64,000 nt of DNA, from sequence record MT764208.1. The stretch is one strand, 5' to 3'. The stretch is from Escherichia phage JEP8. Positions within the stretch are counted from its first letter, which is position 1; the number at the start of each line of letters is the position of its first letter. Position numbers and translations under genes: made by a program. Shown here one piece after another: positions 1-64,000 of the stretch. Below the pieces are notes generated by a model, which searched no databases, had not been told where the DNA came from, and saw only the letters and a program-made list of their open reading frames with translations.

Positions 1-130
1 TATACTTTTTGTATGTACCGTGGTCGGCGTCATCCGCATTAAAGCAGACTACCTTATGACCTGCTTTAGCCCATTCTAGCCCCATTATCCCCGATCCGTC
101 AAAGTTGCAGAATATTAATTTTTGTTTCAT
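1..130 (-). CDS. hypothetical protein, partial (N-terminal 43 codons only; runs off window start)
   Basis: ATG at 128-130 overlaps the TGA of the upstream ORF (ATGA coupling); N-terminus ...NFDGSGIMG... is a glycine-rich loop; product not identifiable. Confidence 0.3.
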   Translation of the reverse strand, partial: MKQKLIFCNFDGSGIMGLEWAKAGHKVVCFNADDADHGTYKKY

Positions 131-372
131 ATACGACCCTTTAACCCAGCACAGATTTTAGTCGGTTCTTTACCGTGCCACATTAAGTAAAGTCCGTTAA
201 TGCGACCTTGTTTTGTGTGTGATTCTTTTCTGATCTTCTTATAGTGTCGTGCTTCCTCAACCGATTGTTTAGAATACCAATCATAAAGGAAGAGGCACAA
301 AGGCCAACCATTAGCGGCCTTAATGCAGTTATTAAGAAATTCCTTATTGCGTTTAATTAATTTTCTTTTCAC
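127..372 (-). CDS. hypothetical small early protein (81 aa)
   Basis: minus-strand ORF, abuts neighbouring ORFs in the same orientation. Confidence 0.45.
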   Translation of the reverse strand: MKRKLIKRNKEFLNNCIKAANGWPLCLFLYDWYSKQSVEEARHYKKIRKESHTKQGRINGLYLMWHGKEPTKICAGLKGRI

Positions 373-620
373 GCTGCCCCCATTGGTTTGATAGTAACAG
401 AATCTAAAAGACCTTTGTTAGCCAGTTCGCGGCAAGTTTTCAGATCCGCAACTTCCCAGCCAGCCGCAATCAGGTTATCAATCAGGCTGTTAGCAACTTC
501 TTCGCTCATGAAAGAGCACTGTTTGCCGATGGTGTAGCGTACACGCTGTAATTTCAGTTTACGGAAGCCTTTAACGTTCAGGTCTTTAGCGATTTTCTTT
601 GCGGTTTCGATGTTAGCCAT
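369..620 (-). CDS. hypothetical small early protein (83 aa)
   Basis: ORF preceded by conserved GGAGAATC RBS and promoter cassette at 661-689. Confidence 0.55.
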   Translation of the reverse strand: MANIETAKKIAKDLNVKGFRKLKLQRVRYTIGKQCSFMSEEVANSLIDNLIAAGWEVADLKTCRELANKGLLDSVTIKPMGAA

Positions 621-660
621 TGTTTGATTCTCCTAAGTGGTATCTCGTCTTGATGGTTGT

Positions 661-689
661 ATTGTAGGGGAGTTATCCTCCCCTGTCAA
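661..689 (-). promoter_or_regulatory. early sigma70-type promoter TTGACA-N17-TACAAT with palindromic spacer
   Basis: spacer GGGGAGGATAACTCCCC; A/T-rich tract upstream; drives 369..620. Confidence 0.6.
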
Positions 690-703
690 CACTTTTTATA
701 AAA

Positions 704-871
704 TTATTTGTTAATTTCTGGTGCGTTGCTAGGATAGTAACCTTCTTTAACTCCGAGGTATTTCGCAACCATCCCTACAATCTTCTGTGCTACTACAATG
801 TCAAATTTCAGATAATCTTCGCCGTGGGTTTCAATGATATATGCTTCACATGCTGCTTTAGTCTCGAACAT
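704..871 (-). CDS. hypothetical 55-aa protein, copy 1 of a duplicated gene (MFETKAACEAYIIETHGEDYLKFDIVVAQKIVGMVAKYLGVKEGYYPSNAPEINK)
   Basis: below the 60-aa track cutoff; hand-translated; near-identical to 3962..4129; RBS and promoter cassette upstream. Confidence 0.5.
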   Translation of the reverse strand: MFETKAACEAYIIETHGEDYLKFDIVVAQKIVGMVAKYLGVKEGYYPSNAPEINK

Positions 872-904
872 TTTGATTCTCCTATTTCGTTTCGGTATGT
901 GTGT

Positions 905-933
905 ATTATAGGGGATCTCCCGATCCCCGTCAA
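905..933 (-). promoter_or_regulatory. early promoter TTGACG-N17-TATAAT with palindromic spacer GGGATCGGGAGATCCCC
   Basis: consensus hexamers, 17-bp spacing; drives 704..871. Confidence 0.65.
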
Positions 934-947
934 CAACTTTTTTAAAA

Positions 948-1229
948 TTATTCGTGATTAGTTTCGATGTTGTGCATTTTGCACCAATTCAGCCAATCAC
1001 CCAGATCCTGATAGTTAATGCTTTTATCTGCTGCCATCGTTTTTGTCTTGATACCCATATGTGCGTTATGAGTAAGCATTTTTACAGTGAACTCAATTTT
1101 ATCGCCTTTAGCTTTAACATCAACCAGTTTGGTCCACTGGCTACCAGCGCCGCGAATGTTCATACCAACGATGTTTCCGATGTATGCTTCTTTGTTTTTC
1201 AGGATTTCGGTTGCTTTGATGAATTTCAT
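948..1229 (-). CDS. hypothetical small early protein (93 aa)
   Basis: ORF with upstream promoter cassette (1263-1291) and RBS. Confidence 0.5.
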   Translation of the reverse strand: MKFIKATEILKNKEAYIGNIVGMNIRGAGSQWTKLVDVKAKGDKIEFTVKMLTHNAHMGIKTKTMAADKSINYQDLGDWLNWCKMHNIETNHE

Positions 1230-1262
1230 TTTTGATTCTCCAGTTCGTTTCGGTATGGGTGT

Positions 1263-1291
1263 ATTATGCTATGTTCTTACTTTGGTGTCAA
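1263..1291 (-). promoter_or_regulatory. early promoter TTGACA-N17-CATAAT
   Basis: consensus -35, 17-bp spacer; drives 948..1229. Confidence 0.55.
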
Positions 1292-1299
1292 CAACTTTT

Positions 1300-1569
1300 T
1301 TAGATATTTTCAGAAATAAATTTTAAAACTTGACGTAAATGTTTCTCATCTTTGATAGTCGCCGGAAGTTCTTCTTTTACTTCCTGTGCAAGATAGATAT
1401 TTCCGTTCCAAGTGAAAGATCCGTCTTCGTTTACGCGATAGCTGAACATCCACTCGCAATCATTTTCGATTTCATATACACACAGAAGAGTGTAATCTTC
1501 AAAGCTATTGAGTTCAAGGTCGAAGCCGTGACGTTTTGCAAAGTTGGTAGTGGTTTTAGTCAGTGCCAT
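1300..1569 (-). CDS. hypothetical small early protein (89 aa)
   Basis: ORF with upstream promoter cassette (1610-1638) and RBS. Confidence 0.5.
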   Translation of the reverse strand: MALTKTTTNFAKRHGFDLELNSFEDYTLLCVYEIENDCEWMFSYRVNEDGSFTWNGNIYLAQEVKEELPATIKDEKHLRQVLKFISENI

Positions 1570-1609
1570 TGTTTGATTCTCCTAAGTGGTATCTCGTTTC
1601 GATGTGTGT

Positions 1610-1638
1610 ATTATGCTATAGGCGTGATCTGGTGTCAA
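1610..1638 (-). promoter_or_regulatory. early promoter TTGACA-N17-CATAAT
   Basis: drives 1300..1569. Confidence 0.55.
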
Positions 1639-1660
1639 TGCCTTTTTTAAAATTTTATGC

Positions 1661-1689
1661 AATAAAAAAGCCGACACTAAGGTCGGCTA
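1661..1689 (-). terminator. intrinsic terminator after 1696..2004
   Basis: hairpin AGCCGAC-N6-GTCGGCT followed by T6 on the minus strand. Confidence 0.6.
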
Positions 1690-1695
1690 ATAAAA

Positions 1696-2004
1696 TCATT
1701 TAGACAAATAATCATTCTGTGCAATCCGGTCGGCGTATGCTGGTGTTATGTCAATCGCCAGCACTTTAACGCGTGCTTTCTTGCGACCTGGGTTTTCTCG
1801 TAACCAGTGCTCATGGCCGTGAACATTTTTATACTGCGATGCTTCTTCGAAGGTACGGATCGGACCTGGGTAATCAGCGTAAAGGATCTCTAGATCTTCG
1901 GTGATGTAAAAATATACATCGTAATTGCTGTTCTCTAGCTTAAGCAGAGACTTTCGGAACATTGGGAGATTTTCGCGGGTAAATTCAAAGATATTATCTT
2001 TCAT
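1696..2004 (-). CDS. hypothetical protein, member 1 of a six-member paralog family (H-x-H-W ... V-L-A-[VI]-D-[VI] motif)
   Basis: shares ordered motifs Y-x-Y-[IV]-x-E/D, HxHW and VLA(V/I)D(V/I) with 2422, 2705, 3426, 4198, 4757; terminator hairpin downstream. Confidence 0.55.
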   Translation of the reverse strand: MKDNIFEFTRENLPMFRKSLLKLENSNYDVYFYITEDLEILYADYPGPIRTFEEASQYKNVHGHEHWLRENPGRKKARVKVLAIDITPAYADRIAQNDYLSK

Positions 2005-2052
2005 AGTATTATCCTCAATAGTTGGATGAAAAGGGGCTTAACGCCCCGTATA

Positions 2053-2340
2053 TTAAAACAGTCCTTCCTGTACACCGTAGTAGAGTTCATCGCTGATAAT
2101 TTCATTAATGCGACGGTGTGCATATTCCTGATTTGCGAAGTTGTCAGCAAGTTCTACTTTAGTTTCGCCGTCATGAGTCCATTTAGTGATAACTTTACCA
2201 TCGGCAAATTTGAAGTTGAACTCTTTAGCTACCGCATCGCGTACCAGACGTGCGAACTTGTTGTTACGGATTGCATTATCGGTTTCGTGTGCAGCGTGAG
2301 CAAATTTGTTAACTTTCAGAGTGATGGTGATGTATGCCAT
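2053..2340 (-). CDS. hypothetical small early protein (95 aa)
   Basis: ORF with promoter cassette 2387-2415 and RBS; AKEFN segment weakly shared with 5346..5657. Confidence 0.5.
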   Translation of the reverse strand: MAYITITLKVNKFAHAAHETDNAIRNNKFARLVRDAVAKEFNFKFADGKVITKWTHDGETKVELADNFANQEYAHRRINEIISDELYYGVQEGLF

Positions 2341-2386
2341 AATTTGATTCTCCTAGTTAGAAAGTGTATCTCGTTTCGATGGGTGT

Positions 2387-2415
2387 ATTATGCTATACAC
2401 CCGATCTTATGTCAA
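2387..2415 (-). promoter_or_regulatory. early promoter TTGACA-N17-CATAAT
   Basis: drives 2053..2340. Confidence 0.55.
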
Positions 2416-2421
2416 CACTTT

Positions 2422-2700
2422 TTATAAAATAATTTTTTGATATTTTTCTATGATGTTTGTGTAGGTCACATCAACCGCGAGCACCGTTGCTTCGAATCCA
2501 CCGTTTAGCCAATGGCTATGATCGTGATCGTTAAAGAAACCGAGGCCAGTGCGAAGACCTTCTTTATATTCGGCGCGTACATTCAGTTTGTCGTCGATAA
2601 ACAGATAAAACCATGAATTTTTACTAGGATTGATGATACAACCTTTCAGATTAGGGAGAATATCACGACTAAGAATAAACTTATCACCTACTTTGAACAT
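2422..2700 (-). CDS. hypothetical protein, paralog family member 2
   Basis: start trimmed to ATG at 2700 (MFKVGDKF...), preceded by GAGGA; motif HDHSHW...VLAVDV. Confidence 0.55.
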   Translation of the reverse strand: MFKVGDKFILSRDILPNLKGCIINPSKNSWFYLFIDDKLNVRAEYKEGLRTGLGFFNDHDHSHWLNGGFEATVLAVDVTYTNIIEKYQKIIL

Positions 2701-2704
2701 AATA

Positions 2705-3025
2705 TTAGTCCTCACTTATAAGGTCAAACCAATTGTTTTTCGCATAATGCTTAATGCGTGCTTGATCTGCTTCCGCTGGTGATAGATTCCATGCAACCAC
2801 TACAACTTCTGACGCATCGTCATCCGTTTTTGATACCCAATGATTGTGATTCATACAGTTATTTGCTATCGAGTGAGCAAATGATTTCATCACTGGAGAC
2901 GTATAATCATAGTAACGGATTTTCAGATTTTCATCAACATACAAGTAGATCGTATACGGCTTATATTCAGTAACCAATAACAGACAGTTACGCAATTCTG
3001 GGAAAATCTTTTTAGTTAATTTCAT
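2705..3025 (-). CDS. hypothetical protein, paralog family member 3
   Basis: motif NHNHW...VVVVAW; same length class and orientation as other members. Confidence 0.5.
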   Translation of the reverse strand: MKLTKKIFPELRNCLLLVTEYKPYTIYLYVDENLKIRYYDYTSPVMKSFAHSIANNCMNHNHWVSKTDDDASEVVVVAWNLSPAEADQARIKHYAKNNWFDLISED

Positions 3026-3239
3026 ATTCTAGTTCTCCGTAATACACAGTAATCCATTTTTCTTCATACTTTGTATCTTTCCAACACACAATCCCGTTTA
3101 CTGTGCAATCTTTGGAATTGACGAATGATTCATATTGTTCTGCATCTTCCATCATTGCATGAGCGGTCTTTTCATCGAATATATCGCAGATCGCTTTATA
3201 TGCTCGATAATCTTTAAATTTGCTCATAATTAACACCAC
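3012..3239 (-). CDS. hypothetical protein, MSKFK tandem paralog A
   Basis: N-terminus MSKFKDYRAY and central IVCWK shared with adjacent 3230..3445. Confidence 0.5.
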   Translation of the reverse strand: MVLIMSKFKDYRAYKAICDIFDEKTAHAMMEDAEQYESFVNSKDCTVNGIVCWKDTKYEEKWITVYYGELEYEIN

Positions 3240-3445
3240 TCAAGAGTTTTTGAAAACACATCTATCCATTGTTGAGTATATGCGGTTTCTTTCCATGACA
3301 CAATACCAGTCGAATAATGGTTTTTGTTTCCAGAAAAGGACGGGCATTTTGATGCATCTTCCATCATCTTTTCGGCGAACTCTGGTGCGTATACTCGCAA
3401 AATCTGTTGATATGCTTTGTATTCTTTAAATTTGCTCATAATCAT
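3230..3445 (-). CDS. hypothetical protein, MSKFK tandem paralog B
   Basis: N-terminus MSKFKEYKAY and central IVSWK; tandem to 3012..3239. Confidence 0.5.
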   Translation of the reverse strand: MIMSKFKEYKAYQQILRVYAPEFAEKMMEDASKCPSFSGNKNHYSTGIVSWKETAYTQQWIDVFSKTLEWC

Positions 3446-3704
3446 TCACTACCTTATCAGCTTCTTTTGTTGTTTTTACATCAACTGCGATAACTCGTAA
3501 AGGTTCGTCATGGTTCCACCAGTGGTCATGAATATCGGCTTGTGATTTATCACCAAAGGAATCACGAATATCATTTTTACATTTATAGCTAATGTGACCG
3601 TCATAGTCAACATAAAGGTAATTATCGAAAATCGGCGTTTTTAAGATCATACCGAAAAATCTTTCTTTGTGTGTCTTATCCAGCGTTGCAGTAATTCGCA
3701 TCAT
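3426..3704 (-). CDS. hypothetical protein, paralog family member 4
   Basis: motif HDHWW...VIAVDV. Confidence 0.55.
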   Translation of the reverse strand: MMRITATLDKTHKERFFGMILKTPIFDNYLYVDYDGHISYKCKNDIRDSFGDKSQADIHDHWWNHDEPLRVIAVDVKTTKEADKVVNDYEQI

Positions 3705-3716
3705 AATATATTCCTC

Positions 3717-3896
3717 TTAGAAAGGGATGGTCATTTCTTGAGCTTGTATGTTCTCGTTAGGATTAAACTTCATCCAACCGATATTGTCTACCAGCATATT
3801 TACATTTTTATCATATCCTACGTGAGTAGTCAACACTAAATGTGCTTTACCTTCAACGATGATTTCCATGTACTTCTGAACTTCGATAGCTTTCAT
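3717..3896 (-). CDS. hypothetical 59-aa protein
   Basis: hand-translated (MKAIEVQKYMEIIVEGK...); conserved RBS and promoter cassette 3930-3958 upstream. Confidence 0.45.
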   Translation of the reverse strand: MKAIEVQKYMEIIVEGKAHLVLTTHVGYDKNVNMLVDNIGWMKFNPNENIQAQEMTIPF

Positions 3897-3929
3897 TTTT
3901 GATTCTCCGTTTGTTGTCTTGATGGGAGT

Positions 3930-3958
3930 ATCTTACTACTCCCTTTAATCATTGTCAA
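3930..3958 (-). promoter_or_regulatory. early promoter TTGACA-N17-TAAGAT with GGGAGTAGTAAGATACTCCC hairpin
   Basis: drives 3717..3896; palindrome overlaps -10. Confidence 0.5.
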
Positions 3959-3961
3959 CTA

Positions 3962-4129
3962 TTATTTGTTAATTTCTGGTGCGTTGCTTGGATAGTAACC
4001 TTCTTTAACACCCAGATATTTTGCAACCATTCCGGTGATCTTCTGTGCTACTACGATATCGAATTTCAGGTAGTCTTCACCGTGGTTTGCTACAATGTAT
4101 GCTTCGCATTCTGCTTTAGTCGGGAACAT
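3962..4129 (-). CDS. hypothetical 55-aa protein, copy 2 of duplicated gene
   Basis: track ORF trimmed to internal ATG (MFPTKAECEAYIVANHGEDYLKFDIVVAQKITGMVAKYLGVKEGYYPSNAPEINK); about 85-90 percent nt identity to 704..871 by eye. Confidence 0.5.
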   Translation of the reverse strand: MFPTKAECEAYIVANHGEDYLKFDIVVAQKITGMVAKYLGVKEGYYPSNAPEINK

Positions 4130-4163
4130 TTTTGATTCTCCTATATCTCGTTGGTATGTGTGC

Positions 4164-4192
4164 ATTATAGGGGATCACCGATCCCCTGTCAA
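4164..4192 (-). promoter_or_regulatory. early promoter TTGACA-N17-TATAAT with palindromic spacer GGGGATCGGTGATCCCC
   Basis: drives 3962..4129. Confidence 0.65.
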
Positions 4193-4197
4193 CAACT

Positions 4198-4491
4198 TTA
4201 TAATGCTTTATATGCGTATTTCATAAATTTGTCTGCCACTTCATTGGCATGTTCAGCTTCTACGCCTGATTCGAGAACAATAGCTAGGTCGGTTTCGTCA
4301 TTCCCGCCGTACCAATGATTTGATGTTCGATTTTTTTCAATTGGAAATTGGTCACTTTTATCTGTGCGACAAAATACATCTAAATGCTCGTCGATGTAAA
4401 AGATCCAATCTTCATAAAGAATAACGGTATTAGCCAGATTTTTATTGCCTTCAACGAAAGGTTCGGCTACAAACAAATTAGTATGTTCCAT
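4198..4491 (-). CDS. hypothetical protein, paralog family member 5
   Basis: start trimmed to ATG 4491 (GAGGA upstream); motif SNHWYGG...LAIVLE. Confidence 0.5.
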   Translation of the reverse strand: MEHTNLFVAEPFVEGNKNLANTVILYEDWIFYIDEHLDVFCRTDKSDQFPIEKNRTSNHWYGGNDETDLAIVLESGVEAEHANEVADKFMKYAYKAL

Positions 4492-4507
4492 AGTAATTTC
4501 CTCAAAA

Positions 4508-4699
4508 TTATACAGCTTCGTAAACTTCCCAATGTCCAACACCAGCACGCTTAACGAAAAGGTTTTCTTTGATGTTATTCATAAACGTCTGGATGGATTT
4601 AATGCGGTTTGAAGGTTTCCATTCTTCGTTGGCATTGCGTCGATACATCATAACATTACCAGTTCGCTTATATTCAGCAACCATTTTAAGACCACACAT
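4508..4699 (-). CDS. hypothetical small protein (63 aa)
   Basis: ORF between family members; putative promoter 4751-4778 upstream. Confidence 0.4.
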   Translation of the reverse strand: MCGLKMVAEYKRTGNVMMYRRNANEEWKPSNRIKSIQTFMNNIKENLFVKRAGVGHWEVYEAV

Positions 4700-4750
4700 A
4701 ATATTATCCTCAATTTGTGGGAGAGTATTACCCCTCCCAATGATTGTTAT

Positions 4751-4778
4751 GTTATATCACACAAAATGGCGTGTCAAT
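4751..4778 (-). promoter_or_regulatory. putative early promoter TTGACA-N16-TATAAC
   Basis: weaker -10; upstream of 4508..4699. Confidence 0.35.
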
Positions 4779-5077
4779 GCTTCTTTTGCGGTTCCGCTAA
4801 GACTTTCGATCTCGCCTGGCATAACATCAACCGCCAGAACTTCTACAACATCCTCGGACCCTAACCAGTGAGTATGACCTTTGTAGAACTTGATAACCAG
4901 ACTACCTTCCTCGTCCCATTTAACGCTATCGCTAGCCCACCACACATCACCGTCGATAAAGTTGATGTAAAGCACACTACGCCACATTGAATTAATTACT
5001 TTCAATACTGCGCCTTTCATCTCTTCCACGGTATGGTCTTCCATTTTGAAGACCTCACCTACCTGAACTTTTGCCAT
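4757..5077 (-). CDS. hypothetical protein, paralog family member 6
   Basis: motif GHTHWLG...VLAVDV. Confidence 0.55.
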   Translation of the reverse strand: MAKVQVGEVFKMEDHTVEEMKGAVLKVINSMWRSVLYINFIDGDVWWASDSVKWDEEGSLVIKFYKGHTHWLGSEDVVEVLAVDVMPGEIESLSGTAKEALTRHFV

Positions 5078-5094
5078 TTAGTCACCTCTCTTTA

Positions 5095-5274
5095 TTACAT
5101 AACAATCACGCCAGCCGTTGAAAGTTGATGTTTCAACTGAGCATTTTCTGCTACCGTCAAATCAATGATTTCTTGTGACGCTGCAATCATATATCCATTG
5201 GTGATATTGTTTTGCATCAGTTCAATGGTTTCTTCGTTGTAGCGGATTTTAGCGATGATTTCGTTGAAGTTCAT
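5095..5274 (-). CDS. hypothetical 59-aa protein
   Basis: track ORF trimmed: N-terminal MLTGDHRSPIL is read-through of the promoter cassette; real start MNFNEII... after GGAGAATC. Confidence 0.45.
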   Translation of the reverse strand: MNFNEIIAKIRYNEETIELMQNNITNGYMIAASQEIIDLTVAENAQLKHQLSTAGVIVM

Positions 5275-5308
5275 GATTGATTCTCCTAGTTCGTTTCGGT
5301 ATGTGTGT

Positions 5309-5337
5309 AGTATAGGGGATCGGTGATCCCCTGTCAA
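5309..5337 (-). promoter_or_regulatory. early promoter TTGACA-N17-TATACT with palindromic spacer GGGGATCACCGATCCCC
   Basis: drives 5095..5274. Confidence 0.6.
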
Positions 5338-5345
5338 CAACTTTT

Positions 5346-5657
5346 TTAAAGTTTTTCCATGATAACGGTCATAATTACATCTTCTGCGCGAGCGGTCAGA
5401 TTATCAGCGTCAGCATGTGGGCGGTTGGTTGTTACAGAGATAACACCGTTGCGCACTGGTTTGATATTGATATCAAGATGATCCGCGAAACGTTCGCCAG
5501 TTACAGAATGAATTTTGGTGTTAAATTCTTTTGCCAGTGCCTTGCGAACTTCACGAATCAGGGTAGCGTTTTTCAGTTGGTTCTCCGCGCTCATGGTCTT
5601 CTGGGTGTTAATGGTTCCGTCGAAGTCAATCATTGGCAGCGTTACGATGTATTTCAT
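5346..5657 (-). CDS. hypothetical small early protein (103 aa)
   Basis: ORF with promoter cassette 5703-5731 and RBS. Confidence 0.5.
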   Translation of the reverse strand: MKYIVTLPMIDFDGTINTQKTMSAENQLKNATLIREVRKALAKEFNTKIHSVTGERFADHLDINIKPVRNGVISVTTNRPHADADNLTARAEDVIMTVIMEKL

Positions 5658-5702
5658 TTTTGATTCTCCGTTTAAGAAAGTGTGTTTCGTTTTGATGTGT
5701 GT

Positions 5703-5731
5703 AGTATAGGGGATACGTGATCCCCTGTCAA
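5703..5731 (-). promoter_or_regulatory. early promoter TTGACA-N17-TATACT with palindromic spacer GGGGATCACGTATCCCC
   Basis: drives 5346..5657. Confidence 0.6.
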
Positions 5732-5744
5732 CAACTTTTTTGAA

Positions 5745-6221
5745 TTATTTTTCTTGATGCTCGCGCTCGTACTTTTCGAAATAAAATTCTACTGGCTGGT
5801 CATGAATTGACAGCAAGCCAAAGCGTTTAGCCGCTCGCAATCCCATATTGCGCTGAATGTACTTCTGGAAGTTCTCGCGTATACACTTACGCCAGTATTC
5901 TAAGCCCATACAGCTTTTATAAAGATTGCATTGCACACACGCCGGATTCATGTTATCAAGTATATCATGCTCCGGTTTATGCATTCCTACGACCTTATAC
6001 TTCCACAATCCATCATCATTACGGGCAATTCGTCCATTTTCATCATAGACTACCTTTGAGCGTCGCAATACTGGTTTGATGTGGTCTGCGTGCCAGCGAT
6101 CCCCTAGTTCCTCGCCACAATAGGCACAACGTCCACCGTATTTCATTTTCAGGATCTGGCGTTGCTCTTTCTTTGACAATTTTTTAGGTTTAGGGGCTTT
6201 CGCCCCTTCATTATCACACAT
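5745..6221 (-). CDS. HNH-family endonuclease (free-standing)
   Basis: C-x2-C ... H-A-D-H-I-K-P ... C-V-Q-C-N signature; directly downstream of ligase; true start may be internal Met (MKYGGR...). Confidence 0.6.
   Translation of the reverse strand: MCDNEGAKAPKPKKLSKKEQRQILKMKYGGRCAYCGEELGDRWHADHIKPVLRRSKVVYDENGRIARNDDGLWKYKVVGMHKPEHDILDNMNPACVQCNLYKSCMGLEYWRKCIRENFQKYIQRNMGLRAAKRFGLLSIHDQPVEFYFEKYEREHQEK
6192..6207 (-). promoter_or_regulatory. RNA stem-loop GGGGCGAAAGCCCC (GAAA tetraloop) at the ligase 3' end
   Basis: same element as at 18921-18936 and 31041-31056. Confidence 0.45.
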
Positions 6222-7710
6222 CGAATACCTCTTTTACTGTATTTGCAGTGGTCTTGTCGTAGCGAATACGTTTGATGATTGGGAGAAATAAAGAGAACTC
6301 CGGTTCATCTTCTTTACGTGATTTGCTGCGAATGTACCCGTTGCATGTCATCTCAATGACTTTTCCAATCAGGTTATGACGGTCAGCCCATAACATTTCT
6401 CGGTCGAGTTCATTTCGACTATCGAACGGAATTACACGTTCGATACCATCATCACCTTTTTCGGTTGTGGTGTCGGTCAATCCCGATCCGGTGTTAGTCA
6501 TCATTCGTCCGCACGCACTACGGACAGTAAAACCGCCTACCTTATTAGGATCTTTACTATGCGGATATACATCAACAATTTCCGCGTCGAAGTCAATCAC
6601 TTCTTTAAATTTAACCTGATCTTTACTGCGACGATCTTCAAATACACCATGCAGATTTTTAAGGATAATACCTTCTAATCCCATGTTTACATAGCGATGA
6701 TATACTTCGCGAGCTTCATCGAGATTGTTAACTACGGTATTTTCGATTATCTGAACACGAGGATCGTTAAGTTCTTCAACAATCTGTTTTAGTTCTTCGA
6801 ATCGATCTTTATACTGCTTCGTTGCTTTCTCGTTACCGTAGTACACATCACGGTCGATAACATCCCAGACAGTGTAAACAATACATTGGGCTTCTTCTTT
6901 TGGAATAGTTCCTTTCAGTGATTTGTTGAGGATACCATTTCCGGTCTGACGATCTGCAACAACGGATTCTTTCACTGCTTCCGCTACTGGCGTTAATGGC
7001 ATTTCCTCTTCTTCAAATATCCATGACAGAGTACCATCATAAACGCTCTCAACGAAGTTCTGCGCTGGTGTTTGCGAAAGGGTAGGCATATATACCAATT
7101 CGCCATCTAGAACAATTCCACGGCCTCGTAGACGCTCTAAAACCGCAAACAAATCATCAAGCCCTTGATAGGTATTACCTGAGCGGGTATAGATTGCTAA
7201 TGTTTCCCCGTCAATATCAGCCATACCACGAGCGCCATCGCTTTTAAGTTGTGCATACGCCGGATACTTGATATTAGCAATAGTCTTATCAGAACATGAC
7301 GATGCAAGGTGGCACGGTTGCTGAGGGATCAGTTTCTTCCATACCTTGTTTGCAGTGGTAGCGGAACAGCCGCATTCCAGATCACGATTCAGGACCATCA
7401 TTGCAACTTTAGCATCATCCTCTGACAAGCAAGTCAGAGTATCGGTAACTAGTTGTAATGCTGCATTACCAGTTACTTGACGCGTGGCAAGTTTATTTTT
7501 AAAGACCTGTAATGCACCGGATAAAGACAATACAGACGAATAGCGAGATGGTTTATCGTATTTCTTTACGCCAAACGTAACCTGTTTGCAATATGCCAGA
7601 TAAAAGCATTCTTTCAGCGTTTCATTGCTCGCGGATTCTTTCAGAATCTTTTCTTTCAGCGATGTTTTGTCTGTTGCTGCAAGCTGATTAATGATATTAA
7701 GAATTGACAT
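6214..7710 (-). CDS. 30: ATP-dependent DNA ligase (T4 gp30 homolog)
   Basis: clear similarity along the length to T4 DNA ligase as recalled (KADGAR lysine motif, C-terminal LEGIILKN, KFKEVID); track start is GTG, trimmed to ATG 7710 preceded by GAGGTGA. Confidence 0.9.
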   Translation of the reverse strand: MSILNIINQLAATDKTSLKEKILKESASNETLKECFYLAYCKQVTFGVKKYDKPSRYSSVLSLSGALQVFKNKLATRQVTGNAALQLVTDTLTCLSEDDAKVAMMVLNRDLECGCSATTANKVWKKLIPQQPCHLASSCSDKTIANIKYPAYAQLKSDGARGMADIDGETLAIYTRSGNTYQGLDDLFAVLERLRGRGIVLDGELVYMPTLSQTPAQNFVESVYDGTLSWIFEEEEMPLTPVAEAVKESVVADRQTGNGILNKSLKGTIPKEEAQCIVYTVWDVIDRDVYYGNEKATKQYKDRFEELKQIVEELNDPRVQIIENTVVNNLDEAREVYHRYVNMGLEGIILKNLHGVFEDRRSKDQVKFKEVIDFDAEIVDVYPHSKDPNKVGGFTVRSACGRMMTNTGSGLTDTTTEKGDDGIERVIPFDSRNELDREMLWADRHNLIGKVIEMTCNGYIRSKSRKEDEPEFSLFLPIIKRIRYDKTTANTVKEVFDV

Positions 7711-8176
7711 TTTCACCTCGTTTTGTTAAACGTTCACGAATATCATTGAGGATACTACAAAATTCCGATTCAGTCAATATAGTCTTTAACGGATCAGTTC
7801 CACCTATACTATGACGCAATTTCTTATTTCCGGTAGCGAGTAATGCTTTACAAAATTCTGGGTTATTCCGTGCCATCGTAACAAATGCCAGATGTACCAG
7901 TCTGTAATAATGCTCACTCATTCGATGAATCGGGCGACCCTGAAAATATAACATGTGATTCTCTATCTTTTCGGTCCTTCCGGTTCTTTTTGCTTTGCCA
8001 CCGTGCATCAAAAAGATTTCTCTTTGTCTCTGAGGGTTCTTAAATCTTAGCCCCTGTAAAAATCCTTCTGTGCTGTTAATATCGCAACCAAATAGACGGA
8101 ATGGTCTTTTATTGAAATTACTCAATTCACCCGATGGATAAGGTCCACCCGCATAGATATCAATTTCAGAAGTCAT
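7697..8176 (-). CDS. NADAR-domain protein (YbiA-like)
   Basis: GELSNFN...F...STEGFLQGLRFK...ALLATGNKKL pattern matches YbiA/NADAR family segments. Confidence 0.6.
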   Translation of the reverse strand: MTSEIDIYAGGPYPSGELSNFNKRPFRLFGCDINSTEGFLQGLRFKNPQRQREIFLMHGGKAKRTGRTEKIENHMLYFQGRPIHRMSEHYYRLVHLAFVTMARNNPEFCKALLATGNKKLRHSIGGTDPLKTILTESEFCSILNDIRERLTKRGENVNS

Positions 8177-8330
8177 TGAAACTAATCTCGCTAATCAGAG
8201 AGAACGGATCATAATCGTCACTAGGAATATCGATAGTAATCGAGTGAGGGTTTACCCATACACCAAACTGGTCTTCTTCGGTGAATACTTCGGTATGGAT
8301 TTCGTGGATGTTTACATTCATAGTTTTCAT
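8166..8330 (-). CDS. hypothetical 54-aa protein
   Basis: hand-translated; stop overlaps the NADAR start (translational coupling). Confidence 0.35.
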   Translation of the reverse strand: MKTMNVNIHEIHTEVFTEEDQFGVWVNPHSITIDIPSDDYDPFSLISEISFNDF

Positions 8331-8369
8331 AATAAAATTCCTTAATAATCAATAACTTACAAAATCATA

Positions 8370-8402
8370 TAGCCAAAATATAGGCGGGATTATTACCCGC
8401 CG
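8370..8402 (-). terminator. intrinsic terminator after gene 31
   Basis: hairpin GGCGGGTAATAATCCCGCC followed by TATATTTT. Confidence 0.55.
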
Positions 8403-8412
8403 TTTAAAATCA

Positions 8413-8736
8413 TTAACCGTAAACTACCACAATATTCTGTTTGTGCGTTACAGTCCATTTCAGGTCGATCTCTTCTTCCTTCTTAACGCCGTTAATAACG
8501 TCTGGATGAGGAACTTTATTCATCTTTCCATGTGGCAGTAAAACAGTTTTACCCAGCAATTCTTTATCTACCGTCTCGCCAATATCAATAATCTTACCTA
8601 CCAGCGGAATCTCACCCATAGTGCGCTTTTGCTCAATAATGATCCCCATAGAGCTTTTTACTTCGGTCCCTGCGCTTTCTGCTTTAGCTTCGATAATTAC
8701 ATAATCACCAAGTGCTTTAGGAGTTTTAACGGTCAT
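8413..8736 (-). CDS. 31: co-chaperonin GroES-like (T4 gp31 homolog)
   Basis: 107 aa, GroES-like pattern (LGDYVII...G.IIDIGE), position between ligase and cd as in T4. Confidence 0.75.
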   Translation of the reverse strand: MTVKTPKALGDYVIIEAKAESAGTEVKSSMGIIIEQKRTMGEIPLVGKIIDIGETVDKELLGKTVLLPHGKMNKVPHPDVINGVKKEEEIDLKWTVTHKQNIVVVYG

Positions 8737-8777
8737 AATTTTATTACCTCTTCAAATCAATACAGTTTAATGATGAA

Positions 8778-9076
8778 TTATTTATAAATTTCGACGATCT
8801 GCGCTGGAGTCAGCCCGTCTACATTAATCAGACTATCAAGCCCAAAACTACGGAAACCTTCAACTGCAATTTCATATACTGGCAAAGATGTTTCTGATTC
8901 TTTACGCGGTTTCTCAACATTCGGAACTAACCACTTTTCGTATGTTTCGAAAGGCATCAGTGCCGGATCTCGCGGACAGTACCATCTTTCTTAGTAAACT
9001 GCAAAGAGTGAGTACCGACCGAAAACATTTTCTTTAGTGCTTCACGAAGTGCGATATTATCAATTTGTTCCGTCAT
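8778..9076 (-). CDS. two overlapping small ORFs (39 aa, 8957..9076; 59 aa, 8778..8957) joined by a TGATG overlap
   Basis: hand-translated; could be two coupled genes or one frameshifted gene. Confidence 0.3.
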
Positions 9077-9575
9077 TATCAATACCCTTCAAATCAGTCA
9101 ATAATGCTTTTGGAATACGCGTAACCGTAATATCGGCATTATTCAGAATATCAGCCCAATCACGCCCACCATTTCGATCATATGTGTCGCAGTAATATAT
9201 GTGTTTAATACCACTGTTTGCAATTGCTTTAGCGCAATCTGGACATGGTGAAGCAGTACACCACATACTAGCGCCTTCAATCGACACACCGCTACGGGCA
9301 GCAAACAAAATAGCATTTAATTCAGCGTGGATCTCGTTTTTCTGCGACCATGCACTATGCTCTGGTCGTTTTTCTGGGATCATTTTGCCTTCATCATCCA
9401 GCCAACCGCTTTTATGTGCATGACAGCTACAGTTTTCTTGCCCTGCTGGAGTGCCGTTAAATCCAGTAGAAATGATTCGCCCGTCTTTTTCGATCAGTGC
9501 GCCTACCTTCCACGAAACACATTTAGAGTTCTTTGCGATTAGATAAGCGATCTGCATGTAAGTTTGTGACAACAT
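9060..9575 (-). CDS. cd: dCMP deaminase
   Basis: zinc-binding H-A-E-x-N-A and P-C-x2-C motifs; T4 cd position. Confidence 0.9.
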   Translation of the reverse strand: MLSQTYMQIAYLIAKNSKCVSWKVGALIEKDGRIISTGFNGTPAGQENCSCHAHKSGWLDDEGKMIPEKRPEHSAWSQKNEIHAELNAILFAARSGVSIEGASMWCTASPCPDCAKAIANSGIKHIYYCDTYDRNGGRDWADILNNADITVTRIPKALLTDLKGIDNDGTN

Positions 9576-9596
9576 AATATAATCCTCACATATTAA

Positions 9597-9800
9597 TTAA
9601 CCGTATACGCGAAAGTATTCTACTGATCCGTCGCTATACTGTTTTACATTGAATGTATTCACACCATGACCATTGCTCATAATGACATATACACTACGAC
9701 GCTCATCGCTAAACGGGTTAACTGGTGCGGGTTCAATTTCAACATTAAAACCACGTTTAGCAAGTGCTTCGCCCAATTGCTTGAGTTTATCGGTAAACAT
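9597..9800 (-). CDS. hypothetical small protein (67 aa)
   Basis: ORF between pseT and cd, same orientation. Confidence 0.45.
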   Translation of the reverse strand: MFTDKLKQLGEALAKRGFNVEIEPAPVNPFSDERRSVYVIMSNGHGVNTFNVKQYSDGSVEYFRVYG

Positions 9801-10678
9801 TAAAAGTCTCCGTAGTTAACCTGAAAACATTCTACACCAATTGCGCGGTACATGTCAACCACTTGATCACGGTCATCTACTGCCAACACAACATGATAAC
9901 GCGGTGCAATTTCAGAGAAGAAAATCTCTTTCTTCACTTCATGGTCAGGACGACGATCATTAGTTTCACGTTGAAAGTGAACACTAGGTTCAATACCCTG
10001 TTCACGCAACCATTGCAGAGTATCTTCTTCGCAAACATCCTCACGCCCTGAGCATGTAATGATACGATAGCCATTATCACGATACAGTTTAAGCATTTCG
10101 ATCACTTGCGGACGTGGTTTATCTTCTTTGACCTTTGTCCAGTCAAACGGATGACGACCGCCCTTATCCGCTAATGTCCCATCAATATCAAAGATCACTG
10201 CCTTTGGCAGCATGGTATTCGGTTTGTATACTTCTTGACCCATATATTCCTGCATCAGATAAAATTGGTTACGCAAATGAGAAAGTGGGATTGCTTTCTC
10301 TCCACGATAGAAATTACGTTTCTTTAGTGTCTCGAATGATTCATTGAACACTTGTTCAGTATACACCGCGTTAAATTCTTTTGCAAGTTCTTTGTAGAAT
10401 ACACGATGTTTTTCTTTCAGGTTAGTATCAGAGATAATGATACTTAATCCGCGTGATAGAGTCTCACGAGCAATCATTCTCTGAATAGACTCTACCAGCT
10501 TTTCTTTTTCCTTAGTATACTTGTATTTCAAATGTGAGTCAACACCAAACAACATAAGACGAAGGTCATCACGATTAACATTACGATAATTACTAAACCG
10601 TTTACATGTCTCCATAGCCCATGTAGTTTTACCGGACCCAGAACAACCAACGGTTAAAATCACTTCACATTTCGGCAT
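9800..10678 (-). CDS. pseT: polynucleotide 5'-kinase / 3'-phosphatase
   Basis: N-terminal P-loop GCSGSGKTT and C-terminal HAD motif DIDGTLAD; track start GTG trimmed to ATG 10678 (TAATG overlap with upstream gene). Confidence 0.9.
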   Translation of the reverse strand: MPKCEVILTVGCSGSGKTTWAMETCKRFSNYRNVNRDDLRLMLFGVDSHLKYKYTKEKEKLVESIQRMIARETLSRGLSIIISDTNLKEKHRVFYKELAKEFNAVYTEQVFNESFETLKKRNFYRGEKAIPLSHLRNQFYLMQEYMGQEVYKPNTMLPKAVIFDIDGTLADKGGRHPFDWTKVKEDKPRPQVIEMLKLYRDNGYRIITCSGREDVCEEDTLQWLREQGIEPSVHFQRETNDRRPDHEVKKEIFFSEIAPRYHVVLAVDDRDQVVDMYRAIGVECFQVNYGDF

Positions 10679-11010
10679 TATTTCTCCTTCGGTTTGCACC
10701 GTTCCTCATTAAGTTCTTTGCGATAATAACACATGATCAACTTACTTTCAAGTGTATATCTCTTAATATCCGCAAGCCAGACTCTGAATTTTTGGGAGTC
10801 CTCCCACGACATAGAAACTCTAGGTTTACCGTCTATTGTATCCACTTTCAGGTCAATGTCAACTTTTTCTATTGGTGCTGGTAGTGGAGGATGTAATTTC
10901 GGTTCCTGTGAATAATAGTCCATTGTACACGAAGAAAGCGCAAATACAATAGGCACAGCGAAGACATGGATTATGGCGGTCTGAAAATTCTTATGTGCTT
11001 TCTTAAACAT
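10678..11010 (-). CDS. putative outer-membrane spanin (lipoprotein, Rz1-like)
   Basis: trimmed to MFKKAHK...; lipoprotein signal peptide with lipobox LSSC; follows a TM/coiled-coil gene; next to pseT where I recall the T4 spanins mapping. Confidence 0.5.
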   Translation of the reverse strand: MFKKAHKNFQTAIIHVFAVPIVFALSSCTMDYYSQEPKLHPPLPAPIEKVDIDLKVDTIDGKPRVSMSWEDSQKFRVWLADIKRYTLESKLIMCYYRKELNEERCKPKEK

Positions 11011-11126
11011 CCAGTGTATCACGAAAATTGAAAACACCATCAGGATAATAATGCTTGCACCTATCCACAGATAATCAACCAGATTAAAATGGCTTATCTG
11101 CTCTTGTGTAGGCAATATTTCTATGC

Positions 11127-11450
11127 TCATTTAGTAGCCTCCTTTAATTCTTCGGTAAACTCCTTAAATGAGTCATTAAGCTGTTTCTCTACCAACTTGG
11201 GTTTTTGTGCGACTACATAGCCTCGTGTAGCGTCTTTCATTGCTTTGTTTTGTTCTTCTGCAAACTTAGTTCTTATCCCGTACATCTCCTTTTGTAGTGA
11301 GTCTACGACCTTCATCTTTTCATCTGTCTTTTTCTTATACTCTGTAAATTCCTGATTCAGTCGATCTACCTCCTTTTTATTTTCCCACCACATATTTCCA
11401 CCTACCCCCAGCAACACAGAGATGATAACAATGTATATCAGCTTTGACAT
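11127..11450 (-). CDS. putative inner-membrane spanin (Rz-like)
   Basis: trimmed to ATG 11450 (MSKLIYIVIISVLLGVGG...): N-terminal TM segment then charged coiled-coil; track start is TTG. Confidence 0.5.
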   Translation of the reverse strand: MSKLIYIVIISVLLGVGGNMWWENKKEVDRLNQEFTEYKKKTDEKMKVVDSLQKEMYGIRTKFAEEQNKAMKDATRGYVVAQKPKLVEKQLNDSFKEFTEELKEATK

Positions 11451-11470
11451 ATTACCCCCAACGACAAAAG

Positions 11471-11488
11471 GCGGGGAACTAGCCCCGC
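11471..11488 (-). terminator. stem-loop / putative terminator after gene 63
   Basis: hairpin GCGGGGCTAGTTCCCCGC followed by CTTTTGT. Confidence 0.4.
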
Positions 11489-11494
11489 TTATTA

Positions 11495-12664
11495 TTACCA
11501 ATCAATCTTATCAGCCGGAATCAGTTTCTTATAATTCCGTAGATAGTAAGTTTTCATTGAATCCAGAATACGGTCATAATCAAGACCATCAAATGCAATC
11601 ATCAGACACATGAAAATATATGCTTGTGCATCACCATGTTTACGCGATTCGATAGTCGCATTGGATGCATATGTCTTTCTATCTTCACCCGCGTGTGCGT
11701 TATAAAACTCTGTTGCTGTCGTAAAGGCATTGCGAAGAATAGACCTGAATGCTTCCTCGAATAGCTCGATTCGTTCCAGTGCTTCCGGTTCGCCTTCATA
11801 TGCAGCACGCAAATCATCGGTTTCGCTTTCTACGACATAGTAGATCAGGTTATTAGGAAACATCGATGTGTTTTTAATGTTATGCACACCAATATACCAT
11901 TCACTCTTCACTTTGAACAGTTGACCGTCTTTAGTGCGTGCAACAATTCCTTCGATACCTTCTGCGGTCCGAACTTCATCAAGAATATTGCTAAAACGCG
12001 CTGAATCAACCTGTAACGCATTTACCAGATGAGGACGTAGGATTGAATCGGCGAATAGCATTTGATGCGGTACATACTCTCCTGTGACGTTATGGCGTAC
12101 ATTCAGAAGTGTTAGCGACGGTTCAGAATATTCTACAACAATTCGGTTGCTGGGTGCTGTATATTCAAAGTTGAAAGTATAATCAGACCCAATATCGGCG
12201 ATCTTAGCGCGTAGATCCGCATACTTCTCGGAATACAGAAGACCGTTTGCTCTCTCTGCCTGGCTTGAGTATAAGGCCGCTTTAGACTTCAACTGAACAT
12301 AGCCGTTATCAATGTATGTGCTTACTAGACTACCGTCCATTTTGTCCATGACCATTTCCACATCTTCCGGCTTAAAGCGAGCGCGATCATTCTCGCCTAA
12401 ATTAAAAAACTTCTCCATAGGACGAGATGCAATGCGGACCGGACTACCTTTATCGTCAATTTCAAACATGATCCCGCGACACTCTAACGCATCTGGTTTA
12501 TTCCACATTTCCGGTTTGCTCAAGTACAGATAACTAAAAATGCGCATACGGGTTTGCATCGCCGTAATTTCATCTTTGTAATAGAACGTATCAGATCCGT
12601 CACATAGTGCCATCAGATTTTTGAACAATGCTAAAACTTTTTTGTTGTTTTCTTTTGTTGACAT
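11495..12664 (-). CDS. 63: RNA ligase 1 / tail-fibre attachment protein (T4 gp63 homolog)
   Basis: PDALECRGIMFE...PVRIASRPMEKFFNL and downstream blocks match T4 Rnl1 as recalled. Confidence 0.9.
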   Translation of the reverse strand: MSTKENNKKVLALFKNLMALCDGSDTFYYKDEITAMQTRMRIFSYLYLSKPEMWNKPDALECRGIMFEIDDKGSPVRIASRPMEKFFNLGENDRARFKPEDVEMVMDKMDGSLVSTYIDNGYVQLKSKAALYSSQAERANGLLYSEKYADLRAKIADIGSDYTFNFEYTAPSNRIVVEYSEPSLTLLNVRHNVTGEYVPHQMLFADSILRPHLVNALQVDSARFSNILDEVRTAEGIEGIVARTKDGQLFKVKSEWYIGVHNIKNTSMFPNNLIYYVVESETDDLRAAYEGEPEALERIELFEEAFRSILRNAFTTATEFYNAHAGEDRKTYASNATIESRKHGDAQAYIFMCLMIAFDGLDYDRILDSMKTYYLRNYKKLIPADKIDW

Positions 12665-13061
12665 AATTTGTGTTCCATTCTGGTTTAAATTTTGTGATCA
12701 AAACAGGTTCTTCGATATCGGCAGTGCTTATAATATCCTTACCCGTTGGATTCTCAATATATAACTCAAAGCACTGGCGGTAATAGAATGTTACTGTCTT
12801 ACCTTCCTCTAGCGCCTTATGAATATTCTTACTCTTGCGAGTATCCGCTGTTGGTGTTTGTCTGTTAATGCTAGTCCGGTAATAGTTGATCCGCTTTCTG
12901 AGATTGACAGTCTGACCAATGTATACCAGTTCATCATCAACTACAATAGCGTAAAGAACATTTAAACGGTTCTTCTGAGGCGGCAGAATCACATCACCAT
13001 CTTTACACTCTAAACATGAATATTTAACGAATCCATAGTTTTCTATTAGCTCATTAATCAT
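12600..13061 (-). CDS. denA: endonuclease II (GIY-YIG family)
   Basis: NVLYAIVVDDELVYIGQTVNLRKRINYYR closely matches T4 EndoII; upstream of nrdB as in T4. Confidence 0.85.
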   Translation of the reverse strand: MINELIENYGFVKYSCLECKDGDVILPPQKNRLNVLYAIVVDDELVYIGQTVNLRKRINYYRTSINRQTPTADTRKSKNIHKALEEGKTVTFYYRQCFELYIENPTGKDIISTADIEEPVLITKFKPEWNTNYVNKRKQQKSFSIVQKSDGTM

Positions 13062-13077
13062 TATCCTTTCCTCACGT

Positions 13078-13105
13078 CACAACAAAGGCGGGATTTCTCC
13101 CGCCC
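13078..13105 (-). terminator. putative terminator after 13112..13510
   Basis: hairpin GGCGGGAGAAATCCCGCC followed by TTTGTTGT. Confidence 0.45.
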
Positions 13106-13111
13106 ACCTTA

Positions 13112-13510
13112 TTAACTTTCCAGAATATCGCGAGCTTCGTTACGCTCCTTGATGATTTTCAGGACAAATTCCAGTTTTTCTTTGTTCAGTGTTCCATTTT
13201 CCATTGCTTCTTTGACGGTAAACACTCCGCCACCTTGCCCGTATACAGTGACAGTGATTTCACCTAACATCGTAGTATGAAAACCGCCAATTTTCGGTGA
13301 TTCGAAAGAAACAATTACCTCGCGGACAGTATTACCGTCGTTGATTTCTGAGAGGGTAATGTCGTTTTTGTAGGCGGTTGCTTTAACCATACGGATCAGC
13401 ATAGTCTGATCTGGGGAGATGGTCATTTTGTCCATTGCATGTTGCAATGCAGCGTAACCGAAAACTTTAACGAAGTCCAGAACGTCTTTGCGAGTTTGAA
13501 ATTTAATCAT
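13112..13510 (-). CDS. hypothetical protein (132 aa)
   Basis: ORF followed by a terminator hairpin at 13087-13104. Confidence 0.5.
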   Translation of the reverse strand: MIKFQTRKDVLDFVKVFGYAALQHAMDKMTISPDQTMLIRMVKATAYKNDITLSEINDGNTVREVIVSFESPKIGGFHTTMLGEITVTVYGQGGGVFTVKEAMENGTLNKEKLEFVLKIIKERNEARDILES

Positions 13511-13543
13511 CTTGATACTCCTTAGTTGTTTTGGTATGGGAGT

Positions 13544-13572
13544 ATCTTACTACTCCCGTGATATGCTGTCAA
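13544..13572 (-). promoter_or_regulatory. early promoter TTGACA-N17-TAAGAT (GGGAGTAGTAAGATACTCCC type)
   Basis: upstream of 13112..13510. Confidence 0.5.
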
Positions 13573-13580
13573 CTGCTTTT

Positions 13581-13730
13581 TTATGCAACCGCAAACATCA
13601 ACATTTGAACATTCTTGGCTGTCTGGCTTTCAAAGTTCTGACATTCTTTGATAATGTCCTCTACTTTCTCGCCGGAGAACTCCGCGTAAATTTCGATTGC
13701 CATTTTCAGTACCGCGTCAAAGTTGTTCAT
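13581..13730 (-). CDS. hypothetical 49-aa protein
   Basis: hand-translated (MNNFDAVLKMAIEIYAEF...); conserved RBS and promoter cassette upstream. Confidence 0.35.
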   Translation of the reverse strand: MNNFDAVLKMAIEIYAEFSGEKVEDIIKECQNFESQTAKNVQMLMFAVA

Positions 13731-13768
13731 TTGATTCTCCTTAAAGTGTATTTCGTTTCGATGGGGGT

Positions 13769-13797
13769 ATATTACTATCCCCGTTTCATGCTGTCAA
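13769..13797 (-). promoter_or_regulatory. early promoter TTGACA-N17-TAATAT
   Basis: drives 13581..13730. Confidence 0.5.
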
Positions 13798-14016
13798 CTA
13801 CTTTTTAATGACAAGTTCGAATTTTGCTACCTTGCGTCCTCGTTTATTGAAAGCAACCCACGGACGGTTTTCAATGTAGAACAATTCTTCACCAATAATG
13901 AATATTGGCTGATTGTAAAGGCGACCCATCAGGTCACGCTGGCGAATGGTAGTAGATTCGTATACTTCGCCTACTACAAAGTGTTTGCTGATAGAGTCGG
14001 TGCAAGTAAATTTCAT
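13798..14016 (-). CDS. hypothetical small protein (72 aa)
   Basis: ORF with promoter cassette 14050-14078 and RBS. Confidence 0.5.
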   Translation of the reverse strand: MKFTCTDSISKHFVVGEVYESTTIRQRDLMGRLYNQPIFIIGEELFYIENRPWVAFNKRGRKVAKFELVIKK

Positions 14017-14049
14017 TTTGATTCTCCTTTGTTTCGTTTCGATGGGAGT

Positions 14050-14078
14050 ATCTTACTACCCCCGTTATTCAGTGTCAA
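14050..14078 (-). promoter_or_regulatory. early promoter TTGACA-N17-TAAGAT
   Basis: drives 13798..14016. Confidence 0.5.
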
Positions 14079-14085
14079 CTACTTT

Positions 14086-14304
14086 TTACTTGTTGTATTC
14101 ATTCCACCATTGGGTGAGCTTATCAATTATTTTTGTGTTTCTATCCAACTTCTCCCACCGTTTTCTAGGGTTTATCAACCGGAATAGGTAAGGTGTACTT
14201 GTTAAGTGAATTTGGTCAATGTAGTGATTGATGTACTGCTTTTCGATTCTAAGTTTCATCTTTTTACGATGAAAATATGCAATGACTTGTTCTTCTGTTT
14301 CCAT
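14086..14304 (-). CDS. hypothetical small protein (72 aa)
   Basis: ORF with promoter cassette 14329-14357. Confidence 0.45.
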   Translation of the reverse strand: METEEQVIAYFHRKKMKLRIEKQYINHYIDQIHLTSTPYLFRLINPRKRWEKLDRNTKIIDKLTQWWNEYNK

Positions 14305-14328
14305 ATGTTCCTCCGTTTCGATGTGTGT

Positions 14329-14357
14329 ATTATGCTATGGCAAGATCAGATTGTCAA
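14329..14357 (-). promoter_or_regulatory. early promoter TTGACA-N17-CATAAT
   Basis: drives 14086..14304. Confidence 0.55.
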
Positions 14358-14365
14358 CACCCAAT

Positions 14366-14395
14366 AACAAAAAAGTCGCCATTATGGGCGACTTT
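14366..14395 (-). terminator. intrinsic terminator after HAD-like gene
   Basis: hairpin AAGTCGCC-N5-GGCGACTT followed by TTTTT. Confidence 0.6.
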
Positions 14396-14404
14396 GAACA
14401 AACA

Positions 14405-14881
14405 TTAATCATGACCGTGATTTGCAATATCCGCTCGCGTCTTATCTTTGTGATTTCCTACGTCAAAGACACGATAACCATTTTCACGCAAAACTTTAAT
14501 CACTTCTGGGTTATCCTCAAAGACTCCGACAACTTCATCTTTATCAAAGGATTTAATTACCTCTAATTTGATGTGATAGTCTTTACGGGAATCGGTACGG
14601 CCTCTCATAAAGATTTTATCAAAACACACCCCGTTAGAAATTAACCAATCAATTGTTTCCATGTAAGCATGTGAACTTCGTCCGGTGAGGATGTAAATCA
14701 AATGCCCGTTGTCGGAAAGAGCATTAATAACACGAATTACATCGTAAATGGGGGAATCTCCCCCACATGCCTTGTTATATTCGATCCATGACTCGACTTT
14801 ATCAAGATTTTCGGTTGGCATCTTTGCTAGTCGATGTGTTGGATCTGTGATCGTAAAATCTAAATCGACAAAATATATCAT
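14405..14881 (-). CDS. HAD-superfamily phosphatase-like protein
   Basis: N-terminal DxDxT motif (FVDLDFTIT), ILTGRS, EDNPE; terminator hairpin downstream. Confidence 0.55.
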   Translation of the reverse strand: MIYFVDLDFTITDPTHRLAKMPTENLDKVESWIEYNKACGGDSPIYDVIRVINALSDNGHLIYILTGRSSHAYMETIDWLISNGVCFDKIFMRGRTDSRKDYHIKLEVIKSFDKDEVVGVFEDNPEVIKVLRENGYRVFDVGNHKDKTRADIANHGHD

Positions 14882-16038
14882 AGATATTTCCCGAATCGGT
14901 TGTAGTCATCGTCTGTTAAATCGGTATTAACCTGAGATACCAGATACATGATCTCTACTTCCTGCGCTGCATTCTGTACTTCGTCAGAGTTCAACCATTT
15001 ACGCATCCACGGTAACGGATGACGACGAACACTAAACGGGCTTTTCAGTCCGGCTGCACGCATACGGGAATCTGCCAGGTATTCTACATAGGTTTTCAGA
15101 ATTTCCGGTGACAGGTTAGGAATTGCCCCCATTGCGAATAGGTGGTCTACCCATTCTTTTTCTTGCTCGACAACATCCAGAAAGATTTTCGTTGCTTCGC
15201 CTTCAAGTTCTTCCGCAATCTGTTTCCACTCATCACCATCAACCCCCGTTTGCCATTGACGAATAATGTATTGTGTGCCTTTTAAGTGAAGTTGTTCATC
15301 ACGCGCAATAAATTTCATGATCTTCGCGTTACCTTCCAGTAAACCACGTTCGGCAAAGCTGAAAGTACATGCAAAGGACACATAAAAACGAATTGCTTCC
15401 AGTGCATTGACGCAGTGTGCACACAGATAAATCGAAGCCATCAGATCTCGTTTTGTATCTTCAAAAAATCTTCTTGCATCATCTAATGCTGTCTGGTCGT
15501 CTCGTTCTTCCCAATAGCGGAGATCTTCTTTTGCATTCTCATACTTACGAATCCAATAAAGAACGTCATCATAATATTTCCCGATAGATTCCGCTCGCTT
15601 CATGATAGCAGGGTTATCGATGATCTGGTCGAACTCACTAGCCGGATCAATGAAACAGTTACGCATAATGTGTGTATAGCTTCGGCTATGAATCGTTTCG
15701 CTGAATGTCCATGTTTGCAACCATGTATCGAGAGTTGGATCAGATACAATTGGACCAAATGCTGCGGACGGTGCGCGACCTTGAATAGAATCAAGTAATG
15801 TCTGATACTTCAAGTTTTCAGTAAAGAAACGCTTTTCAACGTCACCCATATTAAGATATTGAATGCGGTCGGTTGCAAGTGAAATTTCTTCGGGGCGCCA
15901 AAAAAATGACAATTGCTTTTCGATCAGTTCTTCAAATACTTGATGACGCTGAATATCATAGCGAGCGATACCCAACCCACTACCCAGAAACATTGGTTCG
16001 TTCATAATATCAACATGTTCGCGGTTAAATACGCTCAT
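14878..16038 (-). CDS. nrdB: ribonucleotide reductase class Ia small (beta) subunit
   Basis: diiron/tyrosyl-radical NrdB pattern; uninterrupted ORF, no intron. Confidence 0.92.
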   Translation of the reverse strand: MSVFNREHVDIMNEPMFLGSGLGIARYDIQRHQVFEELIEKQLSFFWRPEEISLATDRIQYLNMGDVEKRFFTENLKYQTLLDSIQGRAPSAAFGPIVSDPTLDTWLQTWTFSETIHSRSYTHIMRNCFIDPASEFDQIIDNPAIMKRAESIGKYYDDVLYWIRKYENAKEDLRYWEERDDQTALDDARRFFEDTKRDLMASIYLCAHCVNALEAIRFYVSFACTFSFAERGLLEGNAKIMKFIARDEQLHLKGTQYIIRQWQTGVDGDEWKQIAEELEGEATKIFLDVVEQEKEWVDHLFAMGAIPNLSPEILKTYVEYLADSRMRAAGLKSPFSVRRHPLPWMRKWLNSDEVQNAAQEVEIMYLVSQVNTDLTDDDYNRFGKYL

Positions 16039-16053
16039 TAATTCACCTCACTA

Positions 16054-16221
16054 TCACTTTTTAACACAAAAGAACTTAGTATTTCTGTTAACTTCGCTAT
16101 CCTGCTGCAATTCCTGCACAGCTTCAAAACAATTTTGATATGATGAAAACTCTACGCTGGTAACAGTTCCTTTATTATATACGCCTACGCTAACGGAAAG
16201 CAATAACCATATTGTAGCCAT
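16054..16221 (-). CDS. hypothetical 55-aa protein with hydrophobic N-terminus (MATIWLLLSVSVGVY...)
   Basis: hand-translated; paralog of adjacent ORF; TAATG coupling. Confidence 0.4.
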   Translation of the reverse strand: MATIWLLLSVSVGVYNKGTVTSVEFSSYQNCFEAVQELQQDSEVNRNTKFFCVKK

Positions 16222-16394
16222 TAGTTCACCTTTTGTTTTTCAACGCAATATAGATTCATAAAGCGTTTATTGTCTTCGCGGATAATCTCGCGAGCTTTAA
16301 CGAAATCCTGCTTTGTTGCAAATTCAATGCTTGACATATTTCCGTAATTATACATTGAATTGCTGATTGCAATCAATAACCATACAGTAGCCAT
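16221..16394 (-). CDS. hypothetical 57-aa protein with hydrophobic N-terminus (MATVWLLIAISNSMY...)
   Basis: hand-translated; tandem paralog of 16054..16221. Confidence 0.4.
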   Translation of the reverse strand: MATVWLLIAISNSMYNYGNMSSIEFATKQDFVKAREIIREDNKRFMNLYCVEKQKVN

Positions 16395-16438
16395 TATTCG
16401 ACAACCTCAAAGCATTTATCATCAGGAAGAATAGCCCA

Positions 16439-16561
16439 TTATATGCCGTATTCATCCTCAACGTAGTAGCAACTCCCATCATGTCGAGCATCATATACAT
16501 CACCGACAACAAAGCTATCAGCTAGCTCAAAATCTACAGCAACACATTTTAATTTGGTCAT
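16439..16561 (-). CDS. hypothetical 40-aa protein
   Basis: track ORF trimmed (upstream part is promoter cassette read-through). Confidence 0.3.
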   Translation of the reverse strand: MTKLKCVAVDFELADSFVVGDVYDARHDGSCYYVEDEYGI

Positions 16562-16592
16562 AATAAAATCCTCACTTGTTTTTGATGGTTGA

Positions 16593-16621
16593 ATTATAGC
16601 GGGGATTTCTCCCCGCGTCAA
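16593..16621 (-). promoter_or_regulatory. early promoter TTGACG-N17-TATAAT with palindromic spacer CGGGGAGAAATCCCCGC
   Basis: between nrdA and nrdB. Confidence 0.6.
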
Positions 16622-16629
16622 CACTTATT

Positions 16630-18873
16630 TTACAGCTTGCAAGATGAGCACTCGCTAGAGTCTTCCGTACCATCTGCACCGTCGCGAACGTTCGCATAAT
16701 ACAGGGTTTTCAGACCGTAATATTGAGCAAACAACATATCATCTAAAACATCAGCAATATCGACTTTACCAGTCTTATAAGTGCTTGGATCGTAGGATGT
16801 ATTGGAACTAATCGCCTGATCCACAAACTTCTGCATGATCGCTGCCAGTGTCAGATAAGGCTTGTTACCTTTCTTGATCAGTGTCCAAAGCAGGTCAATA
16901 ACATCAGCATTATTCTCTACGTTCGGAATGACCTGATTAAATTGCCCTTCTTTCGATCCTTTAACCGATACAATCCCGCGAGGCGGTTCAATACCGTTTG
17001 TGCTGTTAGATACCTGAGAAGACGACTCACACGGCATCAGCGCCGAAAGTGTACTGTTACGAATGCCATATTTTTTCAGGTCTTCGCGCAGTTCTTCCCA
17101 ATCCATCTCATACACAGGATCAACCAGTTCATCTACTGTCTTTTTGTACCAGTCGATAGGAAGTTCACCGCGACCATAGCGTGTTTCGTGCATCAGTTCG
17201 CAAGCACCCTTCTCTTTAGCCAGTTGCACACTAGCCTTAATCAGAGCATATTGCAAGCGTTCAAACGTTTTATGCGTAAACTCGTTAGCGTCTTCATATG
17301 TGAAGAAATTATCTGCTAGATATGATGCAAAGTTAGTCACACCAACACCCAGAGAGCGACGTTTTTTGGCTGTCAGAGCTTGTTCTACAGGATAATCCTG
17401 GTAATCTAACAGGTTGTCAAGTGCACGCACCATAACCATAGCGATCCGCTCTACTTCTTCCATATTTTCGATATCAAAGTTTCCTAAAACATATGCTGCC
17501 AAAGTACATAGGCTGATCTCTGAATCATCACGACCCATCGGTTTAGTAGGCAGAGCAATTTCACAACACAGGTTAGATTGTTTAATCGGTGCTACATTAC
17601 GAATAAACGCCCCGTGATTGTTCATGTTGTCTGTGAACGTTGGGTAGATTCGACCAGTGTTAAAACGTTCAATTGCCACCGCTAAAAACAGGTCTTCGGC
17701 TTTAACACGAGTTTTACGAACACTCGGATCTTTTTCCAGTTTTTCGTAAAGCTGACGGAAACCTTCCTCATCTCGGAAGTATAGATCCCACAACAAGCCA
17801 CCTGCAACATCTGGACTAAACAGAGTAATGTAATCCCGTTTAAGGAATCGCTCTACCATCAGGTTATTAATCTGTACGCCGTAATCAAGATGACGAATGC
17901 GGTTATCTTCCACCCCCTTATTGTTCTTTAACACAATCAGACTTTCAAACTCTAAATGCCACATTGGGTAATAGAGAGTCGCCGCCCCGCCACGAATACC
18001 GCCTTGTGAGCATGACTTAACAGCAGTCTGAAAATGTTTCCAGAATGGGATAACGCCAGTATGACGAACTTCACCATGCCCGATCTTAGATCCTTCCGCG
18101 CGAATCATGCCAGCGTTGATACCGATACCAGCACGCTTGCTAATATACTTGATGATTGCATTTGCTGTTTCGTTGATGCCCTGCAATGAGTCATCACTTT
18201 CAATCACAACACACGAACTAAATTGGCGTGTTGGTGTACGCACACCTGCCATAATCGGAGTAGGCAGAGAGATTTGCTTATTCGCAACAGCATTATAAAA
18301 ATCAATCACATGTTCAAGTCGATTTTCTGTCTCTTCTTGATGCAAGCACATACCGATCAGCATATACGCAAATTGCGGTGTTTCGATGATTTTCTTAGTG
18401 CTGCGATCCTGAACAAGATATTTCTCTTTTAACTGCATAGCACCAGCATAGGTCATTTTAAAATCAAGTTTATGGTCGATGAATTTCTCCAGATATTCCA
18501 CTTCTTCACGGGAATACTTTTGTAGAATTTCACGATCATATTTTCCGGTTGCAATATTACGCTCAATATGGCTGTAAAAATCAATCGGTTGGAATTGACC
18601 GTATACTGATTTGCGAAGCGCGAACATTGCAAGGTTACTTGCTACATATTGATAATCTGGTGTTTCTACAGTAATGTTATCTGCGGCGACCTTAATCAAT
18701 ACTTTCTGGATATCATTGGTAGACATACCTTCTGTCAGAAGTGGTTCAACCATATCAAACAATTCATATGGATCAACGTTATGACCTTCGGCTGCCGCTT
18801 CCAGAATTTTCATTACTTTTTCTTTTTCAAACGGAACAGTCAGACCGGAAGACTTAACAACATTTTTAATCAT
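16630..18873 (-). CDS. nrdA: ribonucleotide reductase class Ia large (alpha) subunit
   Basis: 747 aa with N-terminal ATP-cone and C-terminal cysteines; similar to T4/E. coli NrdA. Confidence 0.93.
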   Translation of the reverse strand: MIKNVVKSSGLTVPFEKEKVMKILEAAAEGHNVDPYELFDMVEPLLTEGMSTNDIQKVLIKVAADNITVETPDYQYVASNLAMFALRKSVYGQFQPIDFYSHIERNIATGKYDREILQKYSREEVEYLEKFIDHKLDFKMTYAGAMQLKEKYLVQDRSTKKIIETPQFAYMLIGMCLHQEETENRLEHVIDFYNAVANKQISLPTPIMAGVRTPTRQFSSCVVIESDDSLQGINETANAIIKYISKRAGIGINAGMIRAEGSKIGHGEVRHTGVIPFWKHFQTAVKSCSQGGIRGGAATLYYPMWHLEFESLIVLKNNKGVEDNRIRHLDYGVQINNLMVERFLKRDYITLFSPDVAGGLLWDLYFRDEEGFRQLYEKLEKDPSVRKTRVKAEDLFLAVAIERFNTGRIYPTFTDNMNNHGAFIRNVAPIKQSNLCCEIALPTKPMGRDDSEISLCTLAAYVLGNFDIENMEEVERIAMVMVRALDNLLDYQDYPVEQALTAKKRRSLGVGVTNFASYLADNFFTYEDANEFTHKTFERLQYALIKASVQLAKEKGACELMHETRYGRGELPIDWYKKTVDELVDPVYEMDWEELREDLKKYGIRNSTLSALMPCESSSQVSNSTNGIEPPRGIVSVKGSKEGQFNQVIPNVENNADVIDLLWTLIKKGNKPYLTLAAIMQKFVDQAISSNTSYDPSTYKTGKVDIADVLDDMLFAQYYGLKTLYYANVRDGADGTEDSSECSSCKL

Positions 18874-18920
18874 ATTACCTCACTTCATATTTTAGCAGGA
18901 ACAAGTTTATCCTCCATATT

Positions 18921-18936
18921 GGGGGCTTTCGCCCCC
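18921..18936 (-). promoter_or_regulatory. RNA stem-loop GGGGGCGAAAGCCCCC immediately after td stop
   Basis: 6-bp GC stem with GAAA tetraloop 7 nt after the td stop, upstream of nrdA RBS. Confidence 0.55.
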
Positions 18937-18942
18937 TTTTGT

Positions 18943-20175
18943 TTATACTGCCATTTGAGCGGTGATCGCTGGATGGCTTTGATAGTTGTGAATTTTAAAG
19001 TCTTTCGGAGTCTTTGTCAATACCTCATCTAAAGATTTAAATTCCGGCAACTCGATTGTTGGTTTATCAAACGGAACACGGCTTAACTGTTCCATAACTT
19101 GATCAAAATGGTTTTTGTAAATGTGAGTATCTCCACCAGAGAAAATCAGTTCTCCTACCTCAAGGTCACACATTTTAGCTATGATGTGAGTTAACAGCGC
19201 ATAGCTGGCGACGTTAAAGGGCAAGCCCAAAAAGCTGTCTACGCTTCGCTGAAACCACATACAAGACAGTTTACCCTCATTGACATAGAATTGCACGAAC
19301 GGATGACATACACCTAATACAGCATTATGTGTTCCTTGTACGTTCCATGAGTCAATGATGATACGTCGATCCGTTGGATTGTTTTTAATTTGTTCAATCA
19401 CGTTTTGTAACTGGTCTTCCCAAATCTTCGGGCGATAGACATATTCTTCATCGTCTTTAGTGCTCGATGTGTCTACGTCCATACTAGCAAAGATCGTGGT
19501 ATCGGGTGCTAAAATATCCCCACCCAGATAATCACTATCAAGCAGATAACCGAAATAACCATCATCTACCCATTCCTGGAATCCCCACAAGCAATATGCA
19601 TCATTAACAAAATTAGATTGAGTCTTCCAGTGATCTGCTACTAAGAATTGATTATATTCAGAATCAAACTCTTCATAACGCATACCACGCCAGATAGCAC
19701 ATAAACGGTCTTCTGTGTCGTTGGTTGGCGTAAAGTCTTCTACCCACGGGTGTTTAAATGTATGTGTATATTTGCTCTTAACGCGCTTAATTTTGATTTC
19801 ACCGTGTGGATGAATCGGTTTGCGTCGCCATGCCATACCATACATATTGCCAACATTATAGCCGTTGAATCGTAGCGGATTCTTTTCTTTCATATCAAGA
19901 CAGTTGCCGCGCCAAATGTCGAAGGCTTCTTCGTCAAACTGACCGCGTGTAATTTCCTGTAATCGACGGCGGTCAAGTGATCCCTCCATAAACCATAGCA
20001 ACTCGCCAATTACAGAGGCTGTAGCCATCTTTTTAGTGGTCAGTAATGGGAAACCCTTGCTTAAATCAATTCGCATCTCTGCGCCGAATTTAGAGAGCGT
20101 ACCTACCCCCGTGCGGTCTTCACGAGGCCAGCCATTATCAAGAACATCACGCAATAGTTTCAAATATTCTTTCAT
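18943..20175 (-). CDS. td: thymidylate synthase with ~110-aa internal insertion
   Basis: N-terminal (DRTGTGT, TTKK), catalytic (CH.F.QF), and C-terminal (LGLPFNIASYALL, HPAITAQMAV) TS blocks present; 410 aa versus ~286 for T4 Td. Confidence 0.88.
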   Translation of the reverse strand: MKEYLKLLRDVLDNGWPREDRTGVGTLSKFGAEMRIDLSKGFPLLTTKKMATASVIGELLWFMEGSLDRRRLQEITRGQFDEEAFDIWRGNCLDMKEKNPLRFNGYNVGNMYGMAWRRKPIHPHGEIKIKRVKSKYTHTFKHPWVEDFTPTNDTEDRLCAIWRGMRYEEFDSEYNQFLVADHWKTQSNFVNDAYCLWGFQEWVDDGYFGYLLDSDYLGGDILAPDTTIFASMDVDTSSTKDDEEYVYRPKIWEDQLQNVIEQIKNNPTDRRIIIDSWNVQGTHNAVLGVCHPFVQFYVNEGKLSCMWFQRSVDSFLGLPFNVASYALLTHIIAKMCDLEVGELIFSGGDTHIYKNHFDQVMEQLSRVPFDKPTIELPEFKSLDEVLTKTPKDFKIHNYQSHPAITAQMAV

Positions 20176-20416
20176 CCCACATCACCTTTTTCTTATTGAT
20201 TGCTTTCTTACGCAGTTTTGCTACTGTCTCGTCAATATTGATAAAGACAACGCCCGGATCGAATACAGTAACAGGTCTTGAAATGTCGCTATTTTCCTGT
20301 ACTGGAAGCCATGACGCTTGAGCTTCATCATAGAGATATTGTAAGCCGTAATAATCTACGGCTACTGCGTAGTTTTCACTGGTAGCCGTCCATAATTGAA
20401 TAATACTGATTTTCAT
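20147..20416 (-). CDS. hypothetical protein (89 aa after trimming)
   Basis: trimmed to ATG 20416, coupled (TAATG) to the upstream micro-ORF. Confidence 0.4.
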   Translation of the reverse strand: MKISIIQLWTATSENYAVAVDYYGLQYLYDEAQASWLPVQENSDISRPVTVFDPGVVFINIDETVAKLRKKAINKKKVMWDERIFETIA

Positions 20417-20508
20417 TATTGTTCCCGTCCACAATGTAAACACCGACTACCAGCAAACATCAAAGATTCACCACAATGTTTGCACTCATAATCTGTCAGA
20501 ATTTTCAT
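20416..20508 (-). CDS. 30-aa zinc-ribbon micro-protein (MKILTDYECKHCGESLMFAGSRCLHCGREQ)
   Basis: hand-translated; two C-x2-C pairs; directly after frd stop. Confidence 0.35.
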   Translation of the reverse strand: MKILTDYECKHCGESLMFAGSRCLHCGREQ

Positions 20509-20509
20509 G

Positions 20510-21091
20510 TTACGCCTTCTTACGTTCTAAAATTTGTTCGCTGACCAGGTAATCATCAAGGAAGTAATTATGTTCTTCTTTTGTTGCAAAGTTAAAATAT
20601 AATTCCTGAATCATTTCCTTAGAGATTCCAACATCATGTTCAAATGGATCGTTGATCCCTGAACGTTGAACATACGTTAACACAATACGGTCCGCAAAGT
20701 CAACCGCTTTTTCAATCAGGGAAGGTCCACCGATAACACTTACCAAACCTTGCAATTTCTCTATGACTTCTAATAATTCCTTCAATCCACCATCATTAGT
20801 AATCGCGGTATACACATCAGGTTGTTCGCCGTTTTTTGCTTTCGGTGCTGGCTTACTGGTATCGGTACTAACAACCACATTCACACGACCTTCCAGTGCT
20901 TTAGGGAGACTTTCAAAGGTATTACGTCCCATTACAACCGCCGCAAGATCAACATCTCCCATAGTGCGCATTTTAAAGTTTTCCATGTCCTTTTTGATTG
21001 GACGACCCCACGGTAAACCGCCTTTAAAACCAAACGCCCAATTTTCATCTGACATTTTAGTGTCACCAATCGCAAATACACATTGAATCAT
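20510..21091 (-). CDS. frd: dihydrofolate reductase
   Basis: 193 aa; DHFR pattern (GLPW, GR.T..S, VIGG); adjacent to td as in T4. Confidence 0.85.
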   Translation of the reverse strand: MIQCVFAIGDTKMSDENWAFGFKGGLPWGRPIKKDMENFKMRTMGDVDLAAVVMGRNTFESLPKALEGRVNVVVSTDTSKPAPKAKNGEQPDVYTAITNDGGLKELLEVIEKLQGLVSVIGGPSLIEKAVDFADRIVLTYVQRSGINDPFEHDVGISKEMIQELYFNFATKEEHNYFLDDYLVSEQILERKKA

Positions 21092-21106
21092 AATATAAAT
21101 CTCCCA

Positions 21107-21436
21107 TCAAATCAGTTTGAAATAGTTTTCGTTTACATTTTCTTCTGTGATTGCTGTCTTAAATTCTTGACCGTTATCCGGTGTGATGAAATAACGGTCA
21201 GAATAATCACGAAAACGTTTTAAGTGAGATACCCCAACATTAACACCATTTTCCCAAAAACGAAAGGTAATCATTTTTGGTTCATATCGATAGTCGCTGG
21301 TTAACACAGTACCATCCCCGCGACGGGCTTCATAAACCGTAATACATTCACGATTGGCGGCTTTTAGGCATTCTTCAATAGTGCCGCACGAGATAATACT
21401 TACTTTTTCATCTACGATTTGTTCTACAGTCCACAT
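21107..21436 (-). CDS. hypothetical protein (109 aa after trimming)
   Basis: start trimmed to ATG 21436 downstream of promoter 21468-21495. Confidence 0.5.
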   Translation of the reverse strand: MWTVEQIVDEKVSIISCGTIEECLKAANRECITVYEARRGDGTVLTSDYRYEPKMITFRFWENGVNVGVSHLKRFRDYSDRYFITPDNGQEFKTAITEENVNENYFKLI

Positions 21437-21467
21437 AATATAATCCTCTCTTTGTTTCGATATGTGC

Positions 21468-21495
21468 ATTATACACTATTGCGTTACGCTGTCAA
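21468..21495 (-). promoter_or_regulatory. early promoter TTGACA-N16-TATAAT
   Basis: drives 21107..21436. Confidence 0.55.
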
Positions 21496-23112
21496 CTCTT
21501 TTTCAAAAGTTTTTACGATATACATGATAGTGCTCAATTCAGACGGCGCTACTGTTTCTGTGTAGCCATCCGGCATATCTTCTTTTGAGATATAGGAAGT
21601 TTTACCTTTCATCGCTTCCTTGATCTTGTTCTCTAAGTCTAAGATCTTTTGACCGTCTTGTAAAGTCAATTCATAAAAGATCTCGTGGTTGAATTTGGAA
21701 AGTCGAGATTGACCTCCAATTCGTTCTTTTGTTGTTCTATTGGTTATTCCAAATTTAACGCCAACGAATATTTTTTCTTTTATTAGTTTTTGAATATACA
21801 ATACTCCTTTTTTTAAGGTATTATATCCATATTGTGCGCATTTAGGACAACGAGTTCCTTTCTGAAAGTTTGTTATTGTCGGTGTAAATTCATGGCCTTC
21901 ACTACACACCAAATTTAACTTTGTAGACACACCGTTCCATTCTCCAATAAATCCATTAAATATGATATTTTCTTTTTCGAAAATTGGTTTAAGTCTTTCA
22001 AGATATTCTTCTTTTGATAATGCATAATTATTTGCACATTTAGGACAACGAGTTCCATTCTGAAAACTGGATATGATAGGAGTGAAATTGTGGCCTTCAC
22101 AACACACCAAATCCAATTTTGTTACGTTACCTTTCCACTCACCAACGATTCCATTACAGGTTATATTTTCTTTAATAAATATCGGTGCTAATTTTTCGAA
22201 ATATTCTTCCTTTGGAATCAATTTACGTTCTCTTAATTTAAGAGCTTTACATTTCGGACAGCGGCGACCTTGTTGAAAAACTGCTATGCTCGGGGTGTAA
22301 TTGTGTTTTTCATTACACACCAAATTCAGCCTAGTTCTGCTACCTTTCCACTCACCAACGATTCCATTACAGGTTATATTTTCTTCAACGAAGATTGGTT
22401 TTAATCTTTTAAAATATTCTTCTTTTGATATTTTTCTACTGTTTCTCCAGTTGATAATACCGCAGGTCGAACACCTATTACCGGATTGAAAACCGTTTAC
22501 AGTCGGTGTAAATTTATGGCCTTCACTACACAATAAATTCATTTTTGTTGTGCTTCCGTTCCATTCTCCAATAAATCCATTAAATACGATATTTTCTTTT
22601 TCGAAAATTGGTTTAAGTCTTTCAAGATATTCTTCTTTTGATAGTAATTTCAATTCTCTTAATTTAAGAGCTTTACATTTAGGACAACGACTTCCGACCT
22701 GAAATGCTGTTATCGTCGGAGTAAATTCATGATCCTCACAACATGTTAAGTTTAGTTTTGTGTGCACGCCTTTCCATTCTCCGACGAATCCATTAAACTT
22801 TATATTTTCCTCAATAAAGATTGGTTTAAGTTTTTTATAATATTCTTCTTTTGATAGGGCATAATTATTTGCGCATCTAGAGCATCGTTTACCTTTTTGA
22901 AAATCTGATATTCTTGGTGTAAATTCATGTCCTTCACAACACACCAAACCCAATTTTGTTACGTTACCTTTCCACTCACCAACAAATCCATTAAATACGA
23001 TATTTTCTTTTTCGAAAATTGGTTTAAGTCTTTCGTAATATTCCAATGGGCTAATCGAGTTATAATTTTTCTTAACCCATTCAATCTCATGCGCCTTACG
23101 TACCAACATCAT
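21484..23112 (-). CDS. six-repeat Cys/His-rich protein with C-terminal T5orf172/GIY-YIG-like domain
   Basis: six ~70-aa tandem units (EEY.E.LKPIF..ENI.FNG..GEW.G...KLNL.C.EGH.FTP.I..FQ.G.RC..C) then GVLYIQKL...VGVKFGITNRTTKERI; start trimmed to ATG 23112. Confidence 0.6.
   Translation of the reverse strand: MMLVRKAHEIEWVKKNYNSISPLEYYERLKPIFEKENIVFNGFVGEWKGNVTKLGLVCCEGHEFTPRISDFQKGKRCSRCANNYALSKEEYYKKLKPIFIEENIKFNGFVGEWKGVHTKLNLTCCEDHEFTPTITAFQVGSRCPKCKALKLRELKLLSKEEYLERLKPIFEKENIVFNGFIGEWNGSTTKMNLLCSEGHKFTPTVNGFQSGNRCSTCGIINWRNSRKISKEEYFKRLKPIFVEENITCNGIVGEWKGSRTRLNLVCNEKHNYTPSIAVFQQGRRCPKCKALKLRERKLIPKEEYFEKLAPIFIKENITCNGIVGEWKGNVTKLDLVCCEGHNFTPIISSFQNGTRCPKCANNYALSKEEYLERLKPIFEKENIIFNGFIGEWNGVSTKLNLVCSEGHEFTPTITNFQKGTRCPKCAQYGYNTLKKGVLYIQKLIKEKIFVGVKFGITNRTTKERIGGQSRLSKFNHEIFYELTLQDGQKILDLENKIKEAMKGKTSYISKEDMPDGYTETVAPSELSTIMYIVKTFEKELTA
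21800..23055 (-). repeat. six tandem ~210-bp coding repeats inside the 542-aa gene
   Basis: repeat units evident in protein and DNA (recurring tttccactcaccaacgattccattacaggttatattttc-type segments). Confidence 0.7.
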
Positions 23113-23139
23113 TTTATCCTCCGTTGTTTCGATGTGTGC

Positions 23140-23167
23140 ATTATACATTACATCATCAGCATGTCAA
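23140..23167 (-). promoter_or_regulatory. early promoter TTGACA-N16-TATAAT
   Basis: drives the 542-aa repeat-protein gene. Confidence 0.55.
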
Positions 23168-23191
23168 CACCTTTTTCATAAAATTTTAGGC

Positions 23192-23220
23192 AATAAAAAA
23201 GCCTCCCCGAAGGGAGGCTT
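23192..23220 (-). terminator. intrinsic terminator after gene 32
   Basis: hairpin AGCCTCCC-TTCG-GGGAGGCT followed by T6ATT. Confidence 0.7.
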
Positions 23221-23229
23221 TAAAATTCA

Positions 23230-24198
23230 TTACATCGCTAACAGAGAATCCAGGTCATCCAGATCAGAAGCGGAGGAAGTACCGCCACCCAGGTCCAGAG
23301 ATGCCATCAGATCATCAGCGGAAGAATCTAACGCCGTGCTAGCTGCGTTAATACCAACTACAGTGCTAGCTGCGGTAGTACCAGCGTCGAATGCATTCAT
23401 CTGTGCGTCAAAATCATCAAGCTGGCTGTTAATCGCTGCCGCAGCACTGGAAGCCGCAGAACCAGCTACCATAGAAACGCCCATAGTTTTCTTAAATTTG
23501 GTTTCCAGTTCATCGAACGGTTTAAACTGGCTAGGCGCTACAATCTCACTCAGATCAACCATGTTTTCCATCAGATATTTCTGATATGCTTCGTCTTCAA
23601 TTTTCGGAAGCTGTGATTGCTGCATGAAACGAGAATCATCATAGTTCTGGTGTTTATCAACCTTCTTAGCTTTCAGGAGGAAGTTAGCACCGGAGAACAC
23701 ACAAGTTACATCTACCGGAACTTCGCCCATGTCGGTATTCACGTTCACCATTGCAACGATCTTATCATAAATTTTCTGACCGAAGCGGAATTTGAATACC
23801 TTACCTTCATTTTCTGGTGCTTGAGGATCTTTCAGTACCAGAATATTTGCGTAGTAAGACGCTTTACGCTTAATCAGTTGCCATTCTGTTTTATCGGTAT
23901 TGTACAGATCTTTTTCGTTAATATATTTGCACACAGGGCAAGAATCAAAATCACCGTGGGTGCTGGAGCAGTTTTCCCAATACCATTTGCCATTAACTTT
24001 GAAGGAATGGTTTACCAGTTTCACAATCGGCAGACCGTCTTCTGTCTTAGACGGCAGGAAGCGAATCAGGGCTTCACCGTTACCTGCTGCATCAGTCTTA
24101 ATCTTCCACTCTTTCGGATCTTCTTTGGAGAAACCGTTGCCACCTTTCAGTGCGGCCAGTTGAGCTTGCAGTTTGGAAGAATCTTGGCGTTTAAACAT
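23230..24198 (-). CDS. 32: single-stranded DNA-binding protein (T4 gp32 homolog)
   Basis: MFKRQ...[11 protein letters not shown]...LIRFLPSK...[36 protein letters not shown] matches T4 gp32; track start GTG trimmed to ATG 24198. Confidence 0.93.
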
Positions 24199-24234
24199 AT
24201 TCACTATTCCTTCTTTTGATTAATTTACTAGACT

Positions 24235-24262
24235 ATTATACAGATTTAAATTTACTTGTCAA
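24235..24262 (-). promoter_or_regulatory. promoter TTGACA-N16-TATAAT upstream of gene 32
   Basis: overlaps the gene 59 stop. Confidence 0.55.
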
Positions 24263-24939
24263 CTATTTGTTTCGGCTTTTAATTGAGATATTTCTTTACA
24301 CTCTTTAACTACTTTAACAAATAATGCTCTTGCTTTTGCGGCGTCAATAACAAGTAGTTTCTTGTACGCCTTCATTTTAACACTATAAGTTTGCCAAATC
24401 AAGTCTTTGGCTACCTTGTCGTGTGCGTCGATTATATTTAGAAAGCTATCTAACAACATAAACGACTCAAACGATATAATCCGATTTTGCAGTAGTTTAA
24501 AGATACCGCTAGTTTCGGTTGCGGGATTGTATGTAATTAGCTCTTTAAGAGTAACCCCGCGTTTCTCTGAGAAGTATACCAGACTTTTAATGTCATCGTC
24601 AAATCGTGTTGCTGCATCGGTTATCTTTCCTATGTATTCCATATAAAAGCCGTATGCGTCAACATCAGTGATTTCACCTACCCATGCATCGGTATTAGCT
24701 ACCAGATTGCTTAGGAATAGGAAGTATAATTCTCTTAGATTGTACTTTTCCGCTAATTTTGCGAAATAATACTTATCTCTGCGTTTATTGAATGCGGTAT
24801 CAGACAACCGCATCCTCCAATTGTATTTTACGCAATCATAACGCCCGTTCATGTGAGCTTTCATCATGCAATATAACATATACACAGATTTAGCATTAAT
24901 TCGCATATCTGGATCTGGAGGAAGACGGTTTCTGATCAT
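24259..24939 (-). CDS. 59: helicase loader (T4 gp59 homolog)
   Basis: GKSVYMLY..MK.HMNGRYD..KYNW.MR.SD.A..KRRDKYYF and LSNLVAN.DAW.G match T4 gp59. Confidence 0.9.
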   Translation of the reverse strand: MIRNRLPPDPDMRINAKSVYMLYCMMKAHMNGRYDCVKYNWRMRLSDTAFNKRRDKYYFAKLAEKYNLRELYFLFLSNLVANTDAWVGEITDVDAYGFYMEYIGKITDAATRFDDDIKSLVYFSEKRGVTLKELITYNPATETSGIFKLLQNRIISFESFMLLDSFLNIIDAHDKVAKDLIWQTYSVKMKAYKKLLVIDAAKARALFVKVVKECKEISQLKAETNS

Positions 24940-24948
24940 ACATACCCC

Positions 24949-25218
24949 TTAAATATCGAGAGTGTTGGTCGGTTCGTCGATCACTCCCTTCCTGAGCGTT
25001 CTATTTACTATACATTCTTGTGTGATCTTGTCAATAATGGACACCGGAATATACTTCTGATAGTGACCATATTCTATAGAGTTTTCCTCTACAAACTGAG
25101 TTGTCGCTTCAAGATAAGTCAATCCCTCTTCAACAACCAGTTTTTCGATTGCAAGACCGTTTGCTGTTTTATTCGCGGCTTTTACCGCATGTTCATTAAG
25201 CATTGAACACCCGATCAT
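24949..25218 (-). CDS. 33: late-transcription accessory protein (T4 gp33 homolog)
   Basis: IEKLVVEEGLTYLEATTQFVEENSI matches T4 gp33 central block; position between 59 and dsbA. Confidence 0.8.
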   Translation of the reverse strand: MIGCSMLNEHAVKAANKTANGLAIEKLVVEEGLTYLEATTQFVEENSIEYGHYQKYIPVSIIDKITQECIVNRTLRKGVIDEPTNTLDI

Positions 25219-25471
25219 AGAGTTCTACTGCCTCATCGCGTTCTGCTTCGAAGGTTTCGCGCTGTTGCTGGTGATACAGTTTAAACAGAATGCCCCACAT
25301 TTTACCATCTACGCCTAATTCTTCTTTAGCACGCTGCTTGATCTCTTTGATCTTATCGCCATATGCTTCTTGAATGGTTTTCTGATCGCTGGCTTCTTTA
25401 ATCAGTTGTGCCAGGGTATTTCCGTGCACTGCTTCGTCAAATACTACTTTTTCTTTTTTCTGTTCAGCCAT
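25196..25471 (-). CDS. dsbA: dsDNA-binding protein DsbA
   Basis: FDEAVHG..LAQLIKEASD...ELGVDGKM...FEAERDEAVELYD.VF matches T4 DsbA. Confidence 0.8.
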   Translation of the reverse strand: MAEQKKEKVVFDEAVHGNTLAQLIKEASDQKTIQEAYGDKIKEIKQRAKEELGVDGKMWGILFKLYHQQQRETFEAERDEAVELYDRVFNA

Positions 25472-25475
25472 AATA

Positions 25476-26072
25476 TTAACCCTCTTTCGTCATTAATTGA
25501 AAACCACGTTCAGCTTTTGAAATTTCGCTAGGACTTAAATCGTCACCAACATATTCTAGCATCATTTCTCGGATAATGTCAAGTGCTTTTTCATCACCTG
25601 ATTTTAACTCGAACTCAAGTTCATAGTGAGCATCTCCCATTACTTCGCCGACTTTGCAATAATAGAAAGTGTCTTTGCACATTTCCACTATAGCACCCTC
25701 AAGGTCAAGTGTCAATGACTTGCGGTATGTCATTACTTGCAACAAAGGAACTATAAGGTCGGAGTTTACGCCTAGACTATCAACATAGTGATAGAAATCA
25801 TCCATTGTTGAAAAAGTAATTTCTTCTCGGTTGAATAGTCCAGATTCACCATCACCTATTTTGACCATGATCAATGATCTATTAACGTCAAGTCGAGCAT
25901 AAATTCCTTTTCGACGCAGTGCATGATCTTCGGTATCATAATAAAATTCGTGTTTTAGAGTGTTAGCATGATCTACGATATTGTACCCGTCATACATTGC
26001 TACCCACAAATCACGGATTGTTTCTACACCATCCTGTGAATGAGCATAGTATTTTAATTCAAGTTCTTTCAT
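25476..26072 (-). CDS. CYTH-like (triphosphate tunnel metalloenzyme) domain protein
   Basis: N-terminal E-L-E-L-K-Y (ExExK), central basic LRRKGIYARL, C-terminal YELEFELK (ExExE); ~198 aa; absent at this position in T4. Confidence 0.5.
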   Translation of the reverse strand: MKELELKYYAHSQDGVETIRDLWVAMYDGYNIVDHANTLKHEFYYDTEDHALRRKGIYARLDVNRSLIMVKIGDGESGLFNREEITFSTMDDFYHYVDSLGVNSDLIVPLLQVMTYRKSLTLDLEGAIVEMCKDTFYYCKVGEVMGDAHYELEFELKSGDEKALDIIREMMLEYVGDDLSPSEISKAERGFQLMTKEG

Positions 26073-26082
26073 GTGTCAACCC

Positions 26083-27030
26083 TTAGAACTCACCAATTTT
26101 CTGCAACATTTTAACTAACGCATTTGTTACAAAATAGTTATAAATTTTACCGCGTGGTGCTGGTTTAGATTTTTCCCATGCTAACAAAATTTCATATTCG
26201 ATGTTATCGGGAATAAATTCAAAATCAATAAGTTCGCGGTTTTCGTCAAAGCGTCGTGCTTCTTCCTCTGTCATCAAAGACTTTGGATCTTCGGCATCGA
26301 AAATTTGCTCCAACCATTTGGTTGCAATTGGTTTAGCTCGTTCCCCTTCCAGTCGTGAGATAATGAAATCACTACGGCACTTGATAGAAGCTACACCGTC
26401 TTTTGCGTCACCCTTAACACATTTTACCATAAGGTCTTTGTAAGGGCTACCATATTTGCATTTCTTCCACGCTTTCTGTACTGGCGCCCACTGTTTCACG
26501 TTTTTGTATTTGTGCAACTGTGTGTAGTCACCATCGCCGGAGTTGATCAGCACCTGGCGACCTTCTACAGAAAACTTTTTAGTTAACACAGCGATTATAT
26601 CATCTGCTTCAACTTTGTCAACCTTAATAACGTGATAAGGCATGTTCTCTTTAAACTCTTCGGTGATCTTATTGATTGCAGCAAAGATCATCTCCCAATC
26701 ACGCGGATCTGCGTCTCGCTTTTCCTTACGGTTGCGTTTATAGTAAGGGGCGATATCACGTCGCCAGTAACCTTTGCTTGAATCAAAAGCAAGCACCGTA
26801 ATAGGGTATTGCTCTTTGAATTTTGTCATATTATAACGCATGGTGTCAAGAATAAGATGACGGATCATGCCTTCATTAATGGGATCTTCCGGTTTAAAGG
26901 TATGCGAGATAGTAGCAATCATAAGCTGCGACATATCAATCAAATGCACACCTTCCGGCAGTTTATCTTCTGGATCATCGAAGAAATCATTAAGTGTAGC
27001 GGTAGTTTTTGTAAACGGGTTATACGTCAT
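26083..27030 (-). CDS. rnh: RNase H / FEN-1-type 5'-3' exonuclease
   Basis: GYWRRD.A.YYK.NR, EADD.IAVL.KKFS.EG, DGD.TQLHKY.NVKQW, GDKKD.VASIK.RSDF match T4 RNase H. Confidence 0.92.
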   Translation of the reverse strand: MTYNPFTKTTATLNDFFDDPEDKLPEGVHLIDMSQLMIATISHTFKPEDPINEGMIRHLILDTMRYNMTKFKEQYPITVLAFDSSKGYWRRDIAPYYKRNRKEKRDADPRDWEMIFAAINKITEEFKENMPYHVIKVDKVEADDIIAVLTKKFSVEGRQVLINSGDGDYTQLHKYKNVKQWAPVQKAWKKCKYGSPYKDLMVKCVKGDAKDGVASIKCRSDFIISRLEGERAKPIATKWLEQIFDAEDPKSLMTEEEARRFDENRELIDFEFIPDNIEYEILLAWEKSKPAPRGKIYNYFVTNALVKMLQKIGEF

Positions 27031-27032
27031 AA

Positions 27033-27230
27033 TTAAGTTCTCTCCACTCTCACAACAACATATTCGCCAAACGAGTTAGATACTTCACGATCATACCCGT
27101 ATTTCTCCATAACTCGCAGAATTGCATTGTTTAATTCGGCGCGGAAATAATTGTAATCCTTATCAGGGATTCTGTCAACTACCCATTTTGCACCGTCTGA
27201 CAAATCAACTTTAACCATAATATATATCAT
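27033..27230 (-). CDS. hypothetical small protein (65 aa)
   Basis: ORF immediately upstream of rnh, divergent from gene 34. Confidence 0.45.
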   Translation of the reverse strand: MIYIMVKVDLSDGAKWVVDRIPDKDYNYFRAELNNAILRVMEKYGYDREVSNSFGEYVVVRVERT

Positions 27231-27258
27231 CCTCTTTTGTTTCTATCAAGCCTTATTT

Positions 27259-27266
27259 TATAAATA
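27259..27266 (+). promoter_or_regulatory. T4-type late promoter TATAAATA for gene 34
   Basis: exact TATAAATA about 28 nt upstream of the gene 34 ATG, followed by AAGGAG RBS. Confidence 0.7.
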
Positions 27267-27294
27267 TGAACATACTATAAAAGGAGACCCAATA

Positions 27295-30200
27295 ATGGCA
27301 GATTTTTCTCAACATTTCAAGGCCACATTTGGCTTTGACGCTGGTAATGAAAAGGTCGTCAATGTAGCATTGGCTGATAAGAATGTCAACACCGATGCGG
27401 TCAACGTTGAATTTTTCAATTACCATAATGGTATTACTCAGTATGACACAACTCGCGGTTATGATCAATACGGAACTACAATCTATCAAAACCGTCCGTA
27501 TTATGCAAAAGAAGATATCACAAAACCAGCAGGTGATTTTGACCCGACTAAATGGCAAGCACTGCGCACGGACCCACGTTGGGATTATATTGCAGCAACT
27601 TCCGGTGATACTCCTTTACAGTCTGGTGATTATATCGCAGCAGATGGTCAATTTGCAAACTTGACTTTCTCTATGCCAACTAAACCAGCAGAGGGAGACA
27701 CTATAACAGTAAAAGATATCGGTGGCAAGTGTGGTGTTAACGAATTATCGTTCTTGAGTTCAGGACATGAGTTTTACCATAACGGTAATGTGTATAACCG
27801 AAAATGGTATTGCACTACCCCGTATGCAATGAACTATTTCATCTTTGTTCGTAATCGTTGGCATGTTTATCAGACAGGAACAGAGCCACGCGGTGTGTAC
27901 GCACAGCCAGCGATTGATGCTATTCAAATGCAGAATGGTGATCAGGTCTTTCGTCGTAGTTCGTTGGGTAATATTACCTTAGTGCTTCCTAAGTTTGCCA
28001 ACAATGGCGACATGATCCAGACTACAGACCTTGACGGATTAACCGCAACCAACCACGTTACGGTTAAAGTTCATGAGCACGCAGAAGAACAATCAATTGG
28101 CACGTCCGGTCTAAAAGAGATTATCGGTAAGCGTAGCGGTCATGGTGTATTCATCTTTGACAAGACGGAAAACTTATGGCGTTTGTGGGATGGTGATCAG
28201 TCTGTTCGTCTTAAACCGATCATCGATGACACTCGCTTGCAACCTAATAGCTATGTTGCTGTATTTGGTGGTCGTGATGTTACTCTGACGCTGCCGACCA
28301 ATGTCGAGCCGGGTGATCGTATTCAAGTTTCTATGCAGTATATGCACGGAAACCAGAATTGCCGTATTATCACCCCCACAGAGGATACAAAAATCCTTAT
28401 GCAGAAAAACATGGTTCAGTTTCCTAAGCGTAGCGAGTACCCATTCAATGGGACCGATACATGGACTGGAGTGTCTGAATTGTCTTTCAACGCTGCAAAT
28501 GATTATGTACCTTATCTGGAGTTCTCTTATTCAGAAGGTGATGATGGTAAGAAATACTGGTTGGTGGCACATGCTCACCCGATTGTAGAACGAGTAGATC
28601 CGACTCGTAAAGACCGTGTTGGTGTAATTGCACTGGCTACCCAGGATGAAACAAACAAAAACCATGAAGATAATCCTAGCGACGAAGTTGCGGTGACTCC
28701 AAAGGTTCTGGCTAATAAAACAGCCAACGAAACTCGACGCGGTATTGCTCGCATTGCAACTCAAGCGGAAACGCATCAAGATACTGGTTCCAACTTCCTG
28801 GATGATGTTATCGTTACGCCTAAAAAGTTAAATGACTGTGTTGCTACCGAAGCCCGTCGTGGTGTGATGGAAATTGCAACCCAGCACGAAACCAATGAAG
28901 GTTTAGACGATACCCGCGCTATTACTCCTAAGAAATTAGAAGAACGTCGCGCTTCCGAAGATCTCGCTGGTATTGCTGAAATTGTTCAGGTTGGCGGTAG
29001 TGCTGCCGCTCGACGTGGCGAAGCTGGTACAGGGATCTATAACATCAACGACCATGCTAAAATTGTTACGCCAAAAAACATCAACGAGGTCAAGGCGACC
29101 GAAACTTCCCGTGGTGTTGGCTATCTGGCAACTGACGCGGAAGTGCAAGGGGCTACAGAATCAACCCCGCAAGATGCTTTACTAATCACGACTCGCACGC
29201 TAACGAAACGTACTGCTACCGAATCGCGCACTGGTATCGCTGAAATTGCAACTCAGGAAGAAACAAACTTAGGTCAAAGTGATAACCATATCATCACGCC
29301 TAAAAAGCTGCATACTCGCCGCGCAACGGAAACTTTACACGGTTTAGCAGAAATTGCAACTCAGCCGGAATTTGACGCAGGTCTTGACGATGCTCGCATT
29401 TCTACCCCATTGAAGATTAAAACCTTCTTTGAGAATGCACAGCGTTTGAAAGTAGATCCGACTCAGGGGCTTAACCTTACTGGTGATTTGTGGCAAGGTA
29501 TCATGATCCGTGGTCTGGACGCAACCGAAGACACAAAAGGTGTCGCTAAAGTTGCTACTACTCAGCTTACGGATGCTGGTCAAGATGATACTACAATCAT
29601 CACGCCTAAAAAGCTGCAAGACAAAAAGGCCACAGAAGGTAAAGAAGGTATTATCCGAGTTGGTACTCAAGCCGAAACCGTGGCTGGTACACTGGCTAAT
29701 GTAGCAATTTCTCCGAAGAACTTCAAATATGTTGTTCAGACAGAGGATACATGGAAAGCAACCGAAGCGCGTCGTGGTTTCTTGAAAGTTGCCACTCAGG
29801 AAAACTGTTTTGTTGGTGATAATCTGCAAGGTTCTACTCAAGAACTAGGAAACTACCAGCATGACGGAATTGCTGTTACTCCTAAAGGATTAAACTACGC
29901 TCTTGCTAATTTCTTACCTAAGATGGCAACCGCTCAGAATAGTTTGAAATTGGGTAACGTAGAGGCCGCTAAATGGGCGCGTAGAGACATTGACCAGACC
30001 ATAGAGAGCAATTACACGTTTAATAAAAACGTTAACGTGAAGGGCGATTTAGGGTGCTTAAAATCCGGTTCCTTTGAAACTCTGTCTGTGACTAAGAACT
30101 CTACTGATGTTCCGAGTAATGGTCATCTGGTGTTGGGTGAGCGTGGAGTTGACGGTCACACCGGAATTACATTGCATGGCACAACCGCATCGGAAGGCAT

Positions 30201-31035
30201 GAAAAACTCCTGGTCTATTATCGTTGGTGGTACTGGAACGGCGCAAGCAGTTAATAGTGGCGCTATCGCTTTCGGTCAAATCAATGATGGTGGAGTCGTC
30301 GAGCATTACGCCTTTGCTATGGAACACAATGGCGACGCGACAGCATATAGAGACTTTATTGCAGGTCGCAACCTGTATGCGAAACAAGGCGGTTTATACA
30401 TTGTTGACCAGTCTAATCCGGCAATGACTCGTTCCCCAGATGGTATGCTGAATATCGGTCACGGTGGAAGTGTTAACATCAAGGCAGGTCATCAAACGTT
30501 AACTACAGAGATCGCCGGACAGAAATATCAGATCGTACACGCAGGAAACGCCGACGAAGTTCTTAACCGTCGGTTTGTTAAGAATGCTGGCGATACAATG
30601 GTCGGTAAGCTGACTATGGATAATGCGCCTATTGTTTCTGTTAAACATGAAGCTAGCGCGGCAACCGCTCCGGCAATTGGTAACATCGGTTTCTGGAATA
30701 TGCGAGTTACTACCCAGAACATCAAAGAAACTTATCCAGAGAAGAAAAACGGTACTCTGATGCAATGGGGTACTGACGCGGACGGGCTTACCCAGCTTTG
30801 GTCCCCTGATGGTACTCATAAACATTATATCCGTTCCGGTACTGGTGGTCAATGGACCGCATGGGGTGAAATTTACACCAAACAGAATAAGCCTACCGCT
30901 CAGGAAATCGGGGCAGTAGTTGCAGAAGGTGGTTTAATGAACTCTATGACGGTGCGTGACTGGATCAAGGTTGGTAATGTTAAAATCATCGCCAATAATC
31001 TGACTCGTACCGTAGATTTTATCTGGGAAGACTAA
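27295..31035 (+). CDS. 34: long tail fibre proximal subunit (T4 gp34 homolog)
   Basis: 1246 aa; extensive blocks shared with T4 gp34 (ISTPLKIKT, SPKNFK...TW.A, RRGIARIAT repeats, C-terminal VRDWIKVGNV). Confidence 0.93.
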   Translation: MADFSQHFKATFGFDAGNEKVVNVALADKNVNTDAVNVEFFNYHNGITQYDTTRGYDQYGTTIYQNRPYYAKEDITKPAGDFDPTKWQALRTDPRWDYIAATSGDTPLQSGDYIAADGQFANLTFSMPTKPAEGDTITVKDIGGKCGVNELSFLSSGHEFYHNGNVYNRKWYCTTPYAMNYFIFVRNRWHVYQTGTEPRGVYAQPAIDAIQMQNGDQVFRRSSLGNITLVLPKFANNGDMIQTTDLDGLTATNHVTVKVHEHAEEQSIGTSGLKEIIGKRSGHGVFIFDKTENLWRLWDGDQSVRLKPIIDDTRLQPNSYVAVFGGRDVTLTLPTNVEPGDRIQVSMQYMHGNQNCRIITPTEDTKILMQKNMVQFPKRSEYPFNGTDTWTGVSELSFNAANDYVPYLEFSYSEGDDGKKYWLVAHAHPIVERVDPTRKDRVGVIALATQDETNKNHEDNPSDEVAVTPKVLANKTANETRRGIARIATQAETHQDTGSNFLDDVIVTPKKLNDCVATEARRGVMEIATQHETNEGLDDTRAITPKKLEERRASEDLAGIAEIVQVGGSAAARRGEAGTGIYNINDHAKIVTPKNINEVKATETSRGVGYLATDAEVQGATESTPQDALLITTRTLTKRTATESRTGIAEIATQEETNLGQSDNHIITPKKLHTRRATETLHGLAEIATQPEFDAGLDDARISTPLKIKTFFENAQRLKVDPTQGLNLTGDLWQGIMIRGLDATEDTKGVAKVATTQLTDAGQDDTTIITPKKLQDKKATEGKEGIIRVGTQAETVAGTLANVAISPKNFKYVVQTEDTWKATEARRGFLKVATQENCFVGDNLQGSTQELGNYQHDGIAVTPKGLNYALANFLPKMATAQNSLKLGNVEAAKWARRDIDQTIESNYTFNKNVNVKGDLGCLKSGSFETLSVTKNSTDVPSNGHLVLGERGVDGHTGITLHGTTASEGMKNSWSIIVGGTGTAQAVNSGAIAFGQINDGGVVEHYAFAMEHNGDATAYRDFIAGRNLYAKQGGLYIVDQSNPAMTRSPDGMLNIGHGGSVNIKAGHQTLTTEIAGQKYQIVHAGNADEVLNRRFVKNAGDTMVGKLTMDNAPIVSVKHEASAATAPAIGNIGFWNMRVTTQNIKETYPEKKNGTLMQWGTDADGLTQLWSPDGTHKHYIRSGTGGQWTAWGEIYTKQNKPTAQEIGAVVAEGGLMNSMTVRDWIKVGNVKIIANNLTRTVDFIWED

Positions 31036-31040
31036 TTAAA

Positions 31041-31056
31041 GGGGGCGAAAGCCCCC
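31041..31056 (+). promoter_or_regulatory. RNA stem-loop GGGGGCGAAAGCCCCC (GAAA tetraloop) between genes 34 and 35
   Basis: perfect 6-bp GC stem with GNRA loop immediately after gene 34 stop; same element recurs at 6192-6207 and 18921-18936. Confidence 0.55.
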
Positions 31057-31068
31057 TATGGGGTTATT

Positions 31069-32208
31069 ATGACACAAGATATAGAATTACGCAACACTGG
31101 AATTAGGTTTGCGCATTTCGATGAGGACTCCGCGACATTTACCAGCATTTCAGAAAACAACTCTGTGATGTATAAGCTGGAAGTGCGCGGATCTAATGCG
31201 GATTCTACCAAACCAGCAAGGATTAGATTTAATGGAGTGGAGATCGTTGGCACTGGCTATGAAAATGGCCTAAATTTTAAAGTTCTTACTCCAACTGGAC
31301 AACTACACGAAGAAAAGGTATTCTATGGTCGCGGTGCTGTTTTGGCAATGCGTGATTATCTTTCTTTGCTGAAAGGTGACTATATCATTGCGATGGCAAC
31401 GCATGGAGAATTGTTTGCAGATCCGGTAAGTGATGTTGTATTTTCTAAGCTGGGTTCTGTATCATTCCCGAATCACATTTTGTTACAGCAAATGCCTCGT
31501 GTATCCTATGCAGCAATTTATTCTACGAAAATGGGTAAAATTGTGTGCGAAGGTATGCAAGCGACCCACGGGGAAGGACAAGATTCATCTATACAAATTG
31601 AGAAAGTCTATGATACTATAGATGATCTTGCTATAACAGGAACACCACAACGATTTTTAGATTATCCGGTTGAGTATGTTAGCGAAGATGCCGAACATTT
31701 CGAGCTAATACAATGGCCTCACGATGAGATCAGCGCCCCACTTGAGGATTTTAACATAAAGGCAGGTGACAAACTATCAATATCCTTTGAATTGTTCCGT
31801 GATAGTGCCGCAGCCGCAGCCAACGTAACAGCGCGTTTCTATCACAACTACTTCACCGATGGACAATATAAAACTGGTGTTCGATACAATGCCAGCAAAA
31901 AAGATCAATGGGAAAAGTTTGAAGCCGTCTATACCGTACCGGAAGGAGTTGATAGTGTAGTAACTGGTTGTATCAGATATCCAACCAACTCAAATGAAGG
32001 TATTGTTAAAATTAGAAACATACTAATAACGCCGATCAGTGGAGTCGTCAAAACTACTGGTCCTACTTCATTTGGTGTTAATGGTGTTAGAACAACTCAT
32101 ATTCAGGATAACGGTGATTTTACTAACCCTGTAATGAGTCTTCTTAAGCTGCCTAGAGACAATAAACATATCACATCCAACAACTTTAAAGAGTTCGATG
32201 TTGATTAA
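31069..32208 (+). CDS. 35: long tail fibre hinge connector (T4 gp35 homolog)
   Basis: 379 aa (T4 gp35 372 aa) in the gene 35 position. Confidence 0.8.
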   Translation: MTQDIELRNTGIRFAHFDEDSATFTSISENNSVMYKLEVRGSNADSTKPARIRFNGVEIVGTGYENGLNFKVLTPTGQLHEEKVFYGRGAVLAMRDYLSLLKGDYIIAMATHGELFADPVSDVVFSKLGSVSFPNHILLQQMPRVSYAAIYSTKMGKIVCEGMQATHGEGQDSSIQIEKVYDTIDDLAITGTPQRFLDYPVEYVSEDAEHFELIQWPHDEISAPLEDFNIKAGDKLSISFELFRDSAAAAANVTARFYHNYFTDGQYKTGVRYNASKKDQWEKFEAVYTVPEGVDSVVTGCIRYPTNSNEGIVKIRNILITPISGVVKTTGPTSFGVNGVRTTHIQDNGDFTNPVMSLLKLPRDNKHITSNNFKEFDVD

Positions 32209-32218
32209 CATTTTTTTA

Positions 32219-32250
32219 CAAGCCGATCCATGTGGTCGGCTTTATTTTTA
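32219..32250 (+). terminator. putative intrinsic terminator after gene 35
   Basis: hairpin AGCCGA-N9-TCGGCT followed by TTATTTTTAT. Confidence 0.55.
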
Positions 32251-32370
32251 TACAGTTGGTTAAAATGTAACCAAAACGAAGAAAGATCTTTAGAATAATA
32301 GAAAATTTGTTTCGGTTAAAAATTAGTCAGTGCCTACGGCACGTCGCGAAGCGATATTTTGTTAACATTC

Positions 32371-32378
32371 TATAAATA
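32371..32378 (+). promoter_or_regulatory. T4-type late promoter TATAAATA for gene 36
   Basis: exact TATAAATA ~33 nt upstream of gene 36 ATG. Confidence 0.65.
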
Positions 32379-32411
32379 CTCGGAACTATAACTAATTTTT
32401 GAGGTTACTTT

Positions 32412-33902
32412 ATGGCAGATTTGAAATATGGATCTACTGTAGGTGGATCTCCCATTTGGACGCAAGGAAACTTGACGATCCAGCCAGCAGGGGATCAGCT
32501 TTTCTACAAAGGTCATAAAATCTATACCGCTTTTGATAGACCTTCGGCTACCGATTTTGATGCTGTTAGTGCATCCGAAGGTGGCACATTTCAAAAGCAA
32601 GTTCATTTCGAGGAAGGTTTAAGCGTAGGTAGCGCATCGGCTGGAGAAACCAAAAAGAATGGTATCTTTAAAGGTCAGAGTGATGCTGCTAATTTTGACG
32701 GTGTAAGCTGGGGTTTGCATTCATGGAAGTCAATAGGCTTTGTTAATGCCCGTGATGGCGTTATTATGGCGTATATTGACACCACAACGGGCGAATTTAA
32801 GTCTAAAGGGACTATCGAAGGGACAACCATTAAAGACACAGGTCAACGCGTCTATAGCCCTGTTAATAAACCAACGAATAATGATTTAGATTTGGTGTCT
32901 CGTCGCGGTGATACTCTCACAGGAACATATAATTTAAACACTGTCACTGTTAAACTATCGGTTGATTCTAAATTAATTGCAAGGGAACGTGATTTAATTA
33001 ATTTTGATGCGACTAAGATCTATTATGGTAACGTTCTTGATACGTTGGTCTTCCGAAGTAAAGATGAGCCTACCATTTTTGTTAATGGCAGAGAAGGTCG
33101 TTTTTATCACACCAATAATAAACCAACTAAAGCCGATGTTGGGCTAGGCAATGTCACCAATGATGCACAGGTTAAACGTGCTGGTGATATTATGGAAGGT
33201 AACTTGCAAGCGCCTAGAATGTTGGCGACAAACGATCCTGCTGGTCCGAATGAATTGGTTCGTTTGAGCTACTTTGAGAGAAAATCAATGGTAGCAAATC
33301 CAACCATCATTGGAAACGTTGATTGGAACACTCTTATTAATCGCGGTATCTATCGTGTGGAAAATGCTGGGTCGGGTACTAATAAACCGTCTGATAGCTA
33401 TTATAACGGCGTTTTGATGGTATATCGCCCAGAAGATGCGGTCGGTACTCGTCGAATTGTTCAGGTGTATTATCCTGAATCTATTGACCATCCGATGTGC
33501 TGGCGTTCTTGTTCTAATGAATCATGGACTGCATGGAACTATGTAGATCACCGTAAATTAGCCGATATTCGCTATGTTAACGTAACTGGCGATACCATGA
33601 CAGGACCGTTAACTGTTCCGGCTGCAAACGGTGTTAGAACGGCTAAAACTAACTATAACGGGGATAACTGTTATGCGGCGTTAAGCGGTGCTGATGGTAC
33701 TGCTATGATTCACCGCATTAGTGATATTAAAGGGACCGAAAAGCTGGGGATCACCCATGACTCAAAGGTCGTGTTTTTCCGTTCTAGAAACAATACTCAA
33801 ACCGTGGACCGCTATCAGCTTTATCATGAAGGTAATAAACCTACTCCGGCTGATGTTGGAGCGGTTCCACTTAATGCGGTGATTGATTTTGGTACTTTCT
33901 AA
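32412..33902 (+). CDS. 36: long tail fibre distal connector (T4 gp36 homolog), enlarged
   Basis: N-terminus MADLKYGSTVGGSPIWTQGN...PAGD matches T4 gp36 (MADLKVGSTTGGSVIWHQGN); 496 aa versus 221 in T4. Confidence 0.8.
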   Translation: MADLKYGSTVGGSPIWTQGNLTIQPAGDQLFYKGHKIYTAFDRPSATDFDAVSASEGGTFQKQVHFEEGLSVGSASAGETKKNGIFKGQSDAANFDGVSWGLHSWKSIGFVNARDGVIMAYIDTTTGEFKSKGTIEGTTIKDTGQRVYSPVNKPTNNDLDLVSRRGDTLTGTYNLNTVTVKLSVDSKLIARERDLINFDATKIYYGNVLDTLVFRSKDEPTIFVNGREGRFYHTNNKPTKADVGLGNVTNDAQVKRAGDIMEGNLQAPRMLATNDPAGPNELVRLSYFERKSMVANPTIIGNVDWNTLINRGIYRVENAGSGTNKPSDSYYNGVLMVYRPEDAVGTRRIVQVYYPESIDHPMCWRSCSNESWTAWNYVDHRKLADIRYVNVTGDTMTGPLTVPAANGVRTAKTNYNGDNCYAALSGADGTAMIHRISDIKGTEKLGITHDSKVVFFRSRNNTQTVDRYQLYHEGNKPTPADVGAVPLNAVIDFGTF

Positions 33903-33906
33903 TTTT

Positions 33907-33927
33907 AGCGGGGATTATCTCCCCGCT
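33907..33927 (+). promoter_or_regulatory. stem-loop AGCGGGGA-ttatc-TCCCCGCT between genes 36 and 37
   Basis: 8-bp stem followed by TTTTC; possible attenuator or RNA-stability element. Confidence 0.4.
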
Positions 33928-33972
33928 TTTCTAAATAATGTTATTCTAATAACCGTTTAAGGATTTTATAAA

Positions 33973-36741
33973 ATGGCAGATTTAAGCAGAATCCAATTTA
34001 AACGTACTAGCACTAAAGGCCGTCGACCTGATGCTGGTACGATGAATCCGGGGGAATTGGCAATCAACCTTGCGGATCAATATCTTCTTACTAAAAATGA
34101 TTCCGGTGCTATTATCAATTTAAGTTGTCCTCCGGTTTATGACCGCGATGTTACAATGGCAGGTAAGGTTAAAGGTAATAATTATATCTTAAGTAAAACC
34201 GCTAACTATCTGGAAGATCAGACAGCGCGAGATCTTAACTACTTTGGTGCTTTCCGTACCAATGGTCTTGATGGTTTTCTCGAACTCACGCTAAACGTTC
34301 CTCATTCTTCTGGTGTTCAGCATGGTCGAGGATTTACTTTCCAGTATGGACACACTGGATCGCGTGTAGAAACTTATGGCTATAATAAAGAAGGTCAAAA
34401 AGCATTTAGCTATAAAATGTATCATGAAGGTGATAAACCAACTCCAGGAGAATTGAACGTTTATAGCAAACAAGAAGTTGACCGTATGTTTGTTAAGAAC
34501 GTTAAACTTGCTACATCTCCTAGTGATATCGTTGAAGGCTATTTTAAATTAGCAACTGCAATGATTCCACAAAACGGTCTTAGCGTATTTTTCCGTATTC
34601 ATGGTGGTAACGGATATAACGTTACTGCATACGATCAAGTTGATATTGTAGAAATTGTTATTCGCAGTGGAAATGGTCGCCCTAAAGGTGTTAACGTTAT
34701 TGCATATCGCCGAAATACAAACAAATCATTTGATGTTTTGGCTGTTAATACTTCTGGTGATAACTATGATATCTATGTGAAATATCAGCGTTACACTGAT
34801 AACGTTATTGTTGAATTTGGTAAAAGTGTTGGTGTTAATCTGGTAGTTCATGACGTTCCAGATTTTGTTGCTGATCGTCCTGCTGGCGATAATGTTATTG
34901 GCGGTCGCGCGGTAACTCTTTTTAATACTGAAAATAAACGTGGTGTGTTAAGTTTTGATGATAACACACAAAACAGCTATGACATTGTTCACTTGAGTAA
35001 TGATAGGGGTACAGGACGAAAATATATTCGTAAATTCCGTAGCAACTATAATGAAATGATCTGGCATGAGACGGTTCAAGGTGCTACTTATCGTCTGGCT
35101 ACTGGTGCAACTGATGTTCAGGATATTCTAACCGTTGAATCTGTTAGCTCAATTTCTGGAACTCATAAAGGTAATATTACTTCTGGTCGTATGCTGTTAA
35201 ATGGTGGTAGTAATGTTATTACCTTGCGGCGTCCTGCTGGTCAATCCAACCATATTGCGTTTCAAGATAATCGTACTGGAGATATTACCCGTCAAGGATG
35301 GATCGGTTATGCCAATGCTAATACTAACGTTTTTGAATGGTATAGTGATGTAGGTGGCAGTTCTATTCGTCAACATATCGACGGACAGATCGAATTTCAG
35401 ACAGGTAGCATGAAGCGAGTTTATACTAACGGACAATTCATTTCATTATATGCCGATGGCTTCCGTACTGTATATGGTAACTATGGTTCATGGTGGCGAA
35501 ATGACGGTAGTAACGTTTATCTGATGAGCACAAAATCAGGCGACACTATGGGTCCGTGGAATACCTTTAGGCCGTTCATCTATAGCCTAGCCAATGGTAA
35601 CGTTACATTGGGGGGTAGTGATGCTGGCAACCATTTAATGCGTCTCAATAATGAAAGTAAACGAGTTGAAGTGAACGCAACCACACATCTTGGAAGCAGA
35701 CTGTATTGGGAACGTAACGACGAAGGATCGAAATCTGTATTCTTTGTTAAATCTTGGGGTAATGAAACTCGCGCTCAAGTGTGGGAACTTGCAGACGAAA
35801 CAAGCTATCATCTATATTCTCAGCGTGATTCTAACGGATCGATTCAATTTCGTGTTGCTGGTAGTTTGGAAACTGGAGGCCGCGCCCAGATTAATGGCGA
35901 TTTGGTCGTTACTAATGTTCTTCGTACAAATAACCAAATACAGATTTATAGAGATAACAACAAAGAGATCTGGTTTAAAGATGCTAATGGTACTAACCGT
36001 GGTGTTATCTGGGGAGATGGTGGCGGCAAAATGAGATTGCGTAACTATTCTGGTGGAGAATATGACCATGTGTTCGAAGCTGGTATGATTCGCCTTGAGC
36101 GTGGTTACGCCAATGGACAAGGTGCTGGGTTGATTCGCGGAGAAGTACAAGGTGGAGCATGGTCTGAATGGAGAACTCGCGCTGCTGGCTTATTGGTTGA
36201 CTGTCCAAATGCTCAAACTTCCGCATATAACGTATGGAAAGCGACCAAATGGGGTTTAGACCACATCGCGGCAATGGGTGTTCATGTTCCTAACGGTAAT
36301 GTTGGTAACTCTATTGCGCGTCTGCATGTTGGTGGCACTAACTTTGACTTTAACGCCTCCGGTGATTTCCAGGCAGGTCGTAACGGTAATTTTAACGATG
36401 TTTATATTCGCTCTGATGCTCGCCTTAAAATCAATAAGGAAGAGTATAAAGAGAATGCCACCGATAAAGTTAATCGCTTGACTGTGTACACCTACGATAA
36501 GGTTAAGTCTTTGACGGACCGCACTGTTATCGCTCATGAAGTTGGTATTATTGCTCAGGATCTTGAAAAAGAATTGCCGGAAGCAGTAACAACTTCTAAG
36601 ATCGGCGATCCTGATAAGCCAGAAGAGATCTTAACAATTTCTAACTCTGCTGTCAACGCTCTTTTAATTAAGGCGTTTCAGGAAATGAGCGAAGAATTGA
36701 AAGCCGTTAAAGCTGAACTAGCGGAACTTAAAAAGAATTAA
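33973..36741 (+). CDS. 37: long tail fibre distal subunit / receptor-binding protein (gp37) with C-terminal intramolecular chaperone domain
   Basis: 922 aa in gene 37 position; C-terminal ~110 aa (SDARLKINKEEYKE...IAQDLEKELPEAV...coiled coil) resembles the auto-cleaving S74-type chaperone of T5 pb1 / endosialidases. Confidence 0.85.
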   Translation: MADLSRIQFKRTSTKGRRPDAGTMNPGELAINLADQYLLTKNDSGAIINLSCPPVYDRDVTMAGKVKGNNYILSKTANYLEDQTARDLNYFGAFRTNGLDGFLELTLNVPHSSGVQHGRGFTFQYGHTGSRVETYGYNKEGQKAFSYKMYHEGDKPTPGELNVYSKQEVDRMFVKNVKLATSPSDIVEGYFKLATAMIPQNGLSVFFRIHGGNGYNVTAYDQVDIVEIVIRSGNGRPKGVNVIAYRRNTNKSFDVLAVNTSGDNYDIYVKYQRYTDNVIVEFGKSVGVNLVVHDVPDFVADRPAGDNVIGGRAVTLFNTENKRGVLSFDDNTQNSYDIVHLSNDRGTGRKYIRKFRSNYNEMIWHETVQGATYRLATGATDVQDILTVESVSSISGTHKGNITSGRMLLNGGSNVITLRRPAGQSNHIAFQDNRTGDITRQGWIGYANANTNVFEWYSDVGGSSIRQHIDGQIEFQTGSMKRVYTNGQFISLYADGFRTVYGNYGSWWRNDGSNVYLMSTKSGDTMGPWNTFRPFIYSLANGNVTLGGSDAGNHLMRLNNESKRVEVNATTHLGSRLYWERNDEGSKSVFFVKSWGNETRAQVWELADETSYHLYSQRDSNGSIQFRVAGSLETGGRAQINGDLVVTNVLRTNNQIQIYRDNNKEIWFKDANGTNRGVIWGDGGGKMRLRNYSGGEYDHVFEAGMIRLERGYANGQGAGLIRGEVQGGAWSEWRTRAAGLLVDCPNAQTSAYNVWKATKWGLDHIAAMGVHVPNGNVGNSIARLHVGGTNFDFNASGDFQAGRNGNFNDVYIRSDARLKINKEEYKENATDKVNRLTVYTYDKVKSLTDRTVIAHEVGIIAQDLEKELPEAVTTSKIGDPDKPEEILTISNSAVNALLIKAFQEMSEELKAVKAELAELKKN

Positions 36742-36781
36742 GGAAACTCCCAGGGAAGGGAACTACTAAGGAGAAACGGCT

Positions 36782-37021
36782 ATGGTCTATAATATCGTCA
36801 TTGGCGCTTTGTCTAATTTCGGAATGAAATTATTGTCAAAGTTAATTAGTGAAAAGATGCTCACTAAAATTTTCTTCTATTGCGCTCGTCGTCTTGCGGC
36901 TTATACCAATACGCCAATTGATGATCGTTTTGTGGAAGAACTTTATAAGGAGTTTAATAAAGATCAGTCAGAAGATAGTAACGAGCAAGATAAATCTAGT
37001 GATAGTCAACTACCTAAATAA
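36782..37021 (+). CDS. hypothetical 79-aa protein in the position T4 uses for gp38
   Basis: AAGGAG RBS 8 nt upstream of ATG; amphipathic N-terminus, acidic Ser-rich C-terminus. Confidence 0.5.
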   Translation: MVYNIVIGALSNFGMKLLSKLISEKMLTKIFFYCARRLAAYTNTPIDDRFVEELYKEFNKDQSEDSNEQDKSSDSQLPK

Positions 37022-37054
37022 GAGTACACTGTCATAGTTATCTTAGGGCATTAT

Positions 37055-37711
37055 ATGCAAGTTTCTGAAAAAGGGAAAGACTTTGCTATCTCAAATGTCC
37101 TGCGCGCTATTTTCACAACTAAAAGCACGGAGTTGCTCGTACTTCGTGTTTTTGCTGCCGTCGTGTTGTCTATATTGGCATTTGTCGTTTATAGTAAAAA
37201 CGAGTTATTTGCGCTTTATAAAGAGACTCGTTATGAGACTTATGCTCACATTCTCCAGGTAGAGAAAGACCGCAATTTTGATAATGCAGCACAGGAGCAG
37301 TTACAGATAGTTCATGTGTCGGCTGATGCCGATTTTTCTGCTGTTTTTAGTTTTCGTCCGAAAAACCTAAACTATTTTGTTGATTTGGTGGCATATGAAG
37401 GAAAGCTACCACATACAATCGATGAAAAGAATTTAGGCGGATTCCCTATCAATAAAACGAGTGAAGAATATCGTAGACATCTTTTAGGTAAATCATATTT
37501 TACCGATAAAGATTTCCAGTATATTCCATCAAGAGAAAAGAAATTAGAGAATATCGATATAGGTTTCATGTATTCTTGTCCTATATTCAATCTCGATAAT
37601 GTCTATTCTGGTAGTATCGCCATTTCATGGAAGAATAAACCGGATATTGACATTGAGAATTTAGATACTCTTTGCAATCAATCTGCCAGAATCCTCGGAA
37701 GGATTAGATAA
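37055..37711 (+). CDS. t: holin (T4 gpt homolog)
   Basis: 218 aa as in T4 T; N-terminal TM segment; blocks LEQLQIVH.S.EADFSAV.SFRPKNLNYFVD..AYEGKLP, MYSCP.FNLDN.Y.G, ARILGR match T4 holin. Confidence 0.92.
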   Translation: MQVSEKGKDFAISNVLRAIFTTKSTELLVLRVFAAVVLSILAFVVYSKNELFALYKETRYETYAHILQVEKDRNFDNAAQEQLQIVHVSADADFSAVFSFRPKNLNYFVDLVAYEGKLPHTIDEKNLGGFPINKTSEEYRRHLLGKSYFTDKDFQYIPSREKKLENIDIGFMYSCPIFNLDNVYSGSIAISWKNKPDIDIENLDTLCNQSARILGRIR

Positions 37712-37714
37712 CTT

Positions 37715-37750
37715 AAAGGGGAAGCCTTTCGGCCTCCCCTTCTTTTTATT
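37715..37750 (+). terminator. putative intrinsic terminator after holin (convergent junction)
   Basis: GC-rich hairpin (AAGGGGAAGCC/GGCCTCCCCTT) followed by CTTTTTATT. Confidence 0.55.
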
Positions 37751-37994
37751 GGCGCATAGACGCGCCTGAATCACATTTTGACGCTGTATGATGAAAACAG
37801 GTAGCGTACCAGTCATCGGCTTGTTTGTCTTCGTCAGAAAACGCGTAATTTCGTTGTACGCCGTTTTCTACTTTGACCAGTGCAATAGCTGTTTCTGGAA
37901 GATCAATCAATCGGACAAAATCACCATCTTCCCACTCTACACGAGCAATATCATAGCCCATCTCAAAGTATACAATCGCTTGTTCTAATTTCAT
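37746..37994 (-). CDS. hypothetical protein (82 aa)
   Basis: first minus-strand ORF after the tail-fibre operon. Confidence 0.45.
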   Translation of the reverse strand: MKLEQAIVYFEMGYDIARVEWEDGDFVRLIDLPETAIALVKVENGVQRNYAFSDEDKQADDWYATCFHHTASKCDSGASMRQ

Positions 37995-38320
37995 TCTGGA
38001 AACTTCCCGTAAACATTCTCTGCCAACTTACGTGCATCTTTTACAATATCTTTCATGTAATGACTATAATTTTTAGCTAGATCAATGATGCAATCAACAA
38101 AGAAGTAATAGCGTCGCAGTGCGACCAGCTCAACATCTTCAAGATGACCATTTTCTCCAATCGCTGAAATATGTTTAAATTCCTTTCGGATCGCGTCCAT
38201 CGCTACATTAACTTCTTTTATAATATCTTTCGTATTATATGCACCTCGACTAATCAAAATTTTGGTTAGGTCTTCTGCTTTTTCGTGAAAGTTGTCAATT
38301 TCAAACTCGATCATAATCAC
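37991..38320 (-). CDS. hypothetical protein (109 aa), tandem paralog A
   Basis: C-terminus ...ENVYGKFPE and overall pattern shared with 38429..38761. Confidence 0.5.
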   Translation of the reverse strand: MIMIEFEIDNFHEKAEDLTKILISRGAYNTKDIIKEVNVAMDAIRKEFKHISAIGENGHLEDVELVALRRYYFFVDCIIDLAKNYSHYMKDIVKDARKLAENVYGKFPE

Positions 38321-38428
38321 CTCTCATAATTTCACGCTGTTGTTTCAACATTTTTTCGTGGTTTGCTAATTCTATACCTTGTAATAGCATAACCAGTGCA
38401 ATTTTCAATGATTCATCATCTTTCATAA

Positions 38429-38761
38429 TCAAAATTTACCGAAAATATTCTCTGTCATAATTCTTGCTTCGTCGATTATTTTCGTCATGTTCATGGTGTA
38501 GTTATGATCATTTAGTGCTTTAATAACAACGAGCAAGGAATCTAAAAACACTCGATACCGGGTATATTCTACGCTATTTGTGAATACCGATGTTTTCTCT
38601 ACTTTATCGATCAGATAGCCTAAAGCCGATAGCGCCTCGTTTACTTCCCGTGTTACTTTATCGGCGCTAAACAACACCGGATAAAGACGCGGTGTGATTA
38701 ACCGCGCTGCCTCTTTCAATTCGGTCGCTTTCCATGATTCATATTTGTCAAAATTAAACAT
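38429..38761 (-). CDS. hypothetical protein (110 aa), tandem paralog B
   Basis: C-terminus ...ENIFGKF; paralog of 37991..38320. Confidence 0.5.
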   Translation of the reverse strand: MFNFDKYESWKATELKEAARLITPRLYPVLFSADKVTREVNEALSALGYLIDKVEKTSVFTNSVEYTRYRVFLDSLLVVIKALNDHNYTMNMTKIIDEARIMTENIFGKF

Positions 38762-38773
38762 TGTATAATGTCC

Positions 38774-39106
38774 TTACAGATGAAAACCTGTTACAATTAC
38801 CGCATCGATCATACCGCTAGGAATAAACGGTTCACCCTCTTTTATTTCAACTTTGAATTGATGCCATTTCGCCAATACTTCTTCCGGTACACCCAGCGAT
38901 TCGGCGTCTGCTTTAGTTTCATCCATAATCCAACTAGGCTGCATGAGAGCATAGTTTACATAGTCCATTTCTGGGGTCATGTCATCAATGTTAATATATT
39001 TGCAGTTGACGCGTTTCAGAATTTCAAATTCTTTATTGTCAACCTGTACCATGTATAATTCAGTAGTTTCTGGAATCACTTCCCACACAATCAGTACATT
39101 TTTCAT
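38774..39106 (-). CDS. hypothetical protein (110 aa)
   Basis: ORF in accessory cluster. Confidence 0.45.
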   Translation of the reverse strand: MKNVLIVWEVIPETTELYMVQVDNKEFEILKRVNCKYINIDDMTPEMDYVNYALMQPSWIMDETKADAESLGVPEEVLAKWHQFKVEIKEGEPFIPSGMIDAVIVTGFHL

Positions 39107-39114
39107 AGTTCACC

Positions 39115-39483
39115 TCACTTAACAAAGATTTTCTTTAATGCTTTCAGGATCGTTGCTTCCGGCGCTTCTTCCGGTGGAGGAAGCAATTCTACCACTTCCT
39201 CTTCCAACTCGATATAGTCTACCAGATATTCTACATAGAATGCAAGTGCTTCCATGAAATTAGATGCTACATCCGATTCGCCACACGCGCCCACATGCAT
39301 TGTATAAACATCACTGCGATCAAGTTTGTGGATGCTTCCCAGATAGTTTCGGTTATACCAGACTTCCCACACTTTCAGCTTTCCGGTTTTGGTTGATGTT
39401 TTATAATCGGTTTCGTAATGATGCAATTGACGTTGCAGATCATTGATAATAACACATTTTTCGTAATTGTTTTGAATTTCCAT
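39115..39483 (-). CDS. hypothetical protein (122 aa)
   Basis: ORF in accessory cluster. Confidence 0.45.
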   Translation of the reverse strand: MEIQNNYEKCVIINDLQRQLHHYETDYKTSTKTGKLKVWEVWYNRNYLGSIHKLDRSDVYTMHVGACGESDVASNFMEALAFYVEYLVDYIELEEEVVELLPPPEEAPEATILKALKKIFVK

Positions 39484-39493
39484 GATGTAATCC

Positions 39494-39685
39494 TCACTTA
39501 TCGTTAAGAAGTTCTAAAACTTTCTGTCGTACTTTGTCAATATTAGTTGATTCAAAAACTGTACGGTATCCCCAGCTTTGACCGTATGAGCGGTTGCAAT
39601 CTCCATATCCCCATTGTTCAACCTGATAGTATTCAAGGAATGGGTGCTGCCGAACTATGATACCATCGCGATTAAAAATTACCAT
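39494..39685 (-). CDS. hypothetical protein (63 aa)
   Basis: ORF in accessory cluster. Confidence 0.4.
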   Translation of the reverse strand: MVIFNRDGIIVRQHPFLEYYQVEQWGYGDCNRSYGQSWGYRTVFESTNIDKVRQKVLELLNDK

Positions 39686-39708
39686 AATATAATCCTCACG
39701 TCAACAAC

Positions 39709-39996
39709 TTATTTTCGGTTGTGGTCACGATATGTTTTAAAATATCCCTCGTACCACGGTAAAACATCTGGATTTTTACCACTATACAGACCTTTAACCA
39801 TCATGTCAATAAGGCCATCCGGTGTTTGATAGTTTCCAGCTTTTATAAGCTCTCTGATTAAAATCTCTCTGTATATGTCTTTCGGATCTTCGTAATCAAC
39901 TTGTATTGTGGTTGTGGTCTCATTCAATTTGGTTTCTGGAGTATCTCGCATTGCATCCCACCAATCTTTTGTGACCTTCATGTTATTGAATTGCAT
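39709..39996 (-). CDS. hypothetical protein (95 aa)
   Basis: ORF in accessory cluster. Confidence 0.45.
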   Translation of the reverse strand: MQFNNMKVTKDWWDAMRDTPETKLNETTTTIQVDYEDPKDIYREILIRELIKAGNYQTPDGLIDMMVKGLYSGKNPDVLPWYEGYFKTYRDHNRK

Positions 39997-40007
39997 AATT
40001 TAACCTC

Positions 40008-40766
40008 TTACTTGCAAACGTATTGGTCTACATCAATTGCTCCACCGAATGTAGGATGACGTTTTTCAAATCGAATAGTTCCGTCGTTTGGTTCGAAAAC
40101 GGAGTATTCATATAGATCTTTCTTGCCAACATTCTTATAAAACCCGCCTTTAGTCATAACGGTTTCTTGTACGTTTGCTTTGTGTACGTTGTATTCATCA
40201 ATGTATACAAAATCAACCATCTTCCCATTTTTAATTGTTACTTTAAGATCACCCGGTTGATTTCCATATTTGGCATACAGTGGCGCTTCTTTAATTTTTG
40301 TGGAAATTCCATCTTTCATACTCCACTCATAACGAACGGTGCATTGATAGGTAAAAGTTTCGACCTTCGGTTCTTCTACCACTTTTGCTTCCTGTTTCTG
40401 TTGTTCTTCTTCAACCTTTGCAGAAGTCTCTGAATCGCTTTCTGACGAGGTTTCTTCTTTAGGTAATACATTCATCAAGTTTTGGATTTGAGCGTTATAT
40501 ACAGCCTCCAGTGGCTGAATCTGCCCGATATTGATCATTGTATCACGAACAGTTTTATTCCAGTTTCGTTGCTCTTGTTTCAGAGACGGATCAATCTTAA
40601 CAGCCTTAACATACACTTCATGAAGTTTAGAGTCCAGTGCGGAGATAGACTCATTAGCACAAATAAACTTCTCTGATTTGGTAGTAGCTTTAGCGCAATC
40701 AAAGGACGCAGCATTAGCACCGAAAGCAGTAGCGGAAAGAACGATAGCAGCGATAATGTTTTTCAT
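40008..40766 (-). CDS. secreted DUF1311 / LprI-like (lysozyme-inhibitor-like) domain protein
   Basis: signal peptide MKNIIAAIVLSATAFGANA; then DCAKATTKSEKFICANESISALDSKLHEVY...QRNWNKTVRD typical of DUF1311; extra ~130-aa C-terminal domain. Confidence 0.55.
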   Translation of the reverse strand: MKNIIAAIVLSATAFGANAASFDCAKATTKSEKFICANESISALDSKLHEVYVKAVKIDPSLKQEQRNWNKTVRDTMINIGQIQPLEAVYNAQIQNLMNVLPKEETSSESDSETSAKVEEEQQKQEAKVVEEPKVETFTYQCTVRYEWSMKDGISTKIKEAPLYAKYGNQPGDLKVTIKNGKMVDFVYIDEYNVHKANVQETVMTKGGFYKNVGKKDLYEYSVFEPNDGTIRFEKRHPTFGGAIDVDQYVCK

Positions 40767-40800
40767 AATATATTCCTCAATGTTTTGTCTTGATGGGAGT

Positions 40801-40829
40801 ATCTTACTACTCCCTTAATCCTGTGTCAA
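40801..40829 (-). promoter_or_regulatory. early promoter TTGACA-N17-TAAGAT (GGGAGTAGTAAGATACTCCC type)
   Basis: upstream of the DUF1311 gene. Confidence 0.5.
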
Positions 40830-40836
40830 CTAATTT

Positions 40837-40992
40837 TTAAATTTCTTCTACAGTAAAGTCTTCAATGTTGTTGTGCTCGGCGAACGTTGCCAGACCAGCA
40901 TTCCATGCATCATCCTCAGAGAAGAATACACCGTAACGTTCATATCCTTTAGCGCCTTCAAATTTAACCATTAATTTGTGAGTATGTTTCAT
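40837..40992 (-). CDS. hypothetical 51-aa protein
   Basis: track ORF trimmed (MLTGDRRSPIL is promoter-cassette read-through); start MKHTHKLMV... Confidence 0.4.
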   Translation of the reverse strand: MKHTHKLMVKFEGAKGYERYGVFFSEDDAWNAGLATFAEHNNIEDFTVEEI

Positions 40993-41022
40993 TTTGATTC
41001 TCCTTCGTTGTCTTGATGAGTT

Positions 41023-41051
41023 TAGTATAGGGGATCGCCGATCCCCTGTCA
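41023..41051 (-). promoter_or_regulatory. early promoter TTGACA-N17-TATACT with palindromic spacer GGGGATCGGCGATCCCC
   Basis: drives 40837..40992. Confidence 0.6.
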
Positions 41052-41061
41052 ACAACTATTT

Positions 41062-41274
41062 TTAATTTTTACCCGCTCGTGCATTAATACGCATTTTCTG
41101 CATAGCCATGATCTGGCTTACTGCTTCTTCTTTACGTTTTTGCGTGATAACGTGACCAGATTCCGCAAACTCTCCCGCAACTTCTTCTACAATCTCGCGA
41201 ACTTGAGAACGTCCAAAGATGCGGTTTCCTTCGTAGCTCATAAATTCAGTCACTACTTGCTCAATAGATTTCAT
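41062..41274 (-). CDS. hypothetical 70-aa protein
   Basis: trimmed to ATG downstream of promoter 41304-41332. Confidence 0.4.
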   Translation of the reverse strand: MKSIEQVVTEFMSYEGNRIFGRSQVREIVEEVAGEFAESGHVITQKRKEEAVSQIMAMQKMRINARAGKN

Positions 41275-41303
41275 GTGATTCTCCTTTCGTTTGGTATGGG
41301 AGT

Positions 41304-41332
41304 ATAATACTACTCCCATTTCTTTACGTCAA
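41304..41332 (-). promoter_or_regulatory. early promoter TTGACG-N17-TATTAT
   Basis: drives 41062..41274. Confidence 0.5.
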
Positions 41333-41335
41333 CAA

Positions 41336-41497
41336 CTATTTTAAATTATTTTCGACCTTCACCCATTCCGCGTATTCTTGCGCGGCTACTTTCGGATTTA
41401 AGCCGTCTTCGTACATTGCATCAAGTAATTCTTTGTCGGTGGGCTTATACCCTAGATAAGCCTCCACCTGATTTTTCCAAATTTTATACCAGTTCAT
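41336..41497 (-). CDS. hypothetical 53-aa protein
   Basis: trimmed to internal ATG (MNWYKIWK...). Confidence 0.35.
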   Translation of the reverse strand: MNWYKIWKNQVEAYLGYKPTDKELLDAMYEDGLNPKVAAQEYAEWVKVENNLK

Positions 41498-41501
41498 ATT
41501 A

Positions 41502-41774
41502 TCACCAATCAAGAGCGCGTGTCTCTGCGTCTTCCCATGCTTGATCCATAACAGCCTTGAAAACATATTCTAGAGTATCATCTTTAGAGAATCCGAAGAC
41601 TTTAGACGGAATATCTTCGATTGCTACTCCCGCAACTTCTGCATTACGCGCTTGGCAATAATGCAACTCTAAGTTATCGAGATAGCGACCGCCTAATTTC
41701 TCCATATCATCCCAGCATTTCCAGTAACCTACTTTATCTGCAATTGCCAACACTTTGCTGTTTTCGTTGCACAT
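41502..41774 (-). CDS. hypothetical 90-aa protein
   Basis: trimmed to ATG downstream of promoter 41806-41834; length equals T4 AsiA but no sequence resemblance seen. Confidence 0.45.
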   Translation of the reverse strand: MCNENSKVLAIADKVGYWKCWDDMEKLGGRYLDNLELHYCQARNAEVAGVAIEDIPSKVFGFSKDDTLEYVFKAVMDQAWEDAETRALDW

Positions 41775-41805
41775 CTTTGATTCTCCTTTTGTTTGGTATG
41801 TGTGT

Positions 41806-41834
41806 ATTATGCAATGTTGGATTCTGTAAGTCAA
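41806..41834 (-). promoter_or_regulatory. early promoter TTGACT-N17-CATAAT
   Basis: drives 41502..41774. Confidence 0.5.
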
Positions 41835-41845
41835 CAACTTTTTAA

Positions 41846-41875
41846 AATAAAAAAGCCGACCACAAGGATCGGCTT
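41846..41875 (-). terminator. intrinsic terminator after 41885..42280
   Basis: hairpin AGCCGATCC-TTGTGG-TCGGCT followed by T5ATTTT. Confidence 0.6.
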
Positions 41876-41884
41876 AATAATCAG

Positions 41885-42280
41885 TTACTTACTAAATTTC
41901 TTTTTGGCTTCGTCTACCGCATGAGATGCCAGTACCGCAGCCGCATGTGCACTTTTATCTGTGTTGCAGAGAACGCCCAGATAAACATCACGCCAAAGTT
42001 TAATCATCTCGTAGATCATATCAATATCATTTTCTTGTTTGTTGGCGATGCTATTCGTCGTTATCTGGTAAGGTAACGGCTTGATCTGTACTGGTTCCGC
42101 CATCGGGCTAATCGGCTTCGGATCAGTCATAATAGGTGCTGTTGTGGGTGGTGTTTTCCATACGCCATTATTCCACGGTTTAATCGTTGTATCGTAAAGT
42201 TTATAAGGATTTTTGTCTGGGTCAACCATCCAGGCATGATGAGTACCCAAACCATTTGAAGTAATGCGTCGTTCAGTCAT
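41885..42280 (-). CDS. hypothetical protein (131 aa)
   Basis: ORF followed by terminator hairpin 41854-41874. Confidence 0.45.
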   Translation of the reverse strand: MTERRITSNGLGTHHAWMVDPDKNPYKLYDTTIKPWNNGVWKTPPTTAPIMTDPKPISPMAEPVQIKPLPYQITTNSIANKQENDIDMIYEMIKLWRDVYLGVLCNTDKSAHAAAVLASHAVDEAKKKFSK

Positions 42281-42482
42281 ACTTTCCCTCCAAAAATTCT
42301 TTCATCAAATAGTCTATCGTTGCTCTGTGTTCTGGTGTGTTTGTGATCTCTGCTAACTTATTCAGAGATTCAATAGTGATCCGGTTGGCTTCTTCCATAG
42401 TCTCAACGACCATTGGCGCAATCTTTTTATTGTTGTACACGAAAGCCACATAACCGCCTTCTGGATATTCTTTCATAATCAA
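42273..42482 (-). CDS. hypothetical protein (69 aa)
   Basis: ORF immediately downstream of gene 52. Confidence 0.45.
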   Translation of the reverse strand: MIMKEYPEGGYVAFVYNNKKIAPMVVETMEEANRITIESLNKLAEITNTPEHRATIDYLMKEFLEGKYD

Positions 42483-43843
42483 CCCTTCTTAAGTTCTTTA
42501 AGATCTTTCTTATATTCCTTCATTGCGGTCGTCTTTGTCCAATACTCATATTCACTATGATGTTTATCGGCATCTTTGACCAGTCGACCATACTCTTCTT
42601 GAGTAACGCTATACAATGGCATAGAAACTAGCTTATCGGCGTATGGACGCAGTTTTTCATGTCCATTGATGGATTGCATTACCTCGGCCTTTTTCTTGCC
42701 CTGTAGCTCGATTTCGCCCTTAATTACGCGATCGATAAATTCGGCTTTAGCCATTGCATAATTGTATGCTTCCAGTGTTTCCGCTTGCATCAATTCAATG
42801 CGTTTATCTACATAGCCTAATCGGATTTCGACGAATCGACGGATCAGATCGCTCGCTTTTTCGAATACTTCTACTAAACCACGTTCGTTAACTACTACGA
42901 TATTCTGGGCTACTAACTGCGTTAGTTTAAAATCCTTCATGATTTGCTCATGTCGAGCGGATTCATCTTCGCTTTTGAAATAATCGCGTTTCAGTGTTAC
43001 TTCAAATCTGAATCCGTCCTTAGAGCAACGGTCATTATACGATACAATCAGATCTTTTTCTTCCAGTGCATCCAGTACCGCTACATATTCTTCACGGTCG
43101 AACTTATAAGGAACTTCTGATATTGTCAGTTTAGTCTTGCCGTTTAGTTCATATGTACCCTCAAGAATCACACCATCGCGATCATCTCGCGGGATAACTT
43201 TACCCTTGAATTTCGGGAATTGAACACTAGGTTCTTTATCCAGTTTTCCGGCAAGTGCTAGCTCTGTGCATTCAATAAGGCTTTCCAGTGAATGCGGTAA
43301 AATGTCAGTTTTATACCCTGTAGCAATACCACTAATACCATTAGCTAGTACCATTGGCACAACTGGCAAGTAGAACGCTGGCGGGATGTGTTCCAGATCT
43401 TCGTGCTTAGGTGCGCAATTCATATCTTTATAGATTTTAAAGAAGTTTTCATGCACACGAGCAAAGATATAACGTGCCGCACCTGCTTTCTGGACTAAAC
43501 GCGATCCGAAGTTACCTTGACCGTCAAGCAGTGGAGTATTATTGCTCCATGTATTCGCCATGAGTGATCCGGCTTCTACGGCATTAGTTTCCCCGTGGTG
43601 ATAACCCAACTCAGCAACACCAGATCCAATATCTGCCATCTTACGGAATTTCTTACGGTCGCCTTTACTCTTTTGAAGTGCGCACTCCATAACAAAGCGT
43701 TGCACTGGTTTAAGCCCATCCACTAATTGAGGAATCCCGCGTTCCTCGGCAGAATAGATCGCATATTCCTTAGCTTCATTATGTACAATGCTTTCAAGGC
43801 TGCGGTAAGTAAATGTGTTTACAATTTGACTAATTTTATCCAT
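42479..43843 (-). CDS. 52: DNA topoisomerase II medium subunit (T4 gp52 homolog, GyrA-like)
   Basis: DGLKPVQRFV, GYHHGE, LLDGQGNFGSR, ARYIFARV blocks as in T4 gp52; track GTG start trimmed to ATG 43843 after GAGGTGA. Confidence 0.9.
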   Translation of the reverse strand: MDKISQIVNTFTYRSLESIVHNEAKEYAIYSAEERGIPQLVDGLKPVQRFVMECALQKSKGDRKKFRKMADIGSGVAELGYHHGETNAVEAGSLMANTWSNNTPLLDGQGNFGSRLVQKAGAARYIFARVHENFFKIYKDMNCAPKHEDLEHIPPAFYLPVVPMVLANGISGIATGYKTDILPHSLESLIECTELALAGKLDKEPSVQFPKFKGKVIPRDDRDGVILEGTYELNGKTKLTISEVPYKFDREEYVAVLDALEEKDLIVSYNDRCSKDGFRFEVTLKRDYFKSEDESARHEQIMKDFKLTQLVAQNIVVVNERGLVEVFEKASDLIRRFVEIRLGYVDKRIELMQAETLEAYNYAMAKAEFIDRVIKGEIELQGKKKAEVMQSINGHEKLRPYADKLVSMPLYSVTQEEYGRLVKDADKHHSEYEYWTKTTAMKEYKKDLKELKKG

Positions 43844-43850
43844 CTTCACC

Positions 43851-44213
43851 TCATACACGCTTACAAATCACATTCTTTACTTTATCAGATTTATCAGCCC
43901 AATCCAATAGCCATTTTAACGGAAGGATTGAAACAATAAACGGGGCAGCAATCAAAGCAAACATGATACACCTGATAATCAGGAAAACGCAAGTGACAAA
44001 ACTAGCGATAGTGATCCCGACAAAACAAAATACCATAGAAAACAGAGTAATGATATAGAAAGGCCAGAATACCCACTCCCGCATCTTAACTCCTTTGTAT
44101 TCTCTGAATTGCTTAAAATCTACAAACAACTCTCGGATAGACGCGTACAGGACCGAAAAATCATCTTTCATTGCTCTGAATGAGCAATCTTCTATTTTAG
44201 AATGACCTAGCAT
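43851..44213 (-). CDS. hypothetical membrane protein (120 aa)
   Basis: two or three predicted TM segments. Confidence 0.45.
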   Translation of the reverse strand: MLGHSKIEDCSFRAMKDDFSVLYASIRELFVDFKQFREYKGVKMREWVFWPFYIITLFSMVFCFVGITIASFVTCVFLIIRCIMFALIAAPFIVSILPLKWLLDWADKSDKVKNVICKRV

Positions 44214-44215
44214 TA

Positions 44216-44509
44216 TTAACCGCCTTTAACCATTGATACAGGAATTGTTTTCTGATTTGTGTATAATTGGCCTACTTCAATTTTTTCTTGAATCACCACG
44301 ACGTTACAATATCCACTGTCTTTAAGTTTTCTGATAATGACTCGCTTTTGTTCGTCGGTGATAGGATTGACTGTTCTCACCAATTCACCGCAAATAATAG
44401 CACCATCTTTACAATTGCCAGTAACTTTCATGCTACGACCGTGAACAACAACCACATCACCGTAAATCACATTTTCGTCGTCGTATTTGGTAATAACCGT
44501 GACTGTCAT
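44216..44509 (-). CDS. hypothetical protein (97 aa)
   Basis: ORF between rIIB and gene 52. Confidence 0.45.
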   Translation of the reverse strand: MTVTVITKYDDENVIYGDVVVVHGRSMKVTGNCKDGAIICGELVRTVNPITDEQKRVIIRKLKDSGYCNVVVIQEKIEVGQLYTNQKTIPVSMVKGG

Positions 44510-44554
44510 AATGTATTCCCTCTAAGAAAGGCCGCTTTGCGCGGCCTATGTTGA

Positions 44555-44881
44555 TTATTGTTCTACAGTATAACCGTTGTTTTCAAGCCATGCAATAACA
44601 ATCTTTTCGCCAATTTCATCGAGCATTTCATCAGCGCCGTATTCTTTAATGAAAGTCGATGGATCATTATTGCTTACTACGTGCTGGATCACAACATGTT
44701 CAGGAATTGCGTCTAGCAGTTCGCTATGATCATACTCATTAACGATATCTTCAACACTAACATTATTAACCAAATCAACATCATCCATAGTCACAGTAAC
44801 GCGACCGGACGGACGCAATGAATATTGGCTACTTTCAACTTCAACATGTGCACTTTCGCAAGTAACTTTCATATCAATCAT
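44555..44881 (-). CDS. hypothetical acidic protein (108 aa)
   Basis: ORF immediately downstream of rIIB; not similar to T4 DenB. Confidence 0.45.
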   Translation of the reverse strand: MIDMKVTCESAHVEVESSQYSLRPSGRVTVTMDDVDLVNNVSVEDIVNEYDHSELLDAIPEHVVIQHVVSNNDPSTFIKEYGADEMLDEIGEKIVIAWLENNGYTVEQ

Positions 44882-44895
44882 AATTAATTCCTCTG

Positions 44896-45897
44896 TTAGT
44901 AATGGCTAAACCCTTCGGTCACATCTTCAACCACATAGTAACGATGACAGCGCATTTTGGCATTCGCATAATCTTTCGGGATACTTACAACGTGACGCGG
45001 ATCAACTTTACATTTAATGATTCGGCCTCGTCCACCGCCATAGTGCGGAATATAGTGTTTCGCTGCAACGTGGAGGCCATTAGAGCAAGTGCGATCATCA
45101 TCCGGGTCCACGTCTTTACGCTTCATTTTAACCGTGCGACCTGGGCTATTATCAAACGTATGCGTAAAGAAATCTTTATAATCAACATCAACACGTTTCC
45201 ATGCATAGAAACAACCATCTTCCACGATCTCAATGTCGTTGTGCTCTAAGAAGTCAAACAGACGATCTACGGCCTTACGGCTAGGGTTTTTCTTGCACTT
45301 CTCAAAGAAGTTCAGATAGTGCGTATATGGCTTATTCTCTTTAATCGACTCCACAACTCGACGAGTCAGATTATTATCAAGAACAATATTATGATAATAC
45401 ACAATACCATTTTCGATACGGAAAGCGCCGTGATAATATACTTCAACCGCTTTCTTAATGTCAATCAGCGTAATAGCTTTGATGAAATCATTATGTTTAA
45501 TCGCTTCCAGTGCTTCATTAAAGTTAACATGCGACGGATCAGCAGTATAAACAATGTCACCACATGTAATAGTAATAAACTTAGTTGAGGCTATTGCTAC
45601 GATTTTTGAGGAAGTAGTCACGGGCTTTTTTGCGCGTTCACCGCCTTTTCCTTTACTGGTTTTACGGCGTGCTTTACGTTTTTCTAGTGCCTTGCGACCT
45701 TCCGCTACTGCGTCTTTCTGAATCAGTAATACACGGGAGGCAGTACGACGAGATACCCCAAATGCTGCCGCAAGTGCTTCGCGGGTAGTAAACTTACCTT
45801 CGCCCCACTGTTTAGCCAGTTTGATTTGTTTTTCAGAATCCAGGCATTGAACGTTACGGTCAGAGACGGTGATTTTTGCTTTAGTCATAGTATTCAT
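44896..45897 (-). CDS. rIIB: rIIB protein
   Basis: KAVDRLFDFL...DIEI.EDG.FYAWK, TFDNSPG..VKM, HPR.VVSIP.DY..AKMR...Y.VVEDVTE match T4 rIIB. Confidence 0.92.
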   Translation of the reverse strand: MNTMTKAKITVSDRNVQCLDSEKQIKLAKQWGEGKFTTREALAAAFGVSRRTASRVLLIQKDAVAEGRKALEKRKARRKTSKGKGGERAKKPVTTSSKIVAIASTKFITITCGDIVYTADPSHVNFNEALEAIKHNDFIKAITLIDIKKAVEVYYHGAFRIENGIVYYHNIVLDNNLTRRVVESIKENKPYTHYLNFFEKCKKNPSRKAVDRLFDFLEHNDIEIVEDGCFYAWKRVDVDYKDFFTHTFDNSPGRTVKMKRKDVDPDDDRTCSNGLHVAAKHYIPHYGGGRGRIIKCKVDPRHVVSIPKDYANAKMRCHRYYVVEDVTEGFSHY

Positions 45898-45949
45898 TCC
45901 TCTATTAGTTGGGCGACTATCGCCGCCCGATTCACATCATTATACCAGA

Positions 45950-46081
45950 ATTATTTTGCTTCTACAACCTTGCGGATTGTGCGGTCTGATACATTATAGA
46001 TTCGTGCCAGTTCGCCTTTAGTCAAGCCGCGAGCGTATTGTTTACGGATGGTTTCTTTCTGGATAGCGGTCAGTTTAGTCA
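45950..46081 (-). CDS. 43-aa helix-turn-helix micro-protein (MTKLTAIQKETIRKQYARGLTKGELARIYNVSDRTIRKVVEAK)
   Basis: hand-translated; GAGGTGA RBS 5 nt upstream; resembles the N-terminal HTH of rIIB. Confidence 0.5.
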
Positions 46082-46093
46082 TAATATCACCTC

Positions 46094-48202
46094 TTAAAAT
46101 TTAACATTCTTAACCAGTTTCATAAAGTCTTGTGCGCGTTTGTCGTTATGCAGAATACGATACCAGTTATCTACAATATCATACAGTAACGGGCTATTCT
46201 CTTTAAACTTCGCACAAACTGCTTTAATTCGTTCGTTTGCTGCCGTGAATTTTTCATCACAGATCTTTTTAGTTTCTTCGTCCATAATCCAACGAGTAAT
46301 AAGGAGTAACTTGGAAACCTCTTTATTATAATGACGACCGTACAGTCTGTCAATAAATTCTGGAATACAGCGTTCTAATTCATCGTCATGAAACAACATA
46401 GTGATCACACCCAGATATTCGCCATACCCCAGATGATTGGTCTTAACCTTCTTAGCCAGACCAGCCAGCTTACCGCGAACAAATTCTAGCGCACATTCCA
46501 ATTGTTCGTCAACGAGATATTTTTGTGTCTCGTTACGGGTAATAATATACTTTGTTACCCCGAAGTAGTCAAGCGCCGTGTGTAATGTATTTTCATTATA
46601 GATCGATTGACGGCTACGGCTTTCGAATGCATCACCCACGCGGAACATGTGCAAGCCTGATAACTCGCGAATCTCTGCCGCTTTCATGTGATGGCTGGTT
46701 TTATGCCAACTGTCACCAATCTTTTCCATGATATACACGTTAGGCAGCTTGGGAGTAGCTTCACGTTGTGTACGCTCGGTCTTCTCCGGCTTAACTGCTT
46801 TAGCACGCAGATCATCGGCCTCTGATACCTTAATCACGGTCATTTCAGAATCATCATAATACTGTTTGATGTACTCGAAAGTCTCCATATGTTTTTCGTT
46901 GCGCTGACGGAACACAAGTACCTTTTTATTGATGCCGTATTCCTGGACCATGCCGTTAAGAGTCAGTGCACGCAGTTTCGGTTTATCGGTATCATCAATA
47001 AGACACGTAATATCTTCTTTATGCATCCATACAAAATGCGTAATGTTGTATTGACTGCTAACGAAAGCAGGGCGCAATTTACTGATTGTGTGACGAGTAC
47101 GATACAGAGTATACACCTGACCTTCTACGTCGTTAGGCGAATCTTTACCCGCATTCACAAACTTATTATAGATTGCTACCGGATCATCCCACTTCCCGAT
47201 CTTACCCATCTTGCTAATAATATTGCGTTGAGTCGATGAATACTCGCTCATAAATTGCGCAAGTTTACGCTCTGTTTTAATGTTGGCGATCTTTTCTTTA
47301 ACCTTTTCCAACATCATTTCATTGATTTCTGCAATACGTTTTTCGATGTTTGCTTTAGTCTCAATTGACAAGTGAACTTCTTCACGCGATGGCATCAGGT
47401 CCAGATCACCCAACTCAAAATTAATGTAAATGGTCTGGTGCTGGCGGTTTACAGCTTCTAACCATGTTCCGCGAACATATTCATACGGGATCGGATACTG
47501 AATCTTACCCATGATTGCATATACTACATAGGAATCGTTATCACGCCCATTGCAAACATAATAATTATCAAAGCTAGGGAAATAATTAATTTCGATTGCA
47601 TTGATATTAGGTTTGTGTTCCCCAAAATGACGCAGTACAAATTGCGCTTCTCGATGCCATGTCTGAATATCTTTTTCTTTCACCGGAATAGTGATTTTCA
47701 GACCATTGTCTTCATAGGTCGGTTCGTCGAAAATCTGCACCATTTTCGGCATAGAGTTTTGCACAAATGCCGTAAAGCCATAAGCGCGACCATTGTAATA
47801 GTTTACGATTGTAAAGGTGTCAGTGTAGCTATAAGCAGATTTCGCACCTAAACCAAAAGATCCGATATAATCATTAGTTTGGTCTTTTGTTGATTCAAAG
47901 TAAACCGTAAACAGTTGTTCTAATTCTTTCTTAGACGGAATACCCGTACCATAATCACGCACAGAGAAATAAGGTTCAATTGCGGTAGGCAAATGAATAT
48001 CAAACGGACGATCTAAGGTTCCGGCTTCTTTGTGAGTGTCGGTAGCATTGCACGAATACTCACGGACGCAAGCACGTTCACAATATTGATAAGTGTTCTT
48101 AGAAAGCACCATAAAAGCCTTGCTACTTGCTTTCAGTGAAAAATCAACCGCACCGCTCAAGTCACTGCCAAATACTTCTTCATTATCAATATGCATTTTC
48201 AT
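46094..48202 (-). CDS. rIIA: rIIA protein
   Basis: 702 aa (T4 rIIA 725); N-terminal GHKL-ATPase-like motifs (DYGTGIP, GSFGLGAKSAY); upstream of rIIB. Confidence 0.9.
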   Translation of the reverse strand: MKMHIDNEEVFGSDLSGAVDFSLKASSKAFMVLSKNTYQYCERACVREYSCNATDTHKEAGTLDRPFDIHLPTAIEPYFSVRDYGTGIPSKKELEQLFTVYFESTKDQTNDYIGSFGLGAKSAYSYTDTFTIVNYYNGRAYGFTAFVQNSMPKMVQIFDEPTYEDNGLKITIPVKEKDIQTWHREAQFVLRHFGEHKPNINAIEINYFPSFDNYYVCNGRDNDSYVVYAIMGKIQYPIPYEYVRGTWLEAVNRQHQTIYINFELGDLDLMPSREEVHLSIETKANIEKRIAEINEMMLEKVKEKIANIKTERKLAQFMSEYSSTQRNIISKMGKIGKWDDPVAIYNKFVNAGKDSPNDVEGQVYTLYRTRHTISKLRPAFVSSQYNITHFVWMHKEDITCLIDDTDKPKLRALTLNGMVQEYGINKKVLVFRQRNEKHMETFEYIKQYYDDSEMTVIKVSEADDLRAKAVKPEKTERTQREATPKLPNVYIMEKIGDSWHKTSHHMKAAEIRELSGLHMFRVGDAFESRSRQSIYNENTLHTALDYFGVTKYIITRNETQKYLVDEQLECALEFVRGKLAGLAKKVKTNHLGYGEYLGVITMLFHDDELERCIPEFIDRLYGRHYNKEVSKLLLITRWIMDEETKKICDEKFTAANERIKAVCAKFKENSPLLYDIVDNWYRILHNDKRAQDFMKLVKNVKF

Positions 48203-48216
48203 AATATAATCCTCAC

Positions 48217-48474
48217 TTAATTAAAATCTTCTTTGTCCATCTCTGCGTAGATTACATCCCACGCCCATAAATCAATAAACGCATTATATGTCACGGTGCA
48301 ATCGTTGTCAATCACTTCTTTCGCATATTTCTTGATGTTTTCGTAGGCAACTTGCGGATCAATTTTGTGTTTACGAAGGTGTGCATATTCATACCTCAAA
48401 CATTTCATAAACAGGTCCATCGATTTCTTTTCTCGATGACACTTGGCGATCAGAAAATCAAAACTTCGACTCAT
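48217..48474 (-). CDS. hypothetical protein (85 aa)
   Basis: ORF directly upstream of rIIA. Confidence 0.45.
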   Translation of the reverse strand: MSRSFDFLIAKCHREKKSMDLFMKCLRYEYAHLRKHKIDPQVAYENIKKYAKEVIDNDCTVTYNAFIDLWAWDVIYAEMDKEDFN

Positions 48475-48484
48475 TTTCTACTCC

Positions 48485-48679
48485 TTATACATTTTCAATC
48501 ACCCATTGCAGATGGGCTTCTGCGTCAACCAATTCAGCGCGGCTTTTCTCTAAGCACTTGCTGTATTCTTTACGTTCCCAATCAGCAATTTCGTTTTTCA
48601 GGACTTCTTCATAGTAAGCAATTACGCCTTTCAGGTCTGAAACTTTACGGCTTGCCAATTCGATGTAATGGTTACGCAT
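48485..48679 (-). CDS. hypothetical protein (64 aa)
   Basis: ORF with conserved RBS. Confidence 0.45.
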   Translation of the reverse strand: MRNHYIELASRKVSDLKGVIAYYEEVLKNEIADWERKEYSKCLEKSRAELVDAEAHLQWVIENV

Positions 48680-48870
48680 TTTGATTCTCCTTTGTTACTA
48701 GATAACGAATTTGGTCTTGCATTGCGATCAGTTCCCAGCGTGCTACTTTCATCATGGAAACCGACTCTTTGAACATAATATTAGCTTTTTCCTTATTCCC
48801 TGTCAAGTAGATTTCTGCAATTTTTCACAAAATTTTTGAGTTTCTTCATTCTTAAACGGTTTCATATAAG

Positions 48871-49230
48871 TCAACCTTTTGTTTTCGATGGGGATATTAT
48901 GATATATCCCCGATCCAGTGTCAACAGATTTTTAATCTTTTTCAATGCATCCATTACTCGCTCTGCGATCAGTTCTCGTAAGCACTGATAACCATGATAT
49001 TTGATGGCAATGTCACGCAGATCATTAACCAGTTCCCGTACTTCATGGTCTTTCAAATCGTCTCTGTATTTCGATTTAACCGTGTCTTTAGGTGGATTTC
49101 TGATAACCTGAAAACCTTGTTCTGCAATCACTGCGGCTTCGCGCTGGCGTTCATGCTGTACTGTATTTTTGATCAGGTCTGCTTCCATGAACTTTGCCAT
49201 ACTCATCATCATGTTATTCTTTTTGCTCAT
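48871..49230 (-). CDS. hypothetical protein (119 aa after trimming)
   Basis: trimmed to ATG 49230 downstream of promoter 49255-49282. Confidence 0.45.
   Translation of the reverse strand: MSKKNNMMMSMAKFMEADLIKNTVQHERQREAAVIAEQGFQVIRNPPKDTVKSKYRDDLKDHEVRELVNDLRDIAIKYHGYQCLRELIAERVMDALKKIKNLLTLDRGYIIISPSKTKG
48896..48924 (-). promoter_or_regulatory. early promoter TTGACA-N17-CATAAT with palindromic spacer
   Basis: spacer CTGGATCGGGGATATAT; upstream of 48485..48679. Confidence 0.5.
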
Positions 49231-49254
49231 TATTAAATCCTCATAAAAGAAAAG

Positions 49255-49282
49255 GGAGACTCCCATTATAGAGAATCTCCCT
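49255..49282 (-). promoter_or_regulatory. early promoter TTGACA-N16-TATAAT
   Basis: between gene 39 and 48871..49230. Confidence 0.55.
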
Positions 49283-49295
49283 TGTATGTCAAGTG

Positions 49296-51119
49296 TTATG
49301 ATTGCATCCACGCTTTTCTGCGATCGGAATCTTCACTATAGAGCAAATCGAATAGCTCTTTATAGTTTTCTGGTAACGTGATGACCTCCATTACAGGATC
49401 GTTGATCACGCGATGATAGTCTGATTCTGTGAGTGATGCCAACCCTTTGATATATCGAATGTTATAGCCTTTGATATTGTCTCGATCGTTCTCGAAATCT
49501 TCTAGGTCATAATACCATCGAACATCGTCACCTTTCTTTGGTTCCGCAATGATAATAGGCGTTTTGATAAACCGGATTCGTCCATCTTCGAACAATTCAG
49601 GCCAACGTGCAAAGAAAGAGATCAGACTAGGCTTAATAGACCCGGTCCCGTCAGTATCAGCGTCTGTCATAATCGCAATATTTTTGTATTGCATAACTTC
49701 CAACGCATCAACACCAAATTGCAAACCAGTGATCGCCATGATGTTAAAAATTTCGGCGTTCTTAACGATCTTTGCCTCCGGTTGTTCCCACGTTGTAAGA
49801 GTTTTGCCTCGCAACGGGAAACCTCCATGTAAATCTTGATCACGTACAGAGATCAGATAGTTGATCGCGGAATCACCTTCCGTCAAAAACAGGGTAGTTT
49901 CTGCGTCAGTTCCAATAAGGTTAGCTTTAACGTGTTTTGCCACCTTAGCCCGTTTCGCTGCCTTTGCTGCCTTAGTCGCTGCCGCTTTATCTGCTGCCTC
50001 TTTGCGTGCCAGGACTACAGCAATAATAGGCATGATAATGTTTTCTTTCTTAGCAATGACTTTAGCCAGCTTTTTAAAATCAAGATCAATATGACGCTTG
50101 ATATCACCAGTTGGATTAGTCAATCGTTCTTTTGTCTGTGAATCAAAACGAAGGTTAGGCAATTCACGAACAATAAGAATACAGGTCAATCCAGACTTAA
50201 CCGCAGCTTTAGTAACATCAACCTTATATTCTTTCTTGATTCGTTTTACAATCTCTTCACAAAGATCATCTGTCACATAATCAACGTGTGTTCCCCCGTT
50301 TTTGGTAAACAGACCATTAGCAAAGGATACTGATTTAAAACCTTCTCCCTCGACCGCAGGAACTAGGGCAAGTGAAAAGTTTTTATCTTCAATGACAAAC
50401 GGGTCATCATTGTATAGTTTAGCATAGTCCTTGAACTTGCTGGTTATCTTTTTGCCATTAAACTTAAACGTGATCTTAGGAAAGATTACACTTAAGGAAT
50501 ACATACGGTCACAAATCACATCTGAAATTTCTTGTGACATGATCATGCCTTCAAAATGATCGAAATCAGGGCAGAATGTAACCTTAGTCCCTTTCAGCTT
50601 TGATGGTTTAGATGACCAACTAATATTTTCAGCACCATTGGTGCATTGTACGGTCAATTCATTCTCACCATCGCATGTCACACCAGTAAACCACGATGAG
50701 AAAAATGATGTGAGCGCGCTTCCTATCCCATTCATCCCCATAGTGACACGATTTGTATCATCAAAGTTAGATCCTGCTTTAGCTCGTGTCCATGCAGCCA
50801 CTGGTTGGGGAATCTGTTTCCCTTCTGGTGTAGTGACTATATGTTGTGGAATGCCGCGACCGTTATCTGTTACCGACACAATGTTATCTTTGATATCTAC
50901 GCTAATAACATTAGCGTATTCAAAATTAGTGCGGATCGCTTCGTCTACCGAGTTGTCGATAATCTCATCAATAATTTTAACTAGACCGGGAACATATGAT
51001 ACTTTGGTCCATTTTCCAAAAAGGAAACGATTATGTGATTCATAAGTCGTTGACCCTATGTACATAGAAGGTCTTTTAAGACAGTGAGCGCGATCATCTA
51101 ACAGCAAAAATTCAGACAT
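49296..51119 (-). CDS. 39: DNA topoisomerase II large subunit, GyrB-like (T4 gp39 plus gp60 equivalent as one ORF)
   Basis: GHKL ATPase motifs (IIDNSVDEA, DNGRGIP), TOPRIM region; 607 aa continuous. Confidence 0.9.
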   Translation of the reverse strand: MSEFLLLDDRAHCLKRPSMYIGSTTYESHNRFLFGKWTKVSYVPGLVKIIDEIIDNSVDEAIRTNFEYANVISVDIKDNIVSVTDNGRGIPQHIVTTPEGKQIPQPVAAWTRAKAGSNFDDTNRVTMGMNGIGSALTSFFSSWFTGVTCDGENELTVQCTNGAENISWSSKPSKLKGTKVTFCPDFDHFEGMIMSQEISDVICDRMYSLSVIFPKITFKFNGKKITSKFKDYAKLYNDDPFVIEDKNFSLALVPAVEGEGFKSVSFANGLFTKNGGTHVDYVTDDLCEEIVKRIKKEYKVDVTKAAVKSGLTCILIVRELPNLRFDSQTKERLTNPTGDIKRHIDLDFKKLAKVIAKKENIIMPIIAVVLARKEAADKAAATKAAKAAKRAKVAKHVKANLIGTDAETTLFLTEGDSAINYLISVRDQDLHGGFPLRGKTLTTWEQPEAKIVKNAEIFNIMAITGLQFGVDALEVMQYKNIAIMTDADTDGTGSIKPSLISFFARWPELFEDGRIRFIKTPIIIAEPKKGDDVRWYYDLEDFENDRDNIKGYNIRYIKGLASLTESDYHRVINDPVMEVITLPENYKELFDLLYSEDSDRRKAWMQS

Positions 51120-51125
51120 ATTATA

Positions 51126-51869
51126 TCATTCTCCGTCAGTTCGTTTCAGGTATTCCAACGCTGCATATAGTCTTTGCGGATCGTCTTTGAACATTCCTAA
51201 TCCGGCGTTACATTTTCCACAAAGAACACCTCTTATCTTACCAGTCTTATGATTATGGTCAAGATGTTTCCACTTTTGGCGTTTTCTCTCGCCGCATCGT
51301 TCATTTATGAATTTTACACCGCATATCTCGCAATTGTCAACTCTGTCTAAAATTTCTAACGCTTCTCGTTTTGTTATTTTTATACCATCTTCGGCGTGGT
51401 GATATGGTCTATCTAGTTCTCGTTCTCGTTTCTCAAACAATCGACACTCATCAGAACAATACTTTTGAGATGCGTTTATTGCAACAAATGGTTTACCACA
51501 TTTAGCGCATTCTCGTTCAATCTTTATGTTTTGTGCCTGATCCAACGATGCGCAACGAGAACAGCAAAATTTATGATAGCCTCTAGAGTATGTATGATAA
51601 TTTACAGGATTTGGGCATCTTGCACATTTAACTATTCCTGTTATTCCGTGGCGCAATCTATAAACAGCCTCGTTATATGGTTGTTGATTTCTGAGACCTC
51701 CATTACAGAACTTAAACTCATTCCTTATAATCTGAAATTCCGCAGGATACAATTTTTCCATTTCTGGAATTTTATTTTCTTTAAAAAGATTTGAGTTTAG
51801 TCTATTTCCGCTTTTCGCCTCCAGAACATCAACAATAAACTTTTTGATGTTCACTTTTTCTCTCTCCAA
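51126..51869 (-). CDS. endonuclease VII-family (HNH-like) protein, likely free-standing homing endonuclease
   Basis: multiple C-x2-C zinc ribbons and C-terminal HLDHNHKTGKIRGVLCGKCNAGLGMF. Confidence 0.6.
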   Translation of the reverse strand: MEREKVNIKKFIVDVLEAKSGNRLNSNLFKENKIPEMEKLYPAEFQIIRNEFKFCNGGLRNQQPYNEAVYRLRHGITGIVKCARCPNPVNYHTYSRGYHKFCCSRCASLDQAQNIKIERECAKCGKPFVAINASQKYCSDECRLFEKRERELDRPYHHAEDGIKITKREALEILDRVDNCEICGVKFINERCGERKRQKWKHLDHNHKTGKIRGVLCGKCNAGLGMFKDDPQRLYAALEYLKRTDGE

Positions 51870-51957
51870 TACATAACATAACCATAACTTACTGCAACCG
51901 CCACAAAGACGGCTGCAACAATCATATTAAAAATTGAGTGATTGTCAAGTATATGAT

Positions 51958-52131
51958 TCATGACACGCGCACATTTTTATCGTAATACCCGCCATTAATC
52001 CCGCGCGGGGCAGTTAATCCCTGTTTGCATTCTTTACCACATTCAGGGCATTCTGCCTTTTCACGCTCGGAAATTTTGCGGATTTTCTGAAATTGACCGT
52101 GTTCTTCACAAGAATAATCATATAATGGCAT
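51958..52131 (-). CDS. zinc-ribbon protein (FmdB-like), 57 aa
   Basis: trimmed to MPLYDYSCEEHG...CPECG; two C-x2-C pairs. Confidence 0.4.
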   Translation of the reverse strand: MPLYDYSCEEHGQFQKIRKISEREKAECPECGKECKQGLTAPRGINGGYYDKNVRVS

Positions 52132-52132
52132 A

Positions 52133-52801
52133 TTATCCCCTTTGTTTCTTAACTGAATTTGGATCTGGATTTTCTGGCAAGTCTTCCAGACCCATAGCAT
52201 AACGTTGTGCATAGATTAGCATAAGAATATCGCGAGCGCAATCATGAATCGCATCATGGGCGATAAACCCATCTAGCGTACCCATTGGTAACGGACACTC
52301 ACACATCCCGCGATGCATCAATGTACGCTCAATGGCGGTACGAACATCTCGGATGTTCCAGAATCGCACAGGTTCAAGATTGAACGTCTCTCGTGTATTG
52401 TGTGCACGGCGGATCATATCAACTAGTAACGGAATATCAAACGCATTACCGCGTGACCACATTACTGATTTAACCGGATCTACTCCTACGGATTCACAGA
52501 ATGCGTTAAAACGCGCTAAACCTTCTTTAGTTGATACTTCCGTACCATTTGTGATTAATTGCTTTCTCATGCCTTCTGAGGCGGTATTCTTCCACCATTC
52601 AACCACACCATGATCAAACACTCTTACACCTTTCTGGGAAGGAATATCAAATTTTACCAGAAAGGAATTGTCAACCAGTTCTTTAAATGTAGGTGGGTTG
52701 TGCGGATCTTCTTTAAATCCGATTGCCGCCATATTGATAACCGCCCCATCAGGCGGATAACCTAAACTTTCAAAGTCAATCATTAAATCCACTGGAAGCA
52801 T
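52133..52801 (-). CDS. dexA: exonuclease A (DnaQ-like 3'-5' exonuclease)
   Basis: trimmed to ATG 52801 after GGAGGA; DnaQ Exo I motif LMIDFESLG; T4 dexA position upstream of dda. Confidence 0.75.
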   Translation of the reverse strand: MLPVDLMIDFESLGYPPDGAVINMAAIGFKEDPHNPPTFKELVDNSFLVKFDIPSQKGVRVFDHGVVEWWKNTASEGMRKQLITNGTEVSTKEGLARFNAFCESVGVDPVKSVMWSRGNAFDIPLLVDMIRRAHNTRETFNLEPVRFWNIRDVRTAIERTLMHRGMCECPLPMGTLDGFIAHDAIHDCARDILMLIYAQRYAMGLEDLPENPDPNSVKKQRG

Positions 52802-52802
52802 T

Positions 52803-53045
52803 TTAAATATCCTCCGCGATATGCCGGAACAACTCCAGATCGTTTTTATCCAGAATGAAACCGCTACAATCAATAATCCCGTTACCGTAATTATCGGTTA
52901 ACAGTCGTTCCGTTGCCATGTATGCGCGTACTTTGTTGTTAAAATTCATTACATGTTGTGCATAGTCACAATGAATCTTTTGACGGTTCCAAGCGACAAT
53001 TGATTGTAGATGTATTACATTAGCCACATTATTAATAACAACCAT
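52803..53045 (-). CDS. hypothetical protein (80 aa)
   Basis: ORF between dda and dexA. Confidence 0.45.
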   Translation of the reverse strand: MVVINNVANVIHLQSIVAWNRQKIHCDYAQHVMNFNNKVRAYMATERLLTDNYGNGIIDCSGFILDKNDLELFRHIAEDI

Positions 53046-53224
53046 ATCAAAAACCTCGCTTAGTGAAATATTCGATCATTTTATTGATACATTCAGCTTC
53101 ACTGTCGCCGGACACGTTCCATCCATAATAACCCCAACAAAAACACATGGTAACAGTTCCATTGTGACGGCGTACCGTCACTTCGTCAAATTCGGGGATA
53201 TTTCGCATAATCATAATAGTTTCC

Positions 53225-54616
53225 TCAAATATAGTCTACCCGATAACGTGCACGGGTAACACCCACATATAATAACTGCATTGCCAGTTCAAAGTCAACA
53301 TTATCTGTACACATGCAAGGAGTATACAGGAACACGCGGTCTACGCTGATCCCTTGTGACTTATGAATAGTGCAAGCTGGTAATGCTTTTACATTCAGGA
53401 ACATACGTTTCATCGTCCAGAAAGAATCCCAATCTGGTTTAAAGTTTGGATTCTCTTTCTTCATTTCGCGATATTGTCCGGCGACCGTATTCAGGTAGAT
53501 AGAGAAAATGTTCTTCTGTCGTTGTTCTGTCAGAATATTGATTTCTACTAAATCCGGTTTGTCGGTAGTGATTCCGACTGCATCTAAACCAACTTTCTGA
53601 TTCAGGATCTCTTTGACTTCGTCATTATCTACGCTTTCCACTTTAAGAGTATACCCTAAAACTGGTTGCGGATCTACCCCCGTGCAACGTAATGTAAATT
53701 CGCGCGGTATAACCTCTTTAACTCGGATCATCTCACCGTTGTTAAAAATCACATTAGGAATCTTCTTCCCGCGTTCATCTCGCAGATATTCGATCAACGG
53801 TTCCTGAGTAACCAGAATTTCATCTACAATGACCGGATCTTCTGTATTGTAAATGCGCTTACGCACAATTTCATTGAGTTTTTCGACACTCTTATTAGTG
53901 TAAGCCAGAATACGGTTTTCTAACAGGTCTTCCGGCGTTTTAACTGCTTCAAAATAACGAGTCATAAACTCCGGCAGAGTTGAGCTATGGAATACACCCT
54001 CGTTACCGCACTGCTTTTCGAATACCCATTTACCGTTACGGACAGCGGTCGCCACATCAATTATTGGTGCATTAGATCGTTTAATCTCTGTAAGTTCTAC
54101 ATTATGAAACCTTTCATCGGTGAAGAAAGGAGAGATCGACGTTGCACCGCTCGGATCAACTGGTCGTAACTGGTACAGATCACCCACGGCAATAATAACA
54201 ATTCGACCGTTGATACTCTTCATGAGAATATCAAATAGTTTCTTATCGACCATACTCGCTTCATCAACAATGATGATCTGAACATCATCTAGCTTAGGAG
54301 TATCTTTTTGCTCAAATACTTGAGTATCTTCATAGTTGGTCGGGTTTAGTCGCAGTAGTGCATGTAAAGTAAATGCTTGACGACCTACCGCTTTACTCAA
54401 AACTTTTTTAGCCTGGTGGGTAGGCGTTGCCAAAACCACACCAGTTACACCACGGCGGACCATTTCCTGAACAATGAATTTCATCATTGCGGTTTTACCA
54501 GTACCCGCCGCACCACGGACAGTTGTATGCTTCTTTTGTTCAATGCGTTTCATTAGAACATCAAAAGCATGTTTTTGCCCGTCTGTTAACATATCGAAAG
54601 TTAATACTCTGCTCAT
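53225..54616 (-). CDS. dda: Dda DNA helicase (SF1B)
   Basis: LT.GQK.AF...MK.I..KKH.T..G.AGTGKT, APTH.AKK.LSK, RSNAPIIDVAT.VRNGKW, LYVGVTR match T4 Dda. Confidence 0.92.
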   Translation of the reverse strand: MSRVLTFDMLTDGQKHAFDVLMKRIEQKKHTTVRGAAGTGKTAMMKFIVQEMVRRGVTGVVLATPTHQAKKVLSKAVGRQAFTLHALLRLNPTNYEDTQVFEQKDTPKLDDVQIIIVDEASMVDKKLFDILMKSINGRIVIIAVGDLYQLRPVDPSGATSISPFFTDERFHNVELTEIKRSNAPIIDVATAVRNGKWVFEKQCGNEGVFHSSTLPEFMTRYFEAVKTPEDLLENRILAYTNKSVEKLNEIVRKRIYNTEDPVIVDEILVTQEPLIEYLRDERGKKIPNVIFNNGEMIRVKEVIPREFTLRCTGVDPQPVLGYTLKVESVDNDEVKEILNQKVGLDAVGITTDKPDLVEINILTEQRQKNIFSIYLNTVAGQYREMKKENPNFKPDWDSFWTMKRMFLNVKALPACTIHKSQGISVDRVFLYTPCMCTDNVDFELAMQLLYVGVTRARYRVDYI

Positions 54617-54930
54617 TATCCTAAAATCCTCACCTTGCGAACACAGATAGTATTGAGTTCTCGCCGTACCCGTTCTTTTTCATATTCAGGAATTTTATAT
54701 TCGATACCATCCCGAACAATTTCAGAAGACCGGATTATGCCAAATTTTCGTTTAGGTACAACCTTGTATTTCGGTTCACCCGCCAATAGACTCTCACAAT
54801 AATCTATCTGATCACACATTGACGCTAACGCAGCATCATGTGTTTCGCAAGTTAGGACGCGACCCTTCGCGTCCACTGAGTATTGAAAGAATCCGTCTTT
54901 ATCACGATAACATACAGCAAATACATGCAT
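54616..54930 (-). CDS. hypothetical protein (104 aa)
   Basis: ORF upstream of dda, coupled start/stop. Confidence 0.45.
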   Translation of the reverse strand: MHVFAVCYRDKDGFFQYSVDAKGRVLTCETHDAALASMCDQIDYCESLLAGEPKYKVVPKRKFGIIRSSEIVRDGIEYKIPEYEKERVRRELNTICVRKVRILG

Positions 54931-55685
54931 TATAAACCTACCTTCGCTTTCATCAATTCAATCCACGACGCATCAATCGGAAGCCCGTATTTCACGCGTT
55001 CTTTTTGTGCTGGCGTTAAGTTCTCATACTTAGAAAGAGATTCAATCAAAACGCTGGTATATTTTAGCACGATTTCGGTATTGTTTGCAATAGCCTTAAG
55101 TTTTTCTTCTTTCTTGTTGATTTCGCTAAGGGCTTGCTTGAGATCTGCAATTTTCTGATAACGTTCTTCCATACGGAAGAGAGTATTTTTAATCGCTCGC
55201 TCGGCTGCCTCTGCTTTCTCCGGTTCGTTGTGCTTTTTATGGCGCTCGATTGCTAATTTCTTTTCTTCGATTGCCATTTCCTGATTTTTGATGCGATTCT
55301 CGTTAAGTTCGATCCACTCGATGTACTTCGCACGTAGGGCAATTTCATCATCAGAAAGTTTACCGTTAGTTCCTAGTTCCTGGATCTCTTTAAGAGATTC
55401 GATAGTGTGATTGCCACGGAAAGAATTGTATTTCAGTTTAACCGGAATTACATTGCCATCAACATATCCCAGATTGCAATCAATGCGCTCTAAGGAGAGT
55501 CCATCATCACCTTCACCGAAAGCCTCACCGGAATAGGCGCAATGAGTCTGACGGTAAATGTTACGCACAGTGACTAAGCTCATAGAGAAGTCTTTGTTGC
55601 GACGTGAAGCACCAGCCATGATAGAGTTCAGCCGGAAAACAACCAGCGCCAATTCTTCGTTAGATTTAAAAGCAAACAGTTTCAT
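54930..55685 (-). CDS. hypothetical coiled-coil protein (251 aa)
   Basis: ORF with promoter 55715-55743 and conserved RBS. Confidence 0.5.
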   Translation of the reverse strand: MKLFAFKSNEELALVVFRLNSIMAGASRRNKDFSMSLVTVRNIYRQTHCAYSGEAFGEGDDGLSLERIDCNLGYVDGNVIPVKLKYNSFRGNHTIESLKEIQELGTNGKLSDDEIALRAKYIEWIELNENRIKNQEMAIEEKKLAIERHKKHNEPEKAEAAERAIKNTLFRMEERYQKIADLKQALSEINKKEEKLKAIANNTEIVLKYTSVLIESLSKYENLTPAQKERVKYGLPIDASWIELMKAKVGL

Positions 55686-55714
55686 AATTGATTCTCCTTA
55701 GTTGGTATGTGTGT

Positions 55715-55743
55715 ATTATTGTCTATCTGGTTTGTGCTGTCAA
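55715..55743 (-). promoter_or_regulatory. early promoter TTGACA-N17-AATAAT
   Basis: drives 54930..55685. Confidence 0.5.
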
Positions 55744-55746
55744 CAC

Positions 55747-56250
55747 TTAAATTAAAGAAAATTTGTAAATCTCTATCAGATCGCCATTACACGCGTAAAC
55801 TTCCTCGATCTCATCAAGGATCATGGTCGTCCCTGTCTTGTATATGCACTCGCGCTCATCTGCCAACATAGCATACAAAGACAGTCGAGTAGTCGGATTG
55901 TCATACTCTTTAGACACCACTCGGTCAATAGCATGTTCGTAATAATTCATGCAAGGCTTGGTAGGTTTTATTGCAATAATCTTTCCTGTTGCATAAACAT
56001 CGGTTGCAAAGTCCTCTGCTGTTGATTGCAGTGGCGTAAAGCTCATAGGACGCTCTACAACGAAAGAATCGCCTACAATTAAGGTATCCAGCTTACGGCC
56101 TTCTCTTTTGCTCACACCGCGATACAAGGCTTCATGATGCACTAACCGCTCAGTCTTTTCAATCAATCCATTAAGGATCGACATATCGATATTTTCTTTA
56201 GAGTTCATCACCTCATCAATGATGTTAAGTTCTTCTGGTGTAAATTGCAT
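55747..56250 (-). CDS. hypothetical protein; possible ADP-ribosyltransferase fold
   Basis: ordered R (LYRGV) ... S-x-T (PMSFT/STAE) ... E-x-E (DERE) residues; sits in the region where I recall T4 modA/modB mapping; weak. Confidence 0.35.
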   Translation of the reverse strand: MQFTPEELNIIDEVMNSKENIDMSILNGLIEKTERLVHHEALYRGVSKREGRKLDTLIVGDSFVVERPMSFTPLQSTAEDFATDVYATGKIIAIKPTKPCMNYYEHAIDRVVSKEYDNPTTRLSLYAMLADERECIYKTGTTMILDEIEEVYACNGDLIEIYKFSLI

Positions 56251-56253
56251 AAT

Positions 56254-56283
56254 AAAAAAGCCTCCAATCTTTCGACGGGAGGC
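56254..56283 (-). terminator. hairpin plus U-run between gp56 and the ART-like gene; 3' arm contains GGAGG
   Basis: GCCTCC-N11-GGGAGGC followed by T6ATT then ATG; overlaps promoter 56284-56312. Confidence 0.45.
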
Positions 56284-56312
56284 ATAATAAAACCATGATA
56301 GAGTAGTGTCAA
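56284..56312 (-). promoter_or_regulatory. early promoter TTGACA-N17-TATTAT
   Basis: drives 55747..56250. Confidence 0.5.
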
Positions 56313-56319
56313 CTAATTT

Positions 56320-56844
56320 TTAGTAGCCGCGTTCTTGACGGGCGAAGTTTTCAGCATTTTTCAGATAGTACAGAATAAAGAGTTCTTGAGCGTCAATACC
56401 CAGCGGGATCATCTTTGACAGAATGAAGTGGATCGCGTCCACAAATTCAAATTTCACTTCAAGCTGATCTTCTGGTGACAGTTCAGAGAATTTACGCGCT
56501 CGCGCTTCCCCGTGGTTCTTTTTCCACATTTTCCAGATTGCACTTGCATCTTTACCATTGGACATTCCACCCAGCGATGTGTAAAGCTCTCGTGTTTCGT
56601 CTGCGATAGCGTCATCCATCCGTTGCATCCAATCCAGCATTTCACCGCAAGTCTCTAGCTTAGTTGGATTTGGGACCCAATCAAATTTTTCGGATAATGC
56701 AACCTGTAAACCAGTTTGCATTTCGAGCATCACCTGAAACGGATCTTTACCTTCTGCAATCGCGTGATGATATGCGGCGATAGCCGCGTCAATATTTTTT
56801 TCGTTAACCAGACCAGCACAAGAATTAAATTCTGACATATTCAC
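56320..56844 (-). CDS. 56: dCTP pyrophosphatase (T4 gp56 homolog)
   Basis: C-terminal YYLKN.ENFARQ.RGY and internal blocks match T4 gp56 as recalled; adjacent to gene 61. Confidence 0.8.
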   Translation of the reverse strand: MNMSEFNSCAGLVNEKNIDAAIAAYHHAIAEGKDPFQVMLEMQTGLQVALSEKFDWVPNPTKLETCGEMLDWMQRMDDAIADETRELYTSLGGMSNGKDASAIWKMWKKNHGEARARKFSELSPEDQLEVKFEFVDAIHFILSKMIPLGIDAQELFILYYLKNAENFARQERGY

Positions 56845-56852
56845 CTCATTAA

Positions 56853-57881
56853 TTAAAATTTACAATATTTCATAAACCGCATTTTAGCCATCAGACCTTG
56901 TACGGTGTTCTCTTTGATATATTCCATGATCTGGTCGCGTGTAGCGCCCTCGTCCTGAATCATGGCGTTAACGTCTTTAGAATGCCACGGACAACGATCC
57001 CACAAAACAATCTTTTCCCCTGCATTGATAAACTTTTCCAGTCGGTGCATTGTATCGGCAGACCGTGGTTCCGCATCAAGTACAAACACTCGCTGGTCTG
57101 GGAAAGGGATTTCATCTAATCCCAAAGTACCGCCAGTAATTGCACACCCGTTATCAATAAACAATGAATCGATCGGACCTTCTAAGAAATACACTGGTTT
57201 ACTCGGATCGGCGCGTTCAAGACCATAGACCTTACTCGCTAACTCATGAGTTTTAATCGTCATATATTTGGTCTTTCCGTAATCCTTTCTCAATGCTCGC
57301 CCCTGAATGGATTCTATCTTGTTCTCGCGGTTAAAGATAGGAATCACTAAACGCGGTTCCGGTTGTGGATTCTTGAAAGTATCAGCCTTAATGTGATTTG
57401 CTACCTTTTGCCATTCTCTCGTGAAATACAGAAGATCCCATTTATCGTGAGGAATACAGCGATCACTGACATACTTTATTATAGGATGATTAGCCGGAAG
57501 AGTATCTAACCTCTCGCAGAAAGGCAATGTTTGCACTTTCTTAATCTCCGGCTTTTCTACCTTTTTCAGTGGCTTGAACGTGGTGTTCTTGTGGTCGCCT
57601 TGTTCCTTCCGTCGTTCCATAAGCCATTCCCTGAATAGGTCCGGCTTATACTGTTTGAGAAATTCACCCAACGGCTGATTGTAGTTACAGTTGAAACATC
57701 CGGCTCGCAAACTATCCTTATAGGTATAGATACGGAATCGCGCTTGAGTATGATTTTTCTTTGAGTCACCGCAGATCGGACAACTACAGACCAGCGTAAA
57801 TGAGCTAGTATGCAACCGTTTAAAATTTCGTTCGCCGTATATGGCTTTTTCCGCTATTTCATAATCTGCGTAGTAAATCAT
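56853..57881 (-). CDS. 61: DNA primase (T4 gp61 homolog)
   Basis: 342 aa as in T4; N-terminal zinc ribbon (CSCPICGD...CFNC) and TOPRIM region. Confidence 0.88.
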   Translation of the reverse strand: MIYYADYEIAEKAIYGERNFKRLHTSSFTLVCSCPICGDSKKNHTQARFRIYTYKDSLRAGCFNCNYNQPLGEFLKQYKPDLFREWLMERRKEQGDHKNTTFKPLKKVEKPEIKKVQTLPFCERLDTLPANHPIIKYVSDRCIPHDKWDLLYFTREWQKVANHIKADTFKNPQPEPRLVIPIFNRENKIESIQGRALRKDYGKTKYMTIKTHELASKVYGLERADPSKPVYFLEGPIDSLFIDNGCAITGGTLGLDEIPFPDQRVFVLDAEPRSADTMHRLEKFINAGEKIVLWDRCPWHSKDVNAMIQDEGATRDQIMEYIKENTVQGLMAKMRFMKYCKF

Positions 57882-57890
57882 ATTAACCTC

Positions 57891-58094
57891 TTATAGCTCA
57901 AATTTCATGAAAGTTCCCACACTTTCATTTTCATTCTCTCCGTTTTCATCTAAGCCAAATTTGTAGACACTACCATCTGGCGATGTGTAAGAGAATACAC
58001 GAAAACGGCCTACCGAATCAAGTTCTGCAAATTCATATTCTTTTCCGGCTTCAAAAAGTGCATATGTGCTTTTAAGACATTTCATCGTAATCAT
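57891..58094 (-). CDS. hypothetical protein (67 aa)
   Basis: ORF; two further coupled micro-ORFs (a 2-TM peptide and a ~58-aa peptide) lie at 58094-58406. Confidence 0.4.
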   Translation of the reverse strand: MITMKCLKSTYALFEAGKEYEFAELDSVGRFRVFSYTSPDGSVYKFGLDENGENENESVGTFMKFEL

Positions 58095-58414
58095 TTAAGC
58101 GCCACCGACAACAGAATGAGAACTACACCAACATACATTGTGATCTCGGATAACTTTTCTGTTTTTGTTTTGTGTCCAGATAATCCGAAAACAACAACAC
58201 CGACAATAGCGGACAGCAAGCCAACGATAAACATGATGATACTAAGCACCGTCTTTCTCCTTTTTGCGTTTTTCTTTACCCGCTACACTAGGTCCACGAT
58301 TGGTAATAGATCCGCTCGTTTCACCTGCTGCGATCTTCTCAGGATTGCCGCCAGCATCGCCAGCGGTCATATCTTCTTTGAGTTTATTTTCTTCAACAAA
58401 CTGTTTAAATCCAA

Positions 58415-58792
58415 TCATAGAATAATCTCTTTCAGTAAGTCAACAATCTGGTCTTTCGTCAGTTTATCCTGATTCTCTACAATCTTGATAACACAAGCAT
58501 TAACATCTTTTCGAGTCACGCGGGAGATCGTTTTAATACGATGAAACGGTTCGTAGAAATATACTGCTTCATTATAGAGCGCAGCAATTTTTCGACGCAT
58601 TTGATCTTTATCTGACAAGAAAACAAGTGCTGTTTTATGACCTTCTACACCCGCCACGTTATATAGTTCAGCAACACCCCAGCGACCTTCCGGTTCAATC
58701 ATTCCGGCGTGTTTACCGTCGATAAAAATAAGAATATCTCCGTTGAATGCGGTTTTGAATGCTACATCTTCCGGCGTAATCATATTTTTCAT
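58415..58792 (-). CDS. hypothetical protein (125 aa)
   Basis: ORF between genes 41 and 61. Confidence 0.45.
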   Translation of the reverse strand: MKNMITPEDVAFKTAFNGDILIFIDGKHAGMIEPEGRWGVAELYNVAGVEGHKTALVFLSDKDQMRRKIAALYNEAVYFYEPFHRIKTISRVTRKDVNACVIKIVENQDKLTKDQIVDLLKEIIL

Positions 58793-58822
58793 AATATAGT
58801 CTCCTTAGAGTTTCATTATAGA

Positions 58823-59458
58823 TCAAGCGAATGTAGAAAGCAAATGTTTTGTTTCTTTCAGTTGTCGTTCAAGATCTTTGCGTTTCTCTTTAAGTTGCAT
58901 TTTAGCATTATTTCGCTGTTTTTCAACATCTTTATCAATGCTCTTATTCCAGTTATCAATATCAGAATAAGTTGGCATACCCAATTCTAGACCTAATGCG
59001 GTTGGATACAGGGTAACAGTCCATAAACCGCTAATCTTCTTAAATAGGTCTGGGTGTAGTGTACTATCTACATCTTCCGGTGTCAACTCTTTTTCTTCTT
59101 TCAGTGGTGGGATCTCGTCATATGGTTCCAGCGCATTTACTTTAATATCAGATACCTCATCAAAGAATCCGCGTACATCCGCAGGAAATACACAAGCAAT
59201 TTCCCAACCGTGATCACGCAGAGAAGTAATATTTTTCACTCCCCCACCATGTGTGATGATTGATGTGACATTGCCATCGAGGTCCACCGAATTTACGAGA
59301 AATGGCTTATCGTCTGTCAGATCATTATAAAACTGTGCTTCGGCTGTAGTCATCTCCAGAAACAGATCTCGGATCGGACGACCATCAGGTGCGTTACCTT
59401 CCTTGAGAGTATAAAAGCGACTTACGATCCATTTTGGCGGTAAAGCATTAGCGGTCAT
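58823..59458 (-). CDS. hypothetical protein (211 aa)
   Basis: ORF immediately downstream of gene 41. Confidence 0.5.
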   Translation of the reverse strand: MTANALPPKWIVSRFYTLKEGNAPDGRPIRDLFLEMTTAEAQFYNDLTDDKPFLVNSVDLDGNVTSIITHGGGVKNITSLRDHGWEIACVFPADVRGFFDEVSDIKVNALEPYDEIPPLKEEKELTPEDVDSTLHPDLFKKISGLWTVTLYPTALGLELGMPTYSDIDNWNKSIDKDVEKQRNNAKMQLKEKRKDLERQLKETKHLLSTFA

Positions 59459-59508
59459 GTTATATCTCCTATCAAATCATTCACCAGCGCCCCGCAGGGC
59501 GCATTTTA

Positions 59509-60921
59509 TTAGAAAGTCATGGTATTTGCTAGCTCGTCGAGTTTTTCGCGTTTCTCGGCTTGCTGTGCGCTTTGTGGTTTAACTTGTGCATTCTCCTGAT
59601 CTGCGATCTGGTTTGGTACTTCATACCAACGCTGATTGCCTTTCTTCACACCAACGTTAAACCGTGAATAATAGTTCTTATCACCGTAACGAGACTTGAT
59701 CTGCTTCATGAGTTGGACGCCCATTTTAGCCAGGTCTTCGGTTTCGATAACACCCAACATAAAGTCGGCAGTAGCCGGAAGACCTGCTGATTCAGCGGTA
59801 TCACTCATGTTAAGGTCGGAAGCATCCCAACCCGCGCGGGTAGTCTGTGCCGCAGTCCAACCAACAACATCCCACTTAACAAAAAATCCTCGCAGTTCTT
59901 CCGCAATCGCCTTAACTAGTGTGTAACTATTTTCAGAGTATACACGCAAGCGAGACGATGCGCAAATCCCCAGATAGTCAACAATCACAACATCAGGTTT
60001 AAACTGTTTCTTGAGTCGCAATTCATTCATTAACGCCTCAAAGTGATTGGAGTTCGCGCCACCAGTCGGATACTGCTTGATCATCAATTTTCCAACCGGA
60101 CGATCTCCGATCTTCTTATTCTTAACACGCTTCATGCGTGCGGAATATTCCGCAAAAGAAACATTACCATTATCCAATTCATCTAATGTAATGTCAAGCA
60201 AGTTTGCGTCGATACGTTTTGCTACTACATGCTCTGCCATCTCCATTGAGATATACAATACATCATAACCACATTCCATATAATCCGCAGCAAGAGAACA
60301 CAAGCCAAGCGATTTACCAACGTTTACACCAGCAAGCAACACATTTAGCGTTTTTCTTTCCGCCCCTCCTTTCGTGATTTTATTCAACATCGGCAGCTTA
60401 AACGGGATCTTATTCGCCTTAGTCTGATATAGCAAGAATCGTTTTTCAAAGTCATTAAACCAGTCATGACCTACATCAGAATCAAACGTAATGGATAGTG
60501 CTTCCTGCATGATCTCAGGAATAGCACCCTCACTCGGCAATTTCTTATTCTGTTTCTCTTTTGGTAGTTGTGCGTTCGCCTGAATCTCTAGCGCCCGTGA
60601 CATTGCATTATACATGGCACGGTCACGAATAAATTTTTCGGTTTCCTTCATTAACCAATCAAGGTCTTCCGGTGTATTCTCAAGCGAATCAAGAAGAGTT
60701 TTAGCCCCTTCATATGTTGTCTGATTGCCTCTCTCCTTGTCTAAAGCAATCTGTAATGCAGTTGGCGTAGGAATATTGGAATATTCGTCTACGTGCTTTT
60801 TAATCAGCTTATAAATCAGTTTTTCTTCGTCTTCGGTGAAGTAGTCCGCTTTAAGGTGAGGCCATACATTCGTAAAGAATGCGCCATTGTAAATCAACTG
60901 TGAAAAGATAGTTTTAATCAT
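59509..60921 (-). CDS. 41: replicative DNA helicase (T4 gp41 homolog, DnaB-like)
   Basis: 470 aa; Walker A GVNVGKS and RecA-like core; between 61 and uvsX as in T4. Confidence 0.9.
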   Translation of the reverse strand: MIKTIFSQLIYNGAFFTNVWPHLKADYFTEDEEKLIYKLIKKHVDEYSNIPTPTALQIALDKERGNQTTYEGAKTLLDSLENTPEDLDWLMKETEKFIRDRAMYNAMSRALEIQANAQLPKEKQNKKLPSEGAIPEIMQEALSITFDSDVGHDWFNDFEKRFLLYQTKANKIPFKLPMLNKITKGGAERKTLNVLLAGVNVGKSLGLCSLAADYMECGYDVLYISMEMAEHVVAKRIDANLLDITLDELDNGNVSFAEYSARMKRVKNKKIGDRPVGKLMIKQYPTGGANSNHFEALMNELRLKKQFKPDVVIVDYLGICASSRLRVYSENSYTLVKAIAEELRGFFVKWDVVGWTAAQTTRAGWDASDLNMSDTAESAGLPATADFMLGVIETEDLAKMGVQLMKQIKSRYGDKNYYSRFNVGVKKGNQRWYEVPNQIADQENAQVKPQSAQQAEKREKLDELANTMTF

Positions 60922-60923
60922 AC

Positions 60924-61235
60924 TTATCCCCCAACTACACGCATAACAAAGGTCTTAAGTTTATACCAGAAAGTTTCCTTTTTCAACTTTTCTTCTGCTT
61001 CTTTGATCTGCGCGGTTAACGCCTTAATGATGTGAGGATATACCACATCACGATCTGACGGCGTGGAGTAGTCGACCACAATACCTTTAGTGTCTGGATC
61101 GTATTCAACATTATGAATATAGACAATATGATGTTCTCCCTCTTCATCAACAATTATCAGTTCCTGAATAACTGTCTTCATTGCTTCTTGAATCAAGCCG
61201 TGTGCTTCTTCTAAACTTGTTGGTTTCTTATCCAT
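60924..61235 (-). CDS. hypothetical protein in gene 40 position (possible gp40 homolog)
   Basis: 103 aa with hydrophobic C-terminus; positional inference only. Confidence 0.4.
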   Translation of the reverse strand: MDKKPTSLEEAHGLIQEAMKTVIQELIIVDEEGEHHIVYIHNVEYDPDTKGIVVDYSTPSDRDVVYPHIIKALTAQIKEAEEKLKKETFWYKLKTFVMRVVGG

Positions 61236-61261
61236 AATATAATCCTCTCAGTAAAAATCTC

Positions 61262-61290
61262 ATTTTACTACTTTAATTATTCTATGTCAA
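61262..61290 (-). promoter_or_regulatory. promoter TTGACA-N17-TAAAAT upstream of gene 40 position ORF
   Basis: consensus -35, 17-bp spacing. Confidence 0.5.
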
Positions 61291-62026
61291 CAAATTTCCA
61301 ATTTGGAAAGTCTGGACACATACAACGACGGCGAACGGTTCCGCGCTCGTTTCCTAGTACCTTAGATACTTCCGATACAGATTTATAGATCACACCATCA
61401 ACAGATACAGCCTTTCGGTCTTTTCTGTTTTGTTTCTTGCTCTTTTCTCGTCTGGCTTCGACATTCTCCGAATCATTCCATTGTCTCTTTGCTGTCTCGC
61501 GGGAAGATATTGTCTTTTGTTCTTTAACAATATCTTTAACAAGTTGTTCTTGTCCTGTTATCTTCGCCCACACATTAACAGACTGAATAGCATTAGCCTC
61601 ACTCATTCCCCAACGTTTACCGGATATATTCTTACGACGAACGCGTAGAAATTCGTTAAAGACTTCTTCGCATTGGTGCATATAATCACGAAAACCATAT
61701 TTCTTAGCCCATGCCTCTTTAATTGCACCAGACATATTTTCGGCAATACGTCTACGCACCCATGCATACTCCTTATTATTGCGACCGTGACTGGTCATAC
61801 ACATCATACGTGCAGCCATAATAAGACCAACATTCTTAGGATACATTTTAGCTAACAATAAGTGAGCGGTAAAGTGTTCCTCCGGTGTCAATGGAACGAG
61901 ATTTTCCTGTTCATCCGTGCCGCCCATACAACGTGGTTTAACGTGATGGATCTCTATGTATCCGGTCGGCTTCTCTCGGTTTCTTGCTCGTTCAATCAAT
62001 CTTTCGTAATGTGTTTTGTAGTTCAT
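61277..62026 (-). CDS. HNH homing-endonuclease-like protein (free-standing)
   Basis: YIEIHHVKPRCMGGTDEQENLVPLTPEEHFTAH HNH motif plus C-terminal DNA-binding-like module (SVDGVIYKSVSEVSKVLG); start ambiguous (ATG 62038 or 62026). Confidence 0.65.
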   Translation of the reverse strand: MNYKTHYERLIERARNREKPTGYIEIHHVKPRCMGGTDEQENLVPLTPEEHFTAHLLLAKMYPKNVGLIMAARMMCMTSHGRNNKEYAWVRRRIAENMSGAIKEAWAKKYGFRDYMHQCEEVFNEFLRVRRKNISGKRWGMSEANAIQSVNVWAKITGQEQLVKDIVKEQKTISSRETAKRQWNDSENVEARREKSKKQNRKDRKAVSVDGVIYKSVSEVSKVLGNERGTVRRRCMCPDFPNWKFVDIE

Positions 62027-62039
62027 GTGATCCTCCATA

Positions 62040-62064
62040 TGAAAAAGGGGCATAAAGCCCCTTA
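62040..62064 (-). terminator. intrinsic terminator after uvsX
   Basis: hairpin GGGGC-UUUAU-GCCCC followed by TTTTTC; overlaps the annotated start region of the HNH gene. Confidence 0.55.
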
Positions 62065-62077
62065 ACTGCCACTGATA

Positions 62078-63148
62078 TTATGCTAACATATCCTCGACTT
62101 CTTTGTCAACTGCTTCGTCGCTGATAACTTGACCTAACTGATAGTGATCGTTGATCGCTTTCTGGAAGTGTTCATTGGTCAGAAGTGGTTTCCAAAAATC
62201 AACACTATCCGTTTCTTTAGCGCGGAACTTGCGGTCTTCGGTTTCCATTTCTCCTGTTTCAGCATTCAGGATTGAGCGAGAATACCAACCATTCGACGGT
62301 TTAACAATCCAACCCAACTCGATAGCCAGTTCAAGCAATCCAGAGTAAGGATCAATGCCACCGCTAAAGGTTACGCTAATCGGGAACTTCGATTTTTCTT
62401 TAACGGTTCGTGATTTTTCCGCATTCAGGATAAAATCATAACCAGTAATTTCGGTTCCTTCTTTCTGCTGACGACGGCTAATAATGAATACTTCGTTTGC
62501 ACTGTACATACCACCAGTACCACCCGACATAATCTCTTTCGGATACAGAGACATTTCAGAGTAAGTATGGTTAATAGCGATGCACGGGATATCATTCATA
62601 GTCAGATAAGGTGTCATCATACGGAACAAGCCTTTAAGTGCTTTAGCTCGCGTCATATCCTGCGCTGATTTCTCATTAATCGCGTCTTCAACTTCTTTTT
62701 TGCTTGCCAAGTTACCGATTGAGTCGATAAAGATGATCACTTTATCTTCACGGGTAATTTGCTCAAGCTGGTTCATGATTTCAAATTTAAGTTCTTCGAT
62801 GTTCTTGATTGGAACATGCACCACGCGATCAGGATCTACACCCATAGATGACAGATAAGCGGACGTAATACCGAACTCAGAATCAAAGAACAAACACGCC
62901 GCATCAGGATTCTGTTTCATGTATGCACTAACACAAGTTAATCCCATGTTTGATTTAAAGTGCTTAGACGGACCAGCAAAGAAAATCAGACCAGATTGAA
63001 AGCCCTTTTTAAGATCACCTGAAAACGCAATATTCAGCATCGGGATCTTAGTGCGAGTATTTGTTTTTTCGTTAAAGAAGCTGGATTTAGACAGTACCGC
63101 AGTAGTTTTCAGGGTAGAGTTCTTTTTCAGTTTTTCCAGTACAGACAT
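62078..63148 (-). CDS. uvsX: UvsX recombinase (RecA-like)
   Basis: TKIPM.NIA.SG...G.QSGL...AGPSK.FKSN, FYDSEFGIT.AYL.SMGVDP.RV, IDS.GNLASKKE.EDA.NEK match T4 UvsX. Confidence 0.92.
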   Translation of the reverse strand: MSVLEKLKKNSTLKTTAVLSKSSFFNEKTNTRTKIPMLNIAFSGDLKKGFQSGLIFFAGPSKHFKSNMGLTCVSAYMKQNPDAACLFFDSEFGITSAYLSSMGVDPDRVVHVPIKNIEELKFEIMNQLEQITREDKVIIFIDSIGNLASKKEVEDAINEKSAQDMTRAKALKGLFRMMTPYLTMNDIPCIAINHTYSEMSLYPKEIMSGGTGGMYSANEVFIISRRQQKEGTEITGYDFILNAEKSRTVKEKSKFPISVTFSGGIDPYSGLLELAIELGWIVKPSNGWYSRSILNAETGEMETEDRKFRAKETDSVDFWKPLLTNEHFQKAINDHYQLGQVISDEAVDKEVEDMLA

Positions 63149-63159
63149 TATTAATACCT

Positions 63160-63387
63160 CTATTCAGTTAATCCGTAATACTTTAATTGCTTCATTGTTA
63201 TTCGATCTTTGTAGTGCTCTTGAATTAACTTTTTCATCGCATCAACATCGATCGTCACAAATACTTCGTTGCTGTGATTTCCGTGAACTTTCTTGAAATG
63301 CTCTATGCCTTCCTCACGTTCACGTTTAATCTTTTCAATGTCTCTCATAATATATTTCTCACATTGGCGGGTATCGTAACCCAACAC
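63160..63387 (-). CDS. hypothetical protein (75 aa)
   Basis: ORF upstream of uvsX. Confidence 0.45.
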   Translation of the reverse strand: MLGYDTRQCEKYIMRDIEKIKREREEGIEHFKKVHGNHSNEVFVTIDVDAMKKLIQEHYKDRITMKQLKYYGLTE

Positions 63388-63409
63388 CCGCCATTATACA
63401 CACTTTATC

Positions 63410-63979
63410 TTAAATGTCAAACAGGTCCGTAAGCGATGCCACCTTTTCATATTGCAGCTTTGCAGCCGTGGTAATGTTCTCCAGTGGTTTGACGAAAGTC
63501 TTATTAAACAACAAAGGCCAGTCTAACCACTTTAACACCTCGCTTTCAATCTCTGGAGGAATACGAGTACCGGACAACCAACCAAAACAGATTTCTCCAA
63601 ACGGATTTCGATCTTTCAGCGGTACAATCATAACCTTCTCGCCTTCACGAATCGGATCTAGTCCGAATTTTCGAGCATTACGATTATAACACAATACACT
63701 CTTAACCGCATACGGACAACCCTTAATCGGATACCCGTTTGAATCGCTGTATTTCTGTAGGTTGTTTGCAGATGATACCGCAGCAACATCAAGATAGTCA
63801 AGTTTTCTAAATTCTTGCTCAAAAATACCGTAGTATTCCTGCAATGACTCTTCACCTTCCTGCAACATACGGCGAATACATTCTTTCAGTGATTTCTGAC
63901 ATGCTTTCGGGGTGGAGCTACGTTGCGTTTCCAAGCCCATGATTTTTAGCTTAGGTTCAGCAAAGCGCGTTCCTTCCAT
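63410..63979 (-). CDS. hypothetical protein (189 aa; start near window end is uncertain)
   Basis: ORF at window edge; not similar to T4 beta-glucosyltransferase as recalled. Confidence 0.4.
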   Translation of the reverse strand: MEGTRFAEPKLKIMGLETQRSSTPKACQKSLKECIRRMLQEGEESLQEYYGIFEQEFRKLDYLDVAAVSSANNLQKYSDSNGYPIKGCPYAVKSVLCYNRNARKFGLDPIREGEKVMIVPLKDRNPFGEICFGWLSGTRIPPEIESEVLKWLDWPLLFNKTFVKPLENITTAAKLQYEKVASLTDLFDI

Positions 63980-64000
63980 ATCCCAAACATTAAGAGCATA

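Follow-up and report, generated by a model that had tools for sequence, protein, structure and literature searches.

A free-standing Mob-type HNH homing endonuclease gene next to uvsX in a Krischvirus, with the UvsX L2 codons as its candidate target

Free-standing endonucleases of T4 and the uvsX locus

The closest described counterparts of the gene analysed here are the Mob endonucleases of phage T4 (MobA-E), which share with its product an N-terminal catalytic domain of the form MNY...HHIxPRCMGGxDxxxNLVxLTPEEHxxAH, MobB being the closest in sequence. Like our gene, the mob genes are free-standing between conserved genes, have the same orientation as these and are distributed patchily among relatives, and they share with it a terminator on the 5′ side and the promoter of the downstream gene at the 3′ end; for our gene, consensus scans also found no promoter of its own. 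Insertion beside a terminator, transcription driven from upstream and a promoter for the downstream gene inside the endonuclease ORF have all been described for the seg and mob genes of T4 (PMC2988022; PMC2790892), which bears out the remark in a preliminary description of our locus that its arrangement is typical of free-standing homing endonucleases (HEs). In contrast to the T4 genes, however, the HE gene described here lies between uvsX and gene 40, a locus that is unoccupied in T4, where uvsX overlaps gene 40, and the C-terminal module of its product is I-TevI-like (PF20987) and dissimilar to the C-termini of MobB, MobC and MobD. MobE is the characterised member of the family, and according to the MobE/nrdB model its target lies in critical codons of the neighbouring gene and is polymorphic in the phages that carry the endonuclease (PMC2790892; PMC2988022). 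The target proposed below would likewise lie in functionally critical codons of an adjoining conserved gene and is polymorphic in the HE-carrying (HE+) phages. The two loci differ in that the mobE terminator is inside the coding region, whereas the terminator at our locus precedes the real start.

Three other systems share part of this arrangement. The SegA gene of T4 is also a free-standing HE gene beside uvsX; it is situated between beta-gt and uvsX, and the enzyme has been reported to cut within uvsX (PMC2988022). SegA, however, is a GIY-YIG nuclease encoded on the 5′ side of uvsX, in contrast to the HNH enzyme encoded on the 3′ side here, and no sequence similarity between the two proteins was seen or expected. 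The fractured genes of Dassa et al. (2009) resemble our system in that homologues of the HE occupy a split-intein arrangement inside uvsX, but the uvsX of our phage is intact, lacks an intein and has the HE gene downstream of its stop codon. The published fractured genes contain GIY-YIG or Vsr-like endonucleases and do not include uvsX (PMC2677866). Lastly, I-TevI, the enzyme of the T4 td intron, has a C-terminal helix-turn-helix (PF20987) and the same nuclease-linker-DNA-binding layout, although its catalytic domain is of the GIY-YIG type and it is encoded within an intron, while our HE is an HNH enzyme and the adjacent uvsX is uninterrupted.

The endonuclease gene and its insertion site

The window, by which we mean the whole stretch of 64,000 nucleotides from Escherichia phage JEP8 that was analysed, comes from a Krischvirus (an RB49-like phage), and the features discussed here are collected in Table 1. 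The HE gene stands free and in the same orientation as the conserved flanking genes uvsX and 40. We consider it probable, judging from comparative sequence evidence, that it is a functional HE gene of the Mob family (its activity being predicted), brought in on a 787-bp cassette 8 nt after the Krischvirus uvsX terminator.

Table 1. Positions in the window of the endonuclease gene, its cassette and the neighbouring features
Feature	Position	Strand	Description and evidence
Gene 40 (head vertex assembly chaperone)	60924..61235	minus	Directly 3′ of cassette; PF11113 1.2e-24, phrog_999 5e-30
HE cassette	61250..62036	minus	787 bp in HE+ phages, 'CTA' instead in HE-less relatives; junction alignment A1
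Outward sigma70-like promoter, TTGACA-17-TAAAAT	61262..61290	minus	Faces gene 40; −35 hexamer within last HE codons; 11/12 matches (promoter scan)
HE CDS	61277..62026	minus	249 aa + stop, start ATG 62026; ORF list, homologue N-termini, 750-nt CDS of relatives
I-TevI-type helix-turn-helix DNA-binding domain	61292..61435	minus	Residues 198-245; PF20987 (Pfam I-TevI_DNA-bd), 28.9 bits against a cut-off of 27
HNH (beta-beta-alpha-metal) core	61862..61960	minus	Residues 23-55; invariant residues, model, McrA and Cas8-HNH alignment, Pfam HNH E = 0.0047
Shine-Dalgarno GGAGGA	62031..62036	minus	4 nt before ATG 62026; first bases of insert
uvsX intrinsic terminator	62041..62063	minus	Hairpin 62063-62045 + T-run; directly upstream of cassette
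uvsX (RecA-like recombinase)	62078..63148	minus	Intact, 356 aa; PF21134 4.8e-33, PF00154, phrog_97 1.1e-94
Hyper-divergent uvsX 3′ half, HE-linked	62078..62620	minus	Identity, dS, change-points
uvsX L2 loop region, codons 195-212	62513..62566	minus	Variant allele NHTYSEMSLYPKEIMSGGTG; proposed immunity polymorphism

The boundaries of the cassette follow from an alignment of the junctions with those of HE-less relatives (alignment A1). The empty site reads ...CCCCTTTTTCATAT-CTA-GAGAGGATTATATTATGG and the filled site ...CATAT-GGAGGATCACATG...TTTTTACT-GAGAGGATT, so that a single precise insertion with clean junctions is the sole difference between them. The cassette is present in only four of 58 related phage records, namely Sf20, KFS-EC (present twice) and pEJ01, in which the records span 1801 bp as against 1008-1014 bp in those that are HE-less; in the remaining records listed, uvsX is separated from gene 40 by about 55 nt and the indel junction is clean. 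Conservation of the gene at the same site in all relatives, the outcome that the preliminary description had named as speaking against a homing endonuclease, is thus not what the comparison of the uvsX-40 junction gave. The cassette does not have a foreign base composition, its GC content of 40-44% matching that of the flanks. Since a search of 60500-63600 against Rfam returned no family, this region shows no sign of either a known regulatory RNA or an intron, and because the flanking genes are also uninterrupted an intron-encoded HE can be ruled out. An HNH protein of the packaging-associated HK97 type was likewise ruled out, since it does not fit the gene neighbourhood and since homology of the protein to the Mob enzymes is clear.

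The longest ORF in this region, 61277..62053 on the minus strand, would encode 258 aa beginning with MPLFHMEDHMNYK. The extension at its N-terminus is found in none of the 11 aligned homologues, every one of which starts with MNY or MDY at the position of ATG 62026, and a CDS of 750 nt is annotated in Sf20, KFS-EC and pEJ01; the 258-aa form with its start inside the hairpin is therefore ruled out, and comparison of the homologues identifies ATG 62026 as the real start. The preliminary description had already pointed to GGAGGA followed by this ATG as the better start, and on this point we concur. The Shine-Dalgarno sequence is kept in Sf20 and KFS-EC, with GGAGAA in the related locus L005. The same description gave the gene as 61277-62064, an extent that contains a real ORF but also takes in the hairpin, and its overlap of gene start and terminator holds for the over-long ORF only and disappears with the start at 62026. 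It had also placed the first in-frame ATG (62053-62051) in the hairpin loop, which is correct for the A and the T, the G being the first base of the 3′ stem.

The terminator hairpin, AAGGGGC-TTTAT-GCCCCTT followed by TTTTC, has a 7-bp stem with five G-C pairs and a 5-nt loop, and it was the only terminator-like site that a terminator scan detected in 60800-63500. The HE-less phages GEC-3S and G2494 have this stem too, with a terminator annotation, although the bases of the loop differ between HE+ and HE-less phages. By this comparison the terminator evidently belongs to the phage backbone and not to the insert. Between the terminator and the HE start, scans with promoter consensus sequences (which are not transcript maps) found no promoter-like site, and the late motif TATAAATA does not occur near the HE gene, its three copies in the window being fewer than the chance mean of 4.9. 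The outward promoter listed in Table 1 is missing from empty sites; it is kept in Sf20, in KFS-EC and also in L005 despite the differing HE C-terminus of the latter, and in the distant contig L006 it reads TTGACA-17-GATAAT. We also considered a hairpin that masks the ribosome-binding site, as in I-TevI and Aeh1 mobE, but this is unsupported, since the minimum free energy fold keeps the hairpin apart from the Shine-Dalgarno sequence and has a z-score of −1.5.

The protein is laid out as an N-terminal HNH nuclease, a helical linker and a C-terminal helix-turn-helix. The HNH motif quoted in the preliminary description, YIEIHHVKPRCMGGTDEQENLVPLTPEEHFTAH, is indeed found, spanning residues 23-55 of the 249-aa protein (61862-61960 in the window), with the layout EIHH (27,28)...N42...H51..H55 that aligns with the cores of McrA and Cas8-HNH. 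The residues that do not vary among 55 homologues are E25, H27, H28, P31, C33, G35, G36, L46, H51 and H55, with N42 nearly as constant at 90% conservation or more. In the AlphaFold2 model (pLDDT 91) strands 25-28 and 43-46 and helix 48-61 form the beta-beta-alpha core, for which Foldseek matched the HNH domains of 8ydb_J and 8w1p_G with probabilities of 0.92-0.94 but with weak E-values of 0.5-1.2. A full-length Foldseek search of the PDB returned E-values of 0.2 or more throughout, none of them reaching 0.001, so that the per-domain matches alone are informative; a PDB sequence search gave weak matches to the HNH core only (McrA, E = 0.035), and the best NCBIfam hit, IscB HNH with E = 5e-4, was far under its cut-off and not useful. 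The Pfam check suggested earlier gave a divided answer, the I-TevI_DNA-bd domain scoring above its cut-off and Pfam HNH (PF01844) below it, with 17.5 bits against a gathering cut-off of 21.4. We attribute the shortfall to this subfamily having lost the Cys pairs that bind zinc and not to absence of the motif; a homologue from the orthologous site, P0003, passes the same profile with 22.3 bits.

The assignment to a family is more direct. The protein matches phrog_655, 'homing endonuclease', at 1.2e-50, and BLASTP aligns its residues 1-106 with T4 MobB at 52% identity (E = 4e-35), while over the first ~106 residues MobD is 37% (5e-21) and MobC 39% (4e-19) identical. On this homology we classify the protein as a predicted Mob-type HNH endonuclease. 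The DNA-binding-like module that had been noted at the C-terminus is confirmed by PF20987 and by Foldseek, whose best match for this domain is the DNA-binding domain of I-TevI (1i3j_A, probability 1.00, rmsd 1.0 Å over 43 columns), and none of MobB, MobC and MobD resembles it at the C-terminus. The phrog_655 match, the MobB homology, the fold and the matches of the flanking genes uphold the original reading of an HNH homing-endonuclease gene between uvsX and gene 40, and the gene is already annotated as 'HNH homing endonuclease' in the public records of Sf20 and KFS-EC. The ORF is intact in the window phage, Sf20, KFS-EC, pEJ01 and L005, and with dN/dS values of 0.10-0.13 in comparison with Sf20 and KFS-EC and of 0.24 in comparison with L005 the gene is under purifying selection. 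Presence in four of 58 records, 52% identity to MobB, a dN/dS near 0.1 and the annotations of relatives therefore support the interpretation given in the preliminary description.

Diverged uvsX alleles and the candidate target

Every HE+ lineage has a strongly diverged uvsX 3′ half, the divergence beginning at the codons of the L2 loop. In the window phage the 3′ half is 78-91% identical to that of HE-less relatives, in contrast to 95-100% for the uvsX 5′ half and genes 40/41, and its dS of 0.8-1.6 compares with 0.15-0.23 for the 5′ half and 0.05-0.09 for gp41. The change-points of the three HE+ lineages, the only ones within Krischvirus, are at 62617, 62588 and 62585 with overlapping support intervals (62628-62561). 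The nine HE-less loci that were aligned have one common uvsX 3′ allele (97-100% identity), whereas the three HE+ lineages each have an allele of their own, these being 74-85% identical. Among sequenced phages no donor of the allele in the window was found except Sf20; 57 records are 80-90% identical and the rest 80% or less.

At the 5′ edge of this block the protein itself is changed. HE-less Krischviruses and T4 have the canonical L2, NHTYETQEMFSKTVM, identical as protein in T4 and RB49 with DNA that by our own count is ~90% identical over ~50 nt, and where they read ETQEMFSKTVM the window reads SEMSLYPKEIM. Variant L2 sequences are confined to HE+ records in the phage collection, and within EMFSK a Y replaces the F in all six lineages that have a free-standing HE. 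The close HE homologues that were examined all adjoin uvsX or sit inside it, and in eight lineages the homologue is flanked by the two halves of a split intein, which break up uvsX at NH(T/I)Y-x^TQE or SGG^TG, sites that bracket the L2 codons. These fractured uvsX genes are on contigs from uncultured phages (L007/8/9, L020, L021, L022/23, L024, L026, L027 and L033), with HE homologues that are 33-45% identical to ours; the intein halves, when fused, score above the cut-off of Pfam Intein_splicing, the gp41-1 split intein being the PDB entry closest to them in sequence. A fractured state was ruled out for the uvsX of the window, which is one intact 356-aa ORF devoid of Hint motifs, the arrangement being found in distant loci only.

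These patterns lead us to favour slightly, as the target of the enzyme, the DNA for the conserved UvsX L2 loop with the canonical sequence ...NHTYETQEMFSKTVM..., equivalent to window 62566-62513 and ~500 bp upstream of the cassette. An HE+ genome would be immune because its L2 codons have been recoded (SEMSLYPKEIM). The HE gene, presumably without a promoter of its own, would receive weak transcription from an early promoter at ~63420-63393, by polymerases that read through the uvsX terminator, and in a mixed infection its product would nick or cut the uvsX allele carried by phages that lack the HE; with the HE+ genome as template, recombinational repair would then copy everything from the break to the far end of the cassette, and the embedded promoter would maintain the expression of genes 40/41. 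A broader proposal, which we regard as evenly balanced, is that a sub-clade of Mob-type HNH enzymes is dedicated to UvsX L2-coding DNA and exists in two interconvertible states, one nested in a split-intein uvsX at L2 and the other free-standing after an intact uvsX, in the latter of which immunity would be bought by rewriting the amino acids of L2 (ETQEMFSKTVM to SEMSLYPKEIM). Several observations count against the L2 target, and the HE+ lineages on which the comparison draws are few, with three in Krischvirus. The locus L102 has a free-standing homologue, yet its L2 protein is nearly canonical, and the homologues P0007-P0011, which are associated with inteins, have a different C-terminal DNA-binding region and therefore may differ in specificity from the HE of the window.

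Alternative readings and significance

The same HE could instead recognise and cleave DNA near its insertion, within either the final ~100 bp of uvsX or the terminator/intergenic region, where the insertion and local polymorphisms would disrupt the site, the divergence at L2 then being older allelic mosaicism that hitch-hiked. Enzymes of the I-TevI type bind at the insertion site and cut ~25 bp away. Further clusters of fixed differences between HE+ and HE-less phages, common to all five HE+ sequences, are found at 62140-62126 and in the intergenic stretch 62072-62053, where they comprise a TAT indel and bases of the terminator loop, and the identity between the window and KFS-EC climbs toward the cassette, from 71% at L2 to 89-95% beside the HE gene. 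In this same pair the dS is 0.23 for the HE gene but 0.99 for the uvsX 3′ half, which dates the sharing of the HE gene later than that of the 3′ half; this contrast also counts against L2 and is compatible with a break closer to the cassette, or with recombination that took place afterwards between HE+ phages. However, in three independent lineages the divergence sets in at the same place to within ~50 bp, and this 5′ edge matches the point at which the split inteins and HE homologues are inserted, which a break near the cassette does not predict, and the amino-acid replacements fall at L2 codons, in a motif identical between T4 and RB49. We judge a target near the insertion to be rather unlikely.

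A second alternative is that only a remnant is left of an HE gene, inactive or in decay, which has ceased to cut DNA and is kept through linkage alone. HE genes often degenerate once they are fixed, the L006 copy is frameshifted near residue 160, and T4 too has Mob genes of undetermined activity (Table 1 of PMC2988022). Nevertheless, the ORF is intact in all five of the phages and loci named above, its dN/dS is 0.10-0.24, the residues of the catalytic core are all invariant, the fold is predicted with high confidence, and the cassette is unfixed in the genus, which is the phase in which an active HE is expected, and decay is very improbable in the face of these observations. Least probable of all is that the nuclease has been recruited for a role other than homing, such as excluding competing phages or stimulating recombination at replication genes, its own mobility being incidental. 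The seg and mob genes of T4 do drive marker exclusion and recombination of flanking genes (PMC2988022; PMC2790892), HE genes have been proposed to mobilise essential neighbours (PMC10448857), and the diverged uvsX 3′ half always accompanies the HE gene. Such a role is hardly separable from homing, however, as one cut yields both effects, and we found no hint of an extra function in the sequence and no copy of the gene in 54 of the 58 related records.

Taken alone, the gene is a further case of a free-standing HE in a T4-like phage. The comparative pattern gives a testable prediction of its target, the uvsX L2 codons ~500 bp from the HE gene, and the natural 'immune' L2 alleles offer recombinase loops whose activity can be compared with that of the canonical loop. 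Because the Krischvirus uvsX 3′ half is a hot spot of recombination linked with a mobile element, it should be used with caution in phage taxonomy and phylogeny. Through the homologues, 'fractured' uvsX genes with split inteins become connected with free-standing Mob endonucleases, and these fractured genes are a possible source of new natural split inteins. If a clade dedicated to L2 does exist, a selfish nuclease would be driving the protein-level diversification of the very recombinase that its own homing needs, and the HNH-type fractured uvsX would constitute a class of fractured genes without previous description.

Location, start and family of the endonuclease gene

All genes between 58.4 and 64.0 kb lie on the minus strand (see table), and the preliminary description of an HNH homing endonuclease (HE) gene between uvsX and gene 40 was correct except for its strand. 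That description also had the start of the gene overlapping the uvsX terminator. The first in-frame ATG (62053-62051) does straddle the loop and 3′ stem of the hairpin, but the real start is the ATG at 62026, just 3′ of the hairpin and preceded by GGAGGA (62036-62031) as originally noted, because all aligned homologues begin with MNY/MDY there and the relatives Sf20, KFS-EC and pEJ01 annotate a 750-nt CDS. In the same region, the Krischviruses JSE (L014, 4924-7008), kvi (L017), ELT4 (L011) and G2494 (L013) and contig L005 (674-3617) have a gene 43 that is split into two annotated pieces or contains an inserted ORF.

Features of the uvsX region and fractured uvsX loci in uncultured-phage contigs
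Feature	Position	Strand	Remarks
DNA polymerase gene 43, 3′ end	63410-63979	-	window stops within gene 43 (63410-64000)
Strong upstream promoter, nearest to HE	63420-63393	-	12/12 consensus match; 5′ of 75-aa ORF
75-aa ORF	63160-63387	-	
uvsX	62078-63148	-	PF21134 4.8e-33; phrog_97 1e-94
EMFSK Tyr site	62545-62553	-	equivalent codons in L102, L019, L005, L006, KFS-EC
uvsX terminator hairpin	62063-62045	-	AAGGGGC-TTTAT-GCCCCTT + T-run; sole terminator-like site within 60800-63500
HE ORF, longest form	61277-62053	-	258 aa
Outward promoter	61290-61262	-	TTGACA-17-TAAAAT; 11/12 matches; TTGACA in last HE codons; faces gene 40
Gene 40	60924-61235	-	PF11113 1.2e-24
Gene 41 helicase	59509-60921	-	
Fractured uvsX	L007 4074-6297 (also L008, L009)		split NH(T/I)Y-x^TQE
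Fractured uvsX	L020 549-2784		split NH(T/I)Y-x^TQE
Fractured uvsX	L021 3058-4678		split NH(T/I)Y-x^TQE
Fractured uvsX	L023 654-3090 (also L022)		split NH(T/I)Y-x^TQE
Fractured uvsX	L026 2080-4228		split NH(T/I)Y-x^TQE
Fractured uvsX	L027 2067-4370		split NH(T/I)Y-x^TQE
Fractured uvsX	L033 2084-4381		split NH(T/I)Y-x^TQE
Fractured uvsX	L024 920-3646		split SGG^TG

The gene encodes an HNH endonuclease of the Mob family into which a DNA-binding module of the I-TevI type has been swapped. Residues 1-106 are 52% identical to T4 MobB (E = 4e-35), the identity to T4 MobD and MobC is 37-39%, and PHROGs returns phrog_655, 'homing endonuclease' (1.2e-50). The HNH core claimed from the sequence is invariant in 55 homologues (E25, H27, H28, P31, C33, G35, G36, L46, H51 and H55, with N42 nearly so), although the Pfam HNH model stays below its threshold (17.5 against 21.4). 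The proposed C-terminal DNA-binding-like module was recovered by Pfam as the I-TevI DNA-binding domain PF20987 (28.9 bits, cut-off 27). In an AlphaFold2 model (pLDDT 91), residues 25-61 fold into the expected beta-beta-alpha unit, followed by a helical middle and a small domain at the C-terminus. Among PDB structures, Foldseek ranks the I-TevI DNA-binding domain first (1i3j_A; prob 1.00, rmsd 1.0 A); its other best matches are HNH domains from Cas8-HNH proteins (prob 0.92-0.94), and full-length E-values are weak. The ORF is under purifying selection, dN/dS being 0.10 (Sf20), 0.13 (KFS-EC) and 0.24 (the divergent copy in L005).

The cassette, its expression and the linked uvsX allele

The window is an RB49-like Krischvirus whose best match is Shigella phage Sf20 (96.8% identity). 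Far from being conserved in all relatives, the HE is present in only 4 of the 58 phage records that match its flanks (Sf20, KFS-EC twice, pEJ01); among the matches listed, the other records have about 55 nt between uvsX and gene 40. The junction aligns as one clean event, in which the CTA of the empty site, ...GCCCCTTTTTCATAT-CTA-GAGAGGATTATATTATGG(gene 40), is replaced by 787 bp (window 62036-61250). This patchy presence and clean junction support the earlier interpretation as a free-standing homing endonuclease. In contig L005 (5001-5765) the cassette ends, which hold the Shine-Dalgarno and promoter regions, are 96-97% identical to those of the window (61250-62036), and the coding sequence is only about 65% identical in DNA and 55% in protein; divergent HE alleles therefore share one cassette frame.

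The terminator is kept, and annotated as such, in the HE-less phages GEC-3S and G2494 and so belongs to the backbone; the insert starts 8 nt past the T-run with a Shine-Dalgarno sequence of its own. A promoter scan found no promoter-like site between the terminator and the HE start, and a motif scan no late-promoter motif near the gene. Since the nearest strong promoter lies 5′ of the 75-aa ORF, where the RB49 record annotates an early promoter at the equivalent position, expression of the HE probably relies on transcripts that read through the uvsX terminator. The last uvsX codons, directly 5′ of that terminator, hold a sigma70-like site (62080-62109, minus strand; TTGACA-18-TAGCAT, upstream TG, 10/12 matches); HE-less phages conserve it as coding sequence, and its transcript would run into the hairpin. 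The outward promoter at the other end of the cassette is conserved in Sf20, KFS-EC and L005, in the last despite a different HE C-terminus, takes the form TTGACA-17-GATAAT in the distant contig L006, and is missing from empty sites. For T4 seg and mob genes the literature describes cassettes that lack a promoter, terminators on the 5′ flank and promoters for the next gene within the endonuclease ORF (PMC2988022; PMC2790892).

We aligned 14 Krischvirus loci, nine HE-less and five HE+ sequences of three lineages. The flanks are 93-100% identical throughout; in the uvsX 3′ half (62620-62078) the window is only 78-91% identical to the HE-less phages. A single 3′ allele (97-100% identity) is common to the nine HE-less phages, and each HE+ lineage (window and Sf20; KFS-EC and pEJ01; metagenomic L005) has a distinct one, 74-85% identical to the others and to the HE-less allele. 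That of the window was found in no sequenced phage other than Sf20. These alleles are old and under selection, not decaying, because synonymous divergence is 0.8-1.6 in the block, against 0.15-0.23 in the 5′ half and 0.05-0.09 in gene 41, with dN/dS of about 0.1. The HE is linked to a diverged block with a common 5′ edge: a two-rate change-point analysis starts it at 62617 (window and Sf20), 62588 (KFS-EC) and 62585 (L005), with support intervals overlapping at 62628-62561 and a rate increase of about four- to ten-fold. Its 3′ end is exactly the cassette edge.

The 5′ edge falls at uvsX codons ~195-197, and the segment after His195 is presumably the L2 DNA-binding loop, as in RecA/UvsX structures. 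L2 DNA is highly conserved between RB49 and T4, and HE-less Krischviruses encode INHTYETQEMFSKTVM, the same as T4 UvsX. In its place the HE+ alleles have NHTYSEMSLYPKEIM (window, Sf20), NHVYSSMDLYPKDIM (KFS-EC) and NHTYLTQELYSKTVM (L005). In a tblastn search the variant peptide matched the four HE+ records alone; the roughly 50 other Krischvirus records are all canonical. Wherever a free-standing HE adjoins uvsX (6/6 lineages), Tyr replaces the Phe of the canonical EMFSK, using different codons.

Homologues beside intact and inside fractured uvsX genes

Genomic context was read for eight of the closest HE homologues in a metagenome protein collection (P0003-P0010; the P0002 contig was too short), and all eight lie at uvsX. 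Among the 80 best Mob-like loci of IMG/VR, only five have uvsX within 3 kb. In four of these (L026, L027, L033, L102) the HE adjoins uvsX and the similarity reaches past the catalytic domain; the fifth, L030, has its uvsX ~2.6 kb off on the opposite strand and matches over residues 1-108 only. The remaining loci lie in other places, such as the interval between nrdA and nrdB, as mobE does.

The homologue is free-standing 3′ of an intact uvsX in L005, L006, L019 and L102 (IMG/VR). L006, a distant 153-kb T4-like contig, has the SEMSLYPKEIM loop of the window, encoded with many synonymous differences; the reading frame of its HE copy (5001-5740) shifts near residue 160 (frames 3 then 2 in tblastn), owing either to decay or to an assembly error. 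In the contigs listed as fractured in the table, the homologue lies inside uvsX. In seven of these lineages the N-terminal ORF ends ...NH(T/I)Y-x and continues CGT(E/K)xM... as an intein N half; next come the HE gene, an intein C half ending ...ISHN and the remainder of uvsX, TQEMFSK... or TQELYSK.... Fused, the halves score 41.7 and 41.9 bits with Pfam Intein_splicing (threshold 35.8), with the gp41-1 split intein as best PDB match. The C-terminal region of the intein-nested homologues differs from that of the window HE. L024 is split 12 codons further on, at VMSGG^TGPMYS, and the two insertion points bracket the L2 codons rewritten in Krischvirus HE+ alleles. The HE homologues are associated both with uvsX and with the L2 site.

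L024 has a further, unexplained interruption at NH^TY, where ~265 nt without a called gene (1504-1770) separate the uvsX piece ...AINH* from the next, MYRTYETQEMYSK, the split intein following 14 codons further on. The uvsX N-piece of L023 (654-1688; L022, 2921-3955) starts with a second intein-like C-terminal end, ...GIIHHN|TGFTLL..., in the P-loop region, so that this uvsX may be interrupted at two sites.

Target of the endonuclease and relation to known systems

The cassette probably encodes an active Mob-type homing endonuclease, and we lean slightly towards the L2-coding DNA of uvsX as its target. Endonucleases that accompany inteins should cut the allele without the intein where the intein inserts, which makes L2-coding DNA the clade's putative ancestral target. 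The main alternative, a target closer to the insertion point, is in our view rather unlikely but is favoured by the clustering of fixed HE+/HE- differences at 62140-62126 and 62072-62053 as well, the rise in identity between the window and KFS-EC toward the cassette, and the much more recent sharing of the HE than of the uvsX 3′ half (dS 0.23 against 0.99). With L2 as the target, HE made at a low level by read-through would nick or break the uvsX of an HE-less phage in a mixed infection, repair off the HE+ genome would copy everything from the break through the cassette, and the recoded L2 would render the HE+ genome immune. The near-canonical L2 protein sequence of L102, despite its free-standing HE, speaks against L2, as does the different C-terminal region of the intein-nested homologues.

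The HE gene itself is essentially ordinary, of the known Mob kind, and existing records already label it: 'HNH homing endonuclease' in Sf20, 'homing endonuclease' in the RefSeq entry for KFS-EC. The T4 Mob family is the closest known system, with MobE/nrdB, in which MobE appears to nick, as mechanistic model (PMC2790892). uvsX is already a known homing target, since it is cut by T4 SegA, a GIY-YIG enzyme unrelated to the HE and encoded on the opposite side of uvsX (PMC2988022). The fractured genes published in 2009 are other host genes with GIY-YIG or Vsr-like nucleases; HNH was only predicted there, and neither uvsX nor HNH endonucleases are among them (PMC2677866). That paper was the only one to mention UvsX together with a split intein in a full-text literature search of incomplete coverage, and we found neither uvsX-L2 specialisation nor an HNH-type fractured uvsX described in the literature. 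In our judgement the chances are even that an HE clade dedicated to uvsX-L2 forces this DNA-binding loop to be recoded and switches back and forth with a split-intein state. If it does, a selfish endonuclease would be forcing the recoding of the DNA-binding loop of a recombinase.
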